A stretch of DNA of 64,000 nucleotides, taken from Candidatus Binatia bacterium (GTDB lineage Bacteria > Desulfobacterota > Binatia > Bin18). Below are positions 1 through 64,000 of this stretch, piece by piece; the stretch's first letter is position 1, and each line of letters starts with the position of its first letter. The notes under the pieces were generated by a model. It did not search any database. It was not told where the DNA came from and saw only the letters and a list, made by a program, of their open reading frames with translations. The translations under genes were made by a program, and so were the position numbers. The DNA lies in contig CAXXHG010000043.1 of assembly GCA_963666315.2 (NCBI GenBank), forward strand, positions 512,001 through 576,000, read 5' to 3'.

Positions 1-305
1 CGTCCGTTACTCATATGATCGAGCATGCAGATTTCTTCAATAAGTCGTAGCGGATGATACAGCGGCAGCAAATAGACGAGCGGACCCAAGCGGATGCGCT
101 TGGTGTGTTGTATTGCCGCTGCCAGGAATAGACTCGGCGATGGGGCCATACCCAGCGGCGTGGCATGGTGTTCGGCCAAGTGATAGCAGTAAAAACCCGC
201 CTCGTCGGCCATTTTCAGCAGCCGCAGCCGCCCGTCATACAGTGCACCGAGCGTGTCTTCTCTGCGCTCCTGATGGTCAAATATCCCAAAAGCAACACTA
301 CTCAT
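1..305 (-). CDS. LLM-class flavin-dependent oxidoreductase (luciferase-like), N-terminal part; runs off the window edge
   Basis: Manual translation from ATG at 305: MSSVAFGIFDHQ...GFYCYHLAEHHATPLGMAPSPSLFLAAAIQHTKRIRLGPLVYLLPLYHPLRLIEEICMLDHMSNGR; not in the ORF track because it is truncated by the edge. Confidence 0.9.
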   Translation of the reverse strand, partial: MSSVAFGIFDHQERREDTLGALYDGRLRLLKMADEAGFYCYHLAEHHATPLGMAPSPSLFLAAAIQHTKRIRLGPLVYLLPLYHPLRLIEEICMLDHMSNG

Positions 306-338
306 TATTGATGACCCCTTGTATTCCGCGTCTGCCTT

Positions 339-1304
339 TTACCCCATGCGAGGCAACACGTATTCGGTGAACTGCATGAAGCTTTCATGGCTCAACGGTG
401 CGCCAATGATATAGTCCAAATGGATCTCCTCTTTGAGGCGGGCGAGTTCGTCCACAACCTTCTCCGGCGTGCCGTGAATGACAACATTGTCAACATAGCG
501 TTGGATCGGGTCCTCGTCCCCATACATTTCTGGCGGTACATAGGTCTTGATAAGCCACTTTGCCCCCTCGCGTGCGACTTCGATCGCTTTTTCTTCCGTT
601 GGCGCAATAGCGAGCAGGCGGGCCATGGGTGTCTGACGGCCTTCAATAGAATGGCCGTGAGCTTCGAGTGTATCTCTATACAACTCCCACTTCTTGCCAA
701 GCTCGACATGCGTGGCGTGTGGGTCCATGAGAATCGAATGACCCTCAGAGGCGGCCCACTCGATTGCTCCCGGAGAAGAAGCCGCCGTCCAGACCGGTGG
801 ATGCGGCTTTTGCAGCGGCTTGGGGAGTACTTCCACATTATCGAAGGAGAAATACTTACCGTTGTAAGTGAGACGGTCATTGGTCCAGGCTTTGACTACA
901 ATGTCTACGGTTTCTCGAAAGCGGGCGTGGCTTTCTTCAACCGGTACCCCGAAGGCTTTGAACTCATTCATGTCAAAGCCGCGTCCGGCTCCCCAGTTCA
1001 CCCGACCGCCGGAAAGTGTGTCGAGCAAGGCGATTTCCTCGGCCAGGCGGAGCGGGTGGTAGAAAGCGGCCAAGCAGACGCCGGTGCCGATGCGCAGGTT
1101 CTTGGTACGAGCTGCCGCATAGCTGCCAAGGACTGGAATAGACGGACAAACGCTGTAGTCGGTAAAATGATGCTCGGTGAGCCATACCGCGTCATAGCCG
1201 TTTTGATCCATAATCTCGATACGTTCCAGCGCCCGCTGGTAGACGGTTGAGAGTGCGGTGCGACGTCCAGGCCAGCTAAAGAATTGCAGGATGCCAAATT
1301 CCAC
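339..1304 (-). CDS. LLM-class flavin-dependent oxidoreductase
   Basis: WLTEHHF, HPLRLAEEIALLDTLSGGR, PKPLQKPHPP motifs; GAGGAG RBS before GTG start. Confidence 0.93.
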   Translation of the reverse strand: MEFGILQFFSWPGRRTALSTVYQRALERIEIMDQNGYDAVWLTEHHFTDYSVCPSIPVLGSYAAARTKNLRIGTGVCLAAFYHPLRLAEEIALLDTLSGGRVNWGAGRGFDMNEFKAFGVPVEESHARFRETVDIVVKAWTNDRLTYNGKYFSFDNVEVLPKPLQKPHPPVWTAASSPGAIEWAASEGHSILMDPHATHVELGKKWELYRDTLEAHGHSIEGRQTPMARLLAIAPTEEKAIEVAREGAKWLIKTYVPPEMYGDEDPIQRYVDNVVIHGTPEKVVDELARLKEEIHLDYIIGAPLSHESFMQFTEYVLPRMG

Positions 1305-1395
1305 AGTGTTCTCCTCGGGGCGGATTATTGTTCCAGATTAGTGTAGCGAGAAGCGGGGATAAGTCTGCCCCCTGTCGTAGCTACTCACCCAACCT

Positions 1396-1680
1396 GTGAG
1401 AGATACGCAAGCAAGACGCGAGAAGTACGGAGTAAAGGAGAAAGGAATCTTTACCACGCAGCTAAGTAAGCTGTCTTCAAAGCGGCAAGTCACTGTTCCC
1501 AAAGAAGTGCGTGAGGTCTTAGATCTCACGCCGGGAGATATGGTGGCGTACGATATAGAGCAAGGAACCGTGACCTTACGCCGTGCTGAGCCATTTGACG
1601 CGGCCTTTCACAAATCGTTGTCTGCCACGTTAGATGAGTGGGAGACGCCAGAAGACGATGAAGCCTTTCGTGATTTATAA
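1396..1680 (+). CDS. AbrB/MazE/SpoVT-family antitoxin-like DNA-binding protein (start uncertain, possibly degenerate)
   Basis: SKLSSKRQVTVPKEVREVLDLTPGDMVAY swapped-hairpin motif; acidic tail EWETPEDDEAFRDL; likely original start is ACG at about 1456 after AAGGA. Confidence 0.75.
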   Translation: MRDTQARREKYGVKEKGIFTTQLSKLSSKRQVTVPKEVREVLDLTPGDMVAYDIEQGTVTLRRAEPFDAAFHKSLSATLDEWETPEDDEAFRDL

Positions 1681-1693
1681 GCGTTGCGTTTAA
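1670..1693 (+). pseudogene. Stub of the cognate toxin (MIYKRCV*), possibly PemK/MazF-type
   Basis: GTG ATT TAT AAG CGT overlaps the antitoxin 3' end as in coupled type II TA pairs, then stops after 7 codons. Confidence 0.4.
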
Positions 1694-1875
1694 AGATTTT
1701 TACACTCGCCTGTAGGCTGATTCTGAGACAAAGCGACGCTTGTACCCAGAAAGATCGGACGAATGTCTTGAAAGCCCTGCGCGACCACGTGTTCTCCACT
1801 GTATAGCTCCTCTCTTTTTTCCTGTTTTTGCTTGTTCGAGGATTGCTATCGCAACCCCGCCTTTCTATCCTCGCT

Positions 1876-1907
1876 CTTGACTTAATTGATCGCTCGCTTC
1901 ATTATGG
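1876..1907 (+). promoter_or_regulatory. Sigma70-like promoter with putative TetR operator in the spacer
   Basis: TTGACT(1877-1882)-17 bp-CATTAT(1900-1905); 24/32 identical to the box before the second tetR; a further TGATCG-N6-CGATCA inverted repeat lies just downstream. Confidence 0.65.
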
Positions 1908-1963
1908 AGATGATCGATCATACGATCAATTCAATAGCTCTACCGATCAGAGAAGAAATCGCA

Positions 1964-2647
1964 GTGGCACGCCCTGTTAAAACAGCGCACTCGCCTGACT
2001 ATCAGGCCACAATCTGCACCGTCGCCCAAGCCTTGTTCGCCGAACGGGGCTTTGCCGGTACGACCATCCGAGAGATTGCCGAACAGACCGGTGTCAGATC
2101 GAGCCTGCTGTACCACTACTTCTCCAGCAAAGAAGCGTTATATCTGTCGCTGCTGGAGGCAGCCGTCAGTGAGCTCGTTGCGCAGGCGGAACACATTGCG
2201 GCCAGCGTGGACACCCCAGAGGAAAAAATTCGTCGCTTTGTCCAGGCTTTTCGCGAGCACTTCCAGGCCCATCCGCAGCGCTTTCGGCTGGTCCAGCGGG
2301 CGGTTGATGAATACAGCCCCACCGCGCAAGTCCTAGTGCGACGCTGGTTTTCGCGCGTGTTCAGTGCCTTTCACGCCATCACCACCGAAGGCGTCAAGCA
2401 AGGGCTCTTCAAACCGCTACCGCCGCCCCTGCTGTCCTTTGCTATCGCCGCGCTCCTCGAACAAACCATGCGCCTCCATAAGCTCGTGGGGGATATGAGC
2501 CCGGACCTGTCTGGTGCGTACCTGTTTGAGGAGCTGGCAGATCTTATAGTGGCCCTGCTCCAGACCGATGTGCCCAAGAGAAGCGTCCCTGTTCGCTGCG
2601 GCAAGAAACGTCCGCCAAGTAAAAATCCAAGGAGTAGTACCCCCTAA
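1964..2647 (+). CDS. TetR/AcrR-family transcriptional regulator
   Basis: ALFAERGFAGTTIREIAEQTGVRSSLLYHYFSSKEALY HTH; GTG start at 1964 chosen because (M)ARPVKTAHSPDY aligns with paralogue MSRPVKTPSSPDY. Confidence 0.92.
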   Translation: MARPVKTAHSPDYQATICTVAQALFAERGFAGTTIREIAEQTGVRSSLLYHYFSSKEALYLSLLEAAVSELVAQAEHIAASVDTPEEKIRRFVQAFREHFQAHPQRFRLVQRAVDEYSPTAQVLVRRWFSRVFSAFHAITTEGVKQGLFKPLPPPLLSFAIAALLEQTMRLHKLVGDMSPDLSGAYLFEELADLIVALLQTDVPKRSVPVRCGKKRPPSKNPRSSTP

Positions 2648-3125
2648 TGGAAGCATTCTTTCGAACCGTCATCCGCTTTCGATGGCTCGTCATTACGCAG
2701 TACCATCCTGGCGGCACTCCCGATTCAAACATTACGCTTTGAGGGCGATGTTGACGCCGTCTTCCCATTCGATGATCCGATCCTCGCCTATAGTAAAGTG
2801 GTTGAAGAACGATTCGGCATCCGTGATCTCATTATGATCGGGGTACTGAACGATAACCCCGACGAGAATGGCGTCTTTAACCCACGGACTTTGGGCATTG
2901 TCAAAGAGTTTTCGCAACACATTGCCCTGCTACCTGGAATCAAAGCAATCTGGGACGAAGATGTGGCCAGTATCGCCACTATGGATAATATCACTGGCAC
3001 CGTTGACGGTATGAACGTTGAATCGTTTTAAACCGCGTTTTGTGTACGGCGAAGAAAAGGCTGCTGTCATGACCCCTTCGCTGCGGCAAGAAACGTCTGC
3101 TGAGCAAGAAGTGTCTGTCGGATAA
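2647..3125 (+). pseudogene. MMPL/RND transporter pseudogene with an internal deletion of about 2 kb
   Basis: Starts MEAFFRTVIRFRWLVIT (TAATG overlap with tetR), frameshifts, continues ...EDVASIATMDNITGTVDGMNVES, then jumps to the family C-terminus FKPRFVYGEEK...VG*. Confidence 0.9.
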
Positions 3126-3143
3126 GAAGCTCAGGAGAACACC

Positions 3144-5648
3144 ATGGCTGAATCTTTTTTTCGTGGCATCATTCGTTTCCGTTGGTTGATTATCGCCCTC
3201 GTCCTGAGCTGCACGGTGGTGGCCTGGCTGCAGCTGAGCAAGCTGCGCTTTGATGCTGATCTGGAGGCCATGATCCCGCCCGACGATCCTGTGCAATCCT
3301 ATAATAATATGGTCGAAGACCGCTTTGGCATCCGCGACCTGATTATTATTGGTGTGTTGAACAACAACCCGGACGAAAATGGCGTTTTCAACCCCCGGAC
3401 GTTAGGCATCGTCAAGGAGTTCTCCGAGCAGATTGCGCTGTTGCCGGGGATTAAGGCCATCCGGGATGAAGACGTAGCCAGTGTCGCCACCATGGACAAT
3501 ATTACGGGCACGGCTGACGGTATGGCCGTTGATCCGTTTATGGAAGACGTGCCGCACACATCTGAAGCCCTCACGAAGCTGCAGACCAATCTGTTTAGCA
3601 ACTCCATGTTTGTGAATTGGCTAGTCTCAGCGGACAGCACCGGCCTACTCATTACGGCCAAGATGGAAGAGGCTGGGGGCACGCTTGAGGGCGTGGCCCG
3701 CCGAGCGGCCATCTACACGACGATCAGACAGATGGTCCAGGCCAAACAAGCGACCGGTGTACCTGAGCAATTTTATATCGCCGGTCGGGGTGCCGTTGAG
3801 GTGACGATTACTGAATATAGCGAGCAAGAAATGGCTAAATTTATGCCGTTTATCTTGCTGGTTGTCGTGGGGACGCTGTACTTCACCTATCGTAGCCTGC
3901 GCGGTGTCCTCCTGCCCTTGGCGGTTGTCGTCGTGTCGGTGATCTGGACCTTAGGCGTCATGGCGGCGGCGAACGTTGCGATGTACGTTTTTTCGACCAT
4001 GATACCGGTCGTACTGATGGCGATCGGGGTGGCGGATGGAATTCATATACTGAGTCGCTACTATGACGAGATCTTGGAGCACCCAGAGACTTCCTCGGCT
4101 GAGGCCGTCGTGGCCGCGATGCTGGAGATGTGGCAGCCGGTGGTGTTCACCTCACTGACGACGGCCGCCGGCTTCTTGTCGTTTCTGACCGCCCCGATAC
4201 CCCCGATCCAAGAATTTGGGCTGTTTACCGCCATCGGGGTGTTAGCGGCGATGGTGTTTTCGTTGACCTTTTTCCCAGCCGTGCTGTCCATGCTACCGGC
4301 CAAGGTGACTGGTAGCTTAGTCCGCCAGATGGGCAGTAGTGGGGACCTGGCGGCGACCGGCTGGACCGCTCGGACGCTGGCCGTCCTAGGCCGCGGGGTG
4401 GCCCGGCATCCCCGGCTGGTCTGGCTGCCTACGCTGGTGATCGTTGGGGTCTGTTTGGCCGGCACATGGCATATCCCGGTCGAGTCATCGCCTCTTGGTG
4501 TGTTTCCGCTCGACAGTCCCTTGCGCAGGGCTGATCGGGTCTTGCGTGACACCTTCCAAGGCACGACGCCGGTGTATGTTGCGATTGAAGGGCATGAGCC
4601 TGATCTGCTGAAAGATCCCGGTCTGCTGGCCAAAATTGACCAGATGCAGACGGCAGTCGAACAAGACCCGATGGTCGGTGGTTCGGTGTCACTGGCTGAG
4701 TATGTGAAGCGCATGCACCGAATCATGAATGAGGACCGGCCAGAGATGGAGTTCATCCCCAGGGACCGCGACCTGGTGGCTCAATATCTCCTGCTGTATT
4801 CGTTCTCCGGTGATCCGGATGATTTCGAGGAGGTCGTGGATTACGATTACCAGCATGCCAATGTAGCGTTTTACCTGCGCTCTGATAGCACCGAAGATGT
4901 GCAGCGCGTCGTCCAGCGGATACAAGACTTTGCGGTGAAGGAGTTTGGGCGTACTGAGTCGGTTGATGCGAGCGGGGACCCGCTGTCCTTACGCTTCGGG
5001 CGTTGGCTGATCGGCATCAAGCCGACGATCGCCAATTGGGAAACCGAGAGTGGCTTTCGGATTGGCTTTGCTGGCAACGGGTATTTCATTAACCGGATGT
5101 GCGAACTGGTCATCAGTGGCCTGACCAGCAGCCTGGTGACGTCACTCGGGGCGGTGTTTGTCCTGACTGCACTCATGTTCCGATCCGTCACGGCAGGCTT
5201 GATTAATATTATTCCGATTAGTGTGGTCAGCATCTTTAGCTTAGGCCTGCTGGGGCTGCTCCAGAGTCCTTTGCAGGTGGGGAAATCCATCACCTTTGCG
5301 ATGGTGATTGGGGTCGGAATCGATTATACGATTCACTTTCTGAACAAGTATCGCAGCAAAGTCCGGGAGGGCTTGATCGACCCGGAAGCGATTACCCTGG
5401 CGACCATGGCCACTTCGGGCAAAGCCATCTTTTTTAATGCCATCGTGGTCATGGGCGGGTTCGCCGTCTTGCTGGCTTCGAACTTTCTGCCTAATTGGCA
5501 CCTGGGAGCGATGATGGTGCTGAACATGGGGGCATGTCTGGTTGCCTCGATGACGATCCTGCCGATGGTCCTGAATATCTTTAAACCGCGTTTTGTGTAC
5601 GGAGAAAAGGAAGCGCCACTCGTAGCATCCAAAGAATCTGAGCTTTAA
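3144..5648 (+). CDS. MMPL-family (RND superfamily) transporter, copy 1
   Basis: 834 aa, two repeats of TM + periplasmic loop + 5 TM; GVGIDYTIHF motif; AGGAG RBS. Confidence 0.92.
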   Translation: MAESFFRGIIRFRWLIIALVLSCTVVAWLQLSKLRFDADLEAMIPPDDPVQSYNNMVEDRFGIRDLIIIGVLNNNPDENGVFNPRTLGIVKEFSEQIALLPGIKAIRDEDVASVATMDNITGTADGMAVDPFMEDVPHTSEALTKLQTNLFSNSMFVNWLVSADSTGLLITAKMEEAGGTLEGVARRAAIYTTIRQMVQAKQATGVPEQFYIAGRGAVEVTITEYSEQEMAKFMPFILLVVVGTLYFTYRSLRGVLLPLAVVVVSVIWTLGVMAAANVAMYVFSTMIPVVLMAIGVADGIHILSRYYDEILEHPETSSAEAVVAAMLEMWQPVVFTSLTTAAGFLSFLTAPIPPIQEFGLFTAIGVLAAMVFSLTFFPAVLSMLPAKVTGSLVRQMGSSGDLAATGWTARTLAVLGRGVARHPRLVWLPTLVIVGVCLAGTWHIPVESSPLGVFPLDSPLRRADRVLRDTFQGTTPVYVAIEGHEPDLLKDPGLLAKIDQMQTAVEQDPMVGGSVSLAEYVKRMHRIMNEDRPEMEFIPRDRDLVAQYLLLYSFSGDPDDFEEVVDYDYQHANVAFYLRSDSTEDVQRVVQRIQDFAVKEFGRTESVDASGDPLSLRFGRWLIGIKPTIANWETESGFRIGFAGNGYFINRMCELVISGLTSSLVTSLGAVFVLTALMFRSVTAGLINIIPISVVSIFSLGLLGLLQSPLQVGKSITFAMVIGVGIDYTIHFLNKYRSKVREGLIDPEAITLATMATSGKAIFFNAIVVMGGFAVLLASNFLPNWHLGAMMVLNMGACLVASMTILPMVLNIFKPRFVYGEKEAPLVASKESEL

Positions 5649-5706
5649 TATCTGTGAACTCACGCTCTAGTGGCATTTCCAAGTCGAAAATGTACGTTGT
5701 CTTATT

Positions 5707-5817
5707 GCCGTTCCCCTTCGACAGGCTTAGGGCGAATGGGGAGAGCGCTACTAGACCAGACACGTCCGTACTGAGCTTGTCGAAGCCCGTCCTGAGCCCA
5801 GCCGAAGGGTATGAACG
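5707..5817. repeat. REP-like element, CTGAGC...CGAAG family (inverted plus tandem units)
   Basis: CCCTTCGACAGGCTTAGGGCGAATGG inverted relative to CTGAGCTTGTCGAAGCCCGTCCTGAGCCCAGCCGAAGGG; related copies at 23237 and 47901. Confidence 0.75.
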
Positions 5818-5898
5818 CCCACGAATGGACGACTTCCAGGTAGGCGCAGTACTAACGTCTATTTGGAAGTGTAAGAACTGTAAGGAGCTATCGTAAAC

Positions 5899-8445
5899 AT
5901 GGAGTCGTATTTCCGCTGGATTATCCGCTTTCGTTTCTTGGTCATTGGCCTTGTTCTGGCCTCTACTGGCCTGGCTTGGGTCCAGCTGCAATCGTTGCGT
6001 TTTGAGGGCGATGCTGACGCCTTCATCCCCCGAGACGACCCGGTCATGAGCTATAACGATCTAGTCGAGGAGCGCTTTGGTATAAGCGATCTGATTGTTA
6101 TAGGGGTTCTTAATAAAAATCCGGACGAAAACGGGGTCTTTAACCCACGTACCCTGGCCATCATCAAAGAATTCTCGGAAGAGATCGCCCTGCTGCCAGG
6201 CATCAAAGCCATCCGGGATGAAGACGTAGCAAGTGTGGCCACGCTCGATAATATCACCGGGACGGCTGACGGCATGGCCGTCGAGCAGTTCATGGAAACG
6301 GTTCCTCAATCACCCGAGTCACTCGAAGCATTAAAGCAGGCACTCTTTCACAATTCGATGTTCGTCAACTGGATCGTCTCCCAGGACGGTACCGGCATGC
6401 TCATCATGGCCAAAATGGAGCCGGGTGGTGGGACAGTCGAAGGGACTGCGAGACGGATGGCCATTTATACCACCATCCGCGATATGGTTGAGGCGAAAAA
6501 AGCGGCCGGCGCTCCAGAGGAATTCCATATTGCAGGACAAGGCGCTCTGGAGGTCACCTTTGAGGAGGGGATGCGGCAGGACATGGAGACCTTCATCCCG
6601 CTCATTCTCGTGATTGTCCTCGGCACGTTGTATTTTACCTATCGGAGTGTGCGCGGTGTCTTGCTCCCTTTGGCGGTTGTCCTGGTCTCGGTGATTTGGA
6701 CGTTGGGTATTATGGCCGCTGTCGGGATTCCCATGTATTCCATTTCCACCATGATGCCGGTTATCCTGATGGCGGTTGGAGTTGCGAATGGCATTCATAT
6801 ACTCAGCCGTTATTACGAGGAGGTCTTGCAACATCCGGACGTTTCCTCACCCGACGCGGTACTCGCCGCTATGCGAGAGATGTGGCAACCGGTGGTCTTC
6901 ACCTCCTTGACTACGGCGGCCGGGTTTTTATCCTTTTTAACCGCTAGCATTCTGCCCATCCGCTATTTTGGTGTCTTTACCTCTATAGGTGTCGTGGCCG
7001 CGATGGTTTTCTCCATCACCTTTTTTCCGGCTCTGTTGAGCCTCCTGCCGGTCAAAGTCAGCCGTGGCTTGCGAGCCCAAATGGGCCGCAGTGGTGACCT
7101 GGCGGCGACCGGCTGGGCGGCACGGACGCTCTCCCGCTTAGGCGTCGGCGTTGCGCGAAAACCAATAGTGGTGTGGGGAGTGACAACCCTTGTCATGCTG
7201 GTGTGTCTGCTTGGTGCGCAGCTCATTTTTGTAGATACCTCATTTATCAAGATGACCGATCCAAACAGCCCCGTGCGGATTGCGGATACCGTCTTGGGCG
7301 AGACGTTCCAAGGCAATCTGCCGCTGTATATTGCGATTGAAGGGCATCAGCCGGATCTACTCAAAGATCCGGTGCTGCTTGCCAAACTCGATCGCCTCCA
7401 AGCCTTCGTCGAACAAGATCCGATCGTTGGCGGGTCTTTGTCGTTGGCCGAGTATATCAAACGCATGAACAGGGTGATGAACGAGGATCGTCCAGAAATG
7501 GAAGTGATTCCAGACTCGCAAGACCTCGTCGCCCAGTACTTGTTGCTGTATTCTTTCTCTGGTGATCCTGACGATTTTGATGAAATCGTGGATTACGACT
7601 ATCAATACGCCAACCTGACGATATTTTTGCGCTCGGATAGCACCCAGGACATCAAACGCGTGGTTGAGCTTGTGCGAGACTTTGCCGTGCGTGAATTTGG
7701 ATATGCCGGAGACAACGACAACGCAGATACCGGCGCACGGGACCCGTGGCCCATCCGCTTTGGCCGCTGGCTGGCTGGCATCGAGCCCACGGTTGTTGGT
7801 TGGGAAACAAACAGCGGTTTTCGACTTGGGATTGCTGGGAATGGCTATCTGACTACCCGTTTTAGCGAACTGGTGGTATCCGGGCAGCTGGCGAGTCTGG
7901 TCGTCTCCCTCGTGGCCGTCTTCTTATTGACGTCGTTTATGTTTCACTCCTGGGTCGCTGGGCTGATCAATATTATCCCGATTAGTTTAGTCATGGTTTT
8001 TAGTTTTGGACTGCTCGGACTTCTCGGCATCCCACTTGAAGTTGGCAAATCGTTAACCGCCTCTATGGTGATTGGTATTGGCATCGATTATACAATCCAC
8101 TTCCTGAATAAATACCGGATTAAAGTCCGCTCTGGCTTGACGGACCCTGAAGAGATTACCGCAGCTACCATGGCGACGTCGGGCAAGGCCATCTTTTTTA
8201 ATGCACTAGTTGTGACGGCTAGCTTCTTAGTATTTCTCACCTCAAACTTTCGACCTAATTTTTATCTCGGGGCGATGTTGTCGCTGAATATGGGCGCATG
8301 CCTCTTGGTGTCGATGACCGTCCTGCCCGCGATCCTGAATACGTTTAAACCGCGTTTTGTGTACGGCGAAAAGCCGGGGTCTGTGACGCCGCCGCAAACG
8401 GCTGACCGAGCAGTTTCAGCGAGAGAAGAAGAGGAAGCAATATAG
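5899..8445 (+). CDS. MMPL-family (RND superfamily) transporter, copy 2
   Basis: 848 aa, collinear with copies 1 and 3; GIGIDYTIHF; AAGGAG RBS. Confidence 0.92.
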   Translation: MESYFRWIIRFRFLVIGLVLASTGLAWVQLQSLRFEGDADAFIPRDDPVMSYNDLVEERFGISDLIVIGVLNKNPDENGVFNPRTLAIIKEFSEEIALLPGIKAIRDEDVASVATLDNITGTADGMAVEQFMETVPQSPESLEALKQALFHNSMFVNWIVSQDGTGMLIMAKMEPGGGTVEGTARRMAIYTTIRDMVEAKKAAGAPEEFHIAGQGALEVTFEEGMRQDMETFIPLILVIVLGTLYFTYRSVRGVLLPLAVVLVSVIWTLGIMAAVGIPMYSISTMMPVILMAVGVANGIHILSRYYEEVLQHPDVSSPDAVLAAMREMWQPVVFTSLTTAAGFLSFLTASILPIRYFGVFTSIGVVAAMVFSITFFPALLSLLPVKVSRGLRAQMGRSGDLAATGWAARTLSRLGVGVARKPIVVWGVTTLVMLVCLLGAQLIFVDTSFIKMTDPNSPVRIADTVLGETFQGNLPLYIAIEGHQPDLLKDPVLLAKLDRLQAFVEQDPIVGGSLSLAEYIKRMNRVMNEDRPEMEVIPDSQDLVAQYLLLYSFSGDPDDFDEIVDYDYQYANLTIFLRSDSTQDIKRVVELVRDFAVREFGYAGDNDNADTGARDPWPIRFGRWLAGIEPTVVGWETNSGFRLGIAGNGYLTTRFSELVVSGQLASLVVSLVAVFLLTSFMFHSWVAGLINIIPISLVMVFSFGLLGLLGIPLEVGKSLTASMVIGIGIDYTIHFLNKYRIKVRSGLTDPEEITAATMATSGKAIFFNALVVTASFLVFLTSNFRPNFYLGAMLSLNMGACLLVSMTVLPAILNTFKPRFVYGEKPGSVTPPQTADRAVSAREEEEAI

Positions 8446-8536
8446 AAAACCATGTGGACAATGACAATCGGACTCGGGTTGCTCGTCTTGAGCACGGCCC
8501 TAGCTGTCTCTGCGGAAGAAATTCCCGGCGAGCCGA
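8441..8536 (+). pseudogene. 5' remnant of a LolA-like lipoprotein-sorting protein gene
   Basis: MTIGLGLLVLSTALAVSAEEIPGEP matches MTIGLGLLLLSTIAPVYAQEIPGEP at 12019; the ATGA coupling is mutated (ATAG); similarity ends abruptly. Confidence 0.8.
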
Positions 8537-8716
8537 GGCTATATTTATTTTGCGCCGCAGCCGCCGATCTGGCCGGCCGGCGCGATCTTCTGGTCCGTAC
8601 CAATCGACGAAGGCAAGGTACGGGTGTTCACGTGCGCGACCTTCCACGGCGAATCCAAGGATCGTGCCCGCGCGTGGATCATGCAGTTCGTGCATTGGCG
8701 CAGTCTTCTCTCCGTA
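8537..8716 (+). pseudogene. Internal fragment of an unrelated gene, possibly a Rieske oxygenase catalytic domain
   Basis: Frame starting 8537 reads GYIYFAPQPPIWPAGAIFWSVPIDEGKVRVFTCATFHGESKDRARAWIMQFVHW; WxVPIDxxxxRVF resembles Rieske oxygenase alpha-subunit C-terminal strands. Confidence 0.35.
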
Positions 8717-8748
8717 CTTGATCTAACTGAACGTTCGGTTAATTATAG
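8717..8748 (+). promoter_or_regulatory. Promoter with near-palindromic TetR operator
   Basis: TTGATC-17 bp-AATTAT (overlapping TATAGT); spacer holds TAACTGAACGTTCGGTTA (8724-8741), an 18-bp palindrome with one mismatched pair. Confidence 0.7.
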
Positions 8749-8757
8749 TAGGTAGAT

Positions 8758-9450
8758 ATGTCTCGACCAGTCAAAACACCTTCATCGCCTGATTATCGGA
8801 CCAAGATCGGTACGGTGGCTGAAGCGCTGTTTGCCGAACGTGGCTTCGACGGGACCTCCCTGCGCGAGATTGCCGAGCGGACTGGGGCAACCAAGGCGCT
8901 CATCTATCACTACTACGAGAATAAAGAGGCGCTGTATCAGACGATTCTCGAGGACGGGGTGAGTGGCGTTGTCACCCAGGTTGAAGAGATTGCGGAAGAC
9001 GGGACAGATCCCGAGGTCCAGATCCGGGCTATTGTCCAGGTGTTTCTGAATGCCTACCACGATGCGCCGCACCGTTTCCAGATGATCCAACGCGCGATCG
9101 ACGACCATCATTCGATTGCGGCTGTTCTCGCTGAACGCTGGTTTTCGCGTGCGCACCTTGCCTTACAGGCTATTGTTGCCGAAGGTGTGCGACAAGGCGG
9201 TTTTAAGCCACTGCCGGCCCAGATGGTTCCGTTCGCTATCATTGGGCTTATCGTCCACACGCTGCGCGGGCAGAAACTTGTCAGTCACATTGATCCGAAC
9301 CTGTCTGGCGAGCAGGTTTTAACTGCCCTGCCGGATTTAGTGCTAGCATTGCTCACAGCCGATTCTGGTCAAAAAAAAATCAGCCTAAGCTCTTCACTTC
9401 CGTCTCGGAGGCGTTCGCCGAGTCAGGCCAAACGAAGAGCTAAAGGTTAA
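8758..9450 (+). CDS. TetR/AcrR-family transcriptional regulator
   Basis: ALFAERGFDGTSLREIAERTGATKALIYHYYENKEALY; paralogue of 1964-2647. Confidence 0.93.
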   Translation: MSRPVKTPSSPDYRTKIGTVAEALFAERGFDGTSLREIAERTGATKALIYHYYENKEALYQTILEDGVSGVVTQVEEIAEDGTDPEVQIRAIVQVFLNAYHDAPHRFQMIQRAIDDHHSIAAVLAERWFSRAHLALQAIVAEGVRQGGFKPLPAQMVPFAIIGLIVHTLRGQKLVSHIDPNLSGEQVLTALPDLVLALLTADSGQKKISLSSSLPSRRRSPSQAKRRAKG

Positions 9451-9478
9451 GTGCAAAGGACTATACAGGAAGAACTGA

Positions 9479-12022
9479 ATGGAAGCATTTTTTCGTTTGA
9501 TCATCCGATTTCGTTTTCTCGTTATCGCCGCTGTCGTGGGCTGTACGATTGTCGCCGGGATGCAGATGCAAAATCTGCGCTTTGAGAGTGACGCCGAGTC
9601 CATGATCCCACCCAATGATCCGGTCCTCCACTACAACGATGTTGTGAAGGAGCGCTTTGGGATGCTGGATCTCATTATTGTCGGCGTCCTGAATGACAAC
9701 CCGGAAGAAAACGGGGTCTTCAATCCACGGACCCTGGGCATCGTCAAAGAATTCTCTGAGAAAATTGCGCTGCTGCCCGGGATCAAAGCCGTCCGGGATG
9801 AAGATGTGGCAAGCGTTGCTACCATGGATAATATTACCGGTACCAGTGACGGCATGTCGGTCGATCCTTTCATGGAAGAGACGCCACAGTCGCCCGAAGA
9901 ATTGACAGCGCTGAAAGACGCCTTGTTTAGCAATGCGATGTTTGTTGACTGGATTGTATCCCACGATGGGACCGGTCTGCTCATCATGGCTAAGATGGAA
10001 TCGTCTGAAGGGACGCTCGAAGGCGTTGCTCGGCGGGCAGCAATCTATACCACTATCCGTGACATGATTCGGGAGAAGGAAGCGACCGGGGTGCCCGAGC
10101 AATTTCATATTGCCGGGCGCGGCGCCATGGAGGTGACGTTCTCCGAAGATGCTCGCAGCGATATGGAAATGTTCATGCCGCTGGTGCTGTGCATCGTCCT
10201 GGGAACGCTCTACTTAACCTACCGCAGCCTGCGCGGTGTACTCCTGCCGTTTGCGGTTGTGATCATCTCCGTCATCTGGAGCCTGGGCAGTATGGCCTGG
10301 GTTGGTATTCCGATGTACTTCGTCTCGACCATGATGCCGGTCACGCTGATGGCGATCGGCGTGGCCTATGGCATTCATATTCTCAGTCGTTACTACGAGG
10401 AAATTTCCAGTCATCCGGATACGTCTGCGACCGAAGCCGTGGTCGCCGCTATGCACGAGATGTGGAAGCCGGTCGTGTTCACGGCACTGACAACGGTGGC
10501 GGGTTTTCTATCTTTTCTGACTGCGGCCATGGTGCCCATTCGTCACTTCGGCGTGTTTACCTCAGTTGGTGTCCTGGCTGCGATGGTTGTCTCGCTGACT
10601 TTCTTTCCTGCCGTATTGAGCCTGCTGCCGCCCAAGGCGAGTCGCGGCCTGCGTAATCAAAAGAGCCAAAGTGGAGACCTGGCCGCTACAGGCTGGGCGG
10701 TCCGCATCCTTTCCAACCTGGGCCGCGGCGTAGCCCAGCGCCCGGTGTTGGTGTGGGGAGCAGTGGCAAGCGTTATGTTCGTCTGTCTGATAGGCACCCG
10801 GCAGCTTCAGGTCGACAGCTCGTGGATAGACGTTTTCCACGAGCAGAGCCCGGTCCGTCTTGGCGACGAGGCCTTGCGGGATAAATTTCAAGGCACGCTG
10901 CCCTTGTACGTGGCAATCGAAGGGCATGCCCCGGACTTGCTCAAAGACCCGGCCCTGTTGCGCAAGATTGACCGTCTTCAAGCCGAGGTCGAGCAGGATC
11001 CTGTTGTGGGCGGATCGTTGTCCATTGCCGAGTTTATTAAACGCATGAATCGGGTCATGCATGAGGATCGAGAGGAGATGGAAGTCATCCCCGACTCGCG
11101 CGATCTGATCGCGCAATATCTCTTGCTGTACTCGTTCTCTGGAGACCCGGATGATTTCGATGAAGTCGTCGACTATGATTACCAACATGCCAATATCGCC
11201 TTTTACCTGCGCTCAGATCACAGCGCGGATATCGAGCGCGTAATTCATCGGATTCAGGATTTCGTGGTCCGAGAATTTGGCCGGGTTGACAATGAAACTA
11301 CTGACGCCGGGGCTCAGGATCCGGTGACACTGAAGTTTGGACGCTGGTTAGCCGGAATCAATCCAACCGTCACCGGTTGGGAGACGAACAGTGGCTTTCG
11401 CATCGGTTTCGCCGGGCAGGGCCATATGAGTAACCGGTTTAGTGAACTTGTTGTCTCCGGTCAGTTGAGCAGTCTTGTCACCTCATTGGTCGCCGTTTTT
11501 CTGCTCACAACCTTTATGTTCCGCTCTTTTGTTGCCGGTCTGATCAATATCATTCCTATCAGTGCGGTGATGGTTTTCAGCTTTGGACTCATGGGGCTGC
11601 TTGGTATTCCTCTTGAAGTTGGAAAATCCATGACCGCCTCCATGGTGATTGGCATTGGCATCGACTATACGATCCACTTTCTCAATAAATATCAGTTGAA
11701 AACCAAGGATGGTGTCCTTAATCCCGAGCAAGTCACTGTGGTAACGATGGCGACCTCGGGAAAAGCCATCTTCTTTAACGCGGCGGTGGTGATCGGCGGC
11801 TTCTTAGTTTTTCTGACCTCTAACTTCAAAGTCAATTATTATCTCGGGGCCATGATGGCCCTCAATATGGGCGCCTGCCTGCTGGCGTCAATGACCATCC
11901 TGCCAGCAATTCTGATTACATTTAAACCGCGTTTTGTGTATGGCGAACAGCCGGCAGCGGGTGCGCCGACGAAAACGATCCACAGCGTAGTTTCAGCCAA
12001 AGAAGAGGAGGAAGCAGTATGA
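9479..12022 (+). CDS. MMPL-family (RND superfamily) transporter, copy 3
   Basis: 847 aa, collinear with copies 1 and 2; ATGA overlap with next gene. Confidence 0.92.
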   Translation: MEAFFRLIIRFRFLVIAAVVGCTIVAGMQMQNLRFESDAESMIPPNDPVLHYNDVVKERFGMLDLIIVGVLNDNPEENGVFNPRTLGIVKEFSEKIALLPGIKAVRDEDVASVATMDNITGTSDGMSVDPFMEETPQSPEELTALKDALFSNAMFVDWIVSHDGTGLLIMAKMESSEGTLEGVARRAAIYTTIRDMIREKEATGVPEQFHIAGRGAMEVTFSEDARSDMEMFMPLVLCIVLGTLYLTYRSLRGVLLPFAVVIISVIWSLGSMAWVGIPMYFVSTMMPVTLMAIGVAYGIHILSRYYEEISSHPDTSATEAVVAAMHEMWKPVVFTALTTVAGFLSFLTAAMVPIRHFGVFTSVGVLAAMVVSLTFFPAVLSLLPPKASRGLRNQKSQSGDLAATGWAVRILSNLGRGVAQRPVLVWGAVASVMFVCLIGTRQLQVDSSWIDVFHEQSPVRLGDEALRDKFQGTLPLYVAIEGHAPDLLKDPALLRKIDRLQAEVEQDPVVGGSLSIAEFIKRMNRVMHEDREEMEVIPDSRDLIAQYLLLYSFSGDPDDFDEVVDYDYQHANIAFYLRSDHSADIERVIHRIQDFVVREFGRVDNETTDAGAQDPVTLKFGRWLAGINPTVTGWETNSGFRIGFAGQGHMSNRFSELVVSGQLSSLVTSLVAVFLLTTFMFRSFVAGLINIIPISAVMVFSFGLMGLLGIPLEVGKSMTASMVIGIGIDYTIHFLNKYQLKTKDGVLNPEQVTVVTMATSGKAIFFNAAVVIGGFLVFLTSNFKVNYYLGAMMALNMGACLLASMTILPAILITFKPRFVYGEQPAAGAPTKTIHSVVSAKEEEEAV

Positions 12023-12828
12023 AAACCATCTGCATAATGACAATTGGACTCGGGTTACTCTTACTCAGCACAATCGCGCCTGTCTATGCACAGGAAATCC
12101 CTGGTGAACCAACCGGACGTGAGATCGCGGTCTTTGTTGATGAACGTGAGGACGGTGACGATCAGATCTCTGAAGCAAACTGGACGTTGACCAATAGTAA
12201 GGGCAAGACGCGCAAACGGCACACCCTACGGTATTGGAAAGACTATGACGGCAATGACGGATTGTCCAGCAAGTCCTTTATTTATTTCAAATTTCCACCT
12301 GATGTGAAAGACACGACATTCCTGAGTTGGTCCCAAGAGGACGCCGAGGCCGACGACGACCAGTGGATCTATTTGCCTGCGTTGCGCAAAGTCCGGCGCA
12401 TTGCCTCCGGCGATAAAGAAAATTCCTTTATGGGCAGCGACATTATCTACGATGATATGGCGGACCGGGAGGTCGAGGAGGATACGCACAAGCTGCTGCG
12501 CGTCGAGCAGGAGAATGGCACTAAGTTCTATGTTCTGGAGTCCATCCCCAAGAAGGCAAAATACATCTACAGCAAAAAGCTGCGCTGGGTGAATGCGGAA
12601 AACTGGACCGAACCGAGGATAGAATTTTATGACCGCAAAGGCCGGTTGCTCAAAATCTGGACGACAGACTGGGCGCAGATCGACGGGATTTGGAACTGGC
12701 AACGGACAGTGGTGGAGAATCAACTGACCGGACATAAGACAGAGCTTATGATTAGCAACGTCCGATTTAATCAAAATATCAAGGAATCGGTTTTTACAGA
12801 GCGGTCGCTGCGCAAAGGTAAGCCGTAG
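12019..12828 (+). CDS. LolA-like periplasmic outer-membrane lipoprotein-sorting protein
   Basis: Signal peptide; FKFPPDVKDTTFL, DDDQWIYLPALRKVRRIA, SFMGSDIIYDDM, EFYDRKGRLLK motifs typical of the LolA-like family found next to MMPL genes. Confidence 0.9.
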   Translation: MKTICIMTIGLGLLLLSTIAPVYAQEIPGEPTGREIAVFVDEREDGDDQISEANWTLTNSKGKTRKRHTLRYWKDYDGNDGLSSKSFIYFKFPPDVKDTTFLSWSQEDAEADDDQWIYLPALRKVRRIASGDKENSFMGSDIIYDDMADREVEEDTHKLLRVEQENGTKFYVLESIPKKAKYIYSKKLRWVNAENWTEPRIEFYDRKGRLLKIWTTDWAQIDGIWNWQRTVVENQLTGHKTELMISNVRFNQNIKESVFTERSLRKGKP

Positions 12829-12890
12829 AGCTTTCCTATGATCGAGGCGTTAGTGCAAAAACAGTCAACCTCTTTGGGAATCCGATTTAC

Positions 12891-12981
12891 CTCCTCTCCC
12901 GCTGGCGGGAGAGGAGGGAGGTGAGGGTGGTAGAATTCTCGTTTCATACCCCTCACCCTCGCCCCAAAGGGGCGAGGGAAT
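12891..12981. repeat. REP-like palindromic element (CCTCTCCC...GGGAGAGG family)
   Basis: CCTCTCCCGCTGGCGGGAGAGG hairpin + GGTGAGGGT, followed by inverted CCCTCACCCTCGCCCCAAAGGGGCGAGGG. Confidence 0.7.
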
Positions 12982-13033
12982 TGCTATTCCCAAGGAGCTG
13001 TCTTGAAGCTGCGTTAGGGTCCCCTTACCTGTT

Positions 13034-15016
13034 ATGAGCAGCCTACCCCCGAGCGTGAAGACATGGTTCTTCATCCTCACCATAATCCTTTGGATTGGAG
13101 CGGGAGAATCTTTCGCTCAATCTGATCCTCCCGATCCTCCTTCCGTCATCCGCCTCCAAAAGGCCCATATGACTTCCGAGGGAAGCCAGAGACGCATTGT
13201 CTTTCAATTTTCTCAAGCTCCAGTGTCTGTGTACGCGTTTTCCCTCTCGACTCCAAACCGTCTCGTTATTGATATCATCGGTCCGGTCCCACAACGGTTC
13301 TCGGCCTCTTACAAAGCAAAAGATAGCCTCCTGCGGCGGGTCCGTGTTGGGGTGCATCCGCAACATCTGCGTTTGGTGCTTGATCTAAAAGGCGAAAAGC
13401 TCCCAGCGTTTACTGTGGAGCAGCACGGTAGCCGGGTCACTGCAATTCTCCACAGCTCAGAGCGGATCGCACCGGAAGCGCGTGCTCAGATCCTGTTTGA
13501 AAGTCCGCAAGAGCGAATGTTCGCTCAGTCGATTTCGCAGGCGTCCTCCTCGGCGTCTGCTCCGGCTCGCTCTGAGCAAGAGGTCAAGACAGCGGCAGCT
13601 GAACCGCAGACCGCCCCGAAAACGCGTTCTTCCCTGTCGGAGAAAAGAGTCGCGACAGCCAGTAGCCAGAGTACGCAGAGCGATACTCAGCCCGGCTTGT
13701 TTCATAAGCTGCGCGAGCGCTTAGACGTGACCGGCTTTGTAAAGAATGAAACCGCCTTTCGGCTATACTCCCCGCATCAATTCTCAAAATCTCAGAATTG
13801 GTTTCAGGTCGAAATTGAGTTTGAACTCACCGACTGGGCTGAATTAACGGTGATTGGACGAACGCTTTTTGATCCGGTGAATCATTTAGAGACGGACATT
13901 ACCGATTTCGATTCCTCACCAGTCGATCGCCTAGAGAGTGGCGATTCATTTCAGGCCGAGTTGCGTGAGCTGTATCTCGACCTGGTCTACGACGACTTCG
14001 ATATACGCCTGGGGCGCCAACAGATTGTATGGGGAGAGTCCATCGGCCTGCGTATCCTGGATGTCATTAATCCCCAAGATTTTCGAGAATTCATTCTGAA
14101 TAATTTTATTGATGCCCGGATTCCGCTGTGGGGTATGCGCGCGGGTTACATCCTGAACGACTGGACGTTTGAGGCCGTTTGGTTGCCGGACTTTGAGGCC
14201 GGCCGAGCGGCTGATGAGGGCAGTGAATTTCAATTTCGAAACGTTCCAATTCCCGCCCTGCCTATCCAGCCTCCACCGCCTTTTCCGTCTATCCAGGCCA
14301 GATCGGTGAATGAACCCGAGGATTGGCGACTGAGCGACTCTGAAGTCGGATTCCGGGTCACACGCTTTTTGCGGAATACGGACCTGTCTTTTAACTATCT
14401 GTACTCCTGGAGCGATTTCCCCGTACCGTTCCGGCGCGTACTCGGTCCAAACACGTTTCGCTTCGAGCCTAGCCATGAGCGCTTTCACCTTATTGGCGGG
14501 AGTTTTAACTATGCCTTTGACGTGTTTGTCATTCGGGGCGAAGGTGGGGTGAAGCTGGGGCAGTACTTTGTGTCCGACGATCCAAACGAACGCGACGGAG
14601 TTCAACAGCGCGAACTTTTGTCATATGTCCTAGGGCTCGACTGGACGGTCAGCGATAACCTCCTGGCGAATTTTCAGTTCTTTCAGGATGTCATTTTTAA
14701 TAAATCTGGAGATCTGGTTGACGAGGCCGTTAATAATGCGGTGTCGATCTCCTTGCTCTCAGACTTTTGGAACGAGACGCTCTTTGCTGAGTTGTTCGTT
14801 CTGTACGGCATAAATTTCGGCGACCTTCTCATCCGTCCTCAAGTTCGGTACGCATTCTCGGATTATCTGTCCGCAACGATCGGCGCGGATCTTTTCATTG
14901 GCTCACGATCCGGATTCTTTGGACAATACGCGGCTTCGGTTAATCCGCACGATCGCCACTGGACTGGACGTAACAGTCGATTTTTTCTGGAAGTCAAGCG
15001 GTCGTTTTCGTTGTAG
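13034..15016 (+). CDS. AMIN-domain / DUF1302-like outer-membrane beta-barrel fusion protein
   Basis: Signal peptide; AMIN motifs FSLSTPNRLVIDI and LRRVRVGVHPQHLRLVLDL; S/A/Q-rich linker; barrel with ELRELYLD, DIRLGRQQIVWG, LDVINPQD and C-terminal FLEVKRSFSL. Confidence 0.82.
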   Translation: MSSLPPSVKTWFFILTIILWIGAGESFAQSDPPDPPSVIRLQKAHMTSEGSQRRIVFQFSQAPVSVYAFSLSTPNRLVIDIIGPVPQRFSASYKAKDSLLRRVRVGVHPQHLRLVLDLKGEKLPAFTVEQHGSRVTAILHSSERIAPEARAQILFESPQERMFAQSISQASSSASAPARSEQEVKTAAAEPQTAPKTRSSLSEKRVATASSQSTQSDTQPGLFHKLRERLDVTGFVKNETAFRLYSPHQFSKSQNWFQVEIEFELTDWAELTVIGRTLFDPVNHLETDITDFDSSPVDRLESGDSFQAELRELYLDLVYDDFDIRLGRQQIVWGESIGLRILDVINPQDFREFILNNFIDARIPLWGMRAGYILNDWTFEAVWLPDFEAGRAADEGSEFQFRNVPIPALPIQPPPPFPSIQARSVNEPEDWRLSDSEVGFRVTRFLRNTDLSFNYLYSWSDFPVPFRRVLGPNTFRFEPSHERFHLIGGSFNYAFDVFVIRGEGGVKLGQYFVSDDPNERDGVQQRELLSYVLGLDWTVSDNLLANFQFFQDVIFNKSGDLVDEAVNNAVSISLLSDFWNETLFAELFVLYGINFGDLLIRPQVRYAFSDYLSATIGADLFIGSRSGFFGQYAASVNPHDRHWTGRNSRFFLEVKRSFSL

Positions 15017-15034
15017 AGGAGCGCTCAATACAGG

Positions 15035-15117
15035 GATTACCGATTGTCTTCAACCAACACTCCAGCCTCATGCAGTTGTTGCACCTCTTCAATTGAACGT
15101 CTCAAATACGAAGTGAG
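15035..15117 (-). pseudogene. Diverged duplicate of the 3' end of the CoA-transferase gene
   Basis: Encodes LTSYLRRSIEEVQQLHEAGVLVEDNR*, versus LTSYLGRSVEEVEQLREAGVLVEENR* ending at 15566. Confidence 0.85.
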
Positions 15118-15292
15118 CGCCATTTCTGCCTCATTTCGGAGAAAAAATTTTTCTTTGTTTTATCCCGGGATACGGAGAAACTTCAACAATTCTTTTGAGG
15201 CCAAGAAAGAACTCTTACACTATTGCTCTGGAAGTTAAACGAGTGGACGAAGAGGTTGTATTAGATTACGTCTTGTTCGATAAAGAGGACCT

Positions 15293-15550
15293 ATAGAAAC
15301 CGTCAATATTCACCAGGCTAAGATCCATCAGTCGCGTCTGCTCGATCGCGTTGTTGCCGGGGAACAGATCATCATTGCGAAGAGCGGGAAGCCGATTGCT
15401 AAGCTGGTGCCCATCATTCCAAGCCGGCTCAAGTCGGGACGGTTGAAGGGCAAGATTAAAATTGCTCGGGATTTTGATGCTCCACTACCGGACTCCATTG
15501 CCGCTGCATTCAGAGGGGAAGGTGAATGGGGCAGCTTCTCCTTACATATC
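15293..15550 (+). pseudogene. Phd/YefM antitoxin pseudogene plus stub of a PIN (VapC) toxin
   Basis: After GAGGA RBS, ATA (for ATG) then ETVNIHQAKIHQSRLLDRVVAGEQIIIAKSGKPIAKLVP...LKGKIKIARDFDAPLPD; stop lost; overlapping ATG at 15526 gives MGQLLLTY, like degenerate MRLLLDTH. Confidence 0.8.
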
Positions 15551-15565
15551 TCTAAGCTGACCCGA

Positions 15566-16789
15566 TTACCGATTCTCCTCGACTAACACTCCCGCCTCGC
15601 GCAGTTGTTCGACCTCTTCAACTGAACGACCCAAATACGAAGTCAGGACTTCTTCGTTGTGCTGACCCAGGGTTGGGGCGTGGAGCGGGAGTTCTTCTGG
15701 AAACTCGGAGAACTTGAGCGGAAAACCGGGCACGTCGAGATCGCCATGGATGGGGTCATTGATCGTCCGAACAGTTCCGCGTTGGCGCAAGTGTGGGTGG
15801 TCGAGGGTTTCAGCCACAGAGAGGACCGGAGCGACCGGAACACTAAACTTCTCCAAATGTGAGACAGCGCTGGACACATCGGGGAACGTCTGCAGCCAGT
15901 CTTCGATCAGGCTGACCACTTCGTCCCGCCGTTTGAGTCGGGCTTGGTCGGTACTATAGCGAGAGTCGTCAGTCAGCTCAGGACGTTCCATGGCTTTACA
16001 TAAATCCGGCCAATGATGGAAAACGGCCATGATGACCAGATGGCCGCCGTTCCCACGAAACACACCAGCCGGACAGGCATAGGTCATATGCCGGCCAACG
16101 CGGGTAGGCTTGATGGCTCCTTCGGTCGCCCGCGGGGTATGCACGTTGACCTCATGATAGTGGTGGTACACATCGAGTAGGGCGACATCCAGGTGTTGCC
16201 CTCGGCCCGTTTTGTCACGATGGCGCAGAGCGGCTAGGACGGCCAAAGCGCCATGCACGCCGGTGCTGACATCGCCCATACCGACGAGCGGAATATACGG
16301 CGCGTCGTCCTCTTCGCCGATCATTGAAGTTACGCCCGCATACGCCTGAGCGATATAGTCATAACCCGGCTTGTGGGCCAAAGGGCCCGTCTGGCCTAAC
16401 GCCGAAATGGAACACAGGATGATGTCGGGTTTTAGTTCTTTGAGCAGGGCGTAGCTGAGACCCATGTTCGCCATGACGCCGGGCTTAAAATTTTCAACAA
16501 CCACATCGACATGCTGAATAAGCTCGGTGACCAGGGCCATGCCGCGTGGATCGCGCAGATTGACACACAGGCTTTTCTTGCCTCGATTGTGCTGGACGTA
16601 AAACAGGCTGCGCTCGTTGCGAAAGACGGAGGCGTTGCGGCTCAAGTCGCCCTTGGGAGCAGACTCGACTTTGATGACATCGGCACCCATCTCGGCCAGC
16701 ATACGACTACAGGTTGGCCCGGCCAGCGCGCGCGTAAAGTCGAGCACGCGCAGCCCGCTGAGAACGTGTTGGCTGCCTTGGGTCACCAT
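15566..16789 (-). CDS. CaiB/BaiF family III CoA-transferase
   Basis: LSGLRVLDFTRALAGPTCSRMLAEMGADVIKVE, ENFKPG, GYDYIAQA; start at MVTQ after GGAGG. Confidence 0.93.
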   Translation of the reverse strand: MVTQGSQHVLSGLRVLDFTRALAGPTCSRMLAEMGADVIKVESAPKGDLSRNASVFRNERSLFYVQHNRGKKSLCVNLRDPRGMALVTELIQHVDVVVENFKPGVMANMGLSYALLKELKPDIILCSISALGQTGPLAHKPGYDYIAQAYAGVTSMIGEEDDAPYIPLVGMGDVSTGVHGALAVLAALRHRDKTGRGQHLDVALLDVYHHYHEVNVHTPRATEGAIKPTRVGRHMTYACPAGVFRGNGGHLVIMAVFHHWPDLCKAMERPELTDDSRYSTDQARLKRRDEVVSLIEDWLQTFPDVSSAVSHLEKFSVPVAPVLSVAETLDHPHLRQRGTVRTINDPIHGDLDVPGFPLKFSEFPEELPLHAPTLGQHNEEVLTSYLGRSVEEVEQLREAGVLVEENR

Positions 16790-16802
16790 AGTTGCCTCCT
16801 GT

Positions 16803-18026
16803 CTACGAATTTTTTTCCACCAACACCCCCGCTTCACGCAGTTTCTGTAGCTCTTCTGGTGAGCGCTTCAGATACGAGGTTACGATTTCCTCATTGTGCT
16901 GACCCAGGGTCGGGGCTTGGAGGGGCAAATCTTCCGGAAAGCGTGAGAACCGAAGCGGCATACCGGGAATGTCGAATTCACCGGCAAGCGGATCTTTGAT
17001 TGTTCGGACGGTGCCACGTGCGCGCAGATGCGGATGCGCGACGGTCTCGGCGACAGATAAGACCGGCGCAACCGGCACCCCGAACTTTTCCATCTGGGCA
17101 ACCGCACTCTCGGTATCGGGAAAGGTTTCCAGGAGCCAGTCTTCAATGATTTTGACCACCTCGTCACGATTTTCCAGCCGTAGCGTGTCGTTGCTATAGC
17201 GTTCGTGTTCTATCAGTTCCGGCTTATCCATGGCGGCGCACAGATCCTTCCAGTGCTGCATGAAGGCCATGATGACGACCGAGCCGTCTTTCGTACGAAA
17301 AACGCCGGCCGGACACACATAGCCCAAATGCCGGCCTGCCCGGACCGGATTGATTTTGCCGTTGGAGCCGCTGTATTGGTGCACGTTGACCTCGTGGTAG
17401 TGGTAGTACACATCCAGCAAGCCGATATCGAGATGCTGTCCCTCGCCCGTTCGGTCGCGATAGCGCAGGGCAGACACCACGGCCAGTGCCGCATGCACGC
17501 CCGTACTGACATCGCCCATGCCGACACCGGGTATATAAGGAGTTGTATCCGGATCACCAATCATGGATGTGACCCCAGAGTAGGCTTGGGCGATGTAGTC
17601 ATAACCGGGTTTACTGGAGAGTGGCCCTTTCTGGCCCAAAGCTGAGATTGAGCACAGAATAATATCCGGCTTGATTTTTTTGAGATCTTCGTACCCCAGG
17701 CCCATTTGGGCTATCACGCCGGGCTTAAAGTTTTCGACTACCACGTCCATTTGCGCAATCAGCTCCTTGAGAATTTCCATCGCCCGGGGGTCACGGATAT
17801 TAACGCACAAACTCTTCTTGCCGAGATTTTGTTGGATCAAATACAAGCTGCGCCCGTTCTGATAGATGGAGATGCCCCGCACCATATCTCCGTTTGGAGC
17901 AGATTCGACCTTGATGACATCAGCCCCCATTTCCGCCATCATGCGCGTACAACTCGGTCCGGCTAAGGCACGCGTAAAATCCAAAACTCGTAAATCGCTC
18001 AGTACATGATCCATTCCGTGTGGCAT
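16803..18026 (-). CDS. CaiB/BaiF family III CoA-transferase
   Basis: Same motifs; tandem paralogue. Confidence 0.93.
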   Translation of the reverse strand: MPHGMDHVLSDLRVLDFTRALAGPSCTRMMAEMGADVIKVESAPNGDMVRGISIYQNGRSLYLIQQNLGKKSLCVNIRDPRAMEILKELIAQMDVVVENFKPGVIAQMGLGYEDLKKIKPDIILCSISALGQKGPLSSKPGYDYIAQAYSGVTSMIGDPDTTPYIPGVGMGDVSTGVHAALAVVSALRYRDRTGEGQHLDIGLLDVYYHYHEVNVHQYSGSNGKINPVRAGRHLGYVCPAGVFRTKDGSVVIMAFMQHWKDLCAAMDKPELIEHERYSNDTLRLENRDEVVKIIEDWLLETFPDTESAVAQMEKFGVPVAPVLSVAETVAHPHLRARGTVRTIKDPLAGEFDIPGMPLRFSRFPEDLPLQAPTLGQHNEEIVTSYLKRSPEELQKLREAGVLVEKNS

Positions 18027-18069
18027 ATCTTCCCTCCGCTTAGATATTGATTTTTTCCAGACGAATACC

Positions 18070-18849
18070 TCAGTCCCACATCAGGCCACCATCCACATTA
18101 AACGACTGGCCGGTGATATTGCGCGCCTCATCCGAAGCAAGGAAGACGGCCATGTTCGCGATGTCATCCGGGCTATTGGAGCGTTTGAGGGGAATCGAGG
18201 CATCCAGACGGGCACCCGCCTGCTCTTCGGTAATGCCCTCCCGCTCAGTCAGCTGCTGCATGACGTTGTGGTACAGATCCGTACGGGTCGCACCAGGGCA
18301 GATGGCATTCACATTAATATTATGTTTGGCAAGCTGTGAGGCGCCGATGCGCGTCATGGCGATGACGGCGCCCTTTGAGCCGGCATAGGAGATGTTTGAG
18401 GTGCCGCGAAATCCTTTTCCCGCGATCGACGCAATATTGATGATCTTGCCCTCTTTGCGTTTTACCATTTCCCGTGCAACGGCTTGCATGCAGAAAAAGA
18501 CACCTTTGGCGTTGATGGCATGAATCCAGTCCCAATCGTCTTCTGTCACATCAAAAAACCCTATGCTTTTTGTGACGCCGGCATTATTGACCAGAATGTC
18601 AATCTGGCCGAAGATTTCCACCGCTTTGGCGACCATGGCATTGATGTCTTCCACCCGCCCCATATCTGTTTTTATAAAAAGGCCCCGGCGGTCATAGGCG
18701 CTTACCTCAGCTGCGGTTTGCTGGCCGGTAGCCTCATTAATCTCAGCCCCCACAACGTGCGCGCCTTCTTTGGCACACCGCAGGGCAATGGCTTTGCCCA
18801 TGCCCGTCCCGATGCCGGTGACAACGGCAATCTTATCTTTGAGCAGCAT
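18070..18849 (-). CDS. Short-chain dehydrogenase/reductase
   Basis: TGIGTGMG, NNAG, YAGSK catalytic motif, ITGQSFNVDGG. Confidence 0.93.
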   Translation of the reverse strand: MLLKDKIAVVTGIGTGMGKAIALRCAKEGAHVVGAEINEATGQQTAAEVSAYDRRGLFIKTDMGRVEDINAMVAKAVEIFGQIDILVNNAGVTKSIGFFDVTEDDWDWIHAINAKGVFFCMQAVAREMVKRKEGKIINIASIAGKGFRGTSNISYAGSKGAVIAMTRIGASQLAKHNINVNAICPGATRTDLYHNVMQQLTEREGITEEQAGARLDASIPLKRSNSPDDIANMAVFLASDEARNITGQSFNVDGGLMWD

Positions 18850-18869
18850 GATGTTCCTCCTTATTGAAT

Positions 18870-19908
18870 TTATTGAAATTCCGGCATGACTTCCTTGGCA
18901 AAAAGTTCTAACCCCTGACGTGCGCGTTGGGGATCTCGGCCACCGGCATGAAAGTAGAAGGCAACTTGATCCAGGTCGAACTCGTCATTCAATTCATACA
19001 AGCGCCGACGACATTCGGCCGGGGTGCCTGCTACTGCTCGCTCTTCTACATCGTCGGGCATGGAGAGAATAAATTCGAGATAGGAGCGCATAGGGTCGTG
19101 TGCCGGGATTTGGCTGAGTGCCTCACGCGGTACAAAGGAGGTGATCAATTCCGTATAGGCGCGTGTGCTTGCGACTGCATCACGCATGGCTTCCTGATGG
19201 TCGTTGTTCACAAACATAAAAAAGATACACGTTGTCCGTGTTGATGCATGTCCATGCTCTTTAAGCGTAGCGCGATAATGATCAAGACGGGAGCGGACTT
19301 CGGGATGTGGTCCGCTTAGCCACGGGACAATAAACGCATTGTCTCCGACCTTGCCGGCTCCCTCAAACGATTCACGACTGAGTGTGCCACGATAAATGGG
19401 GGGGGTGCGGTTTCTGGACTGGCTTGGGGCCGACTGACAAGGGCGGCACCTGCCAGTAGGCGCCTTTATATTCGAATGGATCTTCAGTCCAGGCCCGCCG
19501 GATAATTTCGAGCGACTCTTCGTAGCGGGCGCGGTTCTCACTCTGATCAACACAAAATCCTTCAAAATGCTTTGGGATAATGCCGCGTCCTGCCCCAAAG
19601 TTGAGCCGGCCGTTGCTCAGAATATCGAGCATGGCAAAGTCTTCAGCCTTGCGAAGCGGATTTTCAAATGGCAGTAGGCTGATCGCTGTGCCAAGCCGGA
19701 TGCGAGAGGTCTCGCGGGCCACGGCGGTCAGGAATATTTGCGGGCTGGGGCAAATGCCAAACGAGTAGAAGTGCTCTTCGCCCAGCCAGATCGAATCAAA
19801 GCCGAGCTCCTCGGCTTTGACGCATATGTCCAGCGTATCTTGAAAATATTGCACTTCGTCTTGCTTATCGCGGAAGAAATCAAAAAGAGAAAACAGGCCA
19901 AACTCCAT
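18870..19908 (-). pseudogene. LLM-class oxidoreductase split by a +1 frameshift in a C8 tract
   Basis: N-half MEFGLFSLFDFF...PVQKPHPP and C-half PIYRGTLSRESF...KEVMPEFQ lie in different frames; G8 on the + strand at 19398-19405, seven would restore the frame. Confidence 0.88.
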
Positions 19909-19929
19909 GAGAAACTCCTTATGCAGGAT

Positions 19930-19952
19930 GGGCGAGGGAGCCTCGCCCCTAC
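19930..19952 (-). repeat. GTAG-type REP hairpin
   Basis: GTAG-GGGCGAGG-CTC-CCTCGCCC between the two LLM genes. Confidence 0.55.
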
Positions 19953-19966
19953 AGTCTAAAAAAAAA

Positions 19967-21004
19967 TTAGCGAAATTCTGGCATGACTTCCTTGGCAAAC
20001 AGCTCTAACCCAGACCGGGCTCGTTTAGGATCGCGCCCTCCGGCGTGAAAATAAAAAGCGACTTGATCCAGGTCAAACTCGTCATTCAGTTCTGTCAGGC
20101 GCCGGCGGCACTCTGCCGGGGTGCCAACCACTGCACGTTCCTCTACCTGACCGGGCATGGCTGCGGCAAAATCTAAAAATATTTTGAGTGGGTCGTCTGA
20201 GCCCATCCTGCTCAGTAATTCAGGCGCAATAAACGAGGTAAATAACTGAGTGTAGGCACGCGTTATGTCCTGGCCTTCACGCAGCGCGACCTGGTGGTCC
20301 GGGTCAATAAAGAGAAAGAAGATGCACGTTGTCCGCTTCGGGCCATGCCCGTTTTCTTCGAGCAGCGCGCGGTAGCGCTGGACTCGCTTCCTGACCGTTG
20401 GATGTGGTCCGGTGAGCCAGGGCACGATGAACGCATTATCACCCACGACCCCCGCGCCCTCAAACGATTCTTTGCTAATGGTTCCGCGATAAATAGGCGG
20501 ATGCGGCTTTTGCACTGGCTTGGGTCCAAGCGATAGCGACGGCACCTGCCAAAACTCTCCCTGATACTCAAAGGGATCCTCAGTCCAGGCGCGGCGGATG
20601 ATTTCTAACGACTCTTCATACCGACCCCGACTCTCGGCTGGATCGACACAAAACCCCTCGAAGTGTTGAGGGATAATCCCTCGGCCTACTCCGAAGTTTA
20701 GTCTGCCATTGCTGAGGATGTCGAGCATGGCAAAATCCTCAGCCTTACGCAGCGGATTCTCAAAGGGGAGCAGGCTGATCGCTGTACCGAGCCGGATACG
20801 CGAGGTCTCACGGGCGACGGCAGTCAGAAATATCTGCGGGCTGGGGCAGATGCCAAACGAATAAAAATGCTCTTCGCCAAACCAGACCGAGTCAAAACCT
20901 AATTCTTCGGCCAGAATACTTAGATCAAGAGTGTCTTGAAAATACTGTACTTCATCCTGTTTGCCGCGGAAGAAGTCAAATAATGAAAATAAGCCGAATT
21001 CCAT
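19967..21004 (-). CDS. LLM-class flavin-dependent oxidoreductase
   Basis: WFGEEHF, ENPLRKAEDFAMLDILSNGR; intact paralogue of 18870-19908. Confidence 0.93.
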   Translation of the reverse strand: MEFGLFSLFDFFRGKQDEVQYFQDTLDLSILAEELGFDSVWFGEEHFYSFGICPSPQIFLTAVARETSRIRLGTAISLLPFENPLRKAEDFAMLDILSNGRLNFGVGRGIIPQHFEGFCVDPAESRGRYEESLEIIRRAWTEDPFEYQGEFWQVPSLSLGPKPVQKPHPPIYRGTISKESFEGAGVVGDNAFIVPWLTGPHPTVRKRVQRYRALLEENGHGPKRTTCIFFLFIDPDHQVALREGQDITRAYTQLFTSFIAPELLSRMGSDDPLKIFLDFAAAMPGQVEERAVVGTPAECRRRLTELNDEFDLDQVAFYFHAGGRDPKRARSGLELFAKEVMPEFR

Positions 21005-21038
21005 GACGAAGCCTCCTTCTTGCGGGTCATTACTTTAC

Positions 21039-23129
21039 CTACTCCTCTGCGAGAGAGGGTACGATGCGTTGCGCTTTGCGGGTAGCATCAGCAATATATG
21101 CGGCGGCATCGTCTGCCAAGAGCAAGCGCTGGACCTGGAGTGACTGTACGGCTGCGGTGACTTTCTCAAGATAGGCTTCAGCGCTTGGATAGCGTTCAGC
21201 CAGGGAGGGACGAGGATCGGCCACGACTTCCCGCTCTCGTCGTGTCTGAGCAAACGGGATGAACTGACCCAGATTGCCGCACATGGCTCCTGGGACATCG
21301 GCGCGGACTGCCCAGCCCGTGTGTGTGCCGAGTGGTGCAGCGATGTCTGGGAGGCTGATACCACCAAGATCGTTTCCGTCTGTGTCAGTCTTAGGAACTA
21401 GATTGTGATAGTGCCGCGTCGAGTCACCAACTTGGAGGGAAGGGGGAGTTGCTGACCCGATATGAGTGACTCCATGAATCTTCGGAAATCCGAGCATACT
21501 CTCTTCAACCGGAACAAGCGTGCCGCCTTGACGGGTTGGAATAGCACTGGCTGGTGGCAGCGTTCCGTGCCGAACCCAACCCTGTAAGGCAACTAACAGG
21601 GCGCGCATAACCGAGCCTCGAAAGGCGGGATTCTGTTCATGCTGGCAAGGAGAAGATGGAAGGTGCACACGGAGCGAGGTGAGAAAGGGCTCTGAGAAAA
21701 TAGGAAAATGCTGCGCACTGGCAAAAAAGTAGAGGCGGACGTTGGCAGGAATCCACACGTCATTCCCCCGTGTATCCGTATGCAGTAACGAGGCACTCTT
21801 GCGCCAGTACTCACTGGCCGTGTTGGTGACCATGATGAGTGGATCAAAACCATCGCCTGGTTTTCCACTCCCATTGCGAAGGATACCGTCTTGCTTGCCT
21901 GTTAACAGATCGTACTGAGGCGCGTACAAAAAAGGAAACCAGTTCTCCGGAAATCCGGAATCCTGATGGCTACCGCGTGTTCGGCCCGGCTGGCCAAAAG
22001 CAAAATTGGTAAAGGTTTTTCCAGCTCCACCAATGTCTGCAATCAGGCCGTCGAAAATAATGCGTTTAGCTTCGTCCTGGTTAAAGCCGCCCCAGACGTG
22101 TTCTTGCAAATAGCGGCTGGACTGAGAAATGCCGAACGCCAGGACCTTGTCGATGCCTGTCTCTTTTTCGCTCAACCGGAGGGGATTTGGATTGCCGGTG
22201 TCGTCCTGTGTCTGGTAGCGCAGAAAAGAAATAACGTCGCGGGTAATCGCAAAACCTAGTCCGAGGACAATGGGATTCTTACCCTGATATTTGATTTCGT
22301 ACAGTCGTCCGGACTGAAATCCACCTCTAAGACGAATAGTTTGATCGTCTTCAAAATTCCAGCAGGATTTCTTGGTCTCAGTTTGTTCGCAAAACGGAAT
22401 CGCAACACCTGTTTCTTCAGTCCGATTGCGGACGGTCATGCGCACGTTAGCTGGATCGCGTGATGAAACCGCGTAACTGAGTGTTGCGGTTTTATGCTCA
22501 GGCGCATTGGTCTGTTCCCGCCCAACGAACAGGTCACGAACTGTTCCTACAAGCGCCTGGCCATTATCCAAAGGAGTAGGGAGATCCGCACTCATGAACC
22601 CGGGCTCATTCCGCACGCAACACTGCGCGCCGGTTTTGCCTTTGGCCTGCCAACCGGTCCAGACAATGGTGTAGCCCTGACGCATGAGAAAGCCGTTGCC
22701 TGCATCTGCGGCCGTTGTCGGGTCGTTGGTACGTTTGCCAAAAGGAACGTCGTGCGGCAGGATAAAGTCGATTTTACTGCCTCGATTGAGGATAGCGGAG
22801 AATAAGGTTCGGTTGCCTTTGGTGGAATCAATGGGCTTGAGAATGTAGAAATCCGTGCTGTATTCGACCAGGCCAATCGCGTTCTGAGGGGCCTTGTCCA
22901 AGTTCACGATATTCGCATGTTCAGCCGTCTTCGGATCAACCGCCCCAAACATCCGGCCCACGATTTTTCCGTAACGGCCTACATCGCCAAATGCCTGTCC
23001 CTCAAACGTTGGCGACTCAATACGATCAACAACAACTGCTGTGATACGGGCCCAGGCTGGACTCGCCACGATGAGGAACAGTAGACACAAAAGGACTTCA
23101 ACTCTGATAAAGCGGAGAGCAAAATGCAT
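21039..23129 (-). CDS. Secreted alpha/beta-hydrolase-domain protein
   Basis: Signal peptide (SPAWA-R); nucleophile-elbow-like GISQSSRY; NTASEYW, NVRLYFFASAQH, DTDGNDLGGI, DPRPSLAERY motifs. Confidence 0.8.
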   Translation of the reverse strand: MHFALRFIRVEVLLCLLFLIVASPAWARITAVVVDRIESPTFEGQAFGDVGRYGKIVGRMFGAVDPKTAEHANIVNLDKAPQNAIGLVEYSTDFYILKPIDSTKGNRTLFSAILNRGSKIDFILPHDVPFGKRTNDPTTAADAGNGFLMRQGYTIVWTGWQAKGKTGAQCCVRNEPGFMSADLPTPLDNGQALVGTVRDLFVGREQTNAPEHKTATLSYAVSSRDPANVRMTVRNRTEETGVAIPFCEQTETKKSCWNFEDDQTIRLRGGFQSGRLYEIKYQGKNPIVLGLGFAITRDVISFLRYQTQDDTGNPNPLRLSEKETGIDKVLAFGISQSSRYLQEHVWGGFNQDEAKRIIFDGLIADIGGAGKTFTNFAFGQPGRTRGSHQDSGFPENWFPFLYAPQYDLLTGKQDGILRNGSGKPGDGFDPLIMVTNTASEYWRKSASLLHTDTRGNDVWIPANVRLYFFASAQHFPIFSEPFLTSLRVHLPSSPCQHEQNPAFRGSVMRALLVALQGWVRHGTLPPASAIPTRQGGTLVPVEESMLGFPKIHGVTHIGSATPPSLQVGDSTRHYHNLVPKTDTDGNDLGGISLPDIAAPLGTHTGWAVRADVPGAMCGNLGQFIPFAQTRREREVVADPRPSLAERYPSAEAYLEKVTAAVQSLQVQRLLLADDAAAYIADATRKAQRIVPSLAEE

Positions 23130-23236
23130 GATCCGCCTCTCCTATCATTGTTACGTGAATGTAGGAAACGCCGCGTTCTTCTATGCCGCCTGCGCCTTGT
23201 GCGCAGCGCCGTTCTTTATCGGCAACGTAGAACAGA

Positions 23237-23293
23237 CCCATTCGTGCTGAGCTCCGTCGAAGCCTGTCCTGAGCAGAGTCGAAGAGGGGGAAC
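23237..23293. repeat. REP-like element, CTGAGC...CGAAG family
   Basis: CTGAGCTCCGTCGAAGCCTGTCCTGAGCAGAGTCGAAG. Confidence 0.7.
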
Positions 23294-23316
23294 CCGCGGC
23301 CATGCACAATTTCAAC

Positions 23317-23344
23317 GTAGACGCGGCCTACCGGACACGTCTAC
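23317..23344. repeat. GTAG-type REP palindrome
   Basis: GTAGACGCG...CACGTCTAC imperfect inverted repeat. Confidence 0.45.
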
Positions 23345-23484
23345 CTTAAAGTTGTGCGTTGATTATGCTATCGCTCTCCGCCCGGACATGAATAACACTG
23401 TTGCACAACGTATTCCCCCATGTCCGCCCGAGGCTCAAGTAACCCGCCCTCCGGGATGTGCCCTGGCCCAACCGCCGTGCTCTT

Positions 23485-24752
23485 CTATGCCGGCTGCGCT
23501 TTGTGTTCACCCCGGTAGAAGATGGCATACAAGACCGGTAGGATAACCAGGGTCAACAAGGTGGCAAAGCTCAGACCGAAGATGATGGTCACCGCCATAC
23601 TCTCCAAAAATGCGTTGGAGAGGAGTGGAGTCATGCCCAGGAGCGTCGTCAGCGCTGCCAGTGTGACTGGGCGAACCCGGCTTACAGACGCATCAAAGAT
23701 GGCGTCATACTGCGCTTTCCCTCCGGCCTCGGTTTCCAATTTGGTTTGCTCAACGAGGATAATGCCGTTTTTGACCACCATGCCGATCAGACTCAAGATG
23801 CCCAGCAGGGCGAAGAAGCCGAATGGCACCCCCATGATGAGCAGCCCGCAACCTACCCAAATCAAGGCAAACGGGACCGTCAGCCATATCACAATTGGTT
23901 GCCGCACTGAGTTAAACAGCACTACGGTCACCAGAAACATGGCTAACAGCGCAAGGAACTGCGGCCGGATCACTTTTACTCGGTTACGCCAACTGATTCT
24001 GACGGCATCGCTGATCTCGACTCCATTGATAATGCGGTAGGACTTGACTGGGCAAGCGCCTGAGGACCAGTGGGTCTTCCCCGTAGAAGCGCGCCTCAAC
24101 GTCCGCTTCGGGATGTTTTGTCCGCACCAGCTACGTTACCTCGAGCAACAGCCGTTCGACATCTTCGAGTGACTGCGCACTCACAATGAACTGGACATAG
24201 CTGGCATACGCGTCTTCCGGATTATACGACAGGAAAAAACGTGGGGCGCCGCCGCCAATCACTGTTGTGAGCTGCACAACGCCGTCTAACGCCAACAGCT
24301 CTTCGTCAATCACCTTGGTCATCTCTTCTGTCGCACGGATATCCGTCCCTTCCGGTAGCCAGCAATCGATCAGAAACATGGGTGTCGTCGAAGCAGGAAT
24401 GAAGTTCTGTTTGGTGTGACTGAAGGCCAAGCCCCCGCCCGCGAGACACACCAAGGCCAGCCCTATGGTGGTTACCCGATGGTGCAGGCACCACCCCAGG
24501 AGCGTCTTGTAGACGCGAAAGAGCATGCCCTGATACAGGCCGTCGGCTTCGGCCGATGTCTCTTGTTTTTCGACACCTGCAAAAAACATGTCAAAAAAGA
24601 ACGGCGTCAATGTGACCGCAGTAATCCAACTCACGGATAAGGAAATCAACAGGACATAAAACAAGGTCTGGGCAAATTCTCCGATCATGGTCGGCGATAA
24701 GCCGATCGGGGCAAACGCGATAATGGTAATGACCGTCGCTCCCAGCAGCGGC
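23485..24752 (-). pseudogene. AcrB/AcrD/AcrF-family RND permease pseudogene (fragments)
   Basis: LLGATVITIIAFAPIGLS...GEFAQTLF, IGGGAPRFFLSY and GMVVKNGIILVE...SRVRPVTLAALTT segments; only about 1.3 kb of a ~3 kb gene; N-terminus missing. Confidence 0.88.
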
Positions 24753-24756
24753 CGGG

Positions 24757-24886
24757 GTCGTCTCTCGGATGAAATGGTGGAGGAAACACGCCGCGCTCTC
24801 CAGACGGAACGAGGGTCGGGTTCATGACGGAAGCCATTTTTGTTGCTGATACGAGTTGCATGATCGCGGCTTGCTGCTCCTCCTAA
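24757..24886 (+). pseudogene. Remnant of a VapBC-like TA junction
   Basis: RLSDEMVEETRRALQTERGSGS* overlapping (ATGA) MTEAIFVADTSCMIAACCSS*; DTS is the PIN-domain N-terminal motif. Confidence 0.55.
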
Positions 24887-24916
24887 TTAAATTTTCTCAG
24901 TACCAGCGTTCTGGAG

Positions 24917-24945
24917 TTGACTTAAGGCTCACCCCGCAGGATAGT
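24917..24945 (+). promoter_or_regulatory. Putative sigma70 promoter of the GST gene
   Basis: TTGACT-17 bp-GATAGT. Confidence 0.45.
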
Positions 24946-24984
24946 CGAAAGTAAAAATAAAATTTTCCAGAGGGGGTCTGACGT

Positions 24985-25629
24985 ATGAAGATGTATAATT
25001 TAGGTCTGAGCAACTTTGCCGGTAAGTGCCGGATTGTCATGTATGAGAAGGGACTCAACGTGGAATTCGTTGACGCGCCCGGCGGTCCGAACTCCGAGGA
25101 CTACAAAAAAATCAATCCGACCGGGAAAATACCCGCCTTGGAGACTGACGATGGGCAACTCATTGCTGAGTCGGAAGTGATCAACGAATATCTGGAGGAT
25201 AAATATCCAGGGACATCGCTCCTGCCGAAAGATGCCGAGGGCAGAGCCACAGTGCGCGCGATTACCCGCTACCACGATCTCTACATCGACCCGCCGGCGC
25301 GTGCGTGTTTTGCCAAGCTGTTTGGTCAAGAGCTGAGCGACGAGTTCATCGCGGATAAGATGGCTGAGTTAAATAATAATCTGGACCAGCTTGAAGCCTC
25401 TATTTCTGATGGGCCGTGGCTGACTGGCGATAAGTTTACCCTCGCCGATGCGGCCATTGCGCCGACGCTGTTCTTACATGACAATCTACTGCCGAACTTT
25501 GGCTCTAAGAAGCCTTTTGAAGGCAGGCCCAAACTCGCTGCATGGTGGCAACGTATTCAAGAACGAGATTCAACCAAGAAAGTGCTTGGCGAACAGGGTG
25601 CTGCGCTGGCAGCCATGATGAAGAAGTAA
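24985..25629 (+). CDS. Glutathione S-transferase family protein
   Basis: INPTGKIPAL, IAESEVINEYLED, WLTGDKFTLADAA. Confidence 0.93.
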   Translation: MKMYNLGLSNFAGKCRIVMYEKGLNVEFVDAPGGPNSEDYKKINPTGKIPALETDDGQLIAESEVINEYLEDKYPGTSLLPKDAEGRATVRAITRYHDLYIDPPARACFAKLFGQELSDEFIADKMAELNNNLDQLEASISDGPWLTGDKFTLADAAIAPTLFLHDNLLPNFGSKKPFEGRPKLAAWWQRIQERDSTKKVLGEQGAALAAMMKK

Positions 25630-25660
25630 GAAGAAGTAAGTCTAAGAGAGGACTGAAAAG

Positions 25661-25691
25661 TAAAAGGGCGGCTTGTGGGCCGCCCTTTTTT
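25661..25691. terminator. Bidirectional intrinsic terminator
   Basis: AAAAGGGCGGC-TTGTGG-GCCGCCCTTTTTT between convergent genes. Confidence 0.85.
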
Positions 25692-25697
25692 GTTGGG

Positions 25698-26342
25698 CTA
25701 TAGAACAATTATCTTTGGCTTGGCAGTTGCGGCTGGAAACAGCCGCTCGTAGAGTTTTTTCCACCGGTCGACTTCTTCGCTCAGCGCTTGTGTCACCTCA
25801 TCCCGCGTCTGCTGGAGGGTATCGAATAAATTCCCCACACTCTCTTCCAGCTGTCGCTTTTCTTCGGATCTCTGGGTCTGATCTAGAGCCCGATTAAACG
25901 TCTCAACCTGCTGGGTGAAGGTCTGCACCGCGCTTTCCACGGCCGCAAGCTGACGCCGGAGTTCGACCTCTATTTCAGACTCTGCCCCGGCAATCATACT
26001 ACCTGAGGGAAGCGGCGGGCTGTGTTTATCAAAAACAACTAAGCGCAGGACGGGACGGCCCGCTCCTGTTGGTGTGATGACAAAAAGCGTTGCCCGTTCC
26101 CGCAGCCGGTCAGGAGCGTCCGGGTCCAGAGTAATGACAATATGGACTGATGTGGAATGCGCATCAACGCGCAAGACATGACCGATAGGCCGGCCGGCCT
26201 CTTCTACCAGATCTCCCGCCTGGAGACCTTTGCTATTGCTGAGCTGCACCGTCCACGTTGGCGCTGCCGACGGAGTTGCCGAGACGCTGAGAAGAAAATA
26301 AAGTGGAAGCCCTAAACTCAGGGCCACAGTGAGTTTGCGCAT
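25698..26342 (-). CDS. MCE/MlaD-like domain protein with C-terminal coiled coil
   Basis: N-terminal hydrophobic segment; SKGLQAGDLVEEAGRPIGHV resembles the MCE motif GLxxGxxVxxxGvxIGxV; helical tail. Confidence 0.7.
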   Translation of the reverse strand: MRKLTVALSLGLPLYFLLSVSATPSAAPTWTVQLSNSKGLQAGDLVEEAGRPIGHVLRVDAHSTSVHIVITLDPDAPDRLRERATLFVITPTGAGRPVLRLVVFDKHSPPLPSGSMIAGAESEIEVELRRQLAAVESAVQTFTQQVETFNRALDQTQRSEEKRQLEESVGNLFDTLQQTRDEVTQALSEEVDRWKKLYERLFPAATAKPKIIVL

Positions 26343-26497
26343 ATCTGTCCTCCGTCATGAGCGTGCATGTGAGTGGACAATGGCAGACGTGATCGTCTCT
26401 TGACTTGTCTTGAAAAGAAACACATCTCTTCTCAGAGAGTTGCACAACTCCGTGGTCAGAAAAAGCCTAGTTTCGACAAGTCGCTTCAAAAACACGC

Positions 26498-26860
26498 TTA
26501 CTCCGCCGTACACCTGGGGTCGCACCCGGCTGCCTGCTGGGCGGCCTCTTGTTCACACAGCTCGCTAGCAGCATAGGTGTTCTTTTGGTCGAGACACTCA
26601 AGAACCTTATTGATCTGAACAGTCATGCAGTTGTTGTAACACTGGGGAGCGTTTGCCCCACCGGCCGCTTCGAGCTTGTCATTCACATAGGCCGTGATTG
26701 CACCAAAACGAGCAAGAATATTGGTGGTGCCCTGTTCGGCTGGTTTTGATGGCGTATAACCATCTGGGTAGCCTTGGGCAGCAATGCCGGAAGATACAGC
26801 CAGGATTGTCCCTAAGCAGATCCCGCCAAGCAGCGTCAGTACGAATTTTTTCGTTTGCAT
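26498..26860 (-). CDS. Small secreted six-cysteine protein A (unknown function)
   Basis: GGGAG RBS, signal peptide MQTKKFVLTLLGG...IAA, Cx3C-x10-C-x12-C-x10-Cx3C; paralogue upstream. Confidence 0.8.
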   Translation of the reverse strand: MQTKKFVLTLLGGICLGTILAVSSGIAAQGYPDGYTPSKPAEQGTTNILARFGAITAYVNDKLEAAGGANAPQCYNNCMTVQINKVLECLDQKNTYAASELCEQEAAQQAAGCDPRCTAE

Positions 26861-26930
26861 AGTATTCTCCCTATTTCCGTATGCCTCTGTGAACCCAACG
26901 CTGGCTGAAAAGTTGTGTCGGGGTATGCGT

Positions 26931-26992
26931 CTCATCTATTTCATTTTACTCATCTATCTCATCTTGCTCGTCTTGTGTCTTAACTCGTCTGA
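26931..26992. repeat. Degenerate 9-bp tandem repeat (CTCATCTnn)
   Basis: ctcatctat ttcatttta ctcatctat ctcatcttg ctcgtcttg ... ctcgtctga. Confidence 0.6.
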
Positions 26993-27364
26993 TTATGAAT
27001 CCGACTCGCTGCATTTGGGAGCACATGCCGCCATTTTTTGAGCGGCCTCTTTTTCACATGATGCGCTGGTCGCGTACCTATCGTTGGCTTCGGCACAGGC
27101 CAGGACTTCATTCCACGGGGTCGTCAGGCAGCTCCGATAGCATTCCGCTGATTTTTCTCCACCTGCGGCCGCAAGCTTGTCCGTCATATACGTTGTTACA
27201 GCGAAGACCCGGTCTAAGCTTTTCCTCCGTCCACCTTCGGCCTGAGTCGATGGCGTATAGTCTTCGGGATAGCCTTCCTCAGCAGACCCTGGTGGGGCGC
27301 TCCCGAGAGTCAGACTGAAAACAATGCCACCAACAAAACTCAACCAGTAGCGTTTCTTATGCAT
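26993..27364 (-). CDS. Small secreted six-cysteine protein B (unknown function)
   Basis: GGAGGAGG RBS, signal peptide MHKKRYWLSFVGG..., same Cys spacing and GYPxxYTPS, DKLxAAGG motifs as protein A. Confidence 0.8.
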   Translation of the reverse strand: MHKKRYWLSFVGGIVFSLTLGSAPPGSAEEGYPEDYTPSTQAEGGRRKSLDRVFAVTTYMTDKLAAAGGEKSAECYRSCLTTPWNEVLACAEANDRYATSASCEKEAAQKMAACAPKCSESDS

Positions 27365-27485
27365 AGCCCCTCCTCCTCCACACTGAGAGATGGAGTTCTC
27401 ATACCCTCCTCTGCACGGTTGCGCAACTCCAAACAGCAGACTAAGGACAAAGTAGCCCCTGCCGATGGCATTCGGTAAAGATCGT

Positions 27486-27866
27486 ATGCGCCCTGCTATT
27501 TCTCTCAGCATTATTTGGATGTGTCGCGTCGCATCGGTCATCATCGCCTTGTGGTGGCCAGCACTCGTATACGATCCGATCTATACACCCCGGCATGTTC
27601 GTCTTACCCAGCAGGAACTCTATCTTCCAGACGGAGCCGTTCCTCAAACGGCCGATGACCGGGCGATGGCCATCTTTTGGATGTGGAAGCAGCGGACCTT
27701 GGTTGAGGACCCGTGGATCTTTGGTCCGTATCGTGGACTTCGTGATCCGATCGGTCGCAATCAGACCCTGCTGGTAATTGGCATCATCTGGCTGATACGC
27801 GGCGGCTTCTTCATATGGGAACGTTCAACTCCTCACCCTGCTCAAGACAAGCGCGCGTTTTCCTAG
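27486..27866 (+). CDS. Hypothetical membrane protein
   Basis: Two hydrophobic segments; no recognised family. Confidence 0.45.
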   Translation: MRPAISLSIIWMCRVASVIIALWWPALVYDPIYTPRHVRLTQQELYLPDGAVPQTADDRAMAIFWMWKQRTLVEDPWIFGPYRGLRDPIGRNQTLLVIGIIWLIRGGFFIWERSTPHPAQDKRAFS

Positions 27867-27932
27867 ATTCCTCTTTCTAGCAGTGGTCGAGCCTGGCCAG
27901 CTGTGGTACAGCCTGGGGAAAGAGGGAGGCTT

Positions 27933-28370
27933 ATGGCTAAAGAGGAATCGAACATGCCACGTATGGAGCCGGTCGACGATCTCCCCACTGCCGTCATCCG
28001 GGTACGCATGAGCGCGCATGATGCCCATTATGGGGGGAATCTAGTTGATGGGGCGAAAATGTTACAGCTCTTCGGTGATGTTGGGACAGAGCTGCATATC
28101 CGCCTGGATGGCGATGAAGGGCTCTTTCGAGCCTATGACAATGTTGAATTCTTAGCTCCAGTCTATGCCGGAGATTTCATTGAGGCGCATGGGCGTATTA
28201 TCAGAGTTGGACGGACCTCTCGCAAACTCGAATTTGAAGCCTGGAAAGTGATTGGTCCATGCCCGGATCTCTCGGACTCAGCCGCAGATGTGCTAGAAGA
28301 GCCTTTTTTGGTCTGCAAAGCAAGTGGAACAGGGGTAACGCTGCTCGAAAGACAGCGGAAAGAAAAATAG
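27933..28370 (+). CDS. kal: Hotdog-fold 3-aminobutyryl-CoA ammonia-lyase-like protein
   Basis: [29 protein letters not shown] and [27 protein letters not shown] are characteristic of Kal; GGAGG RBS. Confidence 0.82.
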
Positions 28371-28466
28371 CCAACTGAGAGCTATGTAATGCATCTATAC
28401 TGAAAGGAGTCGAGACTGATTTGAAAAGTTGCATTTTTTCCCCTCATAATAAACGTCTATACTGGA

Positions 28467-30231
28467 GTGGCACCAGAGGACGAATACAGTGAGGAGGCTC
28501 TCAACACGCAATACGACACTCGCGCAGCGTCCCGCGATGCAGGGAAAGCAGAAGACCAAGGCACAACTGTCAAGGAAATTGAGGCGCTGCACCGGATCAA
28601 CCGGGTGATTAGCGGCGCCCTTGATCCACACGAGACCCTCCAGCGGATTGTTAATGAGACGGTAGACCTACTGGCTGCGCAAAGCGGCTCCGTAATTTTT
28701 TCCATCTGGCGGAAGACGAAGGTGAGGTTTCCACCTCCTATGGCCACGACTCCGTGCTCCAAACCTTACACTATCCGCTTGCCGGCTCTCGTGTCGGCTG
28801 GGTTGTAGAGCGGGAGCAGTCTTTACGGGCCTTTCAACTCACGCCGGACGAATGGCCAACATCCTGGAAATTAGGCGAACAGCTAGGGCTGCTCCGGATG
28901 ATGTCTCTATCCTACTCGCGCCGTTGTGGGTCGAGAATACGTTTGTCGGCGGCCTGGAAGTCGTATGGAAGCCCCACCACAGGACTACTGACCAAGAAGT
29001 TCGACTCTTGGAAGCCATTGCGGTTCAGGCGGCAATGGCGATTACCCATGCCCGACTCTATCAGGAAAAAGAACAGGCGCTGCAGGAAGTACAAACGAGC
29101 GAACAGCGGTTTCGGGCTGCCGCAGAAGGTAGTTTGGACGCACTCTTTTTACTGCAAAGTGTAAGAGACGAGACCGGGAAGATTGTTGACTTTTGCTTTG
29201 TGGACCTCAACTCGCTGGCGGAGCGAATGCTGGCCCTGTCCCGAGAGGAGAGCATTGGACAACACCTGTGTGAGCGCTGGCCGGTCAACAGGACTACAGG
29301 TCTTTTTGACAAATACGTCCAGGGTGTGGAAACCGGAGCGGTTTTAGAGGAGGAAATTTCTTTCTTCGAACCAGAGATTGTCGCACGGTGGTTGTAGTTC
29401 CAAGTTGTCCCTCTGGCCGCCGGAGTTGCCGTTACGTCTCAAGATATCACCGAGCGCAAGCAAGCCGAAGAGGAACGCCAACTCCTGCAGGCCCGATGGA
29501 AGCCGTTGGAACACTGGCTGGGGGCGTTGCGCATGATTTTAATAATATTTTGTCCATGATCTTGGGCTTCACCGAACTCGTCACCGATGAGGTGTCAAAA
29601 GAGAGCCGGGCGCGCAAGAATTTGGACGATGTCATTAAGGCCGGCCGCCGCGCAAAGGACCTGGTTCAGCAGCTTCTTACCTTTAGTCGGTCCGGAGAGC
29701 AAGAGCGACACGTTGTCGATGTGGCCCACGTTATTGAAGAAACGCTGTACTTTCTGCGGGCGTCTCTCTTGCCCACTACTACCCTTACAATCGATGTTGA
29801 CTCGACCGCATCCTTGGCGTTTGCTTGATCCGACCCAGATCCAGCAGGTTGTTATGAACCTGTGTATTAACGCGGCTCGGGCTATGGAGCAGCAGAGAGG
29901 CAGACTGGAGATCAGCCTGCAGCGTGTTCAGGTTCCCCGACGACTCGTGGGTGCAATGTTTACACTTGGGCCAGGAGCATACCTGAAGCTGATGGTCTGT
30001 GATTCGGGCTGTGGCATGCGGCCTGAGGTCGTGTCCCGCATCTTTGAACCGTTCTTTACTACCAAGCCGGCGGGCGAAGGGAGCGGTCTCGGACTGGCCG
30101 TCGTGCATGGTATTGTGACAGACCATAATGGGGCGATAGCGGTTGAGAGCCAACCTGGACAGGGAAGTACGTTTAGCGTGTATCTGCCTGCTTATGAAGG
30201 AGAGCAAGAACAGTATGCTGTGAGGCACTAA
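28467..30231 (+). pseudogene. GAF-PAS sensor histidine kinase pseudogene
   Basis: GAF (LLEAIAVQAAMAITHARLY), PAS, H-box LAGGVAHDFNNIL, HATPase (FEPFFTTK, GSGLGL) are spread over several frames, with an in-frame TAG at 29395-29397. Confidence 0.88.
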
Positions 30232-30286
30232 CGTTCTCACCGGTAGTAAAATCTGAGCGGTGGTAGGACCAAGGAAAGGGTGAGGA

Positions 30287-30652
30287 ATGGCACGTATTCT
30301 GGTCATAGATGACGAAGCGTCGATTCGTACAATGCTTCAGCAGATACTTGAACGCAGTGGGCACGAAGTGGCCGTTGCGACACAAAGGGCAGAAGGTCTG
30401 ACGCTCTTTCAGGAGCATCCTGTCGACCTCGTCATCACCGATATTTTCATGCCCGAAAAGGAAGGCATAGAGACAATTTTGGAGCTTCGCTACCAGTCGT
30501 CACAAACAAAAATCATTGCCATCTCCGGCGGTGGTCGAGCCGGCAACCTCGATTTCTTAGCAACTGCAAAAAATTTTGGCGCACATCATACGCTGGCTAA
30601 ACCGTCTGAGCGCCAAGAGGTCCTTGACCCGGTGAATGCTGTTCTGGCGTAG
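30287..30652 (+). CDS. Single-domain response regulator
   Basis: ILVIDDE, DLVITDIFMPEKEG, IIAISG, LAKP. Confidence 0.9.
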   Translation: MARILVIDDEASIRTMLQQILERSGHEVAVATQRAEGLTLFQEHPVDLVITDIFMPEKEGIETILELRYQSSQTKIIAISGGGRAGNLDFLATAKNFGAHHTLAKPSERQEVLDPVNAVLA

Positions 30653-30675
30653 TGCTGAAGACTAGCGTAGCCGTG

Positions 30676-31215
30676 TTACGGGGTTTCGTACGCTTCGATT
30701 TTTTTGAGCAGTAATTCGCTATACGACAGTGCGATAAGATCCTGTGGCGTGATCAGCAATGCCTCGCGGTAAAATTGGCATTGGCTGAGTAGCTGCTCTG
30801 TGCCGAGCATCCTATCCTGATCAATCGCTTCGATCTCAATAAAATGGCCGAGCCCATTGACCGCATCGATGTGGAATTTGACGTTGTCAATGAAATAGAT
30901 CTCGCGTTGTTTTTCTACGACAACAAGAATCCCTAAAGCGTGGCTGAGGAGTGCTTTGAGAGTTGAATCCGGCCTCGTCTGAGTGAGTATGACATCCGAA
31001 TGCTTTGGCCCTCGCTGGTTTTTACGTTCGTAATAGATGAGCGCGTTTTCGATCGTGCCCTCTCTGAGCTTGAGTCGTCCGCGAGGGACCTGAAAATAGG
31101 TATCGGTTTGGTGATCAATTCCTCTGAAGTCGGCGTTTTTCGACTGCAGATAAACCCGGACACGCTCCGGATTTGAACAGTGCGCCTTTATTTCGATGAT
31201 GCTGATGTCGGTCAT
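30676..31215 (-). CDS. CYTH-domain protein (class IV adenylate cyclase family)
   Basis: IEIKA, QTDTYF, RLKLRE, VEKQREIY, HIDAVNGLGHFIEIE. Confidence 0.88.
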   Translation of the reverse strand: MTDISIIEIKAHCSNPERVRVYLQSKNADFRGIDHQTDTYFQVPRGRLKLREGTIENALIYYERKNQRGPKHSDVILTQTRPDSTLKALLSHALGILVVVEKQREIYFIDNVKFHIDAVNGLGHFIEIEAIDQDRMLGTEQLLSQCQFYREALLITPQDLIALSYSELLLKKIEAYETP

Positions 31216-31295
31216 AGAAATGCTGTCGGGGCGGCCGATTGGGCGCCCCGACGTTGCATGCTGAGAGTCTGGCTGAAGAGAGGAAACGACAGGCC

Positions 31296-32978
31296 TTACG
31301 CGCTGCGCAGCACCCGGCCGGCAAAAGCATCGGTGTGATCGAGTCCTTGCATAAAGACTTGTCCGTTGACCAGGGTGTAATCGTAACCGGAAGATTTCTG
31401 GATGTAACGCCCGCTGCCAGCCGGGAAGTCATGCACAAAGGTTGGCGGCGGGAGGCGCAGATTGTCATAATCAATGACATTCAGGTCGGCATACGCGCCT
31501 TCACGCAGCACACCGCGATCGTGAATATCAAAGAGTTGGGCCGGTTCGGACGTGAGCATATAAATCGCTTGTTCCAGTGCGAAGTGCTGGCGTTCCCTGA
31601 CCCAGTATTTGAGGAAATAGGTCGGCAGGCTGGAATCCATGATCTGGCCACAATGCGCGCCGGAGTCGCCCAGACCAATGACGACCTGGGGGTGATCGAG
31701 CATATGTTGCACAGCGTCAAACTGCGGGTTTAAGAACGGATAGTTGAAGAGCGTTTCACCCTCGTTCTCTAGCGCGAGACGTATGAAAGCTTCGCCCGGG
31801 CTCACACCAAGACGATCGGCGTGTGTTTGGAGACTGTCTTCTGTCCCCAGATCATACCGAACCTCACCCTTAGGCAGAACAAAGATTTGGCTGAAATCAA
31901 TCGACGGCGGATCATCCTTGGCTTCGCGGACCATCTGGGCGCAGTATTCTGGATTACGCAGCTTGACGACTTTTTCTTTGAGACGCAGATCGCGCAGCGC
32001 ACGCCAGGACGCAGCGCGGTCAAACGGGGTCCGGTTCACAAAACCAAACAGCACCCCAATTCCGCGCGTGGTGGACTGGGCAAAGATGCGTGCTCCGCGT
32101 TTTGCGCTCTCGCTAATTTGGGCCAGCATGGACGCATACGCGGTTGGATGCGGTCGGCTCTGGGCCAGGCCAAATGTGACCGGCCGCCCGGTTGCTAGAC
32201 TAACCTCAGTCATCCAATGCACTTCGCGTTGTAAATCTTCGGCGCGGCCACTGTCGATGCCGGGGGCCGCCTCGACCACGCCGCGTTTGAGATCTCCGAG
32301 CGCACTGGTTATCCCCATTAACTCATCAAACTCGGCAAAGGTGCCGGGAACAGGCTGGCCTTCTGGGGTGCGGTGCAAGATAGTCCGTGAGGTAGAGAAC
32401 CCGAGCGCGCCGCCCGAAATGGCTTCCGCCACAATGTCGCGCATGCGGCCAATTGCTTCCGGACTGGCCGGTTTATTCTCCAGGCTTTCTTCGCCCATCG
32501 CCCAGTAGCGTACGGCACAGTGTCCGACCATGCCGCCGACGTTGACGCCCTTGGGCGTGCCGTCGAGGGCCCTGAGATATTCCCCATAGGTTTCCCACTT
32601 CCACGGCATGCCCTCGGTGATGCTAGCGGCTGGAATGTCTTCAACCGACTCCATCAAATGAGCCAGATAGTCGCGATCTTCAGGATGGCAGGGGGCAAAG
32701 GTTACACCGCAGTTACCCATGACGACTGAAGTCACGCCATGCCAGCACGAGGAGGAGACAGCCGGGTCCCACCATATCTGGGCATCTAAATGTGTATGGA
32801 TGTCAACAAAACCCGGTGTGACGATCTTACCTTCGGCATCGATGGTCCGTTTTGCCGTATCCGTGACTTTTCCGATCGCAGCGATCCGGTCGCCCTGAAT
32901 AGCGACATCCGCCTGGCGGCGTTGGCTGCCGGTGCCGTCAATGACGGTTCCGTTCTTGATTACAACATCATAGGCCAT
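31296..32978 (-). CDS. N-acyl-D-amino-acid deacylase family amidohydrolase
   Basis: PGFVDIHTHLDAQ, GVTSVVMGNCG, GDSGAH, DRGVLREGAYADL. Confidence 0.92.
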   Translation of the reverse strand: MAYDVVIKNGTVIDGTGSQRRQADVAIQGDRIAAIGKVTDTAKRTIDAEGKIVTPGFVDIHTHLDAQIWWDPAVSSSCWHGVTSVVMGNCGVTFAPCHPEDRDYLAHLMESVEDIPAASITEGMPWKWETYGEYLRALDGTPKGVNVGGMVGHCAVRYWAMGEESLENKPASPEAIGRMRDIVAEAISGGALGFSTSRTILHRTPEGQPVPGTFAEFDELMGITSALGDLKRGVVEAAPGIDSGRAEDLQREVHWMTEVSLATGRPVTFGLAQSRPHPTAYASMLAQISESAKRGARIFAQSTTRGIGVLFGFVNRTPFDRAASWRALRDLRLKEKVVKLRNPEYCAQMVREAKDDPPSIDFSQIFVLPKGEVRYDLGTEDSLQTHADRLGVSPGEAFIRLALENEGETLFNYPFLNPQFDAVQHMLDHPQVVIGLGDSGAHCGQIMDSSLPTYFLKYWVRERQHFALEQAIYMLTSEPAQLFDIHDRGVLREGAYADLNVIDYDNLRLPPPTFVHDFPAGSGRYIQKSSGYDYTLVNGQVFMQGLDHTDAFAGRVLRSA

Positions 32979-33091
32979 GCTTCCTCCTCGATCTTTATGA
33001 TCTCTTGGAGCAAAGGTTCATCTTATTGCCGCTCCACTTTGCGTAATCCAGGTGGGTGTGTCAATGATTCACCGCGAACTCCCGAATTCCC

Positions 33092-35062
33092 TCACCGCAT
33101 CGCCACGGCTTGCAGCGGCTTATAATCCGTCAAACCCTGAATACATTTCCGAATACCATCCTGCATGAGGGTAGTGAGGCCCTGGCTGCGGGCCATGCTG
33201 AGTAGCTCGGCGACTGGGGCGCGGGCGTGGGTCAGGCTTTTGATCTCGTCTGTGGCCACCAGGAGTTCATGGATGCCCCCCCGACCTGTATAGCTAGTCT
33301 AACCACAGACCTGGCAGCCTTTTCCCCGGACGAGCTGAAAGGTGTTATCGTAGGGAATGTTGAGCTGAGCAAAGGCGTCTTCACCGTAGCCATGTGCGAG
33401 CGCTTCGTATTCTTCTTTTGGCGGATGATACTGCTCCCTACAGTTCGCGCAGATGGAAATGCAGATAGACCCGTTCAATTTTGCGGACGCCTTGTTAGGG
33501 CTTTGGTTTTGCCCGAGCCAGTACGGGCGCCATACGGCTTGTCCAGTAGTTGTTTGAACCTGCGCAGGTTGTCCGGCGACATCTTGAGCTGATCCAAGGA
33601 CAGAGACTCGTGGGCGGTGAGGAGGTGTAAAACAACGCCCTCATTCCCCGTTCCTGCAGTAGGGATGGTTGCCACACGCAGCTCGATATCGCGGTCGGCG
33701 AGTCGGAATTGAATCCTTCCGTCCTGCGGTTTGCGCCGCTCGGCAATATCGAGCTGAGCCAGGGCTTTGATGCGCGAGATAATGGCTTGTCGGTTCCGCG
33801 GAGGCACCTGAAATTGTGTGTAACAGCTGCCGTCCTCACGGAACCGAACAACCGTTTCCAGCCCCTCTCCGTGTGGTTCGATATGGATATCTGAGGCACC
33901 GGCGTTATAGGCATCTGTGATGATTTGGTTCACCAGCCGAACGATGGCGCTGTCGTTCTCGTCCGCTTCTTCGAGGCTGTCTGCTGCGTCGTCTTCATCC
34001 TCAGCAACCAACTGGCCGAGAATGGCTGTTCGAGACTCATCCGAGGCAAGATCCGTGCTGACTGCATTGACGATCTTGAGAATGTCGTCTCTTAGCCCTA
34101 CCACATAGGTAATCTTTTTACCCGGAAAAAGGCGACGAATATCTTGCTGCTTATGAACATCGTGTGGAGCGTTAGTGAGAATTTCTACAACATCATCCGT
34201 TACCCGTATCGGAATCCAATACTTTGCTTTCAGGTAGCTTGGATTGATGCCCTGAATCAGGTCGGGAGCAATCTCAAGATGTTTACTGGCTTCGAGAAAC
34301 GCACATCGATAGAAGATGCCGGGCGCTTGCCCCAGGGCTCGTTTCGTCACTCCAAACATCTCCATCAGAATAGCTTCAACTGGTCTGTCGTGTGTCTGAG
34401 CTGCTGCTAACGCTTCTTCAAGCTGATGGCGCTTCAGACGCCGTGAAGTGAGGAGAAAGTCAAACTTTGTCCGGCGGGTTGCGACTTGAGTGTTGTTGTG
34501 GAGCGCAATACCAAGCGTGCGAGAGATTTCCTGGACTCTGTCCTCATCAGTCTGCGTGAAGCGGGGCGCACTTTTCTTGTTTGCGAGTTGAATAACGCCA
34601 TTAATCGCTTGATTCGTGTCGTCGATCGGTACGGTCAAAAGCTGTCTTGTGCGCACTCCCGCATTGGTGTCCCAGGAACGATCAAAGGCAAGCTGCCGGC
34701 TTACCTGGCCTAGGTCGTCGGTGGTATACGCATCAGTAATATTGATAGTTCGTTTATGCCGAGCGACAAAGCCGGCTACGCTCTGGTCGCTAATCTGAAT
34801 GCGGATCTCGCGGATCTTGTTAGCCTCCCGAGATCTGGAATAGAGTTCGCTTTTTCAGTATCGATAACGTAGGGTCTCAGACGTTCTGTATCAAACAGGC
34901 CGAGGATCTCAGCGCTGAATGAAACAAGGAGTTCATCGAGAGGTCGTGCGCGGCATGGATACGATTCGTGACTTCTTTTACTTGCTCGGCATAGTCTGCA
35001 CGAGCGCGTAGTGCGGAGAGCGAACTAGGTGCCGAGTTAGATGCCGAGTTTGCCTGAGCCAT
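33092..35062 (-). pseudogene. GAF-domain GspE/PilB-family ATPase pseudogene
   Basis: GAF fragment, ASDIHIEP, LDIAERRKPQDGRI, damaged Walker A (GARTGSGKT), Walker B region deleted, C-terminal YTGRGGIHELL...TTLMQDG after an in-frame TAG. Confidence 0.88.
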
Positions 35063-35277
35063 GCGTTTCCTCCTCGTATTCTCCTTATGGATACGGGAGA
35101 TGATCGGAAAATTTGATTTTTCTACGGTTTTTAGTATTTAAAAACTATCCCTCCTACGTACCATACGGACTTCTGTCTCATCTCCTCCGGATCTCTTTTT
35201 GGACGCAGACGCTGCCCAGCTCGCTTGTTCGCGCCCAAGCCGGTGTGGTACACGAGAAACTCATGAATGAGGGACGC

Positions 35278-36813
35278 ATGAATTTGGTGCACCATTTTTG
35301 GAATCGCCTGTCTCAAGACGAAGACCGACTGCTTTTTGAGCGCTTAGAACCATCCGGGCAAGTGACCTGGCGTCAGACGCGTGGAGAGCTGCGGGCTGAA
35401 GCGTCCTGCTGGATGGCCGCGCTGCGTGCGGCGGGCATTCGGCCCGGTGATCGGGTTGCGCTGTCGCTGGGTAAATCAAGGGGTCTTGTCACTGCCCACC
35501 TGGCTGTGCTTGGCGTTGGGGCAGGGGTCGTGCCGCTTAATCCTGCTTTGTCTGCCGCAGAGACCCAAGCCGTGCTCAAGCAGGCAGACGTTCAACTCGC
35601 GATTACAACGGCGGCAACAGTGACTCGTACCCCGGAGATTGTGAAAGCCGTGTCCGGGCCGTGGTGGGTGGCCAGAGATGCGGAAGATCTTCCTGCGCAT
35701 ACGATCGCTCTGGATGAGGCGCTTGCCGGGCACCAGCCTGGCCCCGAGCCGACGACAGGCAGGGATGACGATTTAGCCTTGTTATTGTTTACGAGTGGAA
35801 CGACCGGACAACCCAAAGGCGTGGGCCTCACTCATCACAATATCGGGTCCAATCTGCAAGCGCTTTTGGTTGACACGTGGCGGATGAACGAAGACGACCG
35901 TCTCTTGCATGCGCTTCCGCCCCATCACCTGCATGGTTTGGGCCTGGGCTTATACGGGACGCTGTATGTTGGCAATGCGACTGTCTTGCTGGATCGATTC
36001 GATCCTGCCGTGGTCCTGCGTGCTCTGGCTCCGCATCGCATCAGCGTGTTTATGGGCGTGCCGACGATGTTCCATCGGATGGCCGAGATAGAGGGCGCCT
36101 TTTCTTTTGACTCCATGCGGCTGTTTATCTCGGGCTCAGCTCCGCTTTCGGCGGAAACCTTTCGTCGCTTTGAAGAGCAGTCCGGCTTCCGCATTGTCGA
36201 ACGCTACGGTTTGACAGAGACGGCCATTAATACGTCGAACCCCGTAGCGGGAGACCGGCGGCCCGGCACAGTGGGTAGAGCCCTGCCGGGGACCGATGTC
36301 GGCGTTTTTGACCCTCAGACCCAAGAACAACTACCGAACGGAGAAACGGGCGAGATCTGGGTGCGAGGTCCGAACGTGTTTAGCGGCTACTGGGACAATC
36401 CCGAGGCCACGGCTGCGGCCTTTTGCAATGACTGGTTCCGGACAGGAGATCTGGGTGTCTTGTCTGTGGATGGCTATGTATCAATCAGCGGCCGGATGAA
36501 AGAACTCATCATTGTTGGCGGAACAAACGTCACGCCGGGTGAAGTCGAAGTCGTCCTAGAAGCTGAACGTGGCGTGCGCGAATGTGCAGTAGCCGGCATC
36601 GCTGACGTTGACCTGGGCGAACGGGTTGCCGCCTTCGTCGTCCCAAAAGAAGGCGAAGATACTGCGAGACTCGAAGACCGGTTGCGCAGGCGCACGGAAC
36701 AGGATTTAGCTGCCTATAAGCGGCCGCGTCTGTATCGCTTTCTTTCAGAAATTCCGCGTAATGCCATGGGTAAGGTCGAGCGTGGAAAATTAAAAGATAT
36801 GGGGGATGTGTAG
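35278..36813 (+). CDS. AMP-forming acyl-CoA synthetase (malonyl-CoA synthetase/MatB-like)
   Basis: FTSGTTGQPKG, ERYGLTE, WFRTGD, GRMKELII, PRNAMGKV. Confidence 0.9.
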   Translation: MNLVHHFWNRLSQDEDRLLFERLEPSGQVTWRQTRGELRAEASCWMAALRAAGIRPGDRVALSLGKSRGLVTAHLAVLGVGAGVVPLNPALSAAETQAVLKQADVQLAITTAATVTRTPEIVKAVSGPWWVARDAEDLPAHTIALDEALAGHQPGPEPTTGRDDDLALLLFTSGTTGQPKGVGLTHHNIGSNLQALLVDTWRMNEDDRLLHALPPHHLHGLGLGLYGTLYVGNATVLLDRFDPAVVLRALAPHRISVFMGVPTMFHRMAEIEGAFSFDSMRLFISGSAPLSAETFRRFEEQSGFRIVERYGLTETAINTSNPVAGDRRPGTVGRALPGTDVGVFDPQTQEQLPNGETGEIWVRGPNVFSGYWDNPEATAAAFCNDWFRTGDLGVLSVDGYVSISGRMKELIIVGGTNVTPGEVEVVLEAERGVRECAVAGIADVDLGERVAAFVVPKEGEDTARLEDRLRRRTEQDLAAYKRPRLYRFLSEIPRNAMGKVERGKLKDMGDV

Positions 36814-36888
36814 CATCACGAATGAACGTAGAGAGACGACCCCATATGGTTGTCCTTGCGCGCCATTATAGTTGAGAAAGGAATTGGC

Positions 36889-37740
36889 ATGAGACTCGTC
36901 ACGTATCAGCATAACAATACTCTCAGTACTGGAGTCCTGGCCGATGCCGGTGTCATCGACCTACCCGCCGCCTCTGGGGGAGCTGTGCCAGGTGATATGC
37001 TGGGCCTGCTGCAAGGCGGAGGGGCAGTTTTAGCGCAGGCTCAAGAAGCAGCTGGTACGGGTAGTCCCATCCCGTTGGCGGATATTCGGCTCAAAGCTCC
37101 AATTGCGAGGCCGGGGAAAATTCTGGGCATTGGATTAAACTATGCCGATCATGCACAAGAAGGTGGGCGAAAGAAACCGGACTATCCCCTGATTTTTGCC
37201 AAGACTGTTGCCGCTGCGATTGGCATCGGTGAGGCTATTCGTCTCCCTCGGGTCAGCCAGTGTGTTGATTTTGAAGGCGAGTTGGCCGTTGTCATTGGGA
37301 CACGGGCAAAAGACGTTACACCCTCAAACGCTTTTGACTATATTGCCGGCTATACGATATGCAACGATGTCAGCGCACGCGATTCCCAACGCCGCAGCAG
37401 TCATACCGCTGGGAAGTCCTTCGATACTTTTGCGCCCATGGGGCCGGCCATTGTGACGCGAGACGAACTGCCTGACCCGCACGTCTTGGATATTCGTACC
37501 CTGGTGAGTGGTGAGGAAATGCAACACTCCAACACGAAAAACTTGATCTTCAATATTCCCTATTTGATTGATTACCTGTCGCATATCTTTCCGCTTGAAC
37601 CGGGCGATGTGATTACCACCGGTACCCCGGCTGGGGTTGGCGCCTACCGTGAGCCGCCGCGTTTTCTCAAGGCTGGTGATACGGTCCGCATCGAGGTGGA
37701 CGGGATCGGCGTATTAGAGAATCCGGTTATGGCGTCGTGA
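36889..37740 (+). CDS. Fumarylacetoacetate hydrolase family protein
   Basis: GIGLNYADH, DFEGEL, NDVSARD, GKSFDTFAPMGP, PGDVITTGTPAGVG. Confidence 0.93.
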   Translation: MRLVTYQHNNTLSTGVLADAGVIDLPAASGGAVPGDMLGLLQGGGAVLAQAQEAAGTGSPIPLADIRLKAPIARPGKILGIGLNYADHAQEGGRKKPDYPLIFAKTVAAAIGIGEAIRLPRVSQCVDFEGELAVVIGTRAKDVTPSNAFDYIAGYTICNDVSARDSQRRSSHTAGKSFDTFAPMGPAIVTRDELPDPHVLDIRTLVSGEEMQHSNTKNLIFNIPYLIDYLSHIFPLEPGDVITTGTPAGVGAYREPPRFLKAGDTVRIEVDGIGVLENPVMAS

Positions 37741-37766
37741 TCTGTCAGTAAGGCAACAAGGATATT

Positions 37767-38438
37767 ATGAAAGGTAAAAAAACAGATCCAGCCGCATCGG
37801 CTGCTCACAATCCAGATCTTTCCTCTGGCCTCACCCGACGCTCATTTCTGAAAGGCGCCGGGGTTGGGACGGCCGGCCTGAGCGCGCTGCACTTCTCACC
37901 CCTTGTTACACAGGTGGAAGACAGACCCGAGATCCCGCCTCTACTCGGGCCGTCTCCCGTACCTGTGAGACTTGAGGTCAACGGCCGGACCTATACCGTC
38001 AACGTTGAACCTCGGCTGACCCTGGCCGACGTCTTACGTGATCATCTCGACCTGACCGGCACGAAAGTCATTTGTGACCGCGGGGCGTGCGGAGGCTGTA
38101 CCGTTCTGCTCGATAACGAGCCCGTTGTCTCGTGCATGCAGCTGGCCATTGCAGCGCAAGGCAAATCTATCCGAACGGTCGAAGGGTTAGCCCAGGGCGC
38201 AGAACAGCTTGATCCGCTGCAGGAGGCCTTTATTACCCATGACGCTCTGCAATGTGGTTTCTGTACACCCGGCATGCTGATGAGTTGTCGGGCGCTGCTG
38301 GATCGAACACGGCAACCCACGCTGGACGAAATAAAAACAGCCGTGAGCGGTAATCTGTGCCGGTGTGGAACCTATCCGCATGTGTTTGCGGCCGTGCTGG
38401 CAGCGTCGGGCCAAGAGCCGAATCTGGTGAAAGAATAA
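37767..38438 (+). CDS. Xanthine dehydrogenase-family 2Fe-2S subunit with Tat signal (PaoA/YagT-like)
   Basis: TRRSFLK twin-arginine motif; CDRGACGGC, QCGFCTPG, GNLCRCG. Confidence 0.92.
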   Translation: MKGKKTDPAASAAHNPDLSSGLTRRSFLKGAGVGTAGLSALHFSPLVTQVEDRPEIPPLLGPSPVPVRLEVNGRTYTVNVEPRLTLADVLRDHLDLTGTKVICDRGACGGCTVLLDNEPVVSCMQLAIAAQGKSIRTVEGLAQGAEQLDPLQEAFITHDALQCGFCTPGMLMSCRALLDRTRQPTLDEIKTAVSGNLCRCGTYPHVFAAVLAASGQEPNLVKE

Positions 38439-38441
38439 AGC

Positions 38442-40835
38442 ATGGCGCGCAAAGTCACACTCCGGGTCGGCTACCAGAATAATCTCAGCTCAGAAACACG
38501 GACCATCCCGGATGACGAACCGTTGCCGTGGGATGCTACAACCGAACTCCGTGTTGTGGGGAAGCCGGTTCCGCGGGTTGATGCCCGCGCCAAGGTGACC
38601 GGCCAAGCAAAATACACGCATGACGTGAAGCTGCCGGGCATGTTGTATGGGGTAATTGTCCGTTCGCCATACGCCGCCGCTGGGATTCAGTCGATTGACA
38701 TAGCAGCGGCGGAAGACCTACCTGGCGTGCGTGCTGTCTATGTGCTGGACCGCAGACGTGTACGCTTTCAGGGGCATGAAGTGGCGGCCATTGCAGCCGA
38801 CACCCCAGAGCAAGCCGAGGATGCCGCGCGCGCGATTGAGGTTGCCTATGCGCCCGGCCCGTTTGTCGTAGATTTTGAGATGGCCATGCGCGCAGACGCA
38901 CCCGTCGTTATGGAGGGCGGGCGCGCAGCTGCAGGCGGTCGCGTCCGGGTCCAAGGCGGCATTCGACTCGTCGCCGCTGCCTGGGCGGACGACGGGCCAA
39001 AACAAAACAGCAATGTATTTGGGCCAGCCAAGCGATCCCTGTTTGGCTCAAATCGAGGCGACGTGCCCCATGCGGTCCAAATTGCCGATGAGGTTATTGA
39101 ACAAGAGTTCCGCACGCCTGTTCAAACCCATAGCTGTCTTGAGACGCATGCGGCGGTTGCCTACTGGGAAGCGGGTCGTCTGATTGTCCATTGCGGTGCA
39201 AAATCCGTCACCAAGGCCAGAGCCGAGCTGGCCGATTATTTCGGCCTGTCCCACACGCAGGTGCACGTCGTCAACACGTTTATTGGCGGGCATTTTGGAA
39301 CCAAGTCGTCCAGTCTGCCCTATGCGGCGCTTGCCGCGCGGCTGGCCAAACAAACTGGGCGACCGGTAAAGATCGCTCTCTCTCGCAAAGACGAACATTT
39401 GGTCGGTGGTAATCGGCCCCAGAACCGCATGCAGGTCCGCGTGGCGGGTATGCGTGACGGGACCCTGGCGGCCGTTGAGTTAACAAATTACGGCTCTGCC
39501 GGTGCGGGCTTTGGCGCTGGGGCGTCCGGGCCGTTTTTCAGCATCTATGACTGCGTGCATGTGCGTGCTGCCGATTACGATGTACTCATGAACACCGGCC
39601 CGAGCTGTGCGTTCCGGGCTCCAGGCCATCCCCAGGGTGCATTTGCTCTGGAAGTCGCGATTGACATGCTGTGCGCACGATTAGGCTATGACCCGGTTGA
39701 ATTCCGCCTCCGCAACAGTTGTGAACGTACCCCGTGGCGGGCCGAAGAGCTGCGGATTGGTGCCGAGCGTATGGGCTGGCACGACCGCCGAGACCCCATG
39801 CCGGCAGCACAAGACGGTCCGATCAAGCGCGGCATCGGAGTGGCTAATAGCGTCTGGTATAGCGTGTACAGTCCCGGGGCACAGGTCGAGGTCCAGGTGA
39901 ACAAGGACGGCAGCGTCATTGCCTTGACCAGCACCTCGGCACCTGGCGCCGGCTCACGCACGGTGATTGCTCAAGCGATTGCGGAAGAGCTGGGTTTGGA
40001 ACCGCATCAGATCGACGTACGTCTGTCGGATTCCGACTATCCGTACTCGCCAGCTCCAGGCGGCAGCAGGCTGACGTCGACCGTCACCCCGCCCGCGCGC
40101 CAGGCTGCCTACCGGGTCAAACAGAGACTCTTGTCCTATGCTGCGCGCAAACTTGAGGTAGGACCGGATACCCTGAGCCTTCAGCCTGGAGGCATGGTCG
40201 TATCGCAGTCCGGAAAACGGTTGACCTGGGCTGAAACTTGTGGCCTCCTGCCTGGAGGCAAGACGGTCGCCCTGGGCGAACGGGCTGAAGATTATAGCGG
40301 TCCGTCTGTGTCCTTCTCGCGCATCTCTATGGGCCAGGATCTGATAGCTGGCGTCCAGTTTGCCGAAGTCACGGTTGATGAGCGGATCGGCCAGGTGCGT
40401 GTTGACAAGATTGTCGCCGTTCAGGACTGTGGCCGCGTCTTCAATCCGCTGTTGGCGGAAAGCCAGCTCCAGGGTGGAATTATTAATGCCCTGAGCTTTG
40501 GTTTATTTGAGGAACGGGTGATGGACGGGCTGGAAGGCCGGATGCTGAATCCGGACTTTCTCTTCTATAAGATTGCCGGCCCACGTGAGATGCCGCAGCT
40601 TGATACGGTTTTCCTGAACGTATACCACGGGCAGACCAATACGGACGCCCGCAATTTGGGTGAGCCTGCCAAAGTTGCCACTATCGCAGCAGTGGTGAAC
40701 GCTATCTACAACGCCACGGGCGCGTGGGTCACACAACTGCCGATCACTCCAGGCCGTGTACTCGCTGCGCTTGCCGAGCGTGACCGTGCCTTAGAGGCGA
40801 ACGTCCGTGCGTCTAAAGCACGGGCCCGCGCATAG
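38442..40835 (+). CDS. Xanthine dehydrogenase-family molybdopterin-binding subunit (PaoC/YagR-like)
   Basis: VDARAKVTGQAKY, IGGHFG, AFRAPGHPQG, DCGRVFNP, ARNLGE. Confidence 0.92.
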   Translation: MARKVTLRVGYQNNLSSETRTIPDDEPLPWDATTELRVVGKPVPRVDARAKVTGQAKYTHDVKLPGMLYGVIVRSPYAAAGIQSIDIAAAEDLPGVRAVYVLDRRRVRFQGHEVAAIAADTPEQAEDAARAIEVAYAPGPFVVDFEMAMRADAPVVMEGGRAAAGGRVRVQGGIRLVAAAWADDGPKQNSNVFGPAKRSLFGSNRGDVPHAVQIADEVIEQEFRTPVQTHSCLETHAAVAYWEAGRLIVHCGAKSVTKARAELADYFGLSHTQVHVVNTFIGGHFGTKSSSLPYAALAARLAKQTGRPVKIALSRKDEHLVGGNRPQNRMQVRVAGMRDGTLAAVELTNYGSAGAGFGAGASGPFFSIYDCVHVRAADYDVLMNTGPSCAFRAPGHPQGAFALEVAIDMLCARLGYDPVEFRLRNSCERTPWRAEELRIGAERMGWHDRRDPMPAAQDGPIKRGIGVANSVWYSVYSPGAQVEVQVNKDGSVIALTSTSAPGAGSRTVIAQAIAEELGLEPHQIDVRLSDSDYPYSPAPGGSRLTSTVTPPARQAAYRVKQRLLSYAARKLEVGPDTLSLQPGGMVVSQSGKRLTWAETCGLLPGGKTVALGERAEDYSGPSVSFSRISMGQDLIAGVQFAEVTVDERIGQVRVDKIVAVQDCGRVFNPLLAESQLQGGIINALSFGLFEERVMDGLEGRMLNPDFLFYKIAGPREMPQLDTVFLNVYHGQTNTDARNLGEPAKVATIAAVVNAIYNATGAWVTQLPITPGRVLAALAERDRALEANVRASKARARA

Positions 40836-40855
40836 TGTAAAGTCAGGAGAAGCGG

Positions 40856-41902
40856 ATGCAGCGTTTTGCCTACACTCAGCCTCATACGCTTGCTGCCGCA
40901 ACCGCGGTGTTGGCCCAGTATCCAAATGGCACGATTAAGGCTGGTGGGGTGGATCTGCTCGATCTGCTCAAAGAGCGACTGGTCACTCCAGAAATAGTTG
41001 TTGATATTAGCCAGGTACCCGAGTGCCAGGGGATACGTCTTGACGCGGACACCGGAGCTTTACGTATCGGGAGTCTCACAACCTTTACCCAGCTTGCCGC
41101 CTCTGCTGTGGTCCAGGAGCAGTGGCCCGCGCTGGCCCAGGTCGCCGGTGGGGCAGCGACCCCGCAAATCAGAAATCAGGCTACTCTTGGTGGAAATCTG
41201 TGTCAGCGCCCACGCTGTTGGTATTTCCGGCAAGAGGATTATCCATGCCTCAAGAAAGGTGGCCAGCAGTGCTTTGCGCTGGAAGGCGACAATCGTTCTC
41301 ATGCGATCTTTGCTAACCAGACCTGCGCCATGACCCATCCCTCGGGCGCTGCCGTGCCCCTGTTGGCTTATGCGGCGTCTGTGCACGTCATTGATCCAAA
41401 AAAAGGCGGACAGGAGCGGCTGATTCCGCTTGCAGACTTTTTTCTCAGCCCGGAACAGGACGTACGGCGGGAAAATGTCTTGACCTCTGGCGAGGTCATC
41501 ACTGCCATTAGGGTGCCACGTCCGGCTCCAAAAACGGGCAGTGTCTATCTTAACCTGAAACACAAACAATCGTTTGACTGGCCTATAGTAGAAGCTGCCG
41601 TGGTCCTCGTGCCGTCGGCGCGCCAGTCCGACAGCCGGCCAGAAAATATTGTGCAAGAAGCGCATATCGTGCTTGGCTCGGTCGCTCCGACCCCTCTCCG
41701 CGCGGCGCGCGCAGAAGCGGTATTGCAAGGAAATCTGATTACTGAGGCGATTGCCGATCAGGCTGGACAGGCTGCAACACAAGGAGCGGCACCGCTTGCT
41801 CTGAATGGAGAAAAAATACCATTGCTTGCCGAGCTGGTGCGTCGAGCTGTACTCAAGGCAGCCGGCAAGTTTCCATATGCTGATGAGGTCATGTCGTTAT
41901 GA
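40856..41902 (+). CDS. Xanthine dehydrogenase-family FAD-binding subunit with 4Fe-4S insert (PaoB/YagS-like)
   Basis: AGGVDL, ATPQIRNQATLGGNLCQRPRCWYFR...CLKKGGQQC...HAIF...C. Confidence 0.92.
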   Translation: MQRFAYTQPHTLAAATAVLAQYPNGTIKAGGVDLLDLLKERLVTPEIVVDISQVPECQGIRLDADTGALRIGSLTTFTQLAASAVVQEQWPALAQVAGGAATPQIRNQATLGGNLCQRPRCWYFRQEDYPCLKKGGQQCFALEGDNRSHAIFANQTCAMTHPSGAAVPLLAYAASVHVIDPKKGGQERLIPLADFFLSPEQDVRRENVLTSGEVITAIRVPRPAPKTGSVYLNLKHKQSFDWPIVEAAVVLVPSARQSDSRPENIVQEAHIVLGSVAPTPLRAARAEAVLQGNLITEAIADQAGQAATQGAAPLALNGEKIPLLAELVRRAVLKAAGKFPYADEVMSL

Positions 41903-42129
41903 TTCGTAAGGACCAGATTGAGCTCACCCCGATGAGAGCTGCCGGGCATCCGTGTCGTTTCTTGCGCTCTCAGGGCGCCTTTCGTCTTGGACCAAGGGAG
42001 TATGATGAGTCTACACGGTTTTGGTGCGTCCGTTCCCTGGATGCGTGTGGCCCGGACGGAGTATCGGCCCATGCCGCGTGGTGTCAGGCCGGACGGGAGT
42101 GTTTCGAATCAGCGCCACTTGTCGTTTAG
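41899..42129 (+). CDS. Small cysteine-rich hypothetical protein
   Basis: ATGA overlap with the FAD subunit; five Cys: CRFLRS...FWCVRSLDACGPDG...WCQAGRECFE. Confidence 0.65.
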   Translation: MIRKDQIELTPMRAAGHPCRFLRSQGAFRLGPREYDESTRFWCVRSLDACGPDGVSAHAAWCQAGRECFESAPLVV

Positions 42130-42228
42130 GCAAGAGGCGGGCTGCAGCGCGCGATGCATGCCTGGATGCTTTCCTATCGGGTTAAGCTTTGTGAAGTCCT
42201 CTTCTGAAAAACCGATACTTCTCGTGTT

Positions 42229-42468
42229 ATGAAAGATACAGACAAATCAAAAGCGCAACTCCTCCAAGAGCTTCAGCACCTACGCGGTCGCGTGACCGAA
42301 CGTGAAGCCGCCGAGGGCGCACGACAAGGGGCCGAGCAAACGCAGGCCCGGTTGCTCGCCATTCTTGAGGCGACGACTGACTTTATCGGCATTGCCGATG
42401 TCAACGGCCGCTCAATATATGTGAATAAGGCGGGCCGGCGTATGGTCGGCATGGGAGAGGACGAACCC
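42229..42468 (+). pseudogene. 5' remnant of a PAS-domain sensor protein
   Basis: MKDTDKSKAQLLQELQHLRGRVTE...LLAILEATTDFIGIADVNGRSIYVNKAGRRMVG, then runs into antisense putA sequence. Confidence 0.75.
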
Positions 42469-43495
42469 GAGAGAAATCCCTGGACTGCCTCATCGAGGTC
42501 GGCATCGTCATCAACAATGATGGCATTCTTGCCTCCCATTTCGGCAATCACTTTTTTAATACCACGCTGACCCTGGGTGGTTTGGGCGGCCAGGGCGTTG
42601 ATGCGTAAACCCACCTCACGTGATCCGGTGAAAGCAACAATATTGATAAGCGGATGGGTGACAAGGTATTCCGCGACCTCCTCGCCCAGGCCGGGTAGAT
42701 AGGACAATACTCCGGGTGGCAGGCCCGCGCTCCGAAAGATGTCCATCAGCTTGGCCGCAGTAACGGGCGTCTGCTCGGCGGGTTTCATGATCACGCTATT
42801 CCCGGTCACTAACGCCGCAGCAGCCATGCCGGTCAGGATTGCCACAGGAAAATTCCACGGCGCAAGAACAGCCGCACTCCCGCGGGCTTGATAAAAATAG
42901 GCGTTGGCCTCGCCGGGCTCGTCATCGAGCGGCTGGCCTGCCGCGAGGCGGCGCATTTCGTGGGCGTGATACACCAGAAAATCAATAGCCTCACACACAT
43001 CCGCATCGGCCTCGCGCCAGGGCTTGCCTGCCTTGAGCACTTCCCAACCTGCAAGCTCCAGCCGCATCTCGTCAGCAGCCCGCAGCAGGACGTCTATCCG
43101 CTCTTCGACCGGAGTCGCGCGCCAAGCGGGAAAGGTCTGCTGTGCCGCTTGGACTCTCCGCTCCCGCGCAACCTGGCCAATGATGGTTTCTGGATGCGAA
43201 GGATTCCGAGAGATCAGGGAGGTGTCGGTGGTGCTGGGCTCGTCGTTAATAATCAACGGGTACGAGCGTCCACATTGTTGCTGCACGGATTCAAGTGCCG
43301 CCTGGAATTGGCGCTGGTTTTCCGCTTGTGCGAAATCCAGCAGGGGTTCCTTCTGAAATCCGCCATGCACCAGTCCAGAATTCTCTCGTCCCACCACGCG
43401 AAGTGCAAGGCGGATGGGAAGTCTGCCTTAAGATGGGTAAAGAGCTCACGACCAATTGTTTGGATCTGGTGTTCGATTTCGTCGGAGAAAGCCAT
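42469..43495 (-). pseudogene. putA: Bifunctional proline dehydrogenase / P5C dehydrogenase pseudogene
   Basis: N-terminus EHQIQTIGRELF...WWDERILDWCMAD joined directly to the P5CDH part (EADADVCEAIDF, APWNFP, AFTGSREVG, AEMGGKNAIIVDDDADLDEAV); PRODH domain and catalytic Cys region absent. Confidence 0.85.
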
Positions 43496-43624
43496 AGGCG
43501 CCCGCCTTGAGTATATTTTTCAGTATAGCGCGGTATGAGTGAAGGGATGAAACACACTGCTAGTCGTTATGAAGCAAAACCCGTCTCAGCTGACGATTCC
43601 GAGTTTCCTTGGTACAGTGCAGAC

Positions 43625-45208
43625 ATGTCTCCCACTTCATCGCCCGAGTCTCCATCCCGAGCGCAGATCGTTCGAAAAGGCCACCCTATTGTTGTTGCCA
43701 CGCTCATCAGTCGCCCGCTGGGCTTCATTCGTGAGGCGGTGCAAGCGGCGCTGTTTGGCGCGTCTCGTCTGACGGATGCCTTTCTGGTCGCCTATAACGT
43801 ACCGGAGATGATCCAGACCCTCTTCTTTAGCGGGGTGCTAAGCAACTTCTTCGTGCCGGTTATCACCCGCTACCGTGAAGACAAGGACGAGCTGAGCACC
43901 ATTTTTAGTGTTGCTTTGAACGGCGCCTTACTCTTCTCCCTTTTCCTGCTCGGCGTTTGCTACGCTTCAGCCTCCGGACTCATGACGCTGGCCGCGCCGG
44001 GTTTGGGCGGAGACGATCATGCTTTGGTGGTGTTCCTCTTCCGCTTTATGCTACCCATGCTCGTCCTGCACTGCTTACTGGCAGTGATGAAGGGTACATT
44101 AAATAGCCTCGACCACTACGCCATGCCGGAATACGCCGGCGTCTTCTTCAATCTCGTCATGATAGTCTGCGCGCTGAGCCTAGCACCGACGTATGGCATC
44201 ACCAGTCTTGCCATCGGGGCGGTGGCCGGCAGTGTCCTGCAACTGCTGGTCCAGCTTCCAACGCTCCACCGCCGTGGTATCCGCTATCGGTTCACCTTTG
44301 CCTTTCAGCACCCGGCACTGCGGGAAATGGGTGGATTGGCGCTGGGGGCCTTGGTGGCTACGGCTGTCGTTCCGCTGAATGCCTTTGTGGCGCGGGCACT
44401 GGCCTCAACACTGCAAGAAGGCAGTATCTCTGCGCTGGCATATGCCTTTCGTGTTTTTCTGTTGCCGGTCAGTCTGGTTGCGGTGCCCGTCTATACGGTA
44501 TTGCTGACCGAGCTGTCTGCCGCGCACCACGGAGGCCAGCTTGACACGTTCAAAAAGCAAGCCGAAGCAGGTTTGTCACTGCTCTTCGCAGTTGCCCTGC
44601 CGGCAACCGCCATCCTGATAGCCTTGGCTGTCCCCATCACAAGACTTCTGTATGAACGCGGACAGTTCGGCCCAGATGATGTGCGCATGACCAGCCAGGC
44701 GCTGATGGCGTATGGGCTCGGTATTGTGGCCTACGGCACAAGCCAAGTCATGGTCCGGCTTTTCACTGCAAGCAAAGACACGCGCACGCCTGCCTGGGTT
44801 GGTCTTGCTTCGATTGCGGTAAATGCCCTTGGCTGTTGGCTGCTGATGCACGTCTGGGGGCATTGGGGCATTGCGCTGGTCATATCGCTGGTGTCCTACG
44901 TGAACACGCTGGTGCTCTACCTCATCTTCCGGCATCGATACGGGCCGCTGGATGAAGGATTCTTGTCGCGCAGTCTGCTGACTCACTTGACGTTGGCGAT
45001 AGTTTTGGGAGGCAGTCTATTTTATCTTGGACAGCCGCTTGCCAAAACGCCAGGCTCACTCATGACCGTTGAGCATGTGCTCCATCTGGCTGGGATTGTA
45101 ACGATAGCTGGAGGGCTTTATCTCGTCCTTGGCCTGCTCTTCAAGGTCGAGGAGATACAGACTCTTATGCGGATGATCAAGCGGTGGATCGTGCGGATCG
45201 CAAGATAA
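43625..45208 (+). CDS. murJ: Lipid II flippase MurJ (start may be 43535)
   Basis: SRPLGFIRE, DAFLVAYNVP, LLYERGQF, KDTRTP; multi-TM MOP exporter. Confidence 0.9.
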   Translation: MSPTSSPESPSRAQIVRKGHPIVVATLISRPLGFIREAVQAALFGASRLTDAFLVAYNVPEMIQTLFFSGVLSNFFVPVITRYREDKDELSTIFSVALNGALLFSLFLLGVCYASASGLMTLAAPGLGGDDHALVVFLFRFMLPMLVLHCLLAVMKGTLNSLDHYAMPEYAGVFFNLVMIVCALSLAPTYGITSLAIGAVAGSVLQLLVQLPTLHRRGIRYRFTFAFQHPALREMGGLALGALVATAVVPLNAFVARALASTLQEGSISALAYAFRVFLLPVSLVAVPVYTVLLTELSAAHHGGQLDTFKKQAEAGLSLLFAVALPATAILIALAVPITRLLYERGQFGPDDVRMTSQALMAYGLGIVAYGTSQVMVRLFTASKDTRTPAWVGLASIAVNALGCWLLMHVWGHWGIALVISLVSYVNTLVLYLIFRHRYGPLDEGFLSRSLLTHLTLAIVLGGSLFYLGQPLAKTPGSLMTVEHVLHLAGIVTIAGGLYLVLGLLFKVEEIQTLMRMIKRWIVRIAR

Positions 45209-45233
45209 CTGCCTCTACGGCTGAAAACGGAGG

Positions 45234-47132
45234 CTATTGGGGTATAGATTCCAAGGTCTCCCAGTGTTGATACGAGGCTTCCAATTCCTGTTCGAGGATT
45301 GTTAAGCGAGCGTGCAGGGCAGCAAACTTCTCGCTGCCCTGACGATACAACTCGGGATCGGCGAGCGTCGCATGCACTGCTGCTTGTTCACTTTCGAGCG
45401 CTTCAATGCGTGGGGGCAATTCCTCAAGCTCGCGTTGTTCCTTATAGCTCAACTTTCGTGGGCGTTGCGCTCGGTCGCGCCGTAGCGAAGATTTCTTTTG
45501 AGCCGGCTGCATCGGAGCAGAGTCCGCCGGCTGCGCCGACCTGCGTTGGCGCAGCCAGTCATCATATCCGCCCACATATTCGTTGATCTGTCCCTCGTCT
45601 TCAAATACGAGGGTGCTGGTCGCGACGTTATTGAGAAACATCCGGTCATGGCTGACTAAGAGCACGGTCCCGGTGTACTCAAGCAGGAGTTCTTCGAGCA
45701 GTTCGAGCGTCTCGGCGTCCAGGTCGTTGGTCGGCTCGTCTAAGACCAAGACATTCGACGGCTGGGAGAACAGGCGAGCCAGCAACAAGCGGTTTCGTTC
45801 TCCTCCGGATAAAATACTGACCGGACTCCGGACACGATCCGCAGAGAACAGGAAATCTCGAAGATAGCCCATAATGTGGCGATCTTTGCCGTTGAAGGTA
45901 ATATAGTCGTCGCCGCTTCCAACAATCTCCTGAACGGTTTTGTCTTCGTCCAGGGGCGTTCGAAGCTGGTCAAAATAGGCGACCGCGAGGCGCGTGCCTT
46001 GTTCGACCTGGCCGTGCTGGGGAGTGAGTTCACCCAGCAGGAGCTGCAGCAGTGTCGTCTTGCCGGCTCCATTCGGGCCGACAATGCCGATCTTATCCCC
46101 GCGCATGATGGTGACGGAAAAACCGCGGACAACAGAGTTATCTCCGTACGCGTACCCAACGTCTGTTGCACGCAACACGAGTTTCCCCGAGCGTTCGGCC
46201 TCTTGGACTTGTAAACGCGCCGTGCCCACTTGCTCTCGGCGATTTTTCCGCTGTTGACGCAGCTCTAGGAGGACGCGTACGCGGCCTTCATTGCGCGTAC
46301 GCCGGGCTTTGATGCCTTGGCGTATCCAGGCCTCTTCCTGGGCCAGATTTTTATCGAACTGTGCCCAGTGCCCGGCTTCTGTCTCGAGTGCCGCCTGTTT
46401 GCGCTCTAAGAACGTTCCGTAATCACACGACCAATTGGTCAAACGCCCACGGTCCAGTTCGACTATCCGGGTGGCCAATTTTTTGAGCAGCATGCGGTCG
46501 TGCGTCACGAACAACAGCGTCTTACTATTTTGCAGCAAGAACTCCTCAAGCCAGGTGATAGAGTCGAGATCGAGATGATTAGTTGGTTCGTCGAGCAGCA
46601 GAATATCGGGATCGCTGACTAACGCCTCGGCGAGCAAGACACGGCGTTTGAGTCCGCCCGAGAGGGTGTCAAACCCGACGTGTTCGTCGAGTTTCAGACT
46701 CATCAGCGTCCGTTCGACCTGCTGATGGATCAGCCAGCCGCCGTTGCCATCTAAGGTCTGCTGCAGAGTGTCTAATTGACGTAGGAGTTTTTGGTCGCCC
46801 GTTTGGCTCATCTGAGTGCTAATCGCGTGGTATTCGGCCAGCGTTTCGCCGAGTTTGCCCAGGCCTTGGGTGACGCGGTGTAAAACCGTGCCCGGTAAGG
46901 ATTGCGGAATTTCCTGGGGAAGGAAGCTCGTCCGCATATCCTTTGCGCATACCACCTGGCCGCTGTCCGGGCGAACTTCACCCTGAATGATCTTCATCAG
47001 GGTAGACTTCCCAGTGCCATTCCGGCCTAAGATACCCACCCGCTCACCCGGTTCGAGCTGCAGACTCACGCCGTCTAATAACGGCGGATCACCAAAGTTG
47101 ACATGGATGTCCTGGAGGCTCAGTAAGGCCAT
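45234..47132 (-). CDS. uup: ABC-F family ATPase Uup
   Basis: Two ABC domains, EEAWIRQGIKARRTRNEGRV linker, C-terminal KLSYKEQRELEELPPRIEALE. Confidence 0.92.
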   Translation of the reverse strand: MALLSLQDIHVNFGDPPLLDGVSLQLEPGERVGILGRNGTGKSTLMKIIQGEVRPDSGQVVCAKDMRTSFLPQEIPQSLPGTVLHRVTQGLGKLGETLAEYHAISTQMSQTGDQKLLRQLDTLQQTLDGNGGWLIHQQVERTLMSLKLDEHVGFDTLSGGLKRRVLLAEALVSDPDILLLDEPTNHLDLDSITWLEEFLLQNSKTLLFVTHDRMLLKKLATRIVELDRGRLTNWSCDYGTFLERKQAALETEAGHWAQFDKNLAQEEAWIRQGIKARRTRNEGRVRVLLELRQQRKNRREQVGTARLQVQEAERSGKLVLRATDVGYAYGDNSVVRGFSVTIMRGDKIGIVGPNGAGKTTLLQLLLGELTPQHGQVEQGTRLAVAYFDQLRTPLDEDKTVQEIVGSGDDYITFNGKDRHIMGYLRDFLFSADRVRSPVSILSGGERNRLLLARLFSQPSNVLVLDEPTNDLDAETLELLEELLLEYTGTVLLVSHDRMFLNNVATSTLVFEDEGQINEYVGGYDDWLRQRRSAQPADSAPMQPAQKKSSLRRDRAQRPRKLSYKEQRELEELPPRIEALESEQAAVHATLADPELYRQGSEKFAALHARLTILEQELEASYQHWETLESIPQ

Positions 47133-47177
47133 TGCGGTGAGAGATGAGGGGGGAACGGCTATGTTTATCTGCCAGGC

Positions 47178-47460
47178 TTAATCATTTTCCGCCATGAGCG
47201 CTTGCTGTGCGACCTTTGGGAGCTTGATCGAAGCAAATATTGAGGTTGGATAGAGATAGCCATCGGATTCTGATGTATCCTCATCAATGACGCGAAGCAT
47301 AGCGTGGGACTCTGCTTCTGTATCCGGCAAAGTCCGGTAGACCTTACCTGGAATCAGACCGGCCGGGTTGCTCTAGTTGTTGATGCAAATGACAAAATTA
47401 TTCACAGCAGAACTCGCTTAATCTTTCAATATCTCTGATTTCACCAAGGATCTCAAACCC
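47178..47460 (-). pseudogene. Decayed two-gene module of small hypothetical proteins (TA-like arrangement)
   Basis: Upstream gene collapsed to FEILGEIRDIE / KIKRVLL*; overlapping GTG at 47405 gives NNFVICINN*SNPAGLIPGKVYRTLPDTEAESHAMLRVIDEDTSESDGYLYP... with TAG at 47373-47375. Confidence 0.55.
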
Positions 47461-47900
47461 TGCTGCCATCTCCCACCATTCTGATTCAAAATACCTGCTC
47501 CAACTATGCCTTTTCTCAGGAGGCTTTTACAGATCACCAAGGTTCTCTTTTGTGTGAAGCACAAAAGAGGGGCTTAGTTCAGCCAAGTTTCAGGACTATT
47601 GGGGAAACCACCACACGCCTGGTTCCAACATGCCGGAACTTGATTGATATGTACAGTGTCACGTATTGCTGGAAACGTCTGCCAGCTACGACGGCGTGGA
47701 TGAGCTATGGTGCAAGGATGTTGCGGCCTGTGAGCGCTGTTGGAGTTCTGTCAACAGTTTGGCCAAGACCTGGTCCGCTGAAAGGGTGCCGTGAGTAACT
47801 TTCTCCAGGAACGCCTTTTTTGTCAAACGGTGGGTTGCCTTGAGCGTAGCCATACTTCCCTCACTGGTTCTGACAATGTAGCCGACGTAATCTGCTGAGG

Positions 47901-47954
47901 CCGCTCACCCTGAGCTTGCCGAAGCCTGTCCTGAGCGTAGCCGAAGGGGGCGAA
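47901..47954. repeat. REP-like element, CTGAGC...CGAAG family, overlapping the cysNC 3' end
   Basis: CTGAGCTTGCCGAAGCCTGTCCTGAGCGTAGCCGAAGGG. Confidence 0.75.
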
Positions 47955-49887
47955 TCCGCTCTTCAATCGCGCGGAAGACGGCGTCGGTGCACCCTTCTAC
48001 AGTCTGATCGACTGTGGTCAGGCGTAAGGCCGGATTTTCAGGCTGCTCGTAGGGAGAAGAGATGCCGGTGAATTCCGGAATCTCACCCGCGCGCGCCTTT
48101 GCATACAGCCCCTTTACATCCCGCTCCTCACACACCTCAAGTGGCGTATCTACGTACACGTCAAAAAAGCGCTCGGGCCCAATGACCTCGGCTGCATTCT
48201 GACGATCAGCCAGAAACGGTGAGATGACCGGGACAAGCACGATCAGGCCGGCCTGATTAAACAGCTGGGCGATCTCGGCGATGCGCCGAATATTCTCGCG
48301 TCGGTCGTCTGTAGAAAACGCCAGATCACGGTTGAGGCCGAAGCGTACATTGTCTCCGTCGAGACGATAGACGTGAAAGCCTGCAGCATGCAGGCGCTGT
48401 TCGAGCTGCTCGGCAATCGACGATTTGCCGGAACCGGATAAGCCGGTCAGCCAGACGGTCAGCGCACGTTGACCGAGTGCACTCTCCCGATCCGTTACTG
48501 AAATAAGACCCGTCTCTTCACGAATATGGGCTGATTTCTGAGCATCGACTTGAACCGGCGCCATACGCTGCAGGACTTGCTCTGGCATCCGGTCCAAGAC
48601 CATACCGGCGCCAACCGTGTTGTTCGTCAGGCGATCAATCACAATGAACGCTCCGCAGGTCCGATTCTTCCGGTAGGGGTCGAACGCGACCGGTTTTTCC
48701 AACGTAAATGCACACCGCCCGATTTCATTCAGCGCGAGCTGGTCAGCGCTCTCTCGATGCAGCGTATTAATATTCATCCGATAGCGCACGTCGGTGATCA
48801 CCCCAGGCGCTTTGTTGGTCGTGTGTTTGATGAAGTATTGTTTGTCCAGCCGTAGCGGCTCTGCGGCCATCCACACCAGCATGGCTTCAAAACTCTTGGC
48901 TTCCATGGGCACATTGTTGGGATGGACCAGCATGTCGCCCCGACTGATATCGATTTCGTCCTCAAGGGTCAGGGTCACGGCCAGCGGGGGCATAGCCTGC
49001 GCAATCTCTCCTTCAAAGGTGTGAATTGCCTTGATCCGGCTCGTTTGGCGGGACGGAAAAACCATTACCTCGTCGCCTGGACGTACGATCCCGGAAGCCA
49101 CCGTCCCACAATAGCCCCGAAAATTGAGATTGGGTCGATTCACGTATTGGACCGGAAAACGAAAGTCGATCAGATTGACATCCGAGGCAATATAGACGTT
49201 CTCCAGCATATGCATGAGCGGACTGCCCTCATACCAGGGCATGTTTTCGCCGTGATGGACAACGTTGTCGCCTTTGAGCGCAGCCATGGGCAGGAAGTGT
49301 ACGTCACTGAGTTCAAGCTTGGCCGCAAAGGCGGCATAGTCTGCCACAATACGATCAAAGGTCTCTTGGCTGTAATCAACCAGATCCATCTTATTGACCG
49401 CAACGACAATATGTTTGATGCCTAACAAAGAGGCGATAAAGCTGTGGCGACGGGTCTGGGTCAGGACTCCCAGTCGGGCATCAATCAAGATGATGGCCAA
49501 GTCACACGTGGAGGCACCGGTCGCCATATTGCGCGTGTACTGCTCATGGCCCGGGGTATCGGCAATGATGAATTTGCGTTTGGCCGTCGAAAAATAGCGA
49601 TAGGCAACATCGATCGTAATCCCCTGCTCACGTTCGGCTTTCAGTCCGTCCGTTAATAGGGCGGGATCAAAGTCCATGTCTGTCGTGCCGTAGCGTACCG
49701 AGTCTTTTTTCATCGCCTCAAGCTGATCCTCATAGATCATCTTGGAGTCATATAGCAGGCGACCGATGAGCGTACTCTTGCCGTCATCCACACTGCCGCA
49801 GGTAAGAAAACGCAACAGGTCTTTGCGTTCATGTTGGGCCAGATAAGCTTCAATATCCGTCACGATTAAGTCAGATTTATGGGACAT
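47905..49887 (-). CDS. cysNC: Bifunctional sulfate adenylyltransferase subunit 1 / APS kinase
   Basis: [34 protein letters not shown]-terminal [27 protein letters not shown]. Confidence 0.96.
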
Positions 49888-49908
49888 ATTGCAATACCCA
49901 ATAGCGTT

Positions 49909-50865
49909 CTAGAAATAGCCTTCCTTTTTCTTCTCTTCCATCGAGCTGGACTGATCAAAATCGATCACGCGGCCCTGGCGTTCAGACTTGGTGGCTAAAA
50001 GCATCTCCTGGATAATCAGCGGCAGGGTGTCTGCCTCGGATTCAATCGCCCCGGTCAGCGGATAGCACCCGAGCGTACGGAAACGCACCTTCTTCATCTG
50101 CGGCCGTTCGCCGGGAAGGAACGGCAGGCGGTCATCGTCGACCAGAATAAGCACCCCATCCCGCTCCACAACCGGCCGTTTCTTGGCGAAATAGAGCCCT
50201 ACGATAGGAATGTTCTCTAGATAGACGTACTGCCAGACATCCAGTTCAGTCCAGTTCGACAGGGGAAAAACCCGAATGCTTTCTCCTTTGTCTACAGTCG
50301 CGTTGTATAAATTCCATAGTTCCGGGCGTTGGTTCTTCGGATCCCAGCGATGATTGCGATCTCGGAACGAATACACCCGTTCTTTGGCCCGGGATTTCTC
50401 CTCGTCACGCCGCGCCCCACCAAAGGCCGCATCAAACTCATATTTGTCGAGCGCTTGTTTGAGCGCTTGCGTCTTCATGACATCGGTATGCTTTTTTGAA
50501 CCGTGGCTAATAGGCCCGATTCCTGCTTTGACGCCGTCTTGGTTGATATACACGATGAGGTCGAACCCCAGCTCTTTTTTGACGTAATTGTCTCGAAACG
50601 TAATCATGTCCCGGAATTTCCAGGTCGTATCAATATGCATGAGCGGAAAAGGCGGCTTGCCTGGGGCAAACGCTTTACGGGCCAAATGCAACATGACGGC
50701 AGAGTCCTTGCCGATCGAATACAACATGACAGGATTGTCAAACTCGGCCGCAACTTCCCGAATGATGTATATGCTTTCTGCCTCAAGGCATTTTAAATGC
50801 GTGAGAGCATAGAGATTTTTTTTCCCCGAATTCTTTTCAAGCAAACTCTTTTCCGTCAAACTCAT
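49909..50865 (-). CDS. cysD: Sulfate adenylyltransferase subunit 2
   Basis: [53 protein letters not shown]. Confidence 0.96.
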
Positions 50866-50992
50866 TTCGGTATAACTCTCCAATTTCTCAGCTCCCTTCT
50901 CGACCAGACCGGACTGGATATTTTCATTATACGCAAACACAGAAATAAAACAGAGACACACAGACCACAGACTTATCCAGATTCTGCCAGAT

Positions 50993-51808
50993 TCATACTG
51001 GACGAGCCGAACCGGGCCGGCACAAGGAACACTGGGGGTCTTTCTCTACAATATGCTCAGTAAAATGAAAGGCTGGGAATGTACACTGCAGGAGTTTTGG
51101 TACGCTTTCTTGATCGGCGGCAACGATCACTTTGAGCGCTTCCGTCGTTTGCTGCGCCCCCATGAATAACGCCGGGGCAGCATCTGTTGACTCGGCTCCC
51201 CGAGCTGGCTCTGCATGGAGGAGATCAGGGACTGGGAAATCGGACGAAAGACAGCGTAGGCACGGCCAGTCCGGCTTGTCGCCCCGAAAGACGAATAGAT
51301 ATGCCTGTCCCGGCACGAGGTGCGCCCAAATGAACGGCTTCCGGGCCACATAACAGGCGTCGTGCAGGACCGCTGTGGCACTTAACACGAGGTCATAGTG
51401 TTGAACCAGCTGTTCCGGTCGTAGAGCGGCCTCTTCATCGTCCCCTCCGATGTGGGTGATAATGGTGCAATCAGGATTCAGGCGCGTGAGCGTCTTGATC
51501 CGCTCATCCTGCTCATTCTGGTCTGATTCACTCGCATCCTCAGCCAAAGCCGAAAAGACCGTGCGAGCTGTTCCAGAGGTACCAGAGGTGACAGATGTAC
51601 GAGATGTATTAGATGTGACAGATTGCGGGCGGATAATGCCGATAGTCCCAACCCCGGCCGCTGCAAGATACAGGAGAGCGGTTGCCTCCAGCAGCCCGTC
51701 AGTGTGGACGAGAACTCGGCTGCGTAGGATTTTTTCCTGCCCTTTTCCCCCACACTGGGGCAAGATGATCTGTCGGCTATAGCGTTCGATCTGGGCGTCA
51801 GAGAGCAT
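50993..51808 (-). CDS. MoeB/ThiF-family protein with degenerate nucleotide-binding site (pseudo-E1)
   Basis: Keeps [26 protein letters not shown] and CSLC; lacks GxGxxG (HTDGLL), SNLxRQ and DxxD. Confidence 0.85.
51571..51624. repeat. In-frame 9-bp tandem repeat within the pseudo-E1 gene
   Basis: ccagaggta ccagaggtg acagatgta cgagatgta ttagatgtg acagatt; encodes [18 protein letters not shown]. Confidence 0.7.
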
Positions 51809-51811
51809 AGA

Positions 51812-52048
51812 CTATTCGATGACGTTCTTTTCGATCGGCTCGACGGTGACACCTTTTTCTCGCAGCCAGGCTACGGCTTGGTCGATATCCGCCTGCTTCC
51901 CTTCGACTTCCAGTGCGACCAGTCCCATCTCGCCGGAAACATTCGCCCCGCGGATATTCGTCACCAGATGAAACTGCTGCCCAACGAGGTAAATAAGGGG
52001 CTCTTTGATAAGCGCTGTGGGGTACGTCAAATAGAATTTCTCAGTCAT
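51812..52048 (-). CDS. Stand-alone NIL-domain protein
   Basis: LTYP...EPLIY...FHLVTNIRGANV...GLVALEVEG...AVAWLREKGVTVE. Confidence 0.85.
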   Translation of the reverse strand: MTEKFYLTYPTALIKEPLIYLVGQQFHLVTNIRGANVSGEMGLVALEVEGKQADIDQAVAWLREKGVTVEPIEKNVIE

Positions 52049-53049
52049 GCCATTCCCCGTGCCTCAGCGTCTGCCCGGCGGAGATCAAAATCTTTCCAGC
52101 CAACCCACAGATTCGTGCTGAGGTATTTATCTCCAAAATCAGGGAAGAGCGTCACCACCATGCCGGCATCGATTTCACGTGCAATCTTCAGCGCCGTCCA
52201 CATCGCAGCACCGGAAGACTGACCCACTAAGAGACCCTCTTCCCGGACGAGTCGATACACAGTCTCATACGCATCCTCGGTCGAAACACTGATCTTGTCG
52301 TCAAGCTGCTCTTCGTGGTAAATGCCGGGCACGATAGAGCTGGCCATGTGCTTGAGTCCTTCCAAGCCGTGCAACGCATCATCCGGCTCCACGCCGACAA
52401 TCTGGACGTCGGGATTGTGCTCCTTGAGATACCGACCGGTCCCCATCAGCGTCCCGCCGGTGCCCATGCCCGCCACAAAGTGCGAGATTTTTTCCTGTGT
52501 TTGCCACCACAGCTCTGGGCCGGTCGTCTCGTAGTGGGCGAGAGAATTGGCCGGATTAAAGTATTGATCGGGTTTGAAATAACGCTCCGGATTTTCGTGT
52601 AACACCGCACGACACTGTTCGAGAGCGCCGTCCGAACCCTCCATAGGGTCACTGAAAATCATCGTAGCACCATACGCGGCAATCATTTTCTTGCGCTCGA
52701 TGCTGACGTTGGCTGGGATGACCAGCGTGACAGGATATTGGAGCACTGCCCCAACCATAGCCAAGGAAATGCCGGTGTTACCGGAGGTCGAGTCTAGAAT
52801 GACCTTGCCCGGCGTCAACGCTCCGGTCTCAATTCCCTCCTGGACCATGCGTAGCGCGGGTCGATCTTTGACCGAACCACCGGGATTAAAGCCTTCGAGC
52901 TTGGCAAAGATACTCACGCGCGGAGAGATGCCCGTGGTAATCCGGGTAATCTCTAAAAGCGGCGTATCTCCAATCAAATGAAGGACAGACGGGACCCGCA
53001 GCAGTCCGGACTGGGGCGGCCCCTCGGAACGTCCAGGCAAAAGGGACAC
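52045..53049 (-). CDS. cysM: PLP-dependent cysteine synthase B family
   Basis: AKLEGFNPGGSVKDR, STSGNTG, GMGTGGT, GQSSG, FPDFGDKYLS. Confidence 0.88.
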   Translation of the reverse strand: MSLLPGRSEGPPQSGLLRVPSVLHLIGDTPLLEITRITTGISPRVSIFAKLEGFNPGGSVKDRPALRMVQEGIETGALTPGKVILDSTSGNTGISLAMVGAVLQYPVTLVIPANVSIERKKMIAAYGATMIFSDPMEGSDGALEQCRAVLHENPERYFKPDQYFNPANSLAHYETTGPELWWQTQEKISHFVAGMGTGGTLMGTGRYLKEHNPDVQIVGVEPDDALHGLEGLKHMASSIVPGIYHEEQLDDKISVSTEDAYETVYRLVREEGLLVGQSSGAAMWTALKIAREIDAGMVVTLFPDFGDKYLSTNLWVGWKDFDLRRADAEARGMA

Positions 53050-53052
53050 TTC

Positions 53053-53328
53053 TCACCCTCCGGCAATGGCAGGCACAACGGACACTTCGTCTCCGTCTTT
53101 AACTGGAGTCTCGAGATTATTGAGAAAACGAATGTCTTCGCCATTGACAAAAATGTTGACAAAGCGGCGCACCTGTCCCTCCTCATCACACAGCCGCTCC
53201 TTCGTACCGGGATGGTGACTTTCCATATCATCAATTAGCACCCCAACCGTGGCTCCATCGGCCGAGACCACTGCCTCACCGCCGGTCAAGCGACGCAGTG
53301 GAGTTGGGATACGTACCTGAACACTCAT
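53053..53328 (-). CDS. MoaD/ThiS/CysO-family ubiquitin-like sulfur carrier
   Basis: VRIPTPLRRLTGG, RRFVNIFVNGEDIRFL, free C-terminal PAIAGG; GAGGAGG RBS. Confidence 0.93.
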   Translation of the reverse strand: MSVQVRIPTPLRRLTGGEAVVSADGATVGVLIDDMESHHPGTKERLCDEEGQVRRFVNIFVNGEDIRFLNNLETPVKDGDEVSVVPAIAGG

Positions 53329-53404
53329 ATGAATTACCTCCTCGTTCGGGTTCACTATTGCGAGTCCACTGTTGCGGTTTTGGTGTGGTCTGACAATCAC
53401 CCTG

Positions 53405-54688
53405 TTAATGCAGCTCTTCCGGATTTACCTTCAGCTGTTCGCCTTTCTGCTCGGATGACAGAGAGGCATACAACTGATCAAAGTCGGCTAATCGGGCCTC
53501 GATAAGCAACGGCTGCCGCACCTGATCCAGCACGGCCTCAATAGTTTTATACCCATTGCCCGTAATACAAATCACAATGGACTCATCCCGAGGAATGCGG
53601 CCTTGCTCAATAAGTTTTTTCGTCACGGCAACAGTCGTACCGCCAGCCGGTTCCGTAAAAATTCCCTCAGTCTGGGCAAGCAGTTGGATGCCTTCGATGA
53701 TCTCGGCGTCCGTCGCCGCTTCTCCCCAGCCACCTGAGTCACGCACGGCGCGCAGAACGTAATATCCATCGGCGGGGTTGCCTATCGCAATCGACTTGGC
53801 AATCGTCTTGGGCTTCACCGGGACAATCAGGTCGGTCTCATTGTGCAAGGCCTGTATAACCGGCGCACATCCTGCGGCCTGGGCGGTATAAATTTTCGGC
53901 CGCGGACCACTCTCCATCAATCCAACCTGCTGGAGTTCTTCAAAGGCTTGGGCGACTTTGGGCAGAATCGTGCCACCCGCGGTGGGAACAACGACATGCT
54001 GGGGAAACCGCCAGTCCAGCTGTTCAACAATTTCAAACCCGTAGGTCTTCGCGCCTTCCGTGTAATACGGCCGGAGATTGATATTGGCAAACGCCCAGCC
54101 ATATTTGTCAGCGATCTCGCTGCACAAACGGTTGACATCGTCGTAGTTTCCCCGGATCGCAACCGTACACGGACCATAGATCGTTGTGCCTACAACTTTT
54201 CCTTGTTCGAGATCGGCCGGAATAAAGATGAAACAGCGCAGTCCGGCGCGCGCCGCATGGGCCGAGACCGAGTTGGCTAAATTCCCGGTGGAAGCACAGG
54301 AGACGGTCTCAAAGCCAAACTCGATAGCCTTTGAAATCGCAATCGAGACGACCCGGTCCTTATAGGAAAAGGTAGGATGATTGACCGAATCGTCCTTCAC
54401 ATAGAGTTCTTTTACCCCTAAATGGGCAGCCAGACGATCTGCTTTGACGAGCGGAGTAAAGCCACTATGGAGGCCGACCTGCGGCTCTCCAGCGACCGGG
54501 AGTAGTTCTCGATAACGCCACAGCGAGGCGGGGCGCGAGGCGATAATCTCTCGCGAGAGCTGCTGCCGAATACTGGCGTAGTCATATTGAACCTCGAGCG
54601 GTCCAAAACACATCTCACAGACGTGGAGCGGGCTCAGGGGGTAGGCGTGTCCACACTCGCGGCAGGTCAGACCGGTAATTGTGTCCAT
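53405..54688 (-). CDS. thrC: Threonine synthase-like PLP enzyme (possibly O-phosphohomoserine sulfhydrylase)
   Basis: N-terminal CREC...CEMCFGPL Zn finger, NHPTFSYKDR, CASTGNLANS, EGAKT, EGIFTEPAGG. Confidence 0.85.
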   Translation of the reverse strand: MDTITGLTCRECGHAYPLSPLHVCEMCFGPLEVQYDYASIRQQLSREIIASRPASLWRYRELLPVAGEPQVGLHSGFTPLVKADRLAAHLGVKELYVKDDSVNHPTFSYKDRVVSIAISKAIEFGFETVSCASTGNLANSVSAHAARAGLRCFIFIPADLEQGKVVGTTIYGPCTVAIRGNYDDVNRLCSEIADKYGWAFANINLRPYYTEGAKTYGFEIVEQLDWRFPQHVVVPTAGGTILPKVAQAFEELQQVGLMESGPRPKIYTAQAAGCAPVIQALHNETDLIVPVKPKTIAKSIAIGNPADGYYVLRAVRDSGGWGEAATDAEIIEGIQLLAQTEGIFTEPAGGTTVAVTKKLIEQGRIPRDESIVICITGNGYKTIEAVLDQVRQPLLIEARLADFDQLYASLSSEQKGEQLKVNPEELH

Positions 54689-54717
54689 TTCGTATTCCTC
54701 TCGTATCTCATCATTGC

Positions 54718-55479
54718 TTATTGTCCCGCGACAGCCATTGCTTGTCGCGCCTGTGGCTGCAGAGTCGTAATAGTCGGCCTCGTTCCGCACAGGGGACAGC
54801 GGGGGCTGCGGCGGACGCGTACCTCTCGCCAGCGCAACGCCAATGCGTCATATGTCAAAAGGCGGTCGGTGAGGAGTTCCTCTCCCCCGCGTAAATATTT
54901 TACTGCTTCATTGGCCTGCACTATACCCAGGCTGCCCGCTACGCTGCCGAGGATGCCTGCTTCTTGACAGGTTGGAATTTCATCCGGATCAGGTGGGACT
55001 GGAAAAAGGCAGCGTAAGCAGGTCGTGCGCTCGGGTAAGACGGTTAATGTCTGCCCATGGAATTGTACGATCCCGGCATACGAAAACGGCTTTTTCAGCA
55101 GTACTGCTCCATCATTAATAAGAAACTTCGTTTCTAGGCCATCCGTCCCGTCGATGATAAAATCATACTCAGCGAAAAGGCCGGCCAAATTATTCGCGCT
55201 CAAACGCTGTACATAAGGAACCACAGTGATTGCAGCATTCATACGCTGCAGTTTCTCTTGAGCGGAGCGCACCTTGGGTCGGCCAAGATCGGGAGTAAAG
55301 TGTAAGATCTGGCGTTGCAGGTTCGACAGTTCAACCGTGCCCGGGTCTACTAAACCTATTGTCCCAACGCCGGCCAAGGCCAGTGCGAGCGCGGCGGGAG
55401 AACCAAGCCCACCAACACCAACGACTAAGACCTTGCCGTCCCGAACGCGAGCGTGCCTAGCGCGTTCGACCCTTTCCAT
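54718..55479 (-). CDS. MoeB/ThiF-family adenylyltransferase (E1-like) with shortened N-terminus
   Basis: VLVVGVGGLG, VELSNLQRQ, GRPK, DGTD, CLRC, PTCQEAG, CPLC; AAGGA RBS; in-frame TAG 10 codons upstream. Confidence 0.9.
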   Translation of the reverse strand: MERVERARHARVRDGKVLVVGVGGLGSPAALALALAGVGTIGLVDPGTVELSNLQRQILHFTPDLGRPKVRSAQEKLQRMNAAITVVPYVQRLSANNLAGLFAEYDFIIDGTDGLETKFLINDGAVLLKKPFSYAGIVQFHGQTLTVLPERTTCLRCLFPVPPDPDEIPTCQEAGILGSVAGSLGIVQANEAVKYLRGGEELLTDRLLTYDALALRWREVRVRRSPRCPLCGTRPTITTLQPQARQAMAVAGQ

Positions 55480-55521
55480 ACCAGATCCTTTCGTGGCTGG
55501 TCGTGACTAACGGCGGAAAGC

Positions 55522-55550
55522 AAAAAGCCCCTTCCCGATAAGAAAGAGGC
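55522..55550 (-). terminator. Intrinsic terminator (riboswitch expression platform)
   Basis: GCCTCTTTCT-TATC-GGGAAGGGGC-TTTTT; contains CTTATC complementary to the P1 3' strand GATAAG (antiterminator). Confidence 0.8.
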
Positions 55551-55570
55551 TGATGAACTCAGATCACTCT

Positions 55571-55688
55571 CCTTATCTCTCCCTCTCATGTGAGGGTGGG
55601 AATTAGCACCATATTTGTCTCTTCTTGGGAAGGGACAAAAGGTTGCTGTGGCGTCACTGGGCCAGTCCCTCAGCCACTCTCGATAAGG
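55571..55688 (-). promoter_or_regulatory. SAM-I (S-box) riboswitch
   Basis: CCTTATCGAGAGTGGCTGAGGGACTGGCCCAGTGACGCCACAGCAACC...ATGGTGCTAATTCC...AGATAAGG matches the S-box consensus; P1 CCTTATC/GATAAGG. Confidence 0.95.
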
Positions 55689-55742
55689 TTCTATATATCG
55701 CCTGAATAGTCCTGTGTATTCCTCCACATAGGAATTTCTGTG

Positions 55743-55771
55743 AAGCTACCGAATACTCCCTAAGGTGTCAA
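55743..55771 (-). promoter_or_regulatory. Sigma70 promoter of the riboswitch operon
   Basis: TTGACA-17 bp-TAGCTT on the minus strand, about 55 bp upstream of the S-box. Confidence 0.7.
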
Positions 55772-55807
55772 TATATCTTTGTTATTCCGGCTACTCTGAC
55801 ATGAAGG

Positions 55808-57241
55808 CTATTCGTCCTCGAACTCGAAGTCGATGCTATCAATATCGATGTCAAGAACTGCGTCCCGCGCCGCTCTAATTTCAGCGCCGCGCTCTATCTT
55901 TATCCGGACAACGGAAGCATCTGTATCTACGGGAACAATCTCATCAACTGCCGCCATTTCCTCACGAGCTCCTTCGCGAGGGCCAGCATCATCCAGGGAT
56001 TCAACCGTTGCGCTCACTTCACGTCCTTCTTCCAGAGTCTCAGCCAGCTCCCTAGCGGTTTCAGGCTCTGGGACGACGCTGTCTGTCGTATTTGAGTCTG
56101 CACCGTCTTCTTCAGCGCTCAGAACGCCGGCTGCTTCGAGTGCTGCGACGTCCCCGTCAAGTTCGAAGTCCTCATCGTCCACCGTTAATTCCTCTTCCAG
56201 GTCGGCGGCAAAGCCAGTATCAAGTTCCAGCGCGTCGCTGTCACTCATCTCAAATTCATCACTATCCTCACCATCCTCGTCGCGCTCAATCTCTTCCCGA
56301 TAGTCCTCATCGACTTCGAATGATCTTTCTTCGTCTTCAAATTCCGCATCTAACGCCCGCTCTTCTTGTTCAGCCGCTTTCTCTGCAGCAAACTTCTCCG
56401 TATCTGCCTCAGTACGTGCGAGGCGTGCCGCGTCTTCCTGTTTTTTCAATTCAGAAACAAGTAGCAGTAAAGGGTCGACTCCGGACACCAGGAGTCCACC
56501 CAATTCCGATGCTGCGGCGTCCGGCTCGTCAGCCTGTGGTTCATCACCTGCTGCCTGGCGCGCGGCTTGCGCTCGTACGGCCAGGTCAGCCAGATCGACA
56601 TGTCCTTCGTGATTGAGAATTCTTCCGAGTCGGCCTAAAGCGTCAACAGCTGCGTCCGTCTCGGAATACCGCTCAACAAGGGTCCGGAGTCGTGCCTTGG
56701 TGGCCACTTTATTCCCCAGCTTTTCGTTAAAATCCGCGACATACAGTTCATGATTGGCCATGACATCGCGCGCGGCTTTGCTCTTTTCTTCCGCTTGCAG
56801 GACAAAAGCGCTGTCCGGATAGCGGTCTATCACTTGTTGGAAGAATCCGTCCGCCTTGCGCGTGACCGCCTGATCACGATCCGGGGTACGGATCTGCTCA
56901 TAGTTCGCCATGCCGAGAAAATACTTCACAAACGGCATGTGCTGACTGGTTGGAAAGGCGCGTTCAAAGTCTCGGAGTGTGGTTATGGCCTCAGCGTAAT
57001 TTTCTTCAAGGAAGTGTCCATAGGCCGCTTTGAGCTCGGCTTCCTCAGCGTAGGGATTCAGCGGGTACTGCTCGAGCAGTTCCTGGTACTTCTCGGAGGC
57101 GAGCAAATAATCCTCGTCTTCAAAGGCCTCGGCTGCCTCTTGATAATACTCTTTTGCTGAGGGTCGTTTGAGAGTCGCCGAGCACCCAACAACACCCACC
57201 AAAACGATGCTCAGGAGAAAGACCCCAATTCGTTCAGACAT
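55808..57241 (-). CDS. bamD: Outer-membrane assembly lipoprotein BamD with long acidic C-terminal extension
   Basis: Lipobox VVGC; TPR pattern LLEQYPLNPYAEEAEL, PDRDQAVT, VIDRYPDS, MANHELYVADF. Confidence 0.87.
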   Translation of the reverse strand: MSERIGVFLLSIVLVGVVGCSATLKRPSAKEYYQEAAEAFEDEDYLLASEKYQELLEQYPLNPYAEEAELKAAYGHFLEENYAEAITTLRDFERAFPTSQHMPFVKYFLGMANYEQIRTPDRDQAVTRKADGFFQQVIDRYPDSAFVLQAEEKSKAARDVMANHELYVADFNEKLGNKVATKARLRTLVERYSETDAAVDALGRLGRILNHEGHVDLADLAVRAQAARQAAGDEPQADEPDAAASELGGLLVSGVDPLLLLVSELKKQEDAARLARTEADTEKFAAEKAAEQEERALDAEFEDEERSFEVDEDYREEIERDEDGEDSDEFEMSDSDALELDTGFAADLEEELTVDDEDFELDGDVAALEAAGVLSAEEDGADSNTTDSVVPEPETARELAETLEEGREVSATVESLDDAGPREGAREEMAAVDEIVPVDTDASVVRIKIERGAEIRAARDAVLDIDIDSIDFEFEDE

Positions 57242-57302
57242 AGCCCTGCACGCTAGAGGATTTCCCCCAGGGTTTCAATGTACCCAACCGCCCTGGGGTT
57301 CT

Positions 57303-58973
57303 TTAAGGAGGAAAGGTCTTCCAATCCAGCCACAGACGTCCGTCTCGATAGATACGTCCGGCAGGAGCGAGGCCGGTCGAATCGTCCTGAATTGCTGTGT
57401 GGACGTTGACCGTAGAGGCAAGAAGCGGATCACGGCCCAGGACAAAGCTCTGCTCACGGACGAGCACTATAGCGGCCTTATTCAGCAGGCGTGCGCGCTT
57501 GCGCGACGGCACAATCAGAAAAGCGATGTCTCGATCCCCACCCGGAGCCGCACGTCGAACCTGAGCCGTATCGAGCTTCCCTTCCCTTCCATCCTTTCCA
57601 TACTGAAAAAAACGTTCCAGTACTTCGGTATTGGCTCGAAACCCATCTCCGCCTTGCACCCGCTGAAAATAGGTCAAAATCTCCGGCTCCTGATGTCCGG
57701 CTTGGGGAACATCCGGGATCCCGTGTACAGACTGGTGTCTCCAGCCGGCAATACCCGGAACTTTACGCGCAAAAGCAAACGTTTGGTCAACCGTCACACC
57801 CAGCGAGGTATGGCAGCCCATACAGAACAAATGCTCTTCTTCAGTTTGCAGCCGTAGTTGACCGGCTGCATCCTCAATAAATCCTTGAAACTGCCAGCCA
57901 AAGACATTCCGCAAACCCACCAGGGGCGAGCCAGGAAAGAGCGGCGAGAGGCCCTCTTCTTTTTCGTCCCGCTCATGTTCATACGCCCGGAGCCGAGCCC
58001 AATCGTCAAGCCACTCGACTTTACGAGCGTAGCGGACTTCTTTCATCCGAGTGGATAGCAGAGAAGGAACATCCGTATCGATATAGCGTACCGTGTGTAA
58101 GAATTCCGTGCCTTGTGGATACAGATAGCGGTGGACTGCTATCTCTTGCGCCGCTCCAATATAGTGGGAGGGCAGTGTCCGGAGGTGCATAACAGCCGGC
58201 TGCATTATGCCATCTCCATCGAGGTCTTTCCCCGCTAGCTTCTCATTGAGCGGCTCGACTTCACGATCAATATCTTTCATCAAGGGATCAACGGCTATCG
58301 CCGCCTCAAGAATGGCCAGATTGAGTTTATAAATCGGACGTGATTGTCGACCGTACGTATCGGTCTGAAACGTACGTGGCAGGCGAATCATCACGTCGTC
58401 CGTACTGCCGTTCGTTGGCCAAAAGGTGCCCGGAAACGGCTTATACCGAATCGCCCGCCACCCACTGCCGTCCCGAGCAAAGCCTTCCCCGTCAAAGCCT
58501 TGGCGAAAGTCGAGGTCGGGCACATAACCCGGATAGTCCTGCCGGTTGTCTAAGGCAGCCCGCAGCGGGGTATAGTTATCCGCTCGGATATAGTCCAGCG
58601 CTTCAGCGTCAGAAATGTTTTCGATAGCTGCACGCCGGTCAATAAAAAGGTTTTGCCAGCGATTGGTCCGAGAAAAATCGCTAAAAGTATAGGCTGCCTG
58701 GAGAGGCCAATCGGTGAAACGATTCTCGCCGAGCGGCTGGGTGTGACACGTCCAACACGGATTGGATATGCCCGCAGTCCGCGTATAGCACTGCGGCGGG
58801 ACGGTTGCTTGTGTGTTGACGGTCTTCCCAATGCTCGCGCGCGCAACTGCGAGGGGATCGTACGCGTGGCTGGCTGGATACGTTGTGGCATTGTCTGGAC
58901 CACGACGCAGGAGTGTGATGAGAGCGGCAACCAGTACACATCCAAGCACGGTAGGCAACAGAACTCTTTCCAT
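57303..58973 (-). CDS. Membrane-anchored/exported protein with two CxxCH heme-c motifs, unknown function
   Basis: N-terminal TM; PPQCYTRT...NPCWTCH and EHLFCMGCH; FWPTNGSTDDVMIRLP. Confidence 0.75.
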   Translation of the reverse strand: MERVLLPTVLGCVLVAALITLLRRGPDNATTYPASHAYDPLAVARASIGKTVNTQATVPPQCYTRTAGISNPCWTCHTQPLGENRFTDWPLQAAYTFSDFSRTNRWQNLFIDRRAAIENISDAEALDYIRADNYTPLRAALDNRQDYPGYVPDLDFRQGFDGEGFARDGSGWRAIRYKPFPGTFWPTNGSTDDVMIRLPRTFQTDTYGRQSRPIYKLNLAILEAAIAVDPLMKDIDREVEPLNEKLAGKDLDGDGIMQPAVMHLRTLPSHYIGAAQEIAVHRYLYPQGTEFLHTVRYIDTDVPSLLSTRMKEVRYARKVEWLDDWARLRAYEHERDEKEEGLSPLFPGSPLVGLRNVFGWQFQGFIEDAAGQLRLQTEEEHLFCMGCHTSLGVTVDQTFAFARKVPGIAGWRHQSVHGIPDVPQAGHQEPEILTYFQRVQGGDGFRANTEVLERFFQYGKDGREGKLDTAQVRRAAPGGDRDIAFLIVPSRKRARLLNKAAIVLVREQSFVLGRDPLLASTVNVHTAIQDDSTGLAPAGRIYRDGRLWLDWKTFPP

Positions 58974-59044
58974 TTGTTCTTTTGACCGGAGTAAAAATAC
59001 GGTACAAGGAGGTATACTCATACACGAAAGCGAGTTACTGAGTC

Positions 59045-59356
59045 ATGCCATCTGCTGCGCTAAAAGTGAAGCACCCGTATGTGACGACAAAAAAAAGTGT
59101 CTGTCAGGGAAAGCCGACTGTTGTGGGGACTCGGATTCCCGTTTGGGCCATCGCAGGCTGGTATAAGAAAGGTTCTTCTGCAGAACAAATTCAACACAAC
59201 GTTTACCCAAGTCTTGGGTTAGCTGAGATTTATGATGCGCTGAGCTACTACCACGACCATAGAGAAGCAATTGACCACAAAGTAGAAGAAAATTCTCTCT
59301 CTTCCCGTGAGGTCAAAAAGCGGCAAGCCCGATGGCAGCAATCGCACTCTTCTTAG
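59045..59356 (+). CDS. DUF433-family antitoxin
   Basis: VCQGKPTVVGTRIPVWAI, YPSLGLAEIYDALSYYHDHREAID. Confidence 0.88.
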   Translation: MPSAALKVKHPYVTTKKSVCQGKPTVVGTRIPVWAIAGWYKKGSSAEQIQHNVYPSLGLAEIYDALSYYHDHREAIDHKVEENSLSSREVKKRQARWQQSHSS

Positions 59357-59673
59357 ACGAAGATGTACACGAAGATCTGGCTGCTGCGCTCAGTCGGAAA
59401 GGACTTGATGCTGTCAATGCGCACGAATGTGGCAGAAAGGGAGCAAAAGACGTAGAGCAATCAGCGTTTGCAGTGTCACAAAAGCGGGCGTTGATGACTT
59501 TTAACCTTGTCGACTTTGAGCTATTGGCAAACGAATAGTTCCAGCAGGGAAAACAATACTTCGGAATCATCGTATCGCCTCAGAGATCTCTACGAGAGAC
59601 ACTCCAACGTTTAGTCGACTTAGAAAGTCGATTTGTACGGGAATCTCTTATTGGGCAATTAGTGTATCTGTAA
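59332..59673 (+). pseudogene. DUF5615/PIN-like toxin with premature amber stop
   Basis: LFLDEDV, DVEQ, LMTFNLVDF; TAG at 59536-59538, frame continues FQQGKQYFGIIVSPQRSL...LVYL*. Confidence 0.85.
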
Positions 59674-59710
59674 AGAGCTCTGCTCGCTGGTCTCAGCAAG
59701 AGAGCCGTTG

Positions 59711-59965
59711 TCAGCTCGCCTTCTTCGTGCGAGCCTGGATCTCCTCAATAGAGACCGATTCTCCCTCCACCTGCTCCACTAGTTCCTGTGGCTATCCGGC
59801 CAGGTCGATATAGCCCGACGCATGCTGAAAGGTAATTCCCACCAGCCGGTCGTCCTTGTCAAACTCCCCCCACGCATACGGGCCGAGGTCACAGGTTTCT
59901 TCTAGCCGAGAGGGTGAGAACTGAATATCGAGTAGGTCCGCGCCTTTATAGTATTTCATGCGCAA
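59711..59965 (-). pseudogene. DUF2283-like small protein, probably with internal stop
   Basis: AGGAGG RBS; MKYYKGADLLDIQFS...EFDKDDRLVGITFQHAS; TAG at 59792-59794 followed by 26 more open codons. Confidence 0.6.
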
Positions 59966-60170
59966 GGCGCATCCTCCTGTCTATTTTCCAAGGAGCATCC
60001 AGCGAGTGAAGCGTTAAAACAAGAATCGCGAGAGCGGGAAATTGACTTAGACCGGCTGATTTCTACTTACACCTTTGGACCGCAGCGAATAAAGAAGTAT
60101 GACCATTTGTTATAAGAAAAGTCCCGCTCGTAAGAACGGGACGGTAGTGAGCTTCCTGTGGATCTATCCC

Positions 60171-60198
60171 CACCCTAAGGTGGCCCCACCTTAGGGTG
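60171..60198. repeat. Perfect 13-bp inverted repeat downstream of the LLM gene
   Basis: CACCCTAAGGTGG-CC-CCACCTTAGGGTG; no U-tract. Confidence 0.7.
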
Positions 60199-60226
60199 AA
60201 TCTGGTGCGAGCAATCAAGCCGACGT

Positions 60227-61438
60227 CTATGGGCTGGAGTTGTCGAGCTTAGGCACTACGTCCCGAGCAAAGAGCTCCATCTCCCGGAGCACATCGTGCG
60301 TAGGCTGCTGCGCCCAGTGCCAAATCAAAACCAGATACTCCACTGGAAGGCGATCGAGCTGGCTTTGGAGTTGTTCGCAAACGTCGTCGGCCGTCCCACC
60401 TACGTATAACCCACAGTCGATCACTGCCTGGACCGGATCGGCCTTGACCTTAGCCACGTCAAAGGCTTTGGGGAAGAACTTAGAATAAAAATCCACGTAG
60501 ATGTCTACATCATTGCGGGCGATCGATTGCCGGTACTCTTCCCGCGAGTTCGTGATGTGGACCCAACGTACAAGCGCCTGCTTCTCGCCAAAGCGGATAT
60601 TATACCCAGCCCCTTGCGCCGCCTCCCAGCACGCCTGCCCATGCTCTGCCGCTTTGTCGATCGGCGCGAAGTAGCACGGGACGAATCCCTTGCGCCCACA
60701 ATACACCGCCGACTCCTTGCTCGCACTTGTTGCCACAAACACCGGCGGATGGGGCTGCGTGTACGGAGCCGGGACGACACTCACCTTGCGCACCTCGTTG
60801 TTCGGCCCAATTTCACCCAGCGCCCCGCTCTTGCGCGCCAGCTCAGAGGCCGGGTAGCCTTCCACGCCGGTCTCGTAGGGATAGGGAATTTTGAAAAACT
60901 TTCCATCATATGACACCGCCTCCTGCGTCCAACATTGCAGGACGATGTCCATCTTCTCTTCGAAAATCTGCCGGTTCAGTTCATCATCATCTGACTCGTC
61001 CGATAACGTCGCCTTCGCGCCATAGTGCTGTCCTAGAACATTCGCCCAGCGGGACTGATAGCCACGGGCAAACCCAGCAAAAAACCGTCCCTCCAGAATG
61101 TGGTCCAAAATCGCACACTCCTCCGCCACCCGTACCGGGTCCTGCGTGCTCATCACATACCCCAGCGCCCCCATCCGAATATTTTTTGTCAGCCCCGCCC
61201 ACCAGGCGTTTAGGACGCCGGGACTGGGCCCCACCTCATATCCTTCGGAGTGAAAGTGATGCTCAATCGTGCTGAAGCCCCAGTAGCCCAGCTTGTCTGC
61301 GGCCACTGCCAGCTTTGCCCAGTCTCGAATCACCGCCTGGTACCGCTCGCTGTTGCGCCCGATGGGACGGAGAGTTTCCCGCTCTTTCCCCTCCGCGGGA
61401 ATCACCGGGTAGAGTTGGATGATCGGCTTGATGCTCAT
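60227..61438 (-). CDS. LLM-class flavin-dependent oxidoreductase
   Basis: TIEHHFHSEG, DPVRVAEECAILDHILEGR, PAPYTQPHPP. Confidence 0.92.
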   Translation of the reverse strand: MSIKPIIQLYPVIPAEGKERETLRPIGRNSERYQAVIRDWAKLAVAADKLGYWGFSTIEHHFHSEGYEVGPSPGVLNAWWAGLTKNIRMGALGYVMSTQDPVRVAEECAILDHILEGRFFAGFARGYQSRWANVLGQHYGAKATLSDESDDDELNRQIFEEKMDIVLQCWTQEAVSYDGKFFKIPYPYETGVEGYPASELARKSGALGEIGPNNEVRKVSVVPAPYTQPHPPVFVATSASKESAVYCGRKGFVPCYFAPIDKAAEHGQACWEAAQGAGYNIRFGEKQALVRWVHITNSREEYRQSIARNDVDIYVDFYSKFFPKAFDVAKVKADPVQAVIDCGLYVGGTADDVCEQLQSQLDRLPVEYLVLIWHWAQQPTHDVLREMELFARDVVPKLDNSSP

Positions 61439-61555
61439 ACATTTCTCCTCTCTATGAGTTATTCAGGGCCAAATCGAACAAACGGGGAAAATGTTTCATA
61501 GGGATTGAGTCAAATCAGGAGAGGGGAGACGGGAATCTCGTCTAGCCGATTCTTC

Positions 61556-61650
61556 TCACACCGCCTTGACCTCTTGCAAATCATTGGTATCAAACCCTTC
61601 CGCAAACCAGCTATAGACCTCGTCTAACACGTGATGAGCTTCTTCCTGTC
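61556..61650 (-). pseudogene. C-terminal remnant of a cyclase/AAA-ATPase/TPR protein
   Basis: EEAHHVLDEVYSWFAEGFDTNDLQEVKAV matches the family terminus VYxWFTEGFDTxDLxEAKALL. Confidence 0.7.
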
Positions 61651-61889
61651 TATGGGTATCAGAAAACCTCCGGAAGGCTATGCCGTCAAGAGGCGAAACA
61701 GCACTTTCGGTTTGTCTTGATGGAATCTCGTATCTTACCAATTTAAGCGGCGAAAGGAGATCACGATACGGCACGCCAACAAACTCCTTCCCCCCAAATC
61801 GGATTAACCAGCTCCCGCTCGTTGGCCTGCGAACGCCTCACCCTCAATATCTTCGGCTACTAGAAGTAGAGGGCGGCCTGTCTTAGCGA

Positions 61890-62125
61890 CTTTTTCAAGT
61901 ATCAGAACTAGTTCCCCCCATAGCATGTGAAGCCCCGGCTTCTATCGCGCCGCCTGTTATGTCAGCGCTGCGCTGTATAGAAGACGGGAACCCTTTGACC
62001 GAGCTATATGTGAATCTCCTAGCCCGAGCGATTGACAAGGACCGCATCGGAGAAGCACACCCCGCCTTCGTTAAGATTATAGAACAACTCTCCCCGGATG
62101 AAGCCCTTATCATGTTAAAGTACGT
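61890..62125 (+). pseudogene. Abi-alpha (DUF4393)-like remnant
   Basis: [18 protein letters not shown]...LTELYVNLLARAIDKDRIGEAHPAFVKIIEQLSPDEA; no intact 5' or 3' end. Confidence 0.65.
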
Positions 62126-62203
62126 GCTTTCTGTCCAACTTGCCCTGTTGCCCGTCTCACTCTGGAACACGATCGAGAATTGTGTTCCCGTCCTCTTGTT
62201 TCC

Positions 62204-62565
62204 TTACTTGCGGGGAGGCTTCGGAACCGTGCGTGAAGTCGGCATTCGTGAATCTATATCAGCCAGCCCCGACAAGATGATGGGGGCCGGTCGGGAAAGT
62301 CCGCGACCAAGCGGAGCTGGCCCCCCAGAGCTTCGACATAGCCGCGTAGCGTTGAAAGCAATAGATCCGTCCGTTTTTCCAACCGGGATACCCCCTCTTG
62401 TCCAATGCCCAGGGATTCCGCCATCCACTGTTGTGTGAGTTGATGGGCTTCGCGGAGATCCCGTAACGACATCTCTTCCGCAATTAACTCCGCCGCCAGG
62501 GCTGCCACGGCTTTCTGTTCATCCGCTGAGAGGCGGTTGATCATGTCTTTGAGTTGTACTGTCAT
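62204..62565 (-). pseudogene. XRE/HigA-like antitoxin with a -1 frameshift near the 3' end (HTH intact, may be functional)
   Basis: LRDLREAHQLTQQWMAESLGIGQEGVSRLEKRTDLLLSTLRGYVEALGGQLRLVADFPDRPP; natural tail IILSGLADID continues in another frame after a C5 run. Confidence 0.8.
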
Positions 62566-62930
62566 GACTGGTTTCCTCGTCGTTGTACTTGCACCAAATG
62601 CGCGTCAAAACGTTTATCCGCCGTGGCAATCAACCGTTTGTAACAGCGCTGCTCATTCTGACCCCCTTTGTCGCCAGCGGCCAACACGATTGCCTGCCGG
62701 ACTGGATCAAAGGCAAAGGCGACCCGCCACACTCCCTCGTCTGCCTAAAACCGTAATTCTTTCATATTCGCGTGGCGCGAGTTCTTGAGCGTATCCACGC
62801 GGGGGCGGCCAAGACGGGGACCAAATTTCTCTAGTAACCGGGCATGGGCAAGGACCTGTATCCGTACGGAAGCGGGCATACCCTAGATTTCCTCCGCAAA
62901 CGCATCATCAAAGAGGACCGTCTAGTTCAT
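62562..62930 (-). pseudogene. RelE/HigB (Gp49-like) toxin pseudogene with three in-frame TAG stops
   Basis: LLEKFGPRLGRPRVDTLKNSRHANMKELRF*...WRVAFAFDPVRQAIVLAAGDKGG; TAG at 62922, 62883, 62745; ATGA overlap with the antitoxin. Confidence 0.9.
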
Positions 62931-63029
62931 GTCTAATTGTGCACTTAAAAACATATGTTTTCAAGAACATCTTACAAAATGTTTACTGCCCTTTTTTCTT
63001 GCCTTGGTCCAAGATACCAGCCGCAGTGC

Positions 63030-63232
63030 TCACGCCCGGTCAATGAACAGCCGTAGCTTCACGACTTCTTCGGCCTACGTTTCTGTGCCGCTTTCCCGGT
63101 GGCAGCTGCTTCTATGCGTTGCCAGAATTCCGGGCTGACCTCGCGGTAATCGTCCCGCTCAACCACTTCCAAGAGCTTGGCTTCAACTTCATGACGGGAT
63201 GCAGCTTTCTTTTGGAGTTGAAAGTTCCATTT
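63030..63232 (-). pseudogene. ParD-like antitoxin 3' remnant plus toxin stub
   Basis: EVEAKLLEVVERDDYREVSPEFWQRIEAAA...KKS* overlapping GTGA start MKLRLFIDRA*. Confidence 0.5.
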
Positions 63233-63306
63233 TTACCGGAAAAATGGAAGTATGGATTCCATATTTCTTAACCCCTTGAATGGAAAGGTCTTTTTCTCAG
63301 CTATGT

Positions 63307-64000
63307 TTAATACCCCTGCGCCTGCCCACCAAACAAGCGCTTCAACCGTTCCACCGGCCAAAAGCGGTTGATCACCACAATAAACACCTTGCGCAGCCGG
63401 TCTTCCGGGCACTGCAGCGGCCGCATGGCGTGCCAGGATTTGTCGCGGCGGGCGAAGAGCAGGCTGCAATTGCCTATGGCTTTTGATTTCGAGACTTTGT
63501 CAAAGTCCTCTAGCCGTGGAGCGGACTTGCGAGGGAAGCGGCCCCCATCGTCGAGTAGCAATGTCTGGCCGCCCCAGGTGGGATCCCAGTCCTGTTCGGT
63601 GTTGAAATAAAAAATATGTGAGCCGAGCTTGTGCTTGGCATCGCAGTGCGGCGAGATAGAACAGCCACGTGGGGTATAGTGCCAGTGAAAGCTGAGTTCA
63701 AATGCTCTCGTCCCGAGCAAACGACTCAGAAAAGTCTGATAGGTCGGGCTACGCAACTCAGCCACAAAGTCTTTCCACTCGTGGACCACCGACAAGTCGT
63801 CGGAGTATCCCAAAATAAACCGGTCATGGCCTTGCTGCCCGTGGGCGCGTTGGTTGTCGAAGCTGGGGGTAAACTGTGTCTGGTCGGGCAGATTGTTTAA
63901 GAGCCGTTGATAGCCCTCCTCAGTCAGCAATCGTTCCGGATTGATCCATGGATACGGCTGCCGAGCCTGAAAAGCCACCGTATCAATCGCACTGAGCTGA
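63307..64000 (-). CDS. 2OG-Fe(II) oxygenase superfamily protein (5' end probably outside the window)
   Basis: SPHCD (HxD), WGGQT, SWH, RKVF; frame open to the window edge. Confidence 0.85.
   Translation of the reverse strand, partial: QLSAIDTVAFQARQPYPWINPERLLTEEGYQRLLNNLPDQTQFTPSFDNQRAHGQQGHDRFILGYSDDLSVVHEWKDFVAELRSPTYQTFLSRLLGTRAFELSFHWHYTPRGCSISPHCDAKHKLGSHIFYFNTEQDWDPTWGGQTLLLDDGGRFPRKSAPRLEDFDKVSKSKAIGNCSLLFARRDKSWHAMRPLQCPEDRLRKVFIVVINRFWPVERLKRLFGGQAQGY

Follow-up and report, generated by a model that had tools for sequence, protein, structure and literature searches.

The window, a 64,000-nucleotide stretch of Candidatus Binatia DNA, carries on its reverse strand a Cys/Met biosynthesis operon with two ThiF/MoeB paralogues, A (54718..55479) and B (50993..51808), and the question raised by this locus is whether their products work as one enzyme. 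We consider it fairly probable that the two proteins pair up as a heterodimeric ThiF/MoeB-type (E1-like) adenylyltransferase in which a single composite active site is formed, A being the proposed active subunit and B the proposed inactive, Arg-donating subunit.

The operon lies 3' of a SAM-I (S box) riboswitch aptamer (55570..55689, reverse strand, as are all features given here), which the sequence-only reading of the locus did not name; it matches all 108 positions of the Rfam model RF00162 at 86 bits (gathering score 44.4). A terminator-like hairpin with a T run (55526..55551; an 11-pair stem, then TTTTGCTTTC) probably serves as the riboswitch expression platform. The first gene encodes A (253 aa, Pfam ThiF E 2e-69). 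It is followed by a threonine-synthase-like PLP enzyme with an N-terminal Cys-rich ribbon (53405..54688; Pfam PALP E 7.5e-68; NCBIfam PRK08197 317.5 bits against a cut-off of 303), the start of which was taken at the ATG of MDTITGL, the longest ORF starting at 54790. From operon context and Table 2 of PMC13759103, this enzyme is a candidate carrier-thiocarboxylate-dependent homocysteine synthase (MetM-like). The next gene (53053..53328) encodes a ThiS/MoaD-type sulfur carrier, earlier described as ubiquitin-like, with a Pfam ThiS match (E 2.8e-18), an NCBIfam SAMP1 score of 68.3 bits (cut-off 60) and a Gly-Gly end (...AIAGG). A CysM-type cysteine synthase (52045..53049) scored 350 bits against the NCBIfam cysKM cut-off of 344, and 359 bits with the cysM model, below its cut-off of 394. 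After it come a stand-alone NIL-domain protein of 78 aa (51812..52048; Pfam NIL E 5.1e-12), B (271 aa), CysD, the sulfate adenylyltransferase subunit 2 (49909..50961; Pfam PAPS_reduct E 4.7e-56), and a CysN/CysC fusion of GTPase subunit and APS kinase (47905..49887; Pfam GTP_EFTU E 1.4e-46, APS_kinase E 1.2e-64). CysD stands 3' of B in each of the 17 same-genus loci read. The NIL stop codon is in frame with the ATG of B, one codon apart (junction gaa tag tct atg), and a natural NIL-B fusion, P0110, has W at the position of the NIL stop. The SAM-I element heads 5 of 7 related operons with a ThrC-like gene and 0 of 3 without one.

Residues 6-229 of A cover positions 12-237 of the 238 in the Pfam ThiF profile, and the absent part is only the first 11 profile positions, which include RYxRQ. 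Residues 25-245 aligned with E. coli ThiF (PDB 1zud; E 2.3e-47). The motifs GVGGLG, ELSNLQRQ, GRPKV, DGTD, PTCQEAG, CLRC and CPLC are all present, which bears out the sequence-only reading of A as a protein with every ATP-site motif, the crossover-loop Cys and both CxxC pairs, lacking RYxRQ. That reading also held that A cannot be extended upstream, and an in-frame TAG stands 10 codons 5' of the ATG (open frame 262 aa), with the hairpin at 55551-55526 ahead of the gene. Independent assemblies, closed chromosomes among them, show the same short N-terminus with stop codons upstream of it. None of 39 A-type sequences has an aligned RYxRQ, and GxG[GA]LG, SNLxRQ, Lys, DxxD and the crossover-loop Cys are kept in all 39; mean column identity in the A orthologue alignment (A3) was 81%. 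The N-terminal ERARH of A, formerly raised as a possible vestigial Arg motif, is unconserved among orthologues and is thus not a vestigial motif under selection. The DxD of A was correctly read as DPG: the second Asp is Asp in 37 of the 39 A-type sequences, Glu in 1 and Gly in 1, the window copy only, which could mean that this copy is weakened or that a base was called wrongly.

B passes the Pfam ThiF family cut-off (E 1.8e-20) and retains ERYSRQ and both CxxC pairs, and the P-loop, SNLxRQ, Lys and DxxD are gone. At the aligned motif sites B has TDGLLE in place of the P-loop, RPQSV...ALAED in place of DxDxVELSNLxRQ and SATA in place of DxxD, and no Cys of the crossover loop; the motif alignment therefore upholds the description of B as the mirror image of A. 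A weak 9-base tandem repeat inside B (51573..51623; Tandem Repeats Finder, period 9, 4-4.6 copies, score 37-38) encodes a Thr/Ser-rich insert where SNLxRQ was lost. Across 39 B-type sequences, SNLxRQ and GxG[GA]xG were each found in 0 and DxxD in 1. The second Arg of the motif (MoeB Arg14 equivalent) followed by Gln is present in 39/39, and 3 sequences have another residue (I, H, L) for the first Arg. A B profile (alignment A2) matched MoeB 4-248 (E 1e-30), with B R12 falling on MoeB R14. The N-terminus is the most conserved part of the protein: among 20 orthologues nearly all of residues 1-24 are invariant (M1 L2 D4 I7 R9 S11 R12 Q13 I14 L16 P17 G20 G21 G23 Q24).

A survey of syntenic operons with dN/dS was a check proposed in the sequence-only reading. 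Sequence-level reading of 33 Candidatus Binatia genomes gave 30 with a truncated A together with a degenerate B, 2 (G027, G035) in which the fetched locus has a lone complete ThiF and lacks B, and 1 (G030) with two complete copies. Counted by family, the pair is present in 10 of 12, and the reading frame of B is intact in every one of the 30 genomes with the pair. Because the complementary losses are common to 30/33 genomes of the class, they are not one lineage's decay, contrary to the possibility that they are private to this genome. Wherever B is missing (G027, G035) or is itself complete (G030, L100, L106), a complete upstream ThiF is found. Among 35 B-bearing loci of genome_contigs, many from the same genomes as the set of 33, an A-type gene accompanies B in 32, a ThiF fragment is cut off by the contig end in 2, and the contig is too short to tell in 1; B was the search query for all loci outside the 41-genome draw, so that B-less A-type genes there would escape notice.

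The median dN/dS (Nei-Gojobori; 117/190 pairs with 0.1<dS<2, mutually non-independent) was 0.161 for A and 0.309 for B, and within B it was 0.163 over residues 1-62 and 0.357 over the remainder; B is under purifying selection. The same subclades were recovered in the A clade and the B clade of the gene trees. In the A-lineage tree, loss of the Arg segment takes 4 changes, at least 2 of which are forced by the starred branches. Regain of the segment is unlikely, so its loss in A probably happened more than once, each time next to a B. An origin of B from the downstream complete paralogue is one possibility under the gene tree, in which the branch is long and the B clade has an SH-aLRT of 89.

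Structure prediction of the A/B dimer was also among the checks proposed. The model of A + B + ATP gave ipSAE values of 0.92, 0.92 and 0.93 against 0.02 in the best of 3 controls, with a partner pLDDT of 78-79 and at least 90% of contacts common to the runs. The ipSAE mark is reached by 58/80 solved complexes and 2/110 mismatched pairs in a calibration that, unlike our A:B run, did not use custom alignments and ATP. In the predicted interface, B 8-13 and 15-19 lie on A 51-52 and 54-58 (LSNLQRQ), and B:R9 touches A:51-52 (expected error 0.5 A). The controls were passed and B 8-13 was placed on the SNLQRQ motif of A; the score may reflect memory of the solved MoeB/ThiF homodimers (PDB 1jw9, 1zud).

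The motif states with their conservation and co-occurrence, the purifying selection and the riboswitch are observations, and the dimer and the placement of the B N-terminus are predictions. An A:B heterodimer with one composite site most likely charges the carrier. In the scheme that we infer (catalysis, sulfur donor, pathway products and order of events alike), A would form the carrier acyl-adenylate after binding Mg-ATP and the Gly-Gly end of the ThiS-like carrier (53328-53053). B would bind no ATP; it would still have the dimer interface of ThiF, the fold of the Zn site and its N-terminal RYSRQ segment, and would insert Arg12 (equivalent of MoeB Arg14 and ThiF Arg11) into the nucleotide site of A, which it probably also stabilises. 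The activated carrier would be converted to the thiocarboxylate, which would serve CysM (cysteine) and the ThrC/MetM-like enzyme (homocysteine). SAM would shut off the whole operon via the riboswitch, and CysD and CysNC would tie it to sulfate activation. The pair may have originated when a homodimeric ThiF gene was duplicated within the operon, a two-complete-copy state that would survive in one Binatia genome and two Nitrospirota MAGs; the complementary losses that followed would have locked in both genes.

E. coli MoeB-MoaD and ThiF-ThiS (PDB 1jw9, 1zud) have the same fold and family as A/B, a GG-ended ThiS/MoaD-type carrier as substrate and a Zn site from two CxxC pairs. MoeB and ThiF are each the product of one gene and form a symmetric dimer with two active sites, whereas A and B come from two genes with half of the determinants each, so that a dimer can hold at most one complete site. 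According to the available part of PMC13139853, MoeB Arg14 and ThiF Arg11 act in the neighbouring subunit, an arrangement in trans like that proposed for A/B, and both fingers are dispensable, E. coli TcdA having none. A could thus be active as a homodimer. If it were self-sufficient without a finger, B would be a pseudoenzyme with another job in the same pathway, for instance as a scaffold or regulator alongside CysM, the carrier or the NIL protein, and RYSRQ would be kept for another interaction. The translational closeness of NIL and B, with the natural fusion, and the faster evolution of B than of A outside its N-terminus would fit such a role. We nevertheless regard it as unlikely, as it leaves unexplained why ThiF is complete where B is absent or complete and truncated in 30/30 class genomes with a degenerate B, and why the finger Arg-Gln is the sole invariant residue pair of B in 39 sequences; the model, too, sets the finger segment of B on the SNLQRQ motif of A.

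A close parallel to the A:B heterodimer in that source is yeast Tcd1-Tcd2 (ct6A dehydratase), two ThiF-family paralogues of which the inactive one keeps the Arg finger. In the available text of PMC13139853, Arg59 of Tcd1 completes the Tcd2 site and Tcd2 returns none, both proteins are required in vivo, and single-copy relatives are homodimeric. Unlike A/B, the yeast pair is eukaryotic and mitochondrial, with a tRNA substrate and extra C-terminal domains. Activity of Tcd1 R59A fell by only 26% (same text), which calls for caution in assuming that the finger is essential in A/B. The sequence-only reading had proposed an obligate heterodimer: a functional pair is favoured by the 30/33 genomes, the invariant Arg, selection, the model and the complete upstream ThiF where B is missing or complete, and the word obligate is weakened by the non-essential fingers of MoeB and ThiF.

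The inactive subunits of the eukaryotic SUMO and NEDD8 E1s supply an Arg. SAE1(Aos1)-UBA2 (SUMO) and NAE1(APPBP1)-UBA3 (NEDD8), as described in the parts available of PMC11354881 and PMC10557695, resemble A/B in being two-gene pairs of active and inactive adenylation-fold paralogues with one ATP site. A catalytic-Cys (SCCH/CYS) domain, FCCH, ubiquitin-fold domain and E2 are absent from the A/B system, and its expected product is a biosynthetic thiocarboxylate where those enzymes conjugate. The likeness is thus limited to the adenylation core and is convergent or parallel, not orthology. The label of a eukaryote-style E1 holds in that sense, for the active and inactive adenylation pair, and A/B resembles, as a bacterial system of two genes, the heterodimeric core of eukaryotic E1s. 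BilD, from type II Bil operons, is likewise bacterial and combines inactive and active adenylation domains, the key Arg9 coming from the inactive one; it differs in being a single polypeptide that includes a CYS domain and acts with an E2 and a Ubl in antiviral conjugation, where A/B has two genes in a Cys/Met biosynthesis operon. In the available portion of PMC10557695, which also gives the role of Arg9, the BilD authors describe every other known bacterial E1-like protein as homodimeric.

Iyer et al. 2006 (PMC1779556) described this class of operon, and Table 2 of PMC13759103 gives the pathway roles of CysO-CysM-Mec-MoeZ (Mycobacterium) and MetO-MetM-Mec-MoeZ (Streptomyces). Those pathways and the present operon share a GG-ended carrier, CysM and a ThrC homologue; elsewhere in the present genome, at C37, there is also a Prok-JAB (Mec-like) gene. 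Activation in those pathways is by one rhodanese-fused MoeZ, and in this operon the proposed activating enzyme is split into A/B without rhodanese; unlike them the operon includes the NIL protein and CysD/CysNC. A complete rhodanese-MoeB does exist in this genome (contig C15; 392 aa, RYARH, GAGGLG, SNLQRQ), so that a third moeB, previously named as a possible source of the activity, was indeed found. It might charge the carrier, as MoeZ-type enzymes serve CysO in mycobacteria (available part of PMC3227635), leaving A + B as redundant relics or enzymes for another substrate. This is very improbable, since the C15 gene adjoins its own 85-aa ThiS/MoaD-like gene and A keeps all catalytic motifs, a dN/dS of 0.16 and 81% mean column identity, always in the carrier operon.

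That B is a decaying pseudogene and that the short N-terminus of A arose by misannotation or misassembly in a degrading genome, as an early impression of genome decay, the 9-base tandem-repeat insert in B and variable in-frame inserts among orthologues might suggest, is already contradicted by the intact ORF in 30/30 pair-bearing genomes, a dN/dS of 0.31, the nearly invariant N-terminus of B, and the recurrence of the short A and its upstream stops across independent assemblies including closed chromosomes.

A rhodanese-bearing degenerate B also occurs in a second lineage, a Syntrophobacterales-labelled MAG, with an RYxRQ-less A-type gene in frame with ThiS. Among the best 150 of 13,968 representatives (50% identity), 50 have the Arg motif without xNLxRQ, and 42 of these 50 also lack the P-loop.

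The minus strand of the window carries a single operon, which runs from a SAM-I riboswitch (55689-55570) through a CysN/CysC fusion (49887-47905) and holds two ThiF-family genes with opposite motif losses. The first, A (55479-54718), a ThiF/MoeB protein matching Pfam ThiF, stands downstream of the riboswitch aptamer and of a terminator-like hairpin (55551-55526, -), and is followed on the same strand by a threonine-synthase-like PLP enzyme (ThrC-like, 54688-53405), a GG-ended carrier of ThiS/MoaD type (53328-53053), CysM (53049-52045), a NIL-domain protein of 78 aa (52048-51812), the second ThiF-family protein, B (51808-50993), and CysD (50961-49909).

A is a member of the ThiF family (Pfam PF00899, 233.8 bits versus a cut-off of 28.1), but it matches the profile from position 12 of 238 on (E 2e-69), and its alignment to E. 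coli ThiF begins at residue 25, past the RYSRQ of ThiF. It lacks RYxRQ, the N-terminal Arg segment, and an in-frame TAG lies 10 codons 5' of its ATG. The nucleotide-site motifs GVGGLG, ELSNLQRQ, GRPKV and DGTD are present, the exception being the DxD, which reads DPG, and A also has both CxxC pairs and, in PTCQEAG, the Cys of the crossover loop. The Pfam match, the ThiF alignment and the motif reading thus bear out the sequence-only reading, which had described A as having the core motifs, loop Cys and Zn CxxC pairs without RYxRQ, behind an upstream TAG. A orthologues showed a mean column identity of 81%, and in an alignment-based table of 39 A-types (orthologues with the motif states of A) the Arg segment was missing from all 39, while the P-loop, SNLxRQ, Lys, DxxD and loop Cys were retained in all 39. 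The DPG, earlier noted as a caveat, proved to be peculiar to the window's own copy: residue 47 (window 55339-55341), at the second Asp of DxD, is Gly in this one A-type of the 39, Asp in 37, including the two closest relatives, and Glu in one. Either the substitution is private to this copy or the base call or assembly is in error, and the Gly is a caveat for this copy. The ERARH of A, which had been raised as a possible vestigial Arg motif, was rejected as such, being not conserved among the orthologues.

B is also a ThiF family member (PF00899, 73.6 bits versus 28.1). The B-orthologue profile aligned to MoeB 4-248, with B R9 on MoeB R11 and B R12 on MoeB R14; PMC13139853 identifies the Arg at the latter position (ThiF Arg11, MoeB Arg14) as the arginine finger, which acts upon the adjacent subunit. 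B has the RYxRQ segment and retains the four Zn cysteines, and its nucleotide site is degenerate: the P-loop reads TDGLLE, SNLxRQ and the Lys are absent, and DxxD is SATA. Among 39 B-types in the alignment-based table, SNLxRQ and the P-loop were kept in none and DxxD in one; the second Arg followed by Gln was retained in all 39, and the first Arg was I, H or L in three. These readings confirm that B keeps the Arg segment and both CxxC pairs and has lost GxGxxG, SNLxRQ and DxxD, as had been proposed. Judged by these motifs, B-type proteins are predicted to be unable to bind ATP. Residues 1-24 of B are nearly all invariant in 20 orthologues, versus a mean column identity of 46%, and in some families B is down to 168-193 aa.

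A weak 9-base tandem repeat of about four copies (51573-51623) lies inside B and encodes a Thr/Ser-rich insert at the former SNLxRQ site. Inserts were also noted in B orthologues (L029, L034, L035, L036 and L037; L024 4879-5892): several share an in-frame insert (…PRPYRATPPRRGEKTVPSWEGCRVAAGWVP…), and the G025 copy has SACRTT three times over. They have the appearance of small repeated elements inserted, with the frame kept, at loops where B tolerates them.

B-type genes are named molybdopterin-synthase adenylyltransferase or adenylyltransferase/sulfurtransferase in the source databases. When 1.84 billion representatives were searched with the profile of B, 13,968 proteins matched at E up to 0.001. 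Of the 150 best matches, 50 had the Arg motif without xNLxRQ (a pattern that admits TNLQRQ and GNLQRQ as retained), 42 of the 50 also lacked the P-loop, and a few were intermediate; B-types therefore make up a sizeable family under ordinary adenylyltransferase names.

Modelled with ATP from a 20-row alignment per protein, A and B gave ipSAE values of 0.92, 0.92 and 0.93, versus 0.02 for the best of three controls, with partner pLDDT of 78-79 and at least 90% of contacts common to the runs. In the tool's calibration 58 of 80 solved complexes attained this score mark, as did 2 of 110 mismatched pairs, figures that hold only roughly here because our own alignments and a ligand were supplied. The interface placed with confidence consists of the helix pair typical of ThiF dimers (A 171-190 with B 208-226) together with B 8-13 and B 15-19, which lie against A 51-52 and A 54-58 (LSNLQRQ, at the ATP site). 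For the A/B pair, the structure prediction suggested in the sequence-only reading thus places the N-terminus of B on the LSNLQRQ motif of A, and the model would put the Arg of the inactive subunit at the ATP site of the active one (B 8-13 against A 51-58). MoeB and ThiF homodimers have already been solved, so the high score may reflect memory of likeness; the model indicates that B still resembles a ThiF dimer partner with its N-terminus reaching the A site, and is silent on actual binding and on any preference of A for B over A. We consider it probable that A and B form a heterodimer.

In the survey, 41 genomes of class Candidatus Binatia were drawn and the operon was read in 33: the window's genome, 17 of 24 other species of the same genus, and a further 15 genomes that represent 11 other families. 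In 30 of the 33, the upstream ThiF lacks RYxRQ and a degenerate B bearing x[YWF][SA]RQ lies downstream. The sequence-only reading had pointed to related operons as the place to look for the same complementary losses; their presence in 30 class genomes means that decay private to one genome does not account for them. Two genomes of one family (G027 and G035) had a single complete ThiF with B absent from the fetched locus, and one (G030) had two complete ThiFs on either side of ThrC-ThiS-CysM-NIL. Neither a truncated A without B nor a degenerate B beside a complete A occurred in the 33 genomes read. Seven same-genus genomes and G034 fell outside the sequence-level reading; five of the seven list both B-like and A-like hits, and the hits listed for G009 and G003, on short contigs, are B-like only, beside a third MoeB.

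A scan with the B alignment, taking one genome per species, gave 80 loci. The best 35 were B-type, many of them from genomes already in the 33-genome reading, and these were accompanied by an A-type gene in 32, a ThiF fragment cut by the contig end in two, and a contig too short to tell in one. Most of the other 45 hold a complete ThiF of the ordinary kind, frequently within ThrC-ThiS-ThiF-NIL operons from other phyla. Two loci from Nitrospirota-labelled MAGs (L100 and L106) had two complete ThiFs around ThrC-ThiS-NIL. A Syntrophobacterales-labelled MAG (locus L105) had its own complementary pair (L105 5608-6768 and 7747-8814), in the gene order ThrC-NIL-B-CysM-ThiS-A. Its B-type carries an N-terminal rhodanese and the motifs RYSRQ, GGGPLS, HGDLGGQ and ECSGN; its A-type has no RYxRQ, and the ThiS frame runs stop-free into the A-type ThiF, which is either a Ubl-E1 fusion or a case of an internal start.

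Median dN/dS (Nei-Gojobori, 117 of 190 pairs with 0.1<dS<2) was 0.161 for A and 0.309 for B; within B, residues 1-62 gave 0.163 and the remainder 0.357. As the sequence pairs share history, these figures are descriptive and do not constitute a test. By this measure, which had been proposed earlier as a check, B is constrained, less so than A, and the constraint on its N-terminus equals that on the active enzyme. The A clade of an 82-sequence tree (26 rows and L024_up, the upstream ThiF copy of locus L024; SH-aLRT 96) was nested in an upstream-copy lineage that includes the complete L025_up (from the G030-type operon), L100_up and L106_up. The B clade (SH-aLRT 89) sat on a long branch, and the tree supports no particular sister for it; gene order alone would make B sister to the complete downstream copies, and we do not claim that relation. 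The A and B clades had matching subclades, as joint inheritance of the pair predicts. A second tree, built from 53 sequences (A-lineage and complete ones) after removal of the N-terminal columns and with 12 near-identical same-genus A rows excluded, gave a Binatia clade (SH-aLRT 99) of 26 Arg-less and three Arg-bearing rows. Both trees were quick searches. On the second, the Arg-segment trait needs four changes, of which well-supported branches force at least two; because regain of a lost RYSRQ is unlikely, repeated loss is the simpler reading.

Living relatives retain three stages: a single complete gene, two complete genes, and the complementary pair. The order of events that we infer from them would begin with one complete ThiF gene, which would have been duplicated inside the operon; where both copies were kept, complementary loss would then have made each gene indispensable, and where the upstream copy stayed complete, the second copy may instead have been lost.

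The NIL gene adjoins B closely: its TAG stop, one codon (tct) and the ATG of B are all in the same frame (window 51806-51814, -), and a metagenomic protein, P0110, is a NIL-B fusion of 327 aa with W in place of the NIL stop. The junction and the fusion suggest that NIL and B are coupled in translation or linked in function. Our fullest reading, that a homodimeric ThiF/MoeB became an obligate two-gene heterodimer with a single composite active site through duplication and complementary degeneration, more than once in bacteria, with at least two cases by the gene tree (Binatia and the Syntrophobacterales-labelled MAG), and that the dead subunit may also serve as a regulatory platform for the adjacent NIL, is tentative, and we hold it at somewhat less than an even chance.

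The pair was compared with canonical heterodimeric E1s (SAE1-UBA2 and NAE1-UBA3), whose defining features were taken from PMC10557695 and PMC11354881. The combination of an active and an inactive adenylation-fold paralogue is found here at the level of sequence, and the dimer is predicted. In contrast to those enzymes, A (253 aa) matches ThiF alone, with the short PTCQEAG loop and no added domain, and there is no E2-like gene between the flanking BamD-like gene and CysNC in the window. The earlier label of a eukaryote-style E1 is therefore kept for the active-plus-inactive adenylation core and dropped for the rest: with no CYS domain, UFD or E2, the pair does not qualify as a eukaryote-type E1. 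Eukaryotes are known to have heterodimers in which an active ThiF-fold subunit is joined to a dead paralogue (the SUMO and NEDD8 E1s, and Tcd1-Tcd2), and bacterial BilD is a single-chain counterpart, whose authors state that every other known bacterial E1-like protein is a homodimer (PMC10557695). Within the collection of full texts searched, no account was found of a heterodimeric ThiF/MoeB made by two genes in a sulfur-carrier pathway of prokaryotes.

Some points count against the strong form of the claim, in which B is obligate for catalysis, and B may be mainly a structural partner of A. According to PMC13139853, the MoeB and ThiF fingers are non-essential, E. coli TcdA has no finger, and the R59A substitution in Tcd1 cost only 26% of activity, though the stability and function of Tcd2 require Tcd1. 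By analogy with these dispensable fingers, what B contributes may lie chiefly in the structure of the dimer.

The carrier, CysM and the ThrC homologue match carrier-thiocarboxylate routes to cysteine and homocysteine: a GG-ended ThiS/MoaD carrier stands beside CysM and the ThrC homologue, and the gene order is conserved in relatives. The operon class was already noted by Iyer et al. 2006 (PMC1779556), and experimental support is listed for Streptomyces for the CysO-CysM (cysteine) and the MetO-MetM with Mec and MoeZ (homocysteine) routes (PMC13759103 Table 2). The riboswitch is a full SAM-I element (Rfam RF00162, covariance score 86 bits versus a gathering score of 44.4, model 1-108 of 108); the sequence-only reading had named the terminator alone at the operon head. 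Apart from the window's operon, a SAM riboswitch heads five of seven related operons with a ThrC-like gene and none of three without one, a distribution that fits a methionine-branch role for the ThrC-like enzyme. From this context, the riboswitch and PMC13759103, we infer that CysM and the ThrC-like enzyme use the thiocarboxylate. Two more ThrC homologues occur in the window's genome, at C26:4119-5300 (36% identity to the operon copy), where two TAA were reported inside the match, and at C5:1566-2735 (31%).

The assembly of this genome (4.99 Mb, 47 contigs, 92% complete) holds a third ThiF-family gene on contig C15 (L001 1420-2598, -), a complete rhodanese-MoeB of 392 aa, whose presence also weighs against the strong form of the claim. 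Rhodanese is present only on this MoeB, A and B being without it. It adjoins an 85-aa ThiS/MoaD-like gene (L001 1097-1354, -) whose end, GGVRG, means that C-terminal trimming would be needed. A single Prok-JAB (Mec-like) gene lies outside the operon, on contig C37 (64.7 bits).

By the textbook account, E1s arose from a duplicated MoeB/ThiF-like homodimer, in which one copy lost catalysis and kept the Arg that it lends to its partner. If our reading is true, the same transition took place in an ordinary enzyme of sulfur-carrier biosynthesis, with the two subunits encoded separately, and it would re-enact, naturally and in tractable form, the step presumed to have given rise to the eukaryotic E1 adenylation core. 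Because close relatives still have both the ancestral state, a single complete copy, and the intermediate, in which two copies are complete, the passage from homodimer to obligate heterodimer is testable with a handful of recombinant proteins. For annotation, pathway tools seeking a MoeZ-like step in Cys/Met synthesis would misread the A and B genes.

In four runs labelled as metatranscriptomes (the RNA nature of two being only guessed), short assembled pieces match parts of the operon with 90-100% identity; a piece from run X4 spans the NIL/B junction (51685-51897, 12 differences), and ThrC has exact pieces in X3 and X4. Such pieces are possibly DNA and give neither level nor strand, so nothing is concluded from them on expression, and uncovered stretches are equally meaningless. 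Upstream of the riboswitch lies a BamD/YfiO-like lipoprotein gene (55808-57241, -), whose product has a very acidic, E/D-rich C-terminal extension of about 250 residues past the YfiO domain. Upstream of that gene, a 572-aa ORF (57303-59021, -) gave a sub-threshold match to Cytochrome_P460 (E 0.0048, 17.7 bits versus a cut-off of 27).
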